Of a stretch of 24,000 nucleotides of DNA, positions 1-24,000 are shown in pieces. Under the pieces are notes generated by a model, which ran no database searches, was not told where the DNA came from, and saw only the letters and a list, made by a program, of their open reading frames with translations. The position numbers and the translations under genes were made by a program. Within the stretch, counting starts at the first letter, position 1; every line of letters begins with the position of its first letter. Origin of the DNA: Rhodoferax sp. Its GTDB lineage: Bacteria > Pseudomonadota > Gammaproteobacteria > Burkholderiales > Burkholderiaceae_C. The stretch lies in NCBI GenBank assembly GCA_030682475.1, contig JAUXOA010000101.1, positions 10,202 through 34,201 on the forward strand, given 5' to 3'.

Positions 1-720
1 CTCAAACGCGCACTCGTCACCGGCGGCAGCGGCGGCATCGGCTCGGCCATCAGCCGGCGCCTGGCAGCCGACGGCTTTAGCGTCATCATTCATGCCAACA
101 GCCATCTGGCCACCGCGCAGGCCCTGGCGGCCAGTATCGTGAATGAGGGCGGTCAGGCGCAGGCGGTGGCTTTTGATGTGACCGATGCGTCCGCCACAGC
201 GGCCGCGCTGCAAGCTTTGCTGGAGCAGGGCCCGATTCAGGTACTGGTCAACAACGCCGGCATCCACGACGACGCCGTGTTCCCCGGCATGCAACTGGCC
301 CAATGGCAGCGCGTGCTCGACGTGTCGCTCAATGGATTTTTTCACGTCACCCAGCCTTTGATGATGCCGATGATACGCACCCGCTGGGGCCGCATCATCA
401 GCATCACCTCGGTCGCCGCCGTGGCCGGCAACCGGGGGCAAGTCAACTATTCGGCGGCCAAGGGTGCGCTGCATGCCGCCACCAAATCGCTGGCCCTTGA
501 AGTGGCCAGCCGCGGCATCACCGTCAACGCCGTGGCGCCGGGCATCATTGACACGGCCATGAGCCAAGGCAGCTTCAGCGCCGACGACATCGCCCGCATG
601 GTGCCCATGAAACGGGCCGGCCGGGCCGATGAAGTGGCCGATCTCGTCGGTTTTCTGGCCTCCGAGCGGGCGGCTTACATCAGCGGGCAAATAATTTCCA
701 TCAACGGCGGGATGATCTAA
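1..720 (+). CDS. Short-chain dehydrogenase/reductase, 3-oxoacyl-ACP reductase (FabG)-like; N-terminus outside window
   Basis: Frame 1 is open from base 1 (LKRALVTGGSGGIGSAI, a TGxxxGxG Rossmann motif) and runs into the listed ORF 139..720. NNAG, the catalytic YSAAK (YxxxK) and PG motifs are present. Stop TAA at 718-720. Confidence 0.85.
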   Translation, partial: LKRALVTGGSGGIGSAISRRLAADGFSVIIHANSHLATAQALAASIVNEGGQAQAVAFDVTDASATAAALQALLEQGPIQVLVNNAGIHDDAVFPGMQLAQWQRVLDVSLNGFFHVTQPLMMPMIRTRWGRIISITSVAAVAGNRGQVNYSAAKGALHAATKSLALEVASRGITVNAVAPGIIDTAMSQGSFSADDIARMVPMKRAGRADEVADLVGFLASERAAYISGQIISINGGMI

Positions 721-772
721 ATTCGGCCTGTTTGTAGAAACGCCCCAGAACCCGAATAGGGCGCATGGATGC

Positions 773-848
773 TGGTGGACCGAAGGAGAGTCGAACTCCC
801 GACCTCTGCATTGCGAACGCAGCGCTCTCCCAACTGAGCTATCGGCCC
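773..848 (-). tRNA. tRNA-Ala (anticodon CGC)
   Basis: The reverse complement reads GGGCCGATAGCTCAGTTGGGAGAGCGCTGCGTTCGCAATGCAGAGGTCGGGAGTTCGACTCTCCTTCGGTCCACCA. It has a 7-bp acceptor stem with the G3:U70 Ala identity pair, a GCTC/GAGC D-stem, anticodon loop TTCGCAA (anticodon CGC), a GGGAG/CTCCT T-stem with a TTCGACT loop, and an encoded CCA. Length 76 nt. Confidence 0.93.
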
Positions 849-894
849 GACGAACAATCATTCTGCGGCACGAAGCTTACCTGATTTTGGTTTT

Positions 895-1401
895 TCAAGT
901 CCTCTCTGGGGCCTGTCGAATCCGGCTCACCAGTGCGCTGGTGGAATAGCCCTGCACAAACGGCAACGCCAGCGCCCGGCCACCATAGGACTCGACCACG
1001 CGCGTCTCGGCCAGCTTGGCCATGTCGTAGTCGCCGCCCTTGACCAGGATGTCGGGTTTGATTTGCGCAATCAGGGCCAAGGGTGTGTCTTCGTCAAACC
1101 AGGTCACCAGGCTGGTGCAGGCCAGGGCGGCCATGACAAAAGCCCGGTCGGCTTGCGTGTTGAGGGGGCGGTCCGGGCCCTTGCCCAGGCGCCGGGCCGA
1201 CGCATCGGTGTTCAGCGCCACCAGCAAACTGGCGCCCAGCGCACGCGCCTGGGTCAGGTAGATCACGTGACCGCGGTGCAGCACATCAAACACCCCATTG
1301 GTAAACACCAGGGGCCGCGGCAGCTCGGCAATTCGGGCCGCCACACTGTCACGAGCACAAATTTTGTCTGAAAGGGCAGCCATAGCGGGTAAGTCGGTCA
1401 T
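895..1401 (-). CDS. rfaE2: D-glycero-beta-D-manno-heptose 1-phosphate adenylyltransferase (stand-alone RfaE domain II / HldC, cytidylyltransferase fold)
   Basis: 168-aa ORF with the nucleotidyltransferase signature FTNGVFDVLHRGHVxYL, then ALNTDAS and KGGDY segments typical of HldE domain II. Confidence 0.8.
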   Translation of the reverse strand: MTDLPAMAALSDKICARDSVAARIAELPRPLVFTNGVFDVLHRGHVIYLTQARALGASLLVALNTDASARRLGKGPDRPLNTQADRAFVMAALACTSLVTWFDEDTPLALIAQIKPDILVKGGDYDMAKLAETRVVESYGGRALALPFVQGYSTSALVSRIRQAPERT

Positions 1402-1461
1402 GGCACGGGGAGTGTTGAAATAGCCCGCCTCAGACCGTCTTTGGCAGGGCCGGCGTGCCGC

Positions 1462-2076
1462 TCAAGCCGGTTGGGTATCCGCAAAGCTGGGACGCTGCAT
1501 CAGCTTGTCGTGCAGCCGGGCCAAGTTGGGGTAGTCAGTGCGCCAGTCAATCTCCGGAAAACGGAAGTCCAGATAGCCCAGGGCGCAGCCCACGGCGATG
1601 TCGGCCAGGCTGAGATAAATGCCGGCGCAAAAAGGTTTTTCGCTCAAGCCCTGGCTCATGGCCTTCAAGGACGCATGGACCTTGCCCAACTGACGGTCGA
1701 TCCAGGCCTGGCTGCGTTGCACGTCGGTGCGCCCGCCCCAGGAGGCTTCCAGCCGCGCCAGGATGGAAGCCTCCAGCAGACCATCGGCCAGGGCTTCCCA
1801 GGTCTTGACCTCGGCCCGCTCACGGCCCACCGACGGAATCAGTTTGCCGACCGGCGACAGGGTGTCCAGGTATTCGACAATCACGCGCGAATCAAACAGG
1901 GCTTCGCCCCCTTCCATGATCAGACAGGGTACTTTGCCCAGGGGGTTGGCTTCAGCAATTGTGGTCTGCGCCGCCCAGACATCCTCGGTCACAAAGTCAC
2001 AGTCAAGTTTTTTCTCGGCCATGACGACGCGCACTTTACGTACATAAGGGCTGGCGTTTGATCCGAGTAATTTCAT
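1462..2076 (-). CDS. Glutathione S-transferase family protein (YibF-like)
   Basis: 204-aa ORF. The N-terminus MKLLGSNASPYVRKVRVVMAEKKL resembles the thioredoxin-like GST N-domain of YibF-type GSTs, with the conserved VPCL and an alpha-helical C-domain. Overlapping + strand ORFs are antisense artefacts. Confidence 0.78.
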   Translation of the reverse strand: MKLLGSNASPYVRKVRVVMAEKKLDCDFVTEDVWAAQTTIAEANPLGKVPCLIMEGGEALFDSRVIVEYLDTLSPVGKLIPSVGRERAEVKTWEALADGLLEASILARLEASWGGRTDVQRSQAWIDRQLGKVHASLKAMSQGLSEKPFCAGIYLSLADIAVGCALGYLDFRFPEIDWRTDYPNLARLHDKLMQRPSFADTQPA

Positions 2077-2172
2077 GGGTAATTTACGATTGCAGAAACT
2101 TTGATTCTATCCATTGGAATTTTCCAGAACACCCCGCCCGGCAAAGGGTGGCGCGCAACCTACAATCGGCGT

Positions 2173-3552
2173 ATGACTTTTTCCGCAATTTCAGCCCTCT
2201 CCCCGCTCGACGGCCGCTATGCTGCCAAGCTTGCGAACCTCCGTCCCGTGATGAGCGAACAGGGCTATATGCAGCGCCGCGTCCAAGTGGAGGTGGCTTG
2301 GTTCATTGCCTTGAGTGATGCAGGGTTTACCGAATTCAAGCCATTGACCACCGGAGCACGTGCTTACTTGCTGGGCCTGGTCAAGCATTTCTCCGAAGCT
2401 GACGCAGTGGCCATCAAAGCCATCGAGAAGATCATCAACCATGATGTGAAGGCGGTCGAGTACTGGATCAAGTCGAAGTTTGAAGCGCGGCCCGAATTGG
2501 TTGCCGCTGGCGAATTTGTGCACTTTGCCTGCACCAGTGAAGACATCAACAACACCAGCCATGCGCTGCAACTGCGCTCGGCGCGTGACGTGGTGCTGCT
2601 GCCGACGCTGGACCGCCTGCTGCTCAAGCTGCGCGCGATGGCCCACGCCTATGCCGATGTGCCGATGCTCAGCCGCACCCACGGCCAGACCGCCAGCCCG
2701 ACGACAGTGGGCAAGGAAATCGCCAACGTGGTGGTGCGCCTGCAAGCGGCCTGCGACAAAATTGCAGCGGTCAAAATCATGGCCAAGATGAATGGCGCGG
2801 TGGGCAACTACAACGCCCACTTGTCGGCCTGGCCTGACTTCGACTGGGAGGCCTTCAGCCGCAAAGTGGTGGAAACGCCAGAGCCCCTGGGTTTAGGGCT
2901 GACGTTCCAGCCCTACAGCATCCAGATTGAGCCGCACGACTACATGGCCGAACTGTTTGACGCCGTGGCACGCACCAACACCATCCTGATCGACTGGTCA
3001 CGCGACGTCTGGGGCTATGTGAGCCTGGGTTATTTCAAGCAGCAACTGCGGGACGGAGAAGTGGGTTCTTCCACCATGCCGCACAAGGTCAATCCGATTG
3101 ATTTCGAGAACGCCGAGGGCAACCTGGGCCTGGCCAATGCAATGCTGCGGCACCTGAGCGAAAAGCTGCCCATCAGCCGCTGGCAGCGCGACCTGAGCGA
3201 CTCCACCGTGCTGCGCAACATGGGTGTGGCGCTGGGCTACGCGGTATTGGCCTACCAGTCCCTGGGTACCGGCCTGGGCAAGCTGGAGATCAACGAGACG
3301 GCGATTGCGGCCGACCTGGATGCGTCATGGGAAGTGCTGGCCGAGCCAATCCAGACCGTGATGCGCCGCTTTGGCCTGCCCCAACCCTATGAGCAGCTCA
3401 AAGCCTTCACCCGGGGTGAACCCATGACGCGCGAACTGATGCAGGGCTTTATTGCCCGGCTGGCCATCCCGGAAGAAGAAAAAACCCGACTGCTGGCCAT
3501 GACGCCGGGCAGCTACACCGGCATGGCGGCAGAGCTGGCGCGCCGCGTCTGA
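2173..3552 (+). CDS. purB: Adenylosuccinate lyase
   Basis: The protein from the ATG at 2173 starts MTFSAISALSPLDGRYAAK, the canonical PurB N-terminus. It contains HFACTSEDINN, SRTHGQxASPTT and the fumarate-lyase signature GSSTMPHKVNP. The listed ORF start at 2101 is an upstream extension. Confidence 0.93.
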   Translation: MTFSAISALSPLDGRYAAKLANLRPVMSEQGYMQRRVQVEVAWFIALSDAGFTEFKPLTTGARAYLLGLVKHFSEADAVAIKAIEKIINHDVKAVEYWIKSKFEARPELVAAGEFVHFACTSEDINNTSHALQLRSARDVVLLPTLDRLLLKLRAMAHAYADVPMLSRTHGQTASPTTVGKEIANVVVRLQAACDKIAAVKIMAKMNGAVGNYNAHLSAWPDFDWEAFSRKVVETPEPLGLGLTFQPYSIQIEPHDYMAELFDAVARTNTILIDWSRDVWGYVSLGYFKQQLRDGEVGSSTMPHKVNPIDFENAEGNLGLANAMLRHLSEKLPISRWQRDLSDSTVLRNMGVALGYAVLAYQSLGTGLGKLEINETAIAADLDASWEVLAEPIQTVMRRFGLPQPYEQLKAFTRGEPMTRELMQGFIARLAIPEEEKTRLLAMTPGSYTGMAAELARRV

Positions 3553-3554
3553 CC

Positions 3555-4115
3555 ATGGCCCTCAAATCCACCATCTTCAAAGCCAGTTTGCAAATCGCCG
3601 ACATTGACCATGCTTATTACGCCGACCACACGCTGACGCTGGCGCGCCACCCGAGCGAAACCGATGAGCGCATGATGGTGCGACTGGCAGCACTCGCGCT
3701 ACAGGCGCACAAGCTGCAAACCGTGTGCGGCGGCGACGCCACGCTGGCCTTTGGCGCGGGCTTGAGCGACCCGGATGAGCCCGACGCCTGGCTGCGCGAC
3801 TTCACCGGGCTGACCCGGCTCTGGATCGAAGTCGGCCAGCCCGAAGACAAGCCGCTGCTCAAAGCCTGCGGCAAGGCCGATGAGGTGGTGCTGTACTGCT
3901 TCAACCACGCGGCCGAAGTGTGGTGGCGCGGCATGGAAGCGAAGCTCGCGCGCCCGCCGAACCTGAATGTGTTCCGGGTGCCAACGAGCGCCTCGCAAGC
4001 GCTCATTCCGATGGCCCGGCGCAGCATGCAATTGCAGGCCACGATTCAGGAAGGGGTGTTGATGCTGGGTGACGGCACGCACAATGTAGACATTGAGCTG
4101 CTGCGCTGGAAATAG
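3555..4115 (+). CDS. yaeQ: YaeQ family protein
   Basis: 186 aa. MALKSTIFKASLQIADIDHAYYADHTLTLARHPSETDERMMVRL closely parallels the E. coli YaeQ N-terminus as I recall it. It starts 3 nt after the purB stop. Confidence 0.8.
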   Translation: MALKSTIFKASLQIADIDHAYYADHTLTLARHPSETDERMMVRLAALALQAHKLQTVCGGDATLAFGAGLSDPDEPDAWLRDFTGLTRLWIEVGQPEDKPLLKACGKADEVVLYCFNHAAEVWWRGMEAKLARPPNLNVFRVPTSASQALIPMARRSMQLQATIQEGVLMLGDGTHNVDIELLRWK

Positions 4116-4117
4116 TC

Positions 4118-4188
4118 CCGTCGACACCCTGTTGGGGTTGTCATCCCGGACTCGATCCGGGATCTATAGATCCCGGCTTTCGCCGGGA
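4118..4188. repeat. REP-like compound palindrome, copy A
   Basis: CCGTCGAC...TTGGGGTTGTCA, then TCCCGGA-ctcga-TCCGGGA (4144-4162), the 16-bp perfect palindrome GGGATCTATAGATCCC (4159-4174), and TCCCGGC-tttc-GCCGGGA (4171-4188). The core TTGGGGT(T)GTCATCCCGGACTCGATCC recurs at 6664-6689. Confidence 0.7.
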
Positions 4189-4620
4189 TGGCAGAGGCGC
4201 GCTGTCGCCTTCAGCCGCCCGCTCGGCATATTTGTTGAAGCGCCAGGACGTGCCCCTCATCGTGATGCGCCGCCAGGTCTGGCGTTTTTCAACCGGGCGC
4301 ATGTCGGTCCAGTGCTGCACTTCAGCAAAACTGCGGCCACAGCCTTTACATTCCTCGTCACCCTGGCTGGTGGAACAGATCGCAATGCAGGGCGTGTCCG
4401 GTGTGCTGTCGTACCAGGCCATCCAGGCGGCCAGGGCCTCGGGCGGGAACGAGCATTCGTCGGCTTGCACCTCATGGTAATAAACCATCAGGGCGTAAAC
4501 CTCAGCCAGGGCGCGGGTTTCGGGTGCCAGCGAAAAACCATCGGGCGAAGGTTTTTTGTCACGCCAGTAGTTGATGGCCGACTCGATGTCGGTGATGTGA
4601 ATGTTTGCCAAATATGTCAC
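4141..4620 (-). CDS. DUF3717-like N-terminal domain fused to a DUF1289 (YdhL-like Cys-rich) domain
   Basis: 159 aa. The N-terminus has IHITDIESAINYWR (DUF3717-type motif as I recall it). The centre has PCIAICSTSQGDEECKGCGRSFAEVQHW (CxxxC...CxGCxR...W, the DUF1289 pattern). The last ~17 codons and the stop lie inside repeat copy A. Confidence 0.6.
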   Translation of the reverse strand: MTYLANIHITDIESAINYWRDKKPSPDGFSLAPETRALAEVYALMVYYHEVQADECSFPPEALAAWMAWYDSTPDTPCIAICSTSQGDEECKGCGRSFAEVQHWTDMRPVEKRQTWRRITMRGTSWRFNKYAERAAEGDSAPLPSRRKPGSIDPGSSPG

Positions 4621-4693
4621 CCAATGTCCGCTGACAGTATCGCCGGGAAACCAATTACCATGCCGAGTCGGGACAAGCTGCTATTCTTGCGCC

Positions 4694-5044
4694 ATGAAAC
4701 TCATTGTCAAATGGCTGCTGAGTGCCGCCGCCCTGCTGGCCGTGGCCTACCTTTACAGTGGTGTGCAGGTGACCAGCTTCACCGCAGCACTGATTGCGGC
4801 CTTTGTCATCGGCCTGTTCAACATGATCTTGCGACCGGTGCTGGTGCTGCTGACGCTGCCGGTCACCATGATTACGCTGGGTCTCTTCCTGTTTGTCATC
4901 AACGCCCTGATGTTCTGGGCAGCGGCGAGTGTGCTGGACGGGTTTCATGTGCGCGGCTTTGGCGCGGCACTGCTGGGCTCCCTGATTTACTCGGTGTTTG
5001 GCATCGTCATCGATTCAGCGATCGAGCGACTGTTCTCTAAGTAA
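4694..5044 (+). CDS. Phage holin family (Phage_holin_4_2 / DUF360-type) small membrane protein
   Basis: 116 aa from the ATG at 4694 (MKLIVKWLLSAAALLAVAY...), with 3-4 hydrophobic helices and the LRPVLVLLTLPVTMITLGLFLFVINALMF core typical of this family. The listed start at 4601 adds a non-hydrophobic leader. Confidence 0.72.
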   Translation: MKLIVKWLLSAAALLAVAYLYSGVQVTSFTAALIAAFVIGLFNMILRPVLVLLTLPVTMITLGLFLFVINALMFWAAASVLDGFHVRGFGAALLGSLIYSVFGIVIDSAIERLFSK

Positions 5045-6664
5045 TAGCTCCACCTGGCGACGCCGGGTGTCGATGATGGACGCCTCGATGTGGTCCGCAG
5101 CTACCGTGCCCACACGTCCCTGGCGCAAAAGTTCCTGGGCCGCCTTGAGGCGATTCAGCGCCGCAGCGTAGTCCAGCCGTGCCACTTGTGTTTCGGCGTC
5201 GGCGCGTATGGCACGCAGGGTCTGACCTTGCGCCGCATACGCACTGGACAGCAGTTGCCAGGCCTGGGCATCACGCGGATGCGCGGCGACCCAGTCTTGC
5301 AGGCGCGGCGCGGCTTCTCCGGCCGCTGCGCCCTGGCCCGTTTGCGTGGCGACCTGTGCCCCCAACAACAACTCGGGACGACGCACCAGCGAAGCATCCA
5401 CGCCGACATCACTTCGCCCCGCCGGGTTCGTATTCAACGCCGCCGCTGCGCGCTGCGCATCGCCCGCAGCCAACGCTATTTCAGCCACCAGCAAACGGGA
5501 TAAACGCGCCGCGCGCGCGTCAGAGCGCACCAGTACGATCAAGCGCTCCAGGTAGGCTTTCGCATTGGCAAAATCACGCAGTCGGCTGGCGGCCAAGGCG
5601 GCGCCATACAACACCGCCGCCTGCCGGGGCGCAGCCAATGTGGCCAGATTGCCGCCACCCGCCTCCACCAGCAAAGCCCGCAGAGCATCCACGCCCGGGT
5701 TGGAGAGCACGCGGGCGCGGGCAGACACCATGGCATGTTCAACCGTGGGGGCCGCGTTGACCGGGCCTGGCGTGGCCAGTGACTGGCGCGACTGCATATC
5801 AGCAATCCGCTCGGTGGTGAGCGGGTGGCTGCGCAGATAGGGGTAGGCGCCGTTGTCATTGAACCTGGAGGCCTGCTGCAGCTTGTCAAACATCGACACA
5901 AAACCCTGCGCGTCAAAACCGGCCTGGGTCATGACAGCAAAACCCACGCGGTCGGCTTCGCGCTCCATGTCACGGGAAAAATTGAGCTGATTCTGGGCCG
6001 TGATGGCCTGCCCGCCCACGATCAGGGCGTTAGCTGCATCGACATTCTTGCTGGCGGCCAGCGCACCCAGAATCATGGCACCGATCAACCAGGGCGCTTG
6101 TTGACCCTGTTTGGCAATAAGACGCGAAATATGCCGTTGCGTGACATGGCTGAGCTCATGCCCCAGCACCGAGGCCAGTTCGTCCCGGTTGCTGACGATG
6201 GCGATCAGGCCCAGATGGACGCCAAGGTAACCGCCCGGCAGGGCAAAGGCGTTCACGGTGCGGTCACGCCCGAGCATGATCTCCCAGGCAAAACGCTCAT
6301 CGAGCTCAGGTGACAAATCACCCCGCACGCGTGCGGCCGCCAGCAAGGGCTGCCAGATGCCTTGCACATATTCAACCAGCACCGGATCGTCAATATAGTC
6401 CGGGTCACGGTAGATTTCGTGGGCAATGCGATCCCCCAGGCGCCGCTCAGCGCTGCTGCCCATATCGCTGCCGTCGCCCAGCGTGGGCAACTGCGTGGCT
6501 GGCGGCTTGCTTGGGGGAGCGCTGGATTGGGCCTGTAACGGGATCGGACTGGTCACGCCAAGAGCTACTAAAATAATAGCTAATACCACCTTATTGACAG
6601 GGGCTATGGTCCGATTTGATTTAAAAATAGTGCTCAAAATGAATACCGTCGACGTTAATTCCAT
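5015..6664 (-). CDS. M48 family zinc metalloprotease with C-terminal TPR-like region (BepA/YfgC-like)
   Basis: HELSHVTQRH zinc motif (HExxH), a downstream EREADRVG motif, and an Ala/Leu-rich helical-repeat C-terminus. The start is set at the ATG at 6664 (MELTSTVFILSTIFKSNRTIAPVNKVVLAIILVALGVTSPIPLQAQS, signal-peptide-like). The listed start at 7003 would run antisense through moaC. The start is uncertain; the GTG at ~6589 (VVLAIIL) is an alternative. Confidence 0.82.
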   Translation of the reverse strand: MELTSTVFILSTIFKSNRTIAPVNKVVLAIILVALGVTSPIPLQAQSSAPPSKPPATQLPTLGDGSDMGSSAERRLGDRIAHEIYRDPDYIDDPVLVEYVQGIWQPLLAAARVRGDLSPELDERFAWEIMLGRDRTVNAFALPGGYLGVHLGLIAIVSNRDELASVLGHELSHVTQRHISRLIAKQGQQAPWLIGAMILGALAASKNVDAANALIVGGQAITAQNQLNFSRDMEREADRVGFAVMTQAGFDAQGFVSMFDKLQQASRFNDNGAYPYLRSHPLTTERIADMQSRQSLATPGPVNAAPTVEHAMVSARARVLSNPGVDALRALLVEAGGGNLATLAAPRQAAVLYGAALAASRLRDFANAKAYLERLIVLVRSDARAARLSRLLVAEIALAAGDAQRAAAALNTNPAGRSDVGVDASLVRRPELLLGAQVATQTGQGAAAGEAAPRLQDWVAAHPRDAQAWQLLSSAYAAQGQTLRAIRADAETQVARLDYAAALNRLKAAQELLRQGRVGTVAADHIEASIIDTRRRQVELLLREQSLDR

Positions 6665-6703
6665 TGGGGTGTCATCCCGGACTCGATCCCGGCCGTCGCC
6701 GGG
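6646..6703. repeat. REP-like compound palindrome, copy B (15-nt shorter variant)
   Basis: CCGTCGAC (6646-6653), then TTGGGGTGTCATCCCGGACTCGATCC (6664-6689), then CCCGGC-cgtc-GCCGGG (6688-6703). It equals copy A minus the central GGGATCTATAGATCC segment. It overlaps the first codon of, and the sequence just upstream of, the M48 protease gene. Confidence 0.65.
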
Positions 6704-6803
6704 CGTACATCCAATACGACACCATCGTATGATGCGCGGCTGATCTGAACGTTCTGTAAATTTGGCACCGGCCAACGATTTTTCAACTGTAACGAATTTT
6801 CCA

Positions 6804-7292
6804 ATGAGCTCCCTCACCCATTTTGACGCCCAGGGCCAGGCCCACATGGTGGACGTGGCGGCCAAGGCCAGCACGCACCGCATTGGCGTGGCTGGCGGCC
6901 GCATTGAAATGCAGCCCGCCACGCTGGCCATCATCGAAGCCGGTAGCGTCAAAAAAGGCGATGTGCTGGGCATTGCCCGCATCGCCGGCATCATGGCGGC
7001 CAAGAAAACCAGCGACCTGATTCCCTTGTGTCACCCGCTCGCGCTGACCCGTGTTGCTGTTGATTTTGTAACTACTCACGCAAACGCTACAGGGGCTGGC
7101 AGCATATTTTGCACTGCAACGGTCGAAACTGTCGGCCCCACTGGTGTCGAGATGGAAGCACTGACCGCGGTGCAGGTAGCGCTGCTCACCATTTATGACA
7201 TGTGCAAGGCGGTGGATCGGGGCATGATCATCACTGGCGTCAAGTTGCTGGAAAAGCATGGCGGCAAATCGGGCAGTTTTGTGGCCCGGTAA
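6804..7292 (+). CDS. moaC: Cyclic pyranopterin monophosphate synthase MoaC
   Basis: 162 aa from the ATG at 6804 ([18 protein letters not shown]...). It contains [28 protein letters not shown] and [26 protein letters not shown], diagnostic MoaC blocks. Confidence 0.92.
7099..7292 (+). repeat. Direct repeat copy 1 (3' end of the intact moaC)
   Basis: 194 bp, collinear with 9597-9790 at a constant offset of 2498 bp with no indels. I counted 7 mismatches. Confidence 0.9.
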
Positions 7293-7315
7293 GCGCCCCC
7301 AACATCACGTCTTTT

Positions 7316-8854
7316 TCACATTTTTCTTTGCGCGTTTTTATTTGCCCAGCGCGCATGACTCTCGGGAAATGCCGCCCGGTAGCGCATCAGATAGAACAGC
7401 GCCTCGTCCTCAAATCCGAGCAACACGGCGCTCTCGATCAGTTTTTCGATCACGCGCGGTTCCGGTGAAAAGTGCAGCATGGCCGTGGCCAGGCCCCTGA
7501 TATGGGCCGCATTGTCAGTCGTCAACCGCGTGGTGCTGAGCTCGGCAAAGCGCACCTGATTCTGAAACAGCCACGAGTCGCTAACCTTCTCCAAAGTATT
7601 GTCGCGATAAGCCTCTGAACGCATTTTGGGAATCAGGTAGAGCTGGCTGATGCGGTGGTAGTCCCAGGCGACGTAGGCGACAATTGCTATTAACAGCATA
7701 GCTACTCCAGAAAGAATGACAGGCGCTGAAGGTCGATTTCCCTGCCTATTCAAAGCTGGCGTCGGCACCGTAACGCCCGAGCGTGTCGCCCACAACAAAC
7801 CGATACACAGACCCAAGGCCATCTGGAACGGCCCGTACCATAACGGGTATTCCAGCATGCTGTGCAGCGCAATGACAGCCAACACCACCCACGCCATCTG
7901 GCGACTTGCGCCCGCCTCACGCCAGGGCTTGGTCCGCCACACCAGCCACAGCCCGCCGCCGCAAACAGCCAAGGCCACCGGCACGCCCAACTCCACCGCC
8001 AAATGCAGCGGCAGGTTATGTGCATTGTCCAGAATTTCGCAAAAACGTGGGCCGGGGTACAGCGTGATGAAATGGACGTAATCCAGCTCGCCCCAGCCCC
8101 AGCCAAGCCAGGGCTTCTGGGCGATCAGGTGCAGTACGTTAGCCCACAAGGTCAGGCGACTGGCGCACGCCGGGCCGGCATCATGCAATCGCGCCAAAAT
8201 GCCCGTGACATTGGGGTCAAGACCCGCCAAAACTGGCAAGGCGAATGCAGCGATACAGTAAGCCAGCGCCGTCGCCATAAGAACTCGCCGCATAGCAGGC
8301 TGGCGCCAGCCCCACATCAAGGCCATGGCCATCAAGATCACCAGTTGCACCAGCCCGGTTCGCGAAGACGCCGCCGCATTACCCATTGCCAAGACAACCG
8401 CCGCCGCCACAGGAACCGCAGCCAGGCAGTTCAGCGGATATGAACGCGATGTGTCACCAGGCAAAGCGGACTTGGATGGGTTCTGCGCAACCCACCACAG
8501 CAAGGCCGCCAGGCCGATATTGGTCAGCGTTGCAAACTGGTTGCGTTGACGCAGGTTGGCGAAGGCCTCGCCCACAGCGCTGCTGTTGACCCAGGGCCCC
8601 AACACGGCAGTCGCTCCAGAATACTGCAACAAGCCCAGCAGTGAACTGAGCAACGCGGCGACCAGCCAGGCCGATGCCATGGCGCGCACCAGGCGCCCTG
8701 CCAAAAACCGGCTTGACTCACCACGGCACGTCCCCAGCAAAGCTGCAGCGCAAGCCCACGAGAACAACAAGGGCACGACAGCAGGCGTTGGCCCCGGGGA
8801 AAACGGATTAAGCCAGGGCAGTGTTATGAAAAAGAAGGCGGCAATGGACAGCAT
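7316..8854 (-). CDS. PglL/O-antigen-ligase family O-oligosaccharyltransferase (Wzy_C core plus C-terminal Wzy_C_2-type domain)
   Basis: Polytopic membrane protein. The N-terminus MLSIAAFFFITLPWLNPFSPGPTP is the PglL-type motif. It has the ligase motif ILDNAHNLPLHLAVELG and a soluble C-terminus (...LFQNQVRFAELST...PEPRVIEKLIESAVLLG...). The start is set at the ATG at 8854; the listed start at 8944 adds 30 aa of low-complexity sequence. Confidence 0.72.
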   Translation of the reverse strand: MLSIAAFFFITLPWLNPFSPGPTPAVVPLLFSWACAAALLGTCRGESSRFLAGRLVRAMASAWLVAALLSSLLGLLQYSGATAVLGPWVNSSAVGEAFANLRQRNQFATLTNIGLAALLWWVAQNPSKSALPGDTSRSYPLNCLAAVPVAAAVVLAMGNAAASSRTGLVQLVILMAMALMWGWRQPAMRRVLMATALAYCIAAFALPVLAGLDPNVTGILARLHDAGPACASRLTLWANVLHLIAQKPWLGWGWGELDYVHFITLYPGPRFCEILDNAHNLPLHLAVELGVPVALAVCGGGLWLVWRTKPWREAGASRQMAWVVLAVIALHSMLEYPLWYGPFQMALGLCIGLLWATRSGVTVPTPALNRQGNRPSAPVILSGVAMLLIAIVAYVAWDYHRISQLYLIPKMRSEAYRDNTLEKVSDSWLFQNQVRFAELSTTRLTTDNAAHIRGLATAMLHFSPEPRVIEKLIESAVLLGFEDEALFYLMRYRAAFPESHARWANKNAQRKM

Positions 8855-9153
8855 AACTGTGAGGCAATTGGGGTAGCACTGGAATCCGACCCCAATTACA
8901 CAACCAAAACCGGTGCCGAAGCCGGCAGCACCAAACTGGGGCAACGCATTTCCCTGGCGGATGATTTGTACCGGTATGACACGCCGGGCGTACTGTGGCC
9001 GCGCATCATCGTGGCCAAAAGCGGCTACAGCCTGGCCGCCGACAAGCTGAGCGGCAGCTTTGATGCGGACAAGTGATTCGCGTCGTCGGAAAAAGTGAGT
9101 GTGGGCCAGCCAGGCGAGGTGATGTTTGGCCGACTGCTTGCCAAGCTCGTGCT

Positions 9154-9603
9154 TCAGCGCGTCAGGGCCATGAACAACTTTGGCAGTTGCTCGGGCAGGC
9201 GCTCGATGTGATCGATCACGGTGTACTGGTGGCCGAATATGTCGCTCACATAGTTGTCGGCCTTGGGGTCCAGATTGATGCAGTAGGTGAAGATGCCTTT
9301 TTGATCAGGCTCCTTGACCGATTGACGCGCGTCTTCGATCAGCAGGCGTTCGTCATGCGCGTCCACGTCGGACGGTTGTCCGCCGGTCAGGATCAGCATC
9401 AGTTTCTTGTCGGCTTTCTGGGCTTCAAGGTAGTGCGCGTCGTCGCGCGTATTGGAGTAAAAACCGGCAATCGCAAACGGGTTGCCCAGTTGTTCAATCG
9501 ACCAGGCCAGCAGAGACACCGCTTCCTGGCTGAGATGCAGAATGGTCTGGTCCGAGCCGGCGGCTTTTTCATTGAGCGACTCCGACAGGTCCAGCAGCAG
9601 CAT
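9154..9603 (-). pseudogene. 5'-truncated VWA-domain gene of the CbbO/NorD type (C-terminal ~147 codons only)
   Basis: It reads [13 protein letters not shown]... (DxSxS MIDAS motif at the very start), ...LMLILTGGQPSDVD..., and ends ...ERLPEQLPKLFMALTR, the C-terminal pattern I associate with NorD/CbbO. Full-length members are several-fold longer. Upstream of 9597 the frame continues only as antisense moaC sequence. Confidence 0.6.
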
Positions 9604-9790
9604 ATTTTGCACTGCAACGGTCGAAACCGTCGGCCCCACTGGTGTCGAGATGGAAGCACTGACCGCGGTGCAGGTAGCGCTGCTCACCATTTATGACATG
9701 TGCAAGGCGGTGGATCGGGGCATGACCATCACTGGCGTCAAGTTGCTGGAAAAGCACGGCGGTAAGTCGGGTAGTTTTGTGGCCCGCTAA
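9597..9790 (+). pseudogene. moaC 3' fragment (direct repeat copy 2, 64 codons plus stop, no 5' part)
   Basis: It encodes [63 protein letters not shown], matching moaC residues from 7099 onward with one I-to-T change. The listed ORF 9482..9790 has an unrelated N-terminal part that is antisense to the VWA fragment. Confidence 0.88.
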
Positions 9791-9814
9791 GGACGATACC
9801 GTTGGGGGGCAAGG

Positions 9815-10732
9815 TCAGTCGGCTGGACCGGCCGGTGGCGGACGATGCGCGAACAACCAGGTCTTGAAGGCGGCGGCGACGGCTGAGAGCTTCTTGCCCT
9901 TGGGATAGACCACCTGCCAGTGGCGGATCAAGGGGAAACCCTGCACATTCAGCAGCACCAGTTCCTTGAGCGCCAGCTCGGCCACCACGGTGGTGCTTGA
10001 GAGCACCGCCAGCCCCAAGCCACCGGCCACGGTTTGCTTGATGGCCTCGTTGCTGCCAACTTCCAGCCGATTTTTAAGCGTGATACCGTGCGCTGCAAAA
10101 AACCGCTCGGTCGTTAGCCGCGTGCCGGACCCCGGCTCGCGCAGAATAAAGGGCTCGTTCGCCAGGCGCTGTGGCGCCACATTGCGCTGCCCGACCAGCG
10201 GGTGCGTGGGCGGGGCCACCAGCACCAGCGGATTTTCTGCAAAATCCTCACTCACCACGTCCATCTGCTGCGGCGGCTGACCCATAATGTAGAGGTCGTC
10301 CTGGTTGCTGGCCAGGCGCTGCAGCAGGCTTTCCCGGTTGCCTACAAAGAGTGACACCTCGATGCCCGGATGCGCCGCACAAAACCCGCCCAGCAGTTTT
10401 GGCACCGTGTATTTCACCGTGGTCAGGATGGCGATCTTGAGGCTGCCTTTGTTGACACCACGCAGGGCGGCCAGGTCTTGCGACAGGCGCTCCATGCGGT
10501 TCTCGATGTCCTGGCAGGCATCGGCCAGCGTGCGCCCGGCAGCGGTCAGAAAAATCTTCTTGCCCAGTTGTTCAAACAGCGCCTCGCCCACGGTTTCAGA
10601 CAGTTGCTTGACCTGCAGCGACAGGGTGGGCGGCGACAGATGCAACTCCTCGGCGGCGCGGGCAAAGCTGCTGTGGCGGGTAACCGCCAGAAAGATGCGC
10701 AATTGGTGCAGCGTGGCGTGACGCAGATGCAT
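9815..10732 (-). CDS. cbbR: LysR-family transcriptional regulator CbbR (divergent from cbbL)
   Basis: 305 aa. The N-terminal wHTH is TLHQLRIFLAVTRHSSFARAAEELHLSPPTLSLQVKQLSE, followed by a LysR substrate-binding domain. It is divergently arranged 183 bp from cbbL, the canonical cbbR position. Confidence 0.85.
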   Translation of the reverse strand: MHLRHATLHQLRIFLAVTRHSSFARAAEELHLSPPTLSLQVKQLSETVGEALFEQLGKKIFLTAAGRTLADACQDIENRMERLSQDLAALRGVNKGSLKIAILTTVKYTVPKLLGGFCAAHPGIEVSLFVGNRESLLQRLASNQDDLYIMGQPPQQMDVVSEDFAENPLVLVAPPTHPLVGQRNVAPQRLANEPFILREPGSGTRLTTERFFAAHGITLKNRLEVGSNEAIKQTVAGGLGLAVLSSTTVVAELALKELVLLNVQGFPLIRHWQVVYPKGKKLSAVAAAFKTWLFAHRPPPAGPAD

Positions 10733-10758
10733 AGGGATTTAAATGATTTATAAAAATC

Positions 10759-10771
10759 TACCGTAACGGTA
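10759..10771. promoter_or_regulatory. Candidate LysR (CbbR) recognition site, T-N11-A dyad
   Basis: TACCGTAACGGTA is a perfect 13-bp palindrome that fits T-N11-A. It sits in the AT-rich cbbR-cbbL control region, and a second dyad TAAATgATTTA lies at 10740-10750. Confidence 0.4.
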
Positions 10772-10894
10772 AGAACATTTTACTTTTATTTATCTTCTGA
10801 CGGGACAACAATCCGCACCAGTTCAGAGCAAAGCCACCCCAAGTTGGCGCGCTTTGAGCCCCAAAGTGATGATTCTTGCCGGAACACCCCCTAA

Positions 10895-12385
<1,491 letters not shown>

Positions 12386-12406
12386 TTCATACAAGGAGAA
12401 ACAATC

Positions 12407-12841
12407 ATGATGACTAATCCTTCGCATATCGTCACGCAAGGGCAGTTTTCTTTTCTGCCCCCATTGACCGATGTGCAGATCACTGCACAAGTCAAATATG
12501 CACTGGGCAAGGGCTGGGCGTTGGGTATTGAATACACCGACGATCCGCACCCACGCAACACCTATTGGGAAATGTTCGGCAATCCGATGTTTGACCTGAA
12601 AGATCCCGCCGGAATTTTGGTGGAGATTAACAACTGCCGTAAGACATTCCCGAATCACTACATCCGTGTCACCGCATTCAGCGCGATACGCGGGGTAGAG
12701 AGCGTGACCATGTCCTACATTGTCAACCGTCCCAAGAATGAGCCAGGCTTTGGTCTGGTGCGTCAAGAAACGGATGGCCGTACCATGCGCTACACCATCC
12801 ATTCTTACGCCACCGACAAGCCTGAAGGCGAGCGGTATTGA
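12407..12841 (+). CDS. cbbS: RuBisCO small subunit, red-type (with C-terminal extension)
   Basis: 144 aa. TQGQFSFLPPLTDVQI is the red-type N-terminus, YWEMFGNPMFD is present, and the long C-terminus is typical of red-type small subunits. A GGAG SD lies 8 nt upstream. Confidence 0.93.
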   Translation: MMTNPSHIVTQGQFSFLPPLTDVQITAQVKYALGKGWALGIEYTDDPHPRNTYWEMFGNPMFDLKDPAGILVEINNCRKTFPNHYIRVTAFSAIRGVESVTMSYIVNRPKNEPGFGLVRQETDGRTMRYTIHSYATDKPEGERY

Positions 12842-12884
12842 TTGAGCGCATTGCTTTAAAAGCAGCGTTGTAAAAACGTAGTGC

Positions 12885-12919
12885 AAATGGCGGGCGCAAT
12901 AAACGCCCGCCATTTTTTT
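12885..12919 (+). terminator. Rho-independent terminator/attenuator between cbbS and cbbX
   Basis: ATGGCGGGCG (12887-12896), loop CAATAAA, CGCCCGCCAT (12904-12913), a perfect 10-bp GC-rich stem that runs into T7 (12913-12919). Confidence 0.8.
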
Positions 12920-12954
12920 CAACAACCCATTTTAAACACCATCGGGAATTTCCC

Positions 12955-13908
12955 ATGAGCGAAACAGATCCACTGAATGCCATATTGGCGGACGACGCGT
13001 CGGTCAATCTGGAAGCCGAATTTGAAGCCTCCAACGTCAAAGACGTACTCGACAAGCTCGACCGCGAACTGATCGGCTTAAAGCCGGTAAAAACCCGCAT
13101 CCGCGAAATCGCGGCACTGCTGTTGGTGGACAGGCTGCGCAAACAATTCGCGCTTACATCCGCCACCCCCACCCTGCACATGAATTTTACCGGCAACCCC
13201 GGTACCGGCAAGACCACTGTGGCCATGCGCATGGCCGAAATTTTGCATCGCCTGGGCTATGTGCGCGAAGGCCATCTGGTTTCCGTCACCCGCGACGATC
13301 TGGTCGGTCAGTACATCGGCCACACCGCGCCTAAAACCAAAGAAGTCATCAAAAAAGCCATGGGCGGCGTGCTGTTCATAGACGAAGCCTATTATCTGTA
13401 CAAGCCGGAAAACGAACGCGACTACGGCGCGGAATCCATCGAAATTCTGTTACAGGTGATGGAAAATAACCGCGACGATTTGGTGGTGATCCTGGCCGGT
13501 TACAAAGACCGCATGGACAAATTTTTTCATAGCAACCCCGGCATGCGCTCGCGCGTTGCGCACCACATTGATTTTCCAGACTACAGCGCCGAAGAATTGT
13601 TGCATATCGCCAAGCTCATGCTGGCAAGACAAAATTATCGCTTTAGCGCCGATGCCGAAAAAGCCTTTTTTAAATACATTTCGATACGCATGACGCTGGA
13701 ACATTTTGCTAACGCGCGCTCGGTACGTAACGCACTGGATCGTGCCCGCCTGCGCCAGGCCAATCGCCTGTTTGCTAACGCGAGTAAATCACTGAGCAAA
13801 ACCGACCTGATGACGCTGGAAGCGGAAGATATTTTAGCCAGCCGTGTGTTCCTGGAAGGCAAGCTGGACATGGACGGCGATGAAGGCAGTGACGGGGTAG
13901 TTGATTAA
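12955..13908 (+). CDS. cbbX: Red-type RuBisCO activase CbbX (AAA+ ATPase)
   Basis: 317 aa. Walker A is [11 protein letters not shown] and Walker B is VLFIDEAY, followed by the CbbX-like [31 protein letters not shown] block. It lies downstream of red-type cbbLS. Confidence 0.92.
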
Positions 13909-13978
13909 GTTGCTTCAGGCCACAGGGGAAAACAAAACGACGCGCGTTCCTTATTTTTCCTATGCGGGAGAAAGGGAT

Positions 13979-14134
13979 ATGCTGGACGACTGGGCTATAA
14001 AAAAAGGGGGGGAGGAATTGCCAAATTATTGGGAAGAAAAAACCCAATTGAGCATAGACAAAATTCCAACCCATATCATCAAAAAAATGTTCAATCGTGA
14101 AAAATATCTAATCATGGAAGAGCAAAATACATGA
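13979..14134 (+). CDS. Hypothetical small protein (51 aa; the alternative TTG start at 13901 gives 77 aa)
   Basis: The ATG at 13979 is preceded by GGGAG (13966-13970) at 8-nt spacing. The stop TGA at 14132-14134 overlaps the next ATG (ATGA). The product is Lys/Glu-rich with no motif I recognise. The region is very AT-rich, so coding status is uncertain. Confidence 0.35.
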   Translation: MLDDWAIKKGGEELPNYWEEKTQLSIDKIPTHIIKKMFNREKYLIMEEQNT

Positions 14135-14454
14135 CACTCAACGACCTTTATCGCGAGATGCGCGTAGCGCTGGAAGGGTCTGTCGATGCCGCAGCTATTG
14201 ACCGATTGACAACCGAGGCCAATCGGTTCGCCAGTACGGTAGGCTGGGCTGAAGGCGTGATTGACAAAGATGGGCGAATCGCCGAAGCCTTCGACGGCCT
14301 TAGAGAAATGGCCCAAGCCCGTTTTGAGCAAACCCGCGACAGCAACAGTGCTACTCTGCACGATGCGCTGGCTGGTCTTGTCCTCGCCATACGCACCCAT
14401 GACGAAGATATTGATCCGTCACCCGACAACGACGATCAGAACCACGACACCTGA
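14131..14454 (+). CDS. Hypothetical acidic protein (107 aa)
   Basis: ATGA start/stop overlap with the upstream ORF, and GGAAGAG lies ~9 nt upstream. The sequence looks helical/amphipathic with an acidic tail (DEDIDPSPDNDDQNHDT). No motif recognised. Competing ORFs on other frames look less protein-like. Confidence 0.5.
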   Translation: MTLNDLYREMRVALEGSVDAAAIDRLTTEANRFASTVGWAEGVIDKDGRIAEAFDGLREMAQARFEQTRDSNSATLHDALAGLVLAIRTHDEDIDPSPDNDDQNHDT

Positions 14455-14596
14455 CAGCGTCAACGCTAAACAGAAATGTCCGCTATCCCCTGTTTCCCGC
14501 TTATTGCTGAGTAATGTCCTTTCCATCGTGGGGCTGGGACCCTGAACTCGGCGATGACGACTGACCAGATTGAGTCGGCACCGCGTGCCGTGCTCT

Positions 14597-15508
14597 TCAA
14601 GCCCAAGAGTTGATCAAAGGGCCGCCCTGCTCAGTCAGGAAGGCTTTGAACGAGGTGGCGGCGGGCGAGAGCTTTTTCTGCCTCAAGTGGGTGATGTACC
14701 AATTGCCCAACAGCGGCATACCTTCGATGTCCAGCAGGGCGATGTGGCCGCTGGCCAGTTCGTGGCGCACGGTGCGCATCGACAAAAAGCTCAGGCCCAT
14801 GCCGGCCATCACCGCTTGCTTGATGGTCTCATTGCTGGGCATGGGCATCACCACTTTTAACGGCGTCTGGTGTTCGGAAAACAGCCTCTCCATCGCCGCG
14901 CGGGTGCCCGAGCCCTCTTCGCGCACCACAAAACCGTAGTCAACCAGGGCTGAAAATGGCAGGTGTTTGCGTCGTACCAGGGCATGGCCGGGCGCCGCCA
15001 CGAACGCCTGCGGGTTGGTGGCAAAGGGAGTGGCTTCGCAGTCCAGGTTGGCGGGCGCGCGGCCCATCACCACCAGGTCGGCCTCGTTGCGCGCCAGCAG
15101 ACCCAGAATATTTTCGCGGTTGTCGATCTTCAACTGAATGTCGATGCCCGGAAAGTGTTGCCCAAAGCGCACCAGCAGCATGGGGATAAAATATTTGGCG
15201 GTGCTGACCACGGCCAGGTCGATGCGGCCCCTTTTCAGGCCGACATGCTCGGCCATCTGGGATTCCAGGTCTTTGAACTGGCCCATGGCGGCAATCGCGT
15301 GGGTCAAAAATGTCTCGCCCGCGTGGGTGAGCTGGATGTTGCGACCCAGGGGCTCGATCAGCGGCAAGCCAAACGCATCTTCGAGCTGACGGATTTGCAT
15401 GGACACGGCGGGTTGGGTCACAAACAGCCGCTCTGCCGCCTTGGACACCGAGCGCTGGCGCGCCACTTCGATGAAGGTCTGAATTTGTTTCAGGGTGTAG
15501 GGGCGCAT
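14597..15508 (-). CDS. LysR-family transcriptional regulator, second CbbR-like copy (divergent from cbbY-cbbK operon)
   Basis: 303 aa. The wHTH is TLKQIQTFIEVARQRSVSKAAERLFVTQPAVSMQIRQLED, followed by a LysR effector domain. It is divergent, 141 bp from cbbY. Confidence 0.85.
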   Translation of the reverse strand: MRPYTLKQIQTFIEVARQRSVSKAAERLFVTQPAVSMQIRQLEDAFGLPLIEPLGRNIQLTHAGETFLTHAIAAMGQFKDLESQMAEHVGLKRGRIDLAVVSTAKYFIPMLLVRFGQHFPGIDIQLKIDNRENILGLLARNEADLVVMGRAPANLDCEATPFATNPQAFVAAPGHALVRRKHLPFSALVDYGFVVREEGSGTRAAMERLFSEHQTPLKVVMPMPSNETIKQAVMAGMGLSFLSMRTVRHELASGHIALLDIEGMPLLGNWYITHLRQKKLSPAATSFKAFLTEQGGPLINSWA

Positions 15509-15524
15509 GGGAGACTCCTTTTAG

Positions 15525-15544
15525 TCATCAGTTCAACCTGATGA
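15525..15544. promoter_or_regulatory. Candidate operator dyad in the LysR-cbbY control region
   Basis: TCATCAG-ttcaac-CTGATGA, a perfect 7-bp inverted repeat 17 nt from the LysR start codon. Confidence 0.35.
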
Positions 15545-15649
15545 TTTTTCTAAAAAACGTGATTAGAGTTTATGGGTTAAGGGGTTTAAAGTAAATCCCC
15601 CTATCACTGATATACGAAACTGATTTCTCCACCCCCTGAAGAGAAGCCA

Positions 15650-16402
15650 ATGTCTGCGACCCCCCTTCAAGCGCTGATTTTTGATGTCGATGGCACCCTG
15701 GCCGACACTGAAAGCGCGCACCGCGCGGCGTTCAACCACGCCTTTGCCGAGCTGGGCCTGGGCTGGGAATGGGACGAGGCGCTCTACACCGAGTTGCTCC
15801 ATATTTCGGGTGGCAAGGAGCGTATCCTGCACTACTGGCAAACCAGCCAGCCCGAGTTGCGCGAGCTCGAAGCCATGGCCCTGCAAGACACGGTGAACCG
15901 CCTGCACGAGCTCAAAACTGCTGCCTACGAGAGCGCCGTCAACGACGGTGCTGTCAGCCTGCGTCCGGGCGTGCTCAAACTGATGGACGAAGCCTTGGCC
16001 CAGGGTCTGCAACTGGCGATTGCCACCACCACCTCGCCCGTCAATATTGCGGCTTTGCTGCGCCGTGCGGTAGGCCCGGACTGGCGGCTGAACTTTACAG
16101 CGATTGGCGACGCCTCCACCGCGCCCATCAAAAAACCCCATCCGCAGGTTTACCTGCAGATGCTGGCGGCGCTCAAATTGAAGCCCGCAGAGTGCCTGGC
16201 ATTTGAAGATTCCAGCAACGGCTTGCGCGCCGCCACGGCAGCCGGGCTGGCGACACTGATCACGCCCACGCGCTACACCGCGCAGCACGATTTTTCGGCC
16301 GCCATGCGGGTGGTCCCTGATTTGAGTCAGATCGATCTGGCGCAATTGCGGCGCTGGCACGCCCAGAGCCAGCACCCGGCGCGCGTCGCCGCCACCCGTT
16401 AA
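15650..16402 (+). CDS. cbbY: HAD-family phosphatase CbbY (xylulose-1,5-bisphosphate phosphatase type)
   Basis: 250 aa. HAD motif I is LIFDVDGTLADTE, with later ATTT and FEDSxNGLxAA blocks as in CbbY. It is the first gene of the operon downstream of the second LysR gene. Confidence 0.85.
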   Translation: MSATPLQALIFDVDGTLADTESAHRAAFNHAFAELGLGWEWDEALYTELLHISGGKERILHYWQTSQPELRELEAMALQDTVNRLHELKTAAYESAVNDGAVSLRPGVLKLMDEALAQGLQLAIATTTSPVNIAALLRRAVGPDWRLNFTAIGDASTAPIKKPHPQVYLQMLAALKLKPAECLAFEDSSNGLRAATAAGLATLITPTRYTAQHDFSAAMRVVPDLSQIDLAQLRRWHAQSQHPARVAATR

Positions 16403-16407
16403 CATAA

Positions 16408-17151
16408 ATGTCCGAAGCGCTGAAAACCTCACCAGAAAGCCGCACCATGACCAGCTCACCGTCCCCGACCCTTCGCCTGGCCCCGTCCATCCTGTCGGCA
16501 GACTTCGCCCGCCTGGGTGAAGAAGTGCGCGCCATCGAGGCCGCCGGTGCCGATCTGGTGCACTTTGATGTGATGGACAACCACTACGTGCCCAACCTGA
16601 CCATCGGGCCACTGGTCTGTGAGGCGATTCGCCCGCACGTGCAGATTCCAATTGACGTGCACCTGATGGTGGAGCCGGTCGATTCGCTGATTCCCTTGTT
16701 TGCCAAGGCGGGTGCCAACATCATTACCTTCCACCCCGAAGCCTCAAAACATGTGGACCGCACCCTGCAACTGATTCGCGAGCATGGCTGCAAGGCCGGG
16801 CTGGTGCTGAACCCGGCCACCTCGGTGGAATGGCTGGACCATGTGATGGACAAGCTCGACATGGTCCTGCTGATGAGCGTGAACCCCGGCTTTGGCGGAC
16901 AGAAGTTCATCCCCAGCACGCTGGGTAAACTGCGCACCGTGCGCCAGCGCATTGAGGCGCATCAAGCGCGTGGTGGCCAGCCAATCTGGCTGGAAGTCGA
17001 TGGCGGCGTGAAGACCGACAACATCGCCGACATCGTACGCGCCGGGGCCGATACCTGTGTCGCGGGCAGTGCCGTGTTTGGCGCACCGGATGCCGATGGC
17101 GGCTACCACAGCGTGATGCGTGAATTGCGCCGCCAGGCTGGCGCGATTTAG
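16408..17151 (+). CDS. cbbE: Ribulose-phosphate 3-epimerase
   Basis: Contains [48 protein letters not shown] and VDGG. The start is ambiguous: the ATG at 16408 is 5 nt after the cbbY stop, and the ATG at 16447 ([14 protein letters not shown]) is the alternative. Confidence 0.9.
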
Positions 17152-17165
17152 ACGATTTTGATACC

Positions 17166-17218
17166 TTGTGGGACAGACCGCAGTTACGCGAAGCGAACAA
17201 GCTCTGTCCCCAACTGAT
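17166..17218 (+). repeat. Intercistronic palindromic element, full copy 1 (cbbE-cbbF spacer)
   Basis: TTGtGGGACAGA (17166-17177) pairs with TCTGTCCC-CAA (17203-17213). The inner hairpin is GTT-a-CGC-GAA-GCG-AAC (17183-17198). The element ends 16 nt before the cbbF ATG. Confidence 0.85.
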
Positions 17219-17234
17219 TAATGGATGAACCCCC

Positions 17235-18329
17235 ATGCTTTTGACCCAACGCTCTACCCTGACGCAATTTCTGATCGAAGAGCGCCGCCGCTTCCCTGGC
17301 TCCGGGGGCGACTTCAACGCCCTCATTCTGGACGTGGCGCTGGCCTGCAAAGCCATCGCCAGTGACGTTGCCTTTGGCGAGCTGAGCGGCATGATGGGCA
17401 ACCACGCGGTCGAGGAAGGGAGCTCTGTCAACGTGCGGGGCGAGACCCAGAAAAAGCTCGACGTGGTGAGCAACGACGTCTTTATCCAGCGAACCGAGTG
17501 GTCAGGTCATCTGGCGGGCATGGCTTCGGAAGAGATCGACTTGCCGTATCAAATTCCGGGGCAGTACCCGCGCGGCAAGTACCTGCTGGTGTTTGACCCG
17601 CTGGACGGCTCCAGCAACATTGACGTCAATGTCGCCGTGGGCAGCATTTTCTCCATCCTGCGCGCACCGCAGGCGGTGATCGACAGCGGCCGCGATGTGG
17701 TCGAGGCTGACTTTCTCCAGCCCGGCGCAACCCAGATTGCCGCCGGCTACGCACTGTATGGCCCCGCCACCATGCTGATTCTCTCGGTCGGCAACGGCGT
17801 GGCGGGTTTCACACTCGACCCGAATCTGGGCGAGTTCATGCTCACGCACCCCCATATGCAGATTCCGCCAGATACCCATGAGTTCGCCATCAACGTCTCC
17901 AACAGCCGGTTTTGGGAGGCCCCGGTCAAGCGCTATGTGGATGAATGCCTGGCCGGCAAGACCGGGCCCCGGGCCAAAGACTTCAACATGCGCTGGATCG
18001 CCTCCATGGTGGCCGAGGCGCACCGCATCCTGATGCGCGGCGGTGTTTTTTTGTACCCGCGTGACACCAAAGATGCGTCCAAGGCGGGCCGCCTGCGCCT
18101 GCTGTATGCGGCCAACCCCATTGGTTTTATCATGGAGCAGGCCGGGGGCCGCGCCAGTACCGGCGAAAAACCGATGCTGGGCGTGCAGCCAAGCTCGCTG
18201 CACCAGCGCATCGGCCTGGTGTTTGGCTCCAAAAACGAGGTCGAACGCATCGAGCGCTACCACGCCGAACCCGAGCCGAAAGAAACAGTGGACCCCCTGT
18301 TTTCTCCGCGCAGCCTGTTCAGAAACTAA
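17235..18329 (+). CDS. cbbF: Fructose-1,6-bisphosphatase class 1 (FBPase/SBPase)
   Basis: 364 aa. The N-terminus is [12 protein letters not shown], and [12 protein letters not shown], GxxLYGP and LLYExxPxxFxxEQAGG-type blocks are present. Confidence 0.93.
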
Positions 18330-18334
18330 CAGCC

Positions 18335-18491
18335 TTGTGGGACATCCTGAAAGCTTGCGGGACAGACCGTATTCTGAGATTTTGCGGGACAGACCGCAGT
18401 TACGCGAAGCGAACAAGCTCTGTCCTCAACTATTCAAGGCGAGCCAGATCTGTCCTAAACCGTTCAAGGGCCAGCCCTGTCCCCAACTGAT
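18335..18491 (+). repeat. Cluster of the same element in the cbbF-cbbP spacer: three 5' arms, one inner hairpin, three 3' arms
   Basis: The 5' arms GGGACA(GA) are at 18339, 18359 and 18386. The full copy spans 18382-18434 with the inner hairpin at 18403-18411. The 3' arms (T)CTGTCC(T/C) are at 18419, 18449 and 18477. All are in the same orientation. Confidence 0.85.
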
Positions 18492-18514
18492 TTTTAACTT
18501 ACGGAGACGCCACC

Positions 18515-19393
18515 ATGTCTGAACGCCATCCCATCATTGCCATCACCGGATCAAGCGGTGCGGGCACCACCTCGGTCACGCGCAGCTTCGAAACCATCTT
18601 CCGGCGTGAGAATGTCAATGCCGCCATCATCGAGGGCGACAGCTTTCACCGCTACGACCGCAAGGACATGAAAGTGAAAGCCGCCGAGGCCGAGGCGCTC
18701 GGCAACAATAACTTCAGCCACTTTGGATCGGATAACAACCTGTTTGCCGAGCTGGCGGAGCTGTTTCGCGCCTATGCTGAAACCGGCACCGGCCAACGCC
18801 GCAAATACCTGCACGACACCGAAGAAGCCGCCCCCTACAAGCAGCAGCCCGGCACCTTCACTCCCTGGGAAGATGTGCCCGCCAATACCGACCTGCTGTT
18901 CTACGAAGGCCTGCACGGCGCGGTGGTCACACCCGAGGTCAACATCGCGCAGCACCCGGACCTGCTGATCGGCGTGGTGCCAGTCATCAATCTGGAGTGG
19001 ATCCAGAAGCTGTACCGTGACAAGTCCAAGCGCGGCTACAGCACCGAAGCGGTGACCGACACCATCCTGCGCCGCATGCCCGACTACGTGAACTACATCT
19101 GCCCGCAGTTCATGCACACGCATGTGAACTTCCAGCGCGTGCCCACGGTGGACACCTCCAACCCCTTCATTGCAAAGGAGATTCCAACGCCCGACGAGAG
19201 CATGGTGGTGATCCGCTTTGCCAACCCCAAGGGCATCGACTTTCAATACCTGCGCAACATGATCGACGCCAGCTTCATGAGCCGCGCCAACACCATCGTG
19301 GTGCCCGGCGGCAAGATGGAACTGGCCATGCAACTGATCTTCACGCCCTTTGTCTGGCGCATGATGGAGCGGAAAAAAAAGCGGGCCTCCTGA
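18515..19393 (+). CDS. cbbP: Phosphoribulokinase
   Basis: 292 aa. The P-loop region is HPIIAITGSSGAGTTSV, and EGDSFHRYDR and LFYEGLHG blocks are present. A GGAG SD lies 8 nt upstream. Confidence 0.94.
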   Translation: MSERHPIIAITGSSGAGTTSVTRSFETIFRRENVNAAIIEGDSFHRYDRKDMKVKAAEAEALGNNNFSHFGSDNNLFAELAELFRAYAETGTGQRRKYLHDTEEAAPYKQQPGTFTPWEDVPANTDLLFYEGLHGAVVTPEVNIAQHPDLLIGVVPVINLEWIQKLYRDKSKRGYSTEAVTDTILRRMPDYVNYICPQFMHTHVNFQRVPTVDTSNPFIAKEIPTPDESMVVIRFANPKGIDFQYLRNMIDASFMSRANTIVVPGGKMELAMQLIFTPFVWRMMERKKKRAS

Positions 19394-19395
19394 AA

Positions 19396-19601
19396 TCCTG
19401 AAATATTGTGGGACAGACCGCAGTTACACGAAGTGAACAAGCTCTGTCCCCAACTGATCGTCAGATGCTGGATGTTCGCCAGCTCCGTCCCCAACTTGAA
19501 ACGGGATGTTGGTTGTCTGCCAGCTCTGTCCCCAACACTCCTGAAACTTTGTGGGACAGACCGCAGCTACACGCAGTGAGCCAGCTCTGTCCCCAACTAA
19601 T
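19396..19601 (+). repeat. Cluster of the same element in the cbbP-cbbT spacer: two full copies flanking two extra 3'-arm units
   Basis: The full copies are 19406-19458 and 19549-19601. The 3' arms are at 19443, 19484, 19525 (41-bp phasing) and 19586. TCCTGAAA-NN-TTGTGGGACAGACCG leaders are at 19396 and 19539. Confidence 0.85.
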
Positions 19602-19623
19602 TAGATATGAAAAGTGAAAAACA

Positions 19624-21657
19624 ATGAATACGCCTTCACCTGAACTAGCCCGCCAAATGGCCAACGCCATCCGCATGCTCGCCGTCGATGCGGTCGAAAA
19701 AGCCAAGTCCGGCCACCCCGGTGCGCCCATGGGCATGGCCGACATTGCCGAGGTGCTGTGGAACCGGCACCTCAAGCACAACCCGGCCAATCCGCACTGG
19801 CCGGACCGCGACCGCTTCGTGCTGAGTAACGGCCACGGCTCGATGCTGATCTACGCGCTCTTGCACCTCACGGGCTACGACCTGCCGATGGCCGAGCTGA
19901 AGAACTTCCGCCAGTTGCACAGCAAGACCGCCGGCCACCCCGAAGTGGGCGTGACGCCCGGTGTGGAAACCACCACCGGCCCGCTCGGCCAGGGCCTGAC
20001 CAACGCGGTGGGCATGGCGCTGGCCGAGAAACTGCTGGCAGCCGAGTTCAACAAGTCCGGCCAGGCGATAGTGGACCACTTCACCTACACCTTCATGGGC
20101 GACGGTTGCCTGATGGAAGGCATCAGCCACGAAGCCTGCTCGCTGGCCGGCACGCTGCGCCTGTCCAAGCTGATCGGTTTTTACGACGACAACGGCATCT
20201 CGATCGACGGCCACGTGGAGGGCTGGTTCACCGACGACACGCCCAAGCGCTTTGAGGCCTACGGCTGGCACGTGATCCCGGCGGTAGACGGGCACGACAG
20301 TGCCGCCCTGGACGTCGCCGTACGCGCGGCGAAAGCCCAAGCCGCCTTGCCCGGCGGCAAGCCGACGCTGATTTGCTGCAAGACCGTGATTGGCATGGGC
20401 TCGCCCAACAAGGCGGGTACGCACGACGTGCATGGCGCCGCGCTGGGCACCACTGAGGTGGCGGCCACCCGCGCTGCCCTGGGCTGGACCGCCGCCCCGT
20501 TTGAAGTGCCCGCTGAGGTGGCCACCGCCTGGAACGCGGTGGAACGCGGTCAGGCCGCCGAGCGCGCTTGGGCGCTGCGCTTTGAAGCCTACCGCACGCA
20601 GTACCCGCTGGAGGCAGCCGAGTTCGAGCGCCGCATGGCGGGCGAGCTGCTGCCGGCTTTTGCCGACAAGCTGCCCGAGCTGCTGGCCGCCATTGCCGCC
20701 AAACCCGATGCCATTGCGACGCGCAAGGCCAGCCAGAATGCGCTGGACGCACTCAGCGCCCTGGTGCCCGAATTTTTTGGCGGCAGCGCCGACTTGACCG
20801 GCTCCAACCTGACCAACTTCAAGGGTTGCGTCAAAGCCGGGCGTGGCAAGGACGGGCAGTTTGTGGCCGGCAACCACATGAGCTACGGCGTGCGCGAATT
20901 CGGCATGGCGGCCATCATGAACGGCATCGCGCTGCACGGCGGCTACATTCCTTACGGCGGCACCTTCCTGACTTTCAGCGACTACAGCCGCAACGCCATT
21001 CGGATGGCCGCGCTGATGAAGCTGCGCGTGATCCACGTCTTCACCCACGACTCAATCGGCCTGGGCGAAGACGGCCCGACGCATCAGAGCGTGGAGCACA
21101 TTCCCAGTCTGCGCATCATTCCGGGCCTCGACGTGTGGCGTCCCGCTGACGGGCTGGAGACGGCCCTGGCCTGGACCTGCGCGATTGAACGCAAGGACGG
21201 CCCCAGTGCCCTCTGCCTGTCGCGCCAGAACCTGCCGCGTCTGACCGACGTGGCGATGGCGACGCGCATCCGCCAGGGCGGCTACGTGCTGTCCGACATG
21301 GAAGGCGCACAGGCCGTGATCCTCTCCACCGGCTCGGAGTTGGAGCTGGCTATCGCAGCGCAGGCCACGCTGGCCGCCGAGGGCATTGCCACCCGTGTCG
21401 TGTCCATGCCCTGCACCAATGTGTTTGACCGCCAGAGCGCGGCCTACCAGGAGCAGGTGTTGCCGCTGGCCCTGCCTGCGGTAGCGATCGAGGCCGCGCA
21501 CCCGGACTTCTGGCGCAAGTATGTGGGTCGCACCGGTGTGGTGGTCGGCATCGCCAGCTTCGGCGAATCCGCTCCGGCCAAAGACCTGTACGCCCACTTC
21601 GGCATCACGTCGGCGCGCGTGGTGGATGCTGTGCGCACGCTGGCGAGCCGCCGATGA
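19624..21657 (+). CDS. cbbT: Transketolase
   Basis: 677 aa. Contains [18 protein letters not shown], the ThDP motif [13 protein letters not shown] and [14 protein letters not shown]. Confidence 0.96.
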
Positions 21658-22325
21658 ACCCGATGTTTGACCTGGTCATGTTCGATCTGGACGGCACGCT
21701 GATCGAAACCGCGCCGGAAATCTGCGACGCGACCAACGACACCCTGCGTCACTTTGGCTTGCCCGAGGTAACGCAGCAGCAGGTCAACGACTGGATCGGC
21801 CACGGCACGCGCGAGCTGCTGATCCAGGCGCTGGCCTGCAGTAAAAATAGCAGCGTGGAGGCGGTGCGCAGCAGTGACAGTCTGGCCTTGAATCTGGCCG
21901 AGTTCGACAAGCACTACCAAAACCGCTGCGGTACCCGCAGCCATCTTTACCCCCAGGTGCGCGAGACTTTGGTGGCCCTGCGTGAGCGTGGCGTGAAGCT
22001 GGCCGTGGTCACCAACAAGGAAGGTCGCTACACCGCCACCGTATTGAACGCGCACGAGCTTATGCCGCTGCTGGACTGCGTCGTGAGTGGCGACACGCTG
22101 CCCACCAAAAAGCCCAACCCGGCGGGCATTCAGAGTTGCATGGCACAATTCGGCGTGCCGCGTGAGCGGGCCTTGTTTGTGGGCGATTCCAGCATCGACG
22201 TGGCCACCGCCCGCAACGCGGGCATCTCTGTCTGGGCACTGCCCTATGGCTACAACATGGGGCAGCCGATCGCGGCCTGCGCCCCCGACCGGGTCATCGC
22301 CGATTGCTCATCGCTGCTAAATTAA
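21654..22325 (+). CDS. cbbZ: Phosphoglycolate phosphatase (HAD family)
   Basis: 223 aa. HAD motif I is [14 protein letters not shown], with later VTNK, KKPNPAG and [15 protein letters not shown]. Its ATG overlaps the cbbT stop (ATGA). Confidence 0.88.
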
Positions 22326-22368
22326 CAGCGGTGAACACCCCCTGCACGAACGCTACAACCAGTTTTAA

Positions 22369-24000
<1,632 letters not shown>

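Follow-up and report, generated by a model that had tools for sequence, protein, structure and literature searches.

How did a second, short copy of the 3' end of moaC come to lie beside the CO2-fixation (cbb) genes of a Rhodoferax sp., and which of the DNA around it is foreign? The window that we analyzed, a stretch of 24,000 nt, contains one intact moaC (6804-7292, plus strand), whose 162-aa product matches PF01967 MoaC over the full profile (E = 5e-55) and is 87% identical to the protein of Ca. Rhodoferax bjergmarkensis. We took the ATG at 6804 as its start; an alternative TTG at 6762 is possible for the ORF. The last 194 bp of this gene, from codon 99 to the stop (7099-7292, copy A), recur at 9597-9790 (copy B), with a start-to-start spacing of 2498 bp. 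The two copies form a gap-free, collinear alignment with 187 of 194 positions identical; the mismatches, in the coordinates of copy A, are at 7130, 7228, 7259, 7265, 7268, 7274 and 7289. Six of the seven are synonymous third-position differences and the remaining one changes ATC (Ile) to ACC (Thr), each of which is frequent at this site among moaC orthologues. Because the base after the stop codon matches in both copies too, a repeat search reports 195 nt at 96%. The runner-up among two-copy repeats in the window is 46 nt long at 76%, so the match between copies A and B is beyond chance. Homology breaks off abruptly at the left and right edges. An earlier note on this DNA had described the same indel-free 194-bp repeat, the same seven mismatches (six synonymous and one I-to-T) and a sharp loss of similarity past both stops and upstream of 9597, and our alignment and codon comparison reproduced each of these. 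Copy B covers only positions 77-136 of the PF01967 profile and is a dead, non-functional moaC end. A third moaC copy or fragment, which we sought as a mark of the far end of an element, was not found in the 24,000-nt window.

What follows copy A is the usual neighborhood of moaC. A 23-bp spacer between converging stops (7293-7315) separates moaC from pglL, a minus-strand gene for a PglL/Wzy_C O-oligosaccharyltransferase (7316-8854; PF11846, PF04932 and PF15864). The start codon of pglL is uncertain, and the public annotation holds a 454-aa version. The conserved order in Comamonadaceae relatives is holin, M48 and moaC, then pglL on the opposite strand after a spacer of 22-23 bp; pglL adjoins moaC in L002, L004, L005, L006, L010, L015, L022 and L094, and the moaC-pglL spacers of L091 and L094 are homologues of the one 3' of copy A, with similar length and sequence. 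Since this convergence and its spacer are conserved in the relatives, copy A and pglL are native. In nucleotide identity pglL is 81-85% to L094, and divergence from L094 is unbroken across moaC and pglL. The GC3 of pglL (0.71) is host-like, resembling that of moaC and M48. Gene order and composition identify pglL as the native neighbor of moaC. The earlier note had reported a PglL-type gene and a truncated VWA gene between the copies, and profile and structure matches bear out both, but it had taken the 2.3 kb that holds them (7293-9596) for an insert, a reading contradicted by the conserved order, the homologous spacer and the GC3 of pglL. That reading mistakes the side: the hallmarks of foreign DNA lie to the right of copy B.

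The bracketed 2.3 kb, comprising the end of copy A, pglL and pieces of ylqF and cbbO, might nevertheless have entered a genome in which moaC was already joined to cbbR, either as a 2498-bp circle by a single Campbell-type crossover or by one-sided homologous capture closed at the motif GCAGCAT. The copies and the DNA between them have exactly the layout that a Campbell insertion leaves, with the length of the repeat as the common homology, and the last 34 bp of copy A match the pglL-linked L094 at 33 positions, versus 29 of 34 for copy B, which fits joint arrival. However, the adjacency of moaC and pglL, with its spacer, is ancestral in the family, so the recipient would first have had to lose pglL and then to regain it at the ancestral position. 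The equal GC3 of pglL, moaC and M48, and the lack of a break in divergence from L094 across moaC and pglL, also argue against it, and the earlier moaC-cbbR fusion genome that it needs is the attL-type state of the explanation we favor below. We consider arrival of the bracketed DNA from outside distinctly unlikely.

Between pglL and copy B lie pieces of two other genes. An internal fragment of ylqF/rbgA, which encodes a ribosome-biogenesis GTPase, spans 46 codons (8903-9040, 138 bp, plus strand) and matches residues 26-71 of a gene in L082, itself YlqF by profile match (TIGR03596), at 86% nucleotide and 85% protein identity. It is a third gene fragment in the bracketed DNA, overlooked in the earlier note. 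The truncated VWA gene is a 3' remnant of cbbO, the VWA adaptor of the CbbQO rubisco activase, consisting of its last 149 codons (9154-9603, minus strand). Neither Pfam nor NCBIfam gave an above-threshold match for it; among structures, it aligns with NorD-family proteins in their C-terminal VWA domain (residues 454-636 of 638). It aligns to L081, a Polaromonas locus, as two blocks of 85-90% nucleotide identity separated by a gap, and its identity to the C-terminus of an 835-aa gene 3' of cbbM-cbbQ in L095 is 56%. The cbbO of L081 is 70% identical to this 835-aa gene, and the remnant, L081 and L095 have the same terminal motif. The remnant falls short of a full-length CbbO, which has about 760-840 aa and an intact metal-binding VWA domain: near 9428-9438 it lacks about 39 internal codons, deleted in frame, and TDG is replaced by TGG. 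The two pieces have the same relative orientation as ylqF and cbbO in L082, where these are 7.3 kb apart. From these alignments, both are evidently decayed gene fragments.

The left edge of copy B is a junction inside cbbO. The cbbO sequence extends to 9603 and the moaC sequence begins at 9597, so that the two overlap in a 7-bp microhomology, GCAGCAT (9597-9603), found in both parents: the cbbO of L081 reads ...CAGCAGCAGCAT followed by GACGG, and moaC reads ...GGCTG, then GCAGCAT, then ATTTTG. The junction joins distal to proximal sequence. It also bears on an assembly artefact, in which the contig would be chimeric or two strains of a metagenome-assembled genome would have been collapsed into one consensus. 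The source is apparently an uncultured Rhodoferax sp. with protein records in nr only, an assembler could be misled by the 97 bp over which the copies are identical, and mixing of strains in the consensus could inflate the identity over the first 129 bp of the repeat. However, a misjoin induced by the repeat cannot make the cbbO/moaC junction, because the seven bases common to both sides are far under the k-mer of an assembler. Copies A and B also have distinct flanks on one contig, and the cbbO fragment is independently annotated in the public record as a 149-aa ORF (in nr, a hypothetical protein of Rhodoferax sp.). An artefact is therefore highly improbable.

To the right, copy B is followed by a 24-bp spacer (9791-9814). 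Neither the native moaC-pglL spacer nor the DNA that lies 3' of cbbR elsewhere is clearly homologous to it. We tried to read this 24-bp spacer as the native one inverted, and rejected this because the common CCCCCAAC and a few more bases were too weak a match. Beyond it lies a cbbR module on the minus strand (9814-10788), consisting of a LysR-type regulator gene (9815-10732; NF045990 CbbR and Pfam LysR domains) and a 56-bp operator. The nucleotide identity of this cbbR is 91.2% to L083-L086 and 89-90% to L087-L090. In all of these contexts cbbR faces the cso operon of a form IA carboxysome, and what follows cbbR is either a decayed cbbQ and ICE genes or IS genes. The homology to these loci ends at the cbbR stop codon. 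On the other side, cbbL, cbbS and cbbX (10916-13908, plus strand, from ORFs; cbbX matches TIGR02880 at 535 bits) encode a red-type form IC rubisco and the CbbX activase. The GC3 of cbbLSX is 0.63-0.66, versus 0.70-0.86 in neighboring genes, and its GC is below the surroundings. From lysR2 to cbbG the GC3 is host-like, and thus not all of the cbb cluster, whose right end lies beyond base 24000, need be recent. In none of 80 relatives did the 10 kb downstream of moaC contain cbb genes, and a plasmid search returned generic cbb genes only, at 80% identity or less. The ICE and IS genes near related cbbR genes, the breakpoint at the stop codon and the low GC3 of cbbLSX make the cbb side look mobile.

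The divergence between the two copies is uneven. The first 129 bp of copy B (9597-9725) are identical to copy A at 128 positions, and the last 65 bp up to the stop codon (9726-9790) at 59. Over the first part, L094 matches copy A at 122 of 129 positions and copy B at 123; over the last 65 bp, it matches copy A at 61 and copy B at 59. One mismatch thus falls in the first part and six in the second (Fisher p = 0.006, for a boundary picked post hoc with the data already seen). Tested against the outgroup, the clustering is marginal (p = 0.07-0.17); at least six differences in 65 bp, where 0.76 are expected, have a probability of about 1e-4. All of the changes in the 3' part are compatible with a working MoaC, and the right edge of copy B is exactly the stop codon, after which the DNA is unrelated to the flank of copy A. 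Under neutral drift of copy B after an in-place duplication, at least six synonymous changes in seven would have p of about 0.02. This value, the synonymous bias, the common Ile/Thr alternatives and the end at the stop codon together suggest that part of copy B derives from another, once-functional moaC lineage, and we read its last 65 bp, from the substitution pattern, as probably the gene end of such a lineage. For polarizing the seven differences, L094 and L091 gave only partial help, and synonymous sites in the 80 genome loci are saturated at their identities of 84% or less. The earlier note had proposed that the copies are orthologous moaC ends from different lineages; the six synonymous changes, the acceptable Ile/Thr exchange and the stop-exact end favor this for the last 65 bp, but not for the first 129, which are nearly identical. 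Its further claim that one copy came with foreign DNA holds insofar as part of copy B adjoins foreign DNA, and fails for the bracketed segment, whose pglL is native.

Two other processes bear on this pattern. Gene conversion between copies A and B could yield the step from 128/129 to 59/65 without any attL. Alternatively, a template switch in place, during a deletion between cbbO and cbbR, might have copied 194 bp of the moaC end as filler that later diverged, with no foreign DNA involved. The 7-bp microhomology, a template just 2.3 kb away and the near identity of the first 129 bp accord with such a switch. The copied tract, however, must then end at the exact stop codon, and the next 24 bp are absent beside copy A; moreover, later divergence should be spread evenly over the copy and over all codon positions, in conflict with the synonymous excess and the clustering described above. 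The template switch fits poorly, and we consider it very unlikely.

We compared the region downstream of moaC in relatives, where the moaC-pglL order is otherwise conserved, and found inserts there repeatedly. In L020, a gene for a tyrosine integrase (PF00589) starts 43 bp past the moaC stop and is accompanied by a primase/AAA_25 gene, before a moaC fragment. In L005, a vapBC-like module lies between perfect 58-bp repeats of the moaC end, and the displaced fragment adjoins pglL. In L091 and L092 a large island is followed, beside pglL, by about 175 bp of moaC, annotated as an ORF of 46 aa; L040 is a further case of an insert at the moaC 3' end, and L019 has an integrase remnant there. As judged from these alignments, the moaC 3' end is a recurrent site of inserts flanked by repeats. 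The near-identical core in L020 corresponds to window positions 7170-7226, with divergence between attL and attR from about 7224-7227; six of the seven differences in our window are at 7228 or beyond. The left boundaries of the moaC repeats vary, from 7099 here to about 7117, 7158, 7170 and 7229 in relatives. We also tried GCAGCAT as the crossover overlap of site-specific insertion into a secondary att site in cbbO, and rejected it because the moaC and cbbO flanks are unlike (one match in ten on each side, read by eye) and other moaC inserts begin at different positions.

Within the window itself, we saw no integrase, transposase, excisionase or second att site among the ORFs and the sequence, and the sole tRNA gene, tRNA-Ala at 773-848, is far from the repeat; the earlier note had likewise reported no integrase, transposase or tRNA attachment site in the window, and our ORF and profile search upholds this. 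We found no known element with the exact architecture of this locus. In the literature searched we met no mention of moaC as an attachment site, and scans of viral contigs for the end of copy B, a degenerate core pattern or MoaC itself found nothing. A search for a relative above 95% nucleotide identity, as donor or as empty site, returned none, and exact-match look-ups of the PglL, CbbR and MoaC proteins of the window gave no record. Both the exact spacer of copy B and a 43-mer common to copies A and B and L094 gave no matches in metagenome contigs, and thus no close relative was available.

Any history of the locus has to accommodate the repeat with its two edges, the microhomology, the native pglL, the three identified fragments, the uneven divergence of the copies and the recurrent inserts at moaC in relatives, all of which the sequences show. 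We put at about even the chances that copy B is what remains of an insertion at moaC, one that delivered cbb DNA and underwent rearrangement afterwards. Elements that insert in the 3' end of a conserved gene supply a replacement end that keeps the target gene working. By analogy, the anatomy of copy B resembles attL, with the host's own gene, a common core and an externally supplied gene end. Copy B would be the leftover 3' part of such a junction, built from three pieces: the moaC of this lineage (the first 129 bp), a stop-exact gene end from the incoming DNA (the last 65 bp), and the incoming DNA itself, that is, the spacer, cbbR and possibly the cbbLSX cassette. In a later event, this moaC copy would have been cut at codon 99 and joined to the middle of cbbO by RecA-independent illegitimate recombination through GCAGCAT. 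The distal-to-proximal polarity, which tandem duplications and Campbell-type insertions also have, would have left the 2498-bp spacing. The ylqF and cbbO pieces may be what is left of an older, green-type rubisco neighborhood served by CbbQO, now adjoining the red-type, CbbX-served cluster. The events may have come in one of three orders: insertion into a spare moaC end that a small tandem duplication had made; insertion, a large duplication and excision; or one-sided homologous capture from a conspecific donor. We infer both the order, whichever of the three it was, and that the last 65 bp arrived together with the DNA on the cbb side, by an insertion of the integrase type. The more specific proposal, that the cbb cluster, or at least the cbbR-cbbLSX cassette, belongs to an integrative element with the moaC 3' end as its target and a moaC end of its own, and that copy B is its attL, seems to us unlikely.

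The same junction can be explained by a donor moaC. Homology-facilitated illegitimate recombination has been described for transformation of Acinetobacter and Streptococcus, and by this route the whole of copy B would have come with cbb DNA from a donor, anchored in the cbb genes at the right and ending on the left at GCAGCAT in cbbO, with deletion of cbbQ and the 5' part of cbbO; copy A would later have converted about the first 129 bp. The microhomology junction and the missing recipient DNA speak for this, as does the decayed cbbQ 3' of the closest cbbR relative, because of which cbbR and cbbO could once have formed one unit. Repeats of 194 bp that lie 2.3 kb apart are substrates for conversion, and the divergence pattern fits. 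On that ancestral unit the evidence is mixed: L083 has the decayed cbbQ after cbbR, but in L095, another close cbbR context, cbbO is on the other side of cbbR. This route also needs a donor with a moaC-cbbR fusion, and we found none among relatives and metagenome contigs; in addition, the extra conversion tract must end just where other moaC inserts start to diverge. We judge it distinctly unlikely. Overall, the divergence pattern with its six synonymous changes fits the core and diverged gene end of an insertion relic, and gene conversion could give the same.

The locus is a scar of the ordinary kind that genome plasticity leaves, here beside CO2-fixation genes acquired horizontally; it is no new kind of system and reveals no new mechanism. 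It suggests that a freshwater Rhodoferax-type bacterium built its CO2-fixation locus piecemeal: the regulator is one that mobile carboxysome loci also have, the red-type rubisco cassette is low in GC, and an older neighborhood served by CbbQO survives as remains. The moaC end appears to be a recurrent landing site in Comamonadaceae and, if confirmed, would join trmE, guaA and dusA as an attachment site; annotators could then recognize scars, not genes, in the short ORFs of this locus that look "MoaC-like" or "VWA". If there is indeed an element that targets moaC, autotrophy genes would move between Rhodoferax-like bacteria by insertion at an undescribed specific site, and a spare, duplicated moaC end would be a harmless landing pad.

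Islands that insert at 3' gene ends are the nearest known parallel. GIsul2 reportedly inserts at guaA. It is an example of the class of islands that insert in conserved gene 3' ends (PMC9376610); SGI1-type islands do so at trmE and bring a replacement end (PMC8409611), and dusA-targeting islands are the 5'-end counterpart (PMC4482086). Like them, our locus has a direct repeat (194 bp) of the target-gene 3' end with the target intact (full PF01967) and, at the same moaC site in relatives, an integrase-bearing element (L020) and other inserts. Its near-identical part followed by a diverged end that is still compatible with a working protein looks like theirs, but could also stem from gene conversion. 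Unlike them, it has no integrase that we could see within the window, the DNA between the repeats is native pglL and pseudogene debris instead of an accessory island, and copy B lies beyond pglL rather than adjoining it, with a cbbO microhomology junction in place of an element arm at its left edge. The term homology-facilitated illegitimate recombination occurs in PMC6382021. The junction resembles microhomology-mediated tandem duplications and Campbell-type joins in its distal-to-proximal polarity, in the 7 bp found in both parents and in the truncation of both genes, but it differs from a tandem duplication in that only 194 bp of the would-be unit are doubled, after which copy B runs into unrelated DNA. 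Mosaic and mobile cbb and carboxysome loci are also known; PMC9164163 deals with atypical carboxysome loci and PMC8718961 with CbbQO activases. Our locus resembles these in its cbbR, 91% identical to those that face a form IA carboxysome operon by ICE or IS genes, and in the CbbO remnant beside a rubisco cluster; it differs from the mosaic carboxysome loci in that its rubisco is red-type form IC with CbbX, carboxysome genes are absent and its CbbO is a 149-codon pseudogene.

The duplication of the moaC 3' end proved to be just as the earlier note described it: positions 7099-7292 (copy A) and 9597-9790 (copy B) align without gaps at 187 of 194 bases, and the similarity ends abruptly on both sides. 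Six of the seven mismatches (7130, 7228, 7259, 7265, 7268, 7274 and 7289) are synonymous third-position changes, and the other exchanges ATC (Ile) for ACC (Thr), again as noted. A repeat search scored the family as 195 nt at 96%, because one extra base matches past each stop codon. The runner-up two-copy repeat in the window reaches only 46 nt at 76%, so the 194-bp repeat is not a chance match; the window holds no third copy of the moaC end. Copy A ends an intact MoaC that covers PF01967 in full, and copy B matches profile positions 77-136 only.

The left flank carries the housekeeping genes purB, yaeQ, a holin-like membrane protein gene, an M48 peptidase gene and moaC. Between the copies are pglL (7316-8854, minus strand, with Wzy_C, Wzy_C_2 and PglL_A domains), a 46-codon ylqF fragment (8903-9040) and the last 149 codons of a VWA-protein gene (9154-9603, minus strand). 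To the right of copy B follow, in order, a 24-bp spacer, cbbR, form IC cbbL-cbbS with cbbX, about 690 bp of 51% GC, a second LysR gene and, beyond it, cbbY, cbbE, cbbF, cbbP, cbbT, cbbZ and cbbG. The sole tRNA gene in the window, tRNA-Ala (CGC) at 773-848 on the minus strand, is unconnected with the moaC repeat. A separate 27-nt repeat, 93% identical and enclosing a small palindrome (CCCGGA...TCCGGG), occupies two non-coding sites: after yaeQ (4135-4161) and, at 6666-6692, shortly upstream of the starts of the divergent genes M48 and moaC.

The segment between the copies (7293-9596) had been read as a foreign insert of 2.3 kb, which our comparisons did not bear out: pglL is a conserved neighbor of moaC, with a homologous spacer and a host-like GC3. 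A MoaC scan restricted to one genome per species gave 80 loci, among which the order holin, M48, moaC is kept in Comamonadaceae, and in L002, L004, L005, L006, L010, L015 and L022 the gene after moaC is a pglL homologue on the other strand. Searched in the protein collection, PglL has its closest relatives in L094 (73% identical), where an intact moaC and pglL converge with 23 bp between them, and in L091/L092 (69% identical), where a moaC fragment lies 22 bp past pglL; the spacer downstream of copy A is homologous to these moaC-pglL spacers. Window positions 6461-8869 align with L094 unbroken at 81-85% identity, and the GC3 of pglL (0.71) equals that of moaC and M48. Given the conserved order, the homologous spacers, the unbroken alignment and the shared GC3, copy A, its spacer and pglL are the ancestral arrangement. 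To the right of pglL, four relatives (L002, L015, L040 and L094) carry a type IV pilin gene, further glycosylation genes or a pilB-like T2SSE ATPase gene. There is no pilin gene beside pglL in the window, so its native pilin partner would have been displaced or lost.

The VWA remnant aligns with residues 454-636 (of 638) of NorD-family structures, their C-terminal VWA domain, and has 85-90% nucleotide identity to L081, a Polaromonas locus. It is also 56% identical to the C-terminus of an 835-aa gene product encoded after cbbM-cbbQ in another comparison locus (L095), and shares with it the terminal motif ...RLPExLPKLFMALTR; these matches identify it as a CbbO, which serves as adaptor in the CbbQO rubisco activase. 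By its sequence the gene is clearly dead, since it has lost about 650 N-terminal codons and 39 internal ones, and TGG stands in place of the TDG motif. The ylqF fragment has 85% protein identity to part of a gene in L082, a metagenome locus, which NCBIfam assigns to the ribosome-biogenesis GTPase YlqF. In L082, cbbO and ylqF converge with 7.3 kb of sulfur-metabolism genes between them. The window pieces keep that orientation at a distance of only 113 bp, and are therefore the collapsed remains of an L082-type region.

At the left edge of copy B, cbbO homology to L081 reaches 9603 while moaC homology begins at 9597. The overlap, GCAGCAT, is present in both parents: cbbO reads ...CAGCAGCAGCAT followed by GACGG, and moaC reads ...GGCTG, GCAGCAT, ATTTTG. 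Such an overlap is the signature of illegitimate, microhomology-mediated joining. For this junction an assembly artefact is unlikely, as seven shared bases cannot mislead an assembler. The junction runs from farther-right sequence (cbbO) to farther-left sequence (moaC codon 99), a topology that points to tandem duplication, or to single-crossover insertion of a circle, and not to deletion. Site-specific crossover at GCAGCAT was considered and rejected: read by eye, the two parents share nothing beyond the 7 bp. As a microhomology join, the junction is of a standard type. In nr the cbbO remnant appears as a hypothetical protein of 149 aa, with its ATG inside the microhomology, and an ORF across copy B (9482-9790) is predicted to encode 38 unrelated residues followed by the last 64 residues of MoaC. 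Nothing in the sequence points to any function for copy B, and this ORF and the cbbO remnant are best treated as pseudogene scars.

On its right, copy B breaks off with the stop codon of moaC, and the 24 bp that follow lack clear homology to the native spacer. A random breakpoint would be expected to fall at a stop codon only rarely; this is exactly the edge expected from an intact gene given a new downstream neighbor. The differences between the copies are also unevenly spread, with 128 of 129 bases identical in the first part and 59 of 65 in the last. L094, taken as outgroup, matches the two copies at 122-123 of 129 and 59-61 of 65 bases, and in the last 65 bp copy A is slightly nearer to L094 (61/65) than to copy B (59/65). 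The copies thus look like near-twins over the first 129 bp and like sequences at species-level distance over the last 65 bp. With a boundary picked after seeing the data, the clustering (1/129 vs 6/65) has a Fisher p of 0.006, and six differences where about 0.76 are expected have a probability of about 1e-4, subject to the same post hoc boundary; outgroup-based clustering tests were marginal (p = 0.07-0.17). All seven differences are compatible with a working MoaC, and both Ile and Thr are common in relatives at the changed position. Templated duplication in place fits poorly with the stop-codon edge, the clustering and the synonymous bias: under neutral drift of copy B after such an event, at least six synonymous changes of seven have a probability of about 0.02. 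Gene conversion between copies A and B could produce the uneven divergence, and is a serious alternative to a last 65 bp supplied by incoming DNA.

In relatives, the moaC 3' end is used as an insertion site repeatedly. For example, L020 has a tyrosine integrase gene (PF00589, Int_N) 43 bp past moaC, a PriCT-2/AAA_25 primase-helicase gene, and a second moaC fragment about 5 kb downstream. Its repeat starts at the equivalent of window position 7170, is near-identical to about 7226 and diverges afterwards; of the seven A-B differences, six are found at 7228 or further along, the point from which the L020 pair likewise diverges. In L005, a vapBC-like pair (4632-5364; VapC, TIGR00028) separates moaC from a perfect 58-bp moaC-end repeat adjoining pglL. 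In L091/L092, pglL adjoins a moaC fragment of about 175 bp, called as an ORF of 46 aa, which has a large island beside it; the island encodes a DEAD-box helicase, YqaJ exonuclease, Sak-type annealing protein and DUF932. L040 has a GT41 glycosyltransferase gene between moaC and a moaC fragment, L019 an integrase remnant after moaC, and L001, the closest MoaC relative, a PIN toxin gene after moaC (11007-11432) and no pglL. PIN/VapC-type toxin-antitoxin genes thus stand immediately 3' of moaC in two relatives, L005 and L001. In all the canonical cases the displaced moaC fragment adjoins native downstream DNA, and the end of the intact gene is supplied by the insert. Copy B is built like the opposite junction, attL, in which the host's own gene leads into a shared core, a foreign gene end that still codes and, last, foreign DNA.

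The cbb side is a mosaic of modules, of which at least cbbR and cbbLSX look acquired. Positions 9814-10788 (cbbR and 56 bp of operator) share 91.2% nucleotide identity with loci L083-L086 and 89-90% with L087-L090. In these loci the operon that cbbR faces is one for form IA rubisco and alpha-carboxysomes, and cbbR is followed either by a decayed cbbQ and conjugative-type genes or by IS transposase genes; we take the genes after cbbR for a DUF3363 relaxase-like protein, RPA, ParA, DUF2840 and HTH_17 to be of conjugative-element type. In every context, the homology breaks off at the cbbR stop codon or no more than a dozen bases away from it. The decayed second cbbQ of L083 (11063-11674; 203 aa, Walker A GCGTLRF, 80% identical to the operon's own cbbQ), directly after cbbR and adjoining the conjugative-element genes, is another scar on the 3' side of cbbR. 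A slightly more distant cbbR (86% protein identity) faces a form II cbbM-cbbQ-cbbO operon; with form IC in the window and form IA in L083-L090, one regulator type thus goes with three rubisco forms. Within the window, the two LysR regulators (9815-10732 and 14597-15508) are each divergent from their own sub-operon, cbbLSX and cbbY-cbbG. Positions 10789-14596 (cbbL, cbbS, cbbX and the following 690 bp) have 51-55% GC, below both flanks, and a GC3 of 0.63-0.66, compared with 0.70-0.81 for native genes and 0.76-0.86 for the other cbb genes. This lower composition suggests that the red-type rubisco cassette forms a module of its own, younger than lysR2-cbbYEFPTZG. Positions 13909-14596 contain only small ORFs with no family match. 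Hairpin repeats of about 41-63 nt (GGGACAGACCGCAG...GCTCTGTCCC) occupy the cbbE/cbbF, cbbF/cbbP and cbbP/cbbT gaps, at 17170-17210, 18386-18426, 19410-19450 and 19553-19593, with partial copies near 18341-18369, 19478-19500 and 19519-19541. They resemble REP-type intergenic elements, and none was found elsewhere in the window or in about 94 related loci.

Taken together, copy B would be a relic with two histories, an attL-type junction and a microhomology join. In the first, a moaC of this lineage would have been joined to incoming cbb-side DNA, which supplied the last 65 bp; in the second, later or earlier, a microhomology event would have joined moaC codon 99 to cbbO, creating the left edge. 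A 2.5-kb tandem duplication may have come first, with the spare moaC end receiving an insertion afterwards; an insertion at moaC may have preceded a large duplication and the excision of one copy; or one-sided homologous capture may have come from a conspecific donor already carrying a moaC insert. All three orders give the same picture inside the window, which stops at base 24000, short of the right end of the cbb cluster. Exact look-ups of the PglL, CbbR and MoaC proteins gave no match, two metagenome scans returned no close relative, and the viral and plasmid collections yielded nothing relevant.

Some islands enter a conserved gene at its 3' end and leave the gene restored; examples are those at trmE (PMC8409611) and GIsul2 (PMC9376610), and the 5' end of dusA is also an island target (PMC4482086). 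Our literature search found no paper naming moaC as an attachment site, and its recurrent use in Comamonadaceae may be a small novelty within a known kind. The 3' end of guaA is another such target, and the 3'-end islands of trmE and guaA are the closest known kind to the moaC structure, which overall is an informative but ordinary genome-plasticity scar beside acquired CO2-fixation genes. Those islands carry an integrase, whereas the window has none, and they hold the element between the repeats, where the window has native DNA. For these two reasons we do not file the structure as a 3'-end island, but only as the probable relic of one.

Follow-up and report, generated by a model that had tools for sequence, protein, structure and literature searches.

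Intercistronic hairpins that set the stability of segments of an mRNA are known from the Rhodobacter puf operon and from the malE-malF REP of E. coli. REP sequences and BIMEs are often arranged in mosaic clusters; they are also frequently found no further than 15 nt from the stop codon that precedes them, where they affect translation and mRNA stability (PMC12306157; PMC2817692). REPs of E. coli at most 15 nt from a stop codon stall ribosomes, and the gene upstream is expressed less (Liang et al. 2015, as reported in PMC12306157). RAYT-associated REPs have as their hallmark a GTAG or CGTC tetranucleotide that is conserved at one of their ends (PMC3733652). BRE, a small intergenic repeat of beta-proteobacteria whose function is unknown, is about 75-91 bp long and has 69% GC; tandem copies of it are present in Bordetella and in members of the Comamonadaceae, among them Polaromonas JS666, Delftia and Rhodoferax (Hot et al. 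2011, PMC3110155).

The stretch of DNA analysed here, 24 kb long and called the window in what follows, contains four full copies of another such repeat in three consecutive gaps of its cbb operon. All are intergenic, structured and on the + strand, in the sense of transcription; measured from TTGY to CAAC, each is about 49 nt long, and together they make up repeat family D2, with identities of 86-100%. A first-pass annotation had reported four hairpins at these places: their starts stand, but its ends (17218, 18434, 19458 and 19601) include four bases of the tail. The architecture that it proposed is recovered by folding each copy: an outer stem interrupted by a single bulged base, then an internal bulge (CC), then an inner hairpin capped by a GNA triloop. 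Folding energies are -17.2 to -21.1 kcal/mol, and comparison with shuffled sequences gives z-scores from -2.5 to -3.8. The double changes between copies that it had pointed out, G:C to A:T and T:A to C:G, are present as well.

The first gap follows cbbE, the ribulose-phosphate 3-epimerase gene (ORF 16408-17151; Pfam Ribul_P_3_epim, E 4e-88), whose stop codon TAG (17149-17151) is 14 nt upstream of the first stem. The leader of copy 1, TTTTGATACC (17156-17165; family D4, position profile -11 to -5), holds at 17159-17161 the TGA typical of the family, which does not serve as a stop codon here. Copy 1 itself (17166-17214; -20.2 kcal/mol, z -3.84, 86.8 bits) has the outer stem TTG.GGGACAGA / TCTGTCCCCAA and the inner hairpin GCAGTTACGCGAAGCGAACAAG, whose sequence is also found in locus L094. 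It is followed by the tail TGATTA (17215-17220), in line with the downstream profile of the whole family, where positions +1 to +6 read T, G, A, T, T, A at 63-77% each, and by the cbbF ATG at 17235.

Besides the four full copies there are six half-copies, overlooked in the first pass: left arms at 18335-18344 and 18355-18369, and right arms at 18448-18460, 18475-18487, 19483-19495 and 19524-19536. With these counted in, the arms of the cbbF-cbbP gap run L L L R R R, a nested arrangement, and those of the cbbP-cbbT gap run L R R R L R, a mosaic; all features listed below are on the + strand.

In the nested gap, the cbbF (FBPase) stop codon TAA (18327-18329) lies 5 nt upstream of the outermost left arm, L1, TTGTGGGACA (18335-18344), which matches the left arm of the single copy found in the relative L127. 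Moving inwards, we find the leader of the middle layer, TCCTGAAAGC (18345-18354; family D4), the middle left arm L2, TTGCGGGACAGACCG (18355-18369; arm search), the leader of copy 2, TATTCTGAGATT (18370-18381; sequence reading and repeat families), and, as the innermost layer, full copy 2 (18382-18430; -17.2 kcal/mol, 85.5 bits), with a G:U pair in its outer stem (TCAAC). Moving outwards, a variant tail TATTCAAGG and a remnant of the middle-layer inner stem, CGAGCCAG (18431-18447), precede the middle right arm R2, ATCTGTCCTAAAC (18448-18460; arm search); a second variant tail, CGTTCAAGG, with the outer-layer remnant GCCAG (18461-18474; sequence reading), precedes the outermost right arm R3, CCCTGTCCCCAAC (18475-18487; family D3). 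The layout of 18431-18460, AyTTCAAGG followed by CGAGCCAGC and a right arm, recurs in locus L100 at 528. Downstream of R3, TGATTTTTAACTTACGGAGAC is the native ribosome-binding region of cbbP (ATG at 18515), a stretch common to the window and to the relatives L125, L127 and L128. Nested pairing across the whole gap is possible, yet no better than in shuffles (z -0.29).

In the mosaic gap, the cbbP (phosphoribulokinase, PRK) stop codon TGA (19391-19393) lies 12 nt upstream of the stem, and the leader of copy 3 (19394-19405; direct reading) belongs to a tandem of two occurrences of CCTGAAAT (19389-19396 and 19397-19404). Copy 3 (19406-19454; -18.7 kcal/mol, 81.8 bits) has the inner hairpin GCAGTTACACGAAGTGAACAAG, identical in loci L021, L079 and L100. 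Its tail TGATCG, a linker with the GATGCTGGATGTT motif, of the GGATGTYGGAWGT linker family, and GCCAG fill 19455-19482 (family D5); the same linker stands between copies in L008, L021, L070, L079, L099 and L100. Next come the solo right arm CTCCGTCCCCAAC of a truncated unit (19483-19495; families D3 and D5), a second linker GGGATGTTGGTTGT with GCCAG (19496-19523; family D5), and another solo right arm, CTCTGTCCCCAAC (19524-19536; repeat families and arm search): the truncated unit is repeated in tandem with a period of 41 nt, at 84% identity (family D5). The leader ACTCCTGAAACT (19537-19548; family D4) introduces copy 4 (19549-19597; -21.1 kcal/mol, 84.0 bits), whose inner hairpin GCAGCTACACGCAGTGAGCCAG is identical in locus L112, and whose tail TAATTA (19598-19603; tail profile) is followed by the cbbT ATG at 19624. 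The idea that each element ends 16-24 nt before the next start codon thus holds for copies 1 and 4, but not for copy 2, which ends about 80 nt upstream of cbbP, nor for copy 3, about 165 nt upstream of cbbT.

Exact arms occur nowhere else in the window, so that the first-pass statement that the element is confined to the cbb operon is correct within these 24 kb. Beyond them it fails: a scan of species-representative genomes with the pattern GGGACAGAC-N10-40-CTCTGTCCYCAAC, keeping 8-kb blocks around the matches, found at least 119 stretches of DNA that carry the element. Among the matches listed, the hosts are Rhodoferax, Variovorax, Roseateles, Polaromonas, Limnohabitans, Ramlibacter, Caenimonas, Ideonella and others, all of them Burkholderiales except for one contig in a MAG labelled Chitinophaga, which is taken to be mis-binned. 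The neighbouring genes are diverse, with 94 Pfam families upstream and 114 downstream of the listed copies; the junctions rpoB-rpoC, groES-groEL, E2-E3 and mreD-mrdA are occupied in several genera among these matches, and fusA-tuf is also among the operon junctions carrying copies. Half-site counts at no more than 2 mismatches are dominated by chance (45 in shuffled loci), and density was consequently estimated from full clusters only: about 6-7 extra clusters per 800 kb of flanks, or roughly one per 120 kb, as a rough estimate. The MAG Rhodoferax Chersky.3_6 has at least 5 loci among the matches listed.

These copies define a unit longer than the one first described. From 5' to 3', it consists of a leader rAmCy, often with TGA before it, a left arm TTGC-GGGACAGA-CC, an inner hairpin, a right arm GC-TCTGTCC(Y)CAA-C, and a tail TGAyTA; the leader, as yyTGArAyy, and the tail are conserved between genomes, and the consensus ends are yTTGCGGGACAGACC and GCTCTGTCCYCAACTGAyTA. 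The outer stem is conserved, with its bulged C, and the inner hairpin is hypervariable and covarying, usually capped by a C(GNA)G triloop. The arms supply terminal inverted repeats of the MITE kind, TTGnGGGACAGA and its complement TCTGTCCYCAA.

The lead idea of the first pass was a cis-regulatory RNA dedicated to the cbb operon and tuning FBPase, PRK and transketolase. The occupation of three consecutive cbb gaps in an otherwise empty window, by copies that are all sense and structured, makes this idea attractive; but copies flank unrelated genes in about a hundred other genomes, no cbb locus is among the sampled loci (matches listed), and about six orthologous cbb operons (L120-L125 and L128, with PRKs 87-92% identical) have no copy. 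The family is not cbb-specific, and we give such a dedicated regulator almost no chance of being right. The alternative that the first pass kept in reserve, a MITE/REP family present here by chance, is in essence correct: of the two traits that it associated with a generic repeat, scattered copies and lack of strand bias, the first is found, yet the second is contradicted by a sense to antisense ratio of 57:4.

Comparison of the orthologous operons also shows when the element came. In L120-L125 and L128 the cbbP-cbbT gap is 1-2 nt long, except for 44 nt in L122, and in most relatives only 1-2 nt separate the cbbP stop codon from the start of cbbT (TGAcATG). The closest relative, L127 (PRK 95%), is the only one with the element: it bears one simple copy between cbbF and cbbP, exactly at the position of the nested triple of the window. 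Other relatives have a different repeat family in this same gap. The possibility that the element supplied the stop codons of the window was rejected, since cbbF and cbbP end at the same codon whether or not a relative carries it. The entry of the element into this cbb operon is recent, and was followed by local growth through nesting and tandem duplication. The hairpins of the cbb gaps are recent insertions of a generic repeat rather than an evolved regulator of Calvin-cycle gene dosage; the compact junctions of most relatives have become, in the window, structured spacers of 83, 185 and 230 nt. In this lineage, the insertions probably change how much epimerase, FBPase, PRK and transketolase are made relative to one another.

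In nearly all cases the element is in sense with transcription and immediately follows the stop codon of the gene before it. Between co-directional genes, 57 of the listed copies are sense and 4 antisense, or about 93% sense; convergent gaps hold 22 of the listed copies, and divergent gaps 5. In 58 of 91 cases the first letter of the preceding stop codon falls at -10 to -12 relative to GGGACAGAC, which leaves 3-5 nt between stop and stem and puts the 5' arm 4-6 nt past the stop. The hairpin thus begins less than 16 nt past the stop, as in stop-proximal REPs, in this fraction of the family and behind cbbE, cbbF and cbbP (14, 5 and 12 nt). In convergent gaps, 15 copies are 4-9 nt from the stop and 7 are at 39-129 nt, several of the latter being later copies of tandem arrays. 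Such gaps have no downstream gene that could constrain the position of a copy. Orientation does not correspond to a GC3-skew proxy of replication direction (23:23). An RNA-level role is plausible because the transcript-strand bias is so strong.

A GC-rich stable hairpin directly past genes, found 22 times at the ends of convergent ones, could be a transcription terminator or attenuator that reduces read-through into downstream cistrons. However, there is no U-tract, since the tail CAACTGATTA reads TGAyTA and then purines; a terminator scan of 16800-19900 was empty; and most copies sit inside operons that need read-through, such as rpoB-rpoC, groES-groEL and fusA-tuf. We consider this function improbable. 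More improbable still is a duplex-DNA operator, for CbbR or a nucleoid protein for example, that recognises the inverted repeat GGGACAGA / TCTGTCCC: the sequence of the arms is conserved across genera beyond what pairing demands, but the spacer between them ranges from 10 to 40 nt, beyond the tolerance of a dimeric DNA binder, and itself covaries as a hairpin, while divergent, promoter-containing gaps are avoided (5 against 22 convergent) and the strand bias relative to transcription is strong.

Covariation, which the first pass had proposed to check in larger alignments, is strong. In the ungapped class of 45 nt, 97.2% of the cells are paired, against 30-45% in slid controls, and double changes occur in 5 of the 6 inner pairs; a model-based alignment of 125 members is 93.1% paired, with 165 double-change cells; in both alignments, 0 of 500 shuffles reach these values. 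The compensation did not arise in place, since the variants of the window belong to pre-existing inner-hairpin subfamilies, several of which are common to multiple genomes. Old, diverged copies within one genome are still more than 90% paired, which passive decay would not give. These patterns show that the hairpin is kept by selection.

On which strand it folds is a separate question. The G:U wobble of copy 2, put forward in favour of folding in the + strand transcript, is a weak argument, as predicted folding is more stable on the antisense strand in 96 of 125 copies (mean -22.0 kcal/mol, against -20.8 for sense), and we dropped folding energy as a strand test, its answer being uninformative or contrary. 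The choice of strand is better supported by orientation, by adjacency to stop codons and by the sense-specific C(GNA)G loop. This loop is reportedly best known, from Hirao and colleagues, as an exceptionally stable DNA mini-hairpin; a role in single-stranded DNA thus fits it as well as one in RNA.

How does the family relate to described ones? Like REP/BIME and the REPINs of Pseudomonas, its members are short extragenic imperfect palindromes with hairpins (fold z-scores, covariation and intergenic window copies agree), scattered, transcribed within operons and shared across related genera; as in BIMEs, arms cluster in mosaics, in both orientations and with the GGATGTYGGAWGT linker, in an order that is nested, not regularly alternating. 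Unlike REPs, the single arm is not palindromic, the functional unit being a doublet of 45-65 nt with a hypervariable covarying centre; the copies are mostly sense, not alternating; and they seem to number, by rough estimate, tens per genome rather than the hundred or more of REPs. The GTAG/CGTC tag is absent from the consensus ends. REPs of this kind typically surround a RAYT gene, which encodes a Y1/HUH transposase; when the 6427 ORFs in about 890 kb of DNA flanking the elements were searched by phmmer with the RayT of E. coli, no match appeared at E<=10. With MITE-type repeats, such as Correia/NEMIS of Neisseria, RUP, BOX, ERIC and SMAG, the element has in common stem-forming terminal inverted repeats, presence or absence between relatives, co-transcription with neighbours and proposed effects on mRNA processing or stability; it differs in its far smaller size (about 60 nt, leader and tail included), in its strong sense bias and near-fixed stop-codon spacing, and in having no known matching insertion sequence and no target-site duplication. 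TGA or TNA was rejected as such a duplication: where the gene upstream ends in TAA or TAG, the triplet before the leader does not match the TGA after CAAC, and such mismatched triplets flank the copies in L004, L031, L060, L075, L093 and L114. As in the puf and malE-malF hairpins, a stable stem-loop stands between cistrons, able to shield the upstream segment from 3' exonucleases, but those examples, each a single locus or a classical REP, are backed by experiment, and here we have a multi-copy family known from its sequence. Three further candidates were dropped: attC by inspection, the order of the core-like motifs being wrong; SECIS by inspection, the element standing in tandem arrays and behind unrelated, non-selenoprotein genes; and DNA-uptake-sequence pairs, the arms not being over-represented outside elements.

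The first-pass remark that this is not a described element holds up. A cmscan of 16800-20000 against Rfam 15 at E<=10 gave just three chance-level matches, all within coding sequence. A literature search by sequence strings and by REP, MITE and Comamonadaceae terms found only BRE: the element shares with it small size, intergenic position, tandem arrays and Comamonadaceae hosts, but its sequence differs (BRE reads for example ...GCCCCCTTGGGGGGCAGCAAGC...), and no published BRE copy in the supplementary sequences contains GGGACAGA or TCTGTCCC. A term search of the REP surveys PMC2817692, PMC3733652 and PMC12306157 found no mention of the Comamonadaceae genera looked for. The repeat family thus appears to be undescribed so far.

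It is possible, though we lean against it, that the family is purely selfish: non-autonomous mobile DNA, MITE- or REPIN-like, moved in trans as a single-stranded hairpin and devoid of host function, with sense orientation and post-stop position merely marking the places where insertion does least harm. Presence and absence among close relatives fit this well, as do nested and tandem local amplification (with three identical copies in tandem at locus L076), truncated solo arms, inner-hairpin subfamilies common to several genomes, the other repeat family in the same cbbF-cbbP gap, and a loop suited to DNA hairpins. However, in addition to the lack of RAYT in the flanks, no transposase family is among the 25 most frequent Pfam families of the upstream or downstream neighbour sets, and a plasmid BLAST and a scan of viral contigs had no match to the element; with neither a mobilising gene nor a target-site duplication found, the case for mobility comes down to presence/absence and local amplification. 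The pairing kept in old copies, the occupation of identical junctions across genera, and the many copies 4-9 nt from a stop even in long convergent gaps, where avoidance of harm is needless, also speak against pure selfishness.

The reading that we regard as quite probable is a dispersed, REP/BIME-like palindromic repeat, common to Comamonadaceae and neighbouring Burkholderiales. It would spread locally and, as a post-stop mRNA hairpin, be either functional or tolerated. In the polycistronic mRNA each copy would form a stable stem-loop, with a folding energy of about -17 to -21 kcal/mol. By analogy with E. coli REPs, a hairpin so close to the stop most likely hinders the terminating ribosome, lowering the output of the upstream gene, and blocks 3'-to-5' exonucleases, protecting the upstream segment; at the cbbP/cbbT junction it most likely breaks the tight translational coupling through TGAcATG of most relatives. 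The helix, folding back, would hold the stop codon and the next ribosome-binding site near each other in space, and we propose that insertions are tolerated even in rpoB-rpoC and groES-groEL because of this proximity.

The same housekeeping junctions are occupied in different genera, which could mean a conserved host function instead of a tolerated selfish repeat. An unlikely further reading is a portable post-stop module, a general intercistronic device of Comamonadaceae, installed in sense 4-6 nt past stops by a mechanism that reads stop context, or retained by a conserved factor that recognises the invariant bulged outer stem. If it were true, the element would control termination, re-initiation or transcript segmentation in the core operons rpoBC, groESL, fusA-tuf and E2-E3, and would do the same in cbb since its recent arrival.

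Compact, easily recognised and common to Comamonadaceae and their neighbours, the family offers, with its strict strand bias and near-fixed stop spacing, a clean natural system for two questions: does selection favour REP-like hairpins for what they do to terminating ribosomes and to the ends of mRNAs, and by what route do such elements spread without an obvious transposase? It is also relevant to the annotation and assembly of Comamonadaceae-group genomes. Genes around our loci were called by a crude method based on GC3; of 141 copies, 35 overlap an ORF called in this way, and most of these overlaps look like errors of the caller.

The cbb genes of the window form two units, cbbLS-cbbX (10916-13908) and cbbY-E-F-P-T-Z-G (15650 onward), each with a divergent LysR regulator gene on the minus strand (9815-10732 and 14597-15508, respectively) and separated from each other by a 124-aa ORF without Pfam match (14026-14400, minus strand). 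Pfam confirms the gene order of the second unit, on the plus strand: cbbY (15650-16402), cbbE (16408-17151), cbbF (17235-18329), cbbP (18515-19393), cbbT (19624-21657), cbbZ (21654-22325) and cbbG (22384-23388). The palindromic element, a unit of about 49 nt, lies in three gaps, which measure 83 nt (cbbE/F), 185 nt (cbbF/P) and 230 nt (cbbP/T).

The four full copies reported by the first-pass annotation are present in these gaps, at 17166-17214, 18382-18430, 19406-19454 and 19549-19597, and they fold into the hairpin it described: each has a predicted energy of -17.2 to -21.1 kcal/mol, well under shuffled controls. Six solo arms, two of them left and four right, had been overlooked; outside these clusters, the exact arms do not occur in the 24-kb window. 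With L and R denoting the left and right arms, the cbbF/P gap reads L1 L2 [L3-inner-R1] R2 R3, a nested layout, while the order in the cbbP/T gap is [L-R], R, R, [L-R]; here a truncated unit of 41 nt is tandemly repeated, with a GGATGT-rich linker between copies. Element-within-element layouts are also found in other genomes (L046, 2244-2290; L089, 1913-1953; L100, 573-612; L016, 1362-1442), as a full copy with an extra right arm after it, or as a pair of left arms ahead of a single right arm, so that nesting as in the cbbF/P gap is a recurrent behaviour of the family. The linker, made of repeats resembling GGATGT(C/T)GGA(A/T)GT, occupies 19461-19482 and 19503-19518, and similar linkers lie between copies in L008, L021, L062, L070, L079, L099, L100 and L112; together with the hairpins, it makes up composite clusters of a BIME-like type. 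Where the cbbP stop meets the leader of the third copy, CCTGAAAT stands in perfect tandem (two units, 19389-19404), which could be a trace of element insertion, or of slippage.

The first-pass annotation presented the element as confined to gaps of the cbb operon. One pass over 185,579 species-representative genomes with the pattern GGGACAGAC-N10-40-CTCTGTCCYCAAC leads us to reject a cbb-specific reading: the same element occurs at no fewer than 119 stretches, with at least 137 strict matches, and none of the matches listed is in a cbb locus. These belong to Rhodoferax, Variovorax, Roseateles/Pelomonas, Polaromonas, Limnohabitans, Ramlibacter, Caenimonas, Hylemonella, Ideonella, Acidovorax, Ca. 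Aalborgicola and MAGs of other Comamonadaceae/Burkholderiales. Conservation reaches past the searched pattern: a TTG (96-98%) and a bulged C (80%) precede the left arm, the leader has the consensus rAmCy, and the tail, TGAyTA (63-77% per position), is followed by purines. The centre, 10 to 40 nt long, falls into several subtypes common to different genera and is nearly always a predicted hairpin, most commonly capped by C(GNA)G: among 141 copies, CGCAG is found 42 times, CGAAG 40 times and CGUAG 5 times.

These subtypes bear on the compensatory changes that had been noted between the window copies. The inner sequence of the first copy is identical to that of L094, that of the third to L021, L079 and L100, and that of the fourth to L112; the differences therefore belong to pre-existing subfamilies and did not arise inside the operon. 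Covariation at the level of the family is another matter. Among the 43 distinct sequences of the 45-nt length class, aligned without gaps, 97.2% of cells are paired and double changes affect 5 of the 6 inner pairs (50 cells), a result matched by none of 500 shuffles, with slid controls 30-45% paired. A covariance model derived from this class finds 125 copies across the window and 99 loci, with 93.1% of cells paired and 11 pairs with double changes (165 cells; again 0 of 500 shuffles); being fitted to the model, this larger alignment leans towards structure, which the ungapped one does not. The structure of the element is under selection.

As to what the element might be, its region in the window matches no Rfam family. 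The literature that we searched reports a single small repeat for these bacterial families, BRE, whose sequence differs. For Bifidobacterium animalis subsp. lactis AD011, Table 7 of PMC5217627 gives the intergenic pair GGGACAG(N)15TGTCCC as a potential novel motif; its arms resemble the core of the family, possibly by coincidence. The element lacks a GTAG or CGTC tag and a target-site duplication; a search of about 890 kb of flanks detected no RAYT, and no copy was detected in plasmids or viral contigs. In the region 16800-19900, neither an intrinsic terminator, which would end in a U-tract absent here, nor a sigma-70-like promoter is predicted around the copies. An operator read as duplex DNA is unlikely, since the spacer is variable and covarying and divergent gaps are avoided. 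To the extent of these searches, the family is apparently undescribed, and of a known kind, REP/BIME-like. The REP/MITE alternative that the first-pass annotation had kept in reserve is the one supported, with retained evidence for constraint at the RNA level.

Two properties are unusual for such a family: about 93% of copies are in sense orientation, and their spacing from the stop codon is nearly fixed. With genes called by a simple GC3-based caller, which correctly reproduced those of the window, co-directional gaps contain 57 sense vs 4 antisense copies (binomial p about 5e-13), convergent gaps 22, and divergent gaps only 5. Among the 91 copies whose upstream sense gene is clear, the stop starts at -11 (38 copies), -12 (13) or -10 (7) relative to GGGACAGAC, and therefore 3-5 nt separate the stop from the first base of the stem; the triplets at this site are TGA (58), TAA (8) and TAG (4). 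Even in convergent gaps, where the downstream side is unconstrained, 15 of 22 copies are 4-9 nt from a stop; the other 7 are at 39-129 nt, several of them later members of tandem arrays. On the other side, genes often start 9-20 nt past CAAC, with a Shine-Dalgarno-like purine run directly 3' of the tail.

Orientation tracks transcription rather than replication: a crude proxy for replication direction, in which the GC3 skew of genes on the strand of the element is contrasted, locus by locus, with that of genes on the opposite strand, splits 23:23. The first-pass annotation also argued for a function of the plus-strand transcript from an outer-stem G:U pair. Such a pair is in fact the more frequent state (T 79, C 62), but the argument is undercut by predicted folding, which fails to tell the strands apart: in 96 of 125 copies the antisense strand is the more stable. 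The sense-specific features are the orientation, the adjacency to stop codons and the GNA loop.

In the cbb operon, the closest relatives of the window PRK are Rhodoferax- and Polaromonas-type proteins. Operons whose PRK is 87-92% identical (L120, L121, L122, L123, L124/L125, L128) have no copy of the element: their cbbF-cbbP gaps measure 31-121 nt, and only 1-2 nt separate cbbP from cbbT (TGAcATG), except in L122, where the distance is 44 nt. The closest relative, L127 (PRK 95%), has a single copy of the short type in the cbbF-cbbP gap, against three nested layers in the window, with the same TAA stop before it and the same native ribosome-binding stretch after it: the site reads TAA-taacc-TTGTGGGACAGACC GTAGCGAAGCGAAG CTCTGTCCTCAAC-TGATTTTTT... 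Since cbbF and cbbP end at the same codon whether or not the element is present, the copies were inserted after native stops. By this comparison, the cbb copies are recent, lineage-specific and still changing. In some relatives (L120, L122) the second cbb unit is paired with form II RuBisCO instead.

The cbbF-cbbP gap of other relatives is occupied by an unrelated repeat, …ATAGCTrGTTGCGC…CTGG.CTAGAGG…GAT (L121, 9915-10000; L124, 1-145; L125, 90-210; L128, 596-675), also present downstream of the element in L058. It may be the counterpart of a motif pair ATAGCT(N)22CAAAAG reported in Polaromonas naphthalenivorans CJ2 (PMC5217627). These genomes seem to hold several families of intergenic repeats in the same niche. 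Long GC-rich palindromes of type CCCTCACCCCCACCCTCGCCCGCCCCTGCGGGCGAGGGTGGGGGTGAGGGGG, in L120 (12888-13044, cbbT-cbbZ gap) and at a contig end of L124 (1-35), are yet another class of repeat in cbb operons of relatives.

Beyond cbb, the flanking genes of the matches listed represent 94 and 114 Pfam families in the two neighbour sets, and clustering them reveals the same junctions occupied in different genera: rpoB-rpoC (L013, L026 and L048, with L056 and L113), upstream of rplK (L014, L016, L078, L095), groES-groEL (L007, L044, L058), E2-E3 of a 2-oxoacid dehydrogenase (L002, L080, L114), mreD-PBP2 (L032, L041, L059, L103), and the two ETF subunit genes (L011, L018, L075). If copies were placed at random among thousands of gaps, far fewer such cases would be expected. 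The inner hairpins of a single junction may bear no relation to each other in sequence and length while the arms are constant: these are either old sites whose arms are held by selection, or insertion hot spots. Neighbouring gaps of one operon often share a subtype (window, L062, L092, L100, L109), which points to local spread or gene conversion.

The element is thus a transcription-oriented, structure-constrained repeat, adjacent to stop codons, that arrives by insertion and amplifies locally. REP or intercistronic hairpins block 3' exonucleases. In the cbb mRNA, where stems start 14, 5 and 12 nt past the stops of cbbE, cbbF and cbbP, they should, by analogy, protect upstream segments and impede terminating ribosomes; E. 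coli REPs act at a distance of under 16 nt from a stop codon, in the summary that PMC12306157 gives of Liang et al. (2015). Independent initiation should replace the tight translational coupling of most relatives. As the hairpin closes on itself, the spatial distance between the stop codon and the next ribosome-binding site would stay at about 10 nt, and this may explain the tolerance of core operons for the element. Copying may include a single-stranded-DNA step, as hinted by the GNA loop, which is stable in DNA, and by copies nested within others; none of the tests made here favours a known transposase.

The window holds other repeats as well. A 195-nt direct repeat, 96% identical (7099-7293 and 9597-9791), which we take to encode the C-terminal end of MoaC, flanks a 2.3-kb segment with a gene for a Wzy_C/PglL-type O-antigen or protein-glycosylation ligase (7316-8944, minus strand) and an unassigned ORF; the arrangement resembles an insertion in which the 3' end of moaC was duplicated. 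A small palindromic repeat, GGG(T/G)TGTCATCCCGGACTCGATCC(G/C)GG, unrelated to the main hairpin family, has two copies with 93% identity (4135-4161 and 6666-6692), one just 3' of a YaeQ gene and the other within an ORF called for an M48 peptidase.
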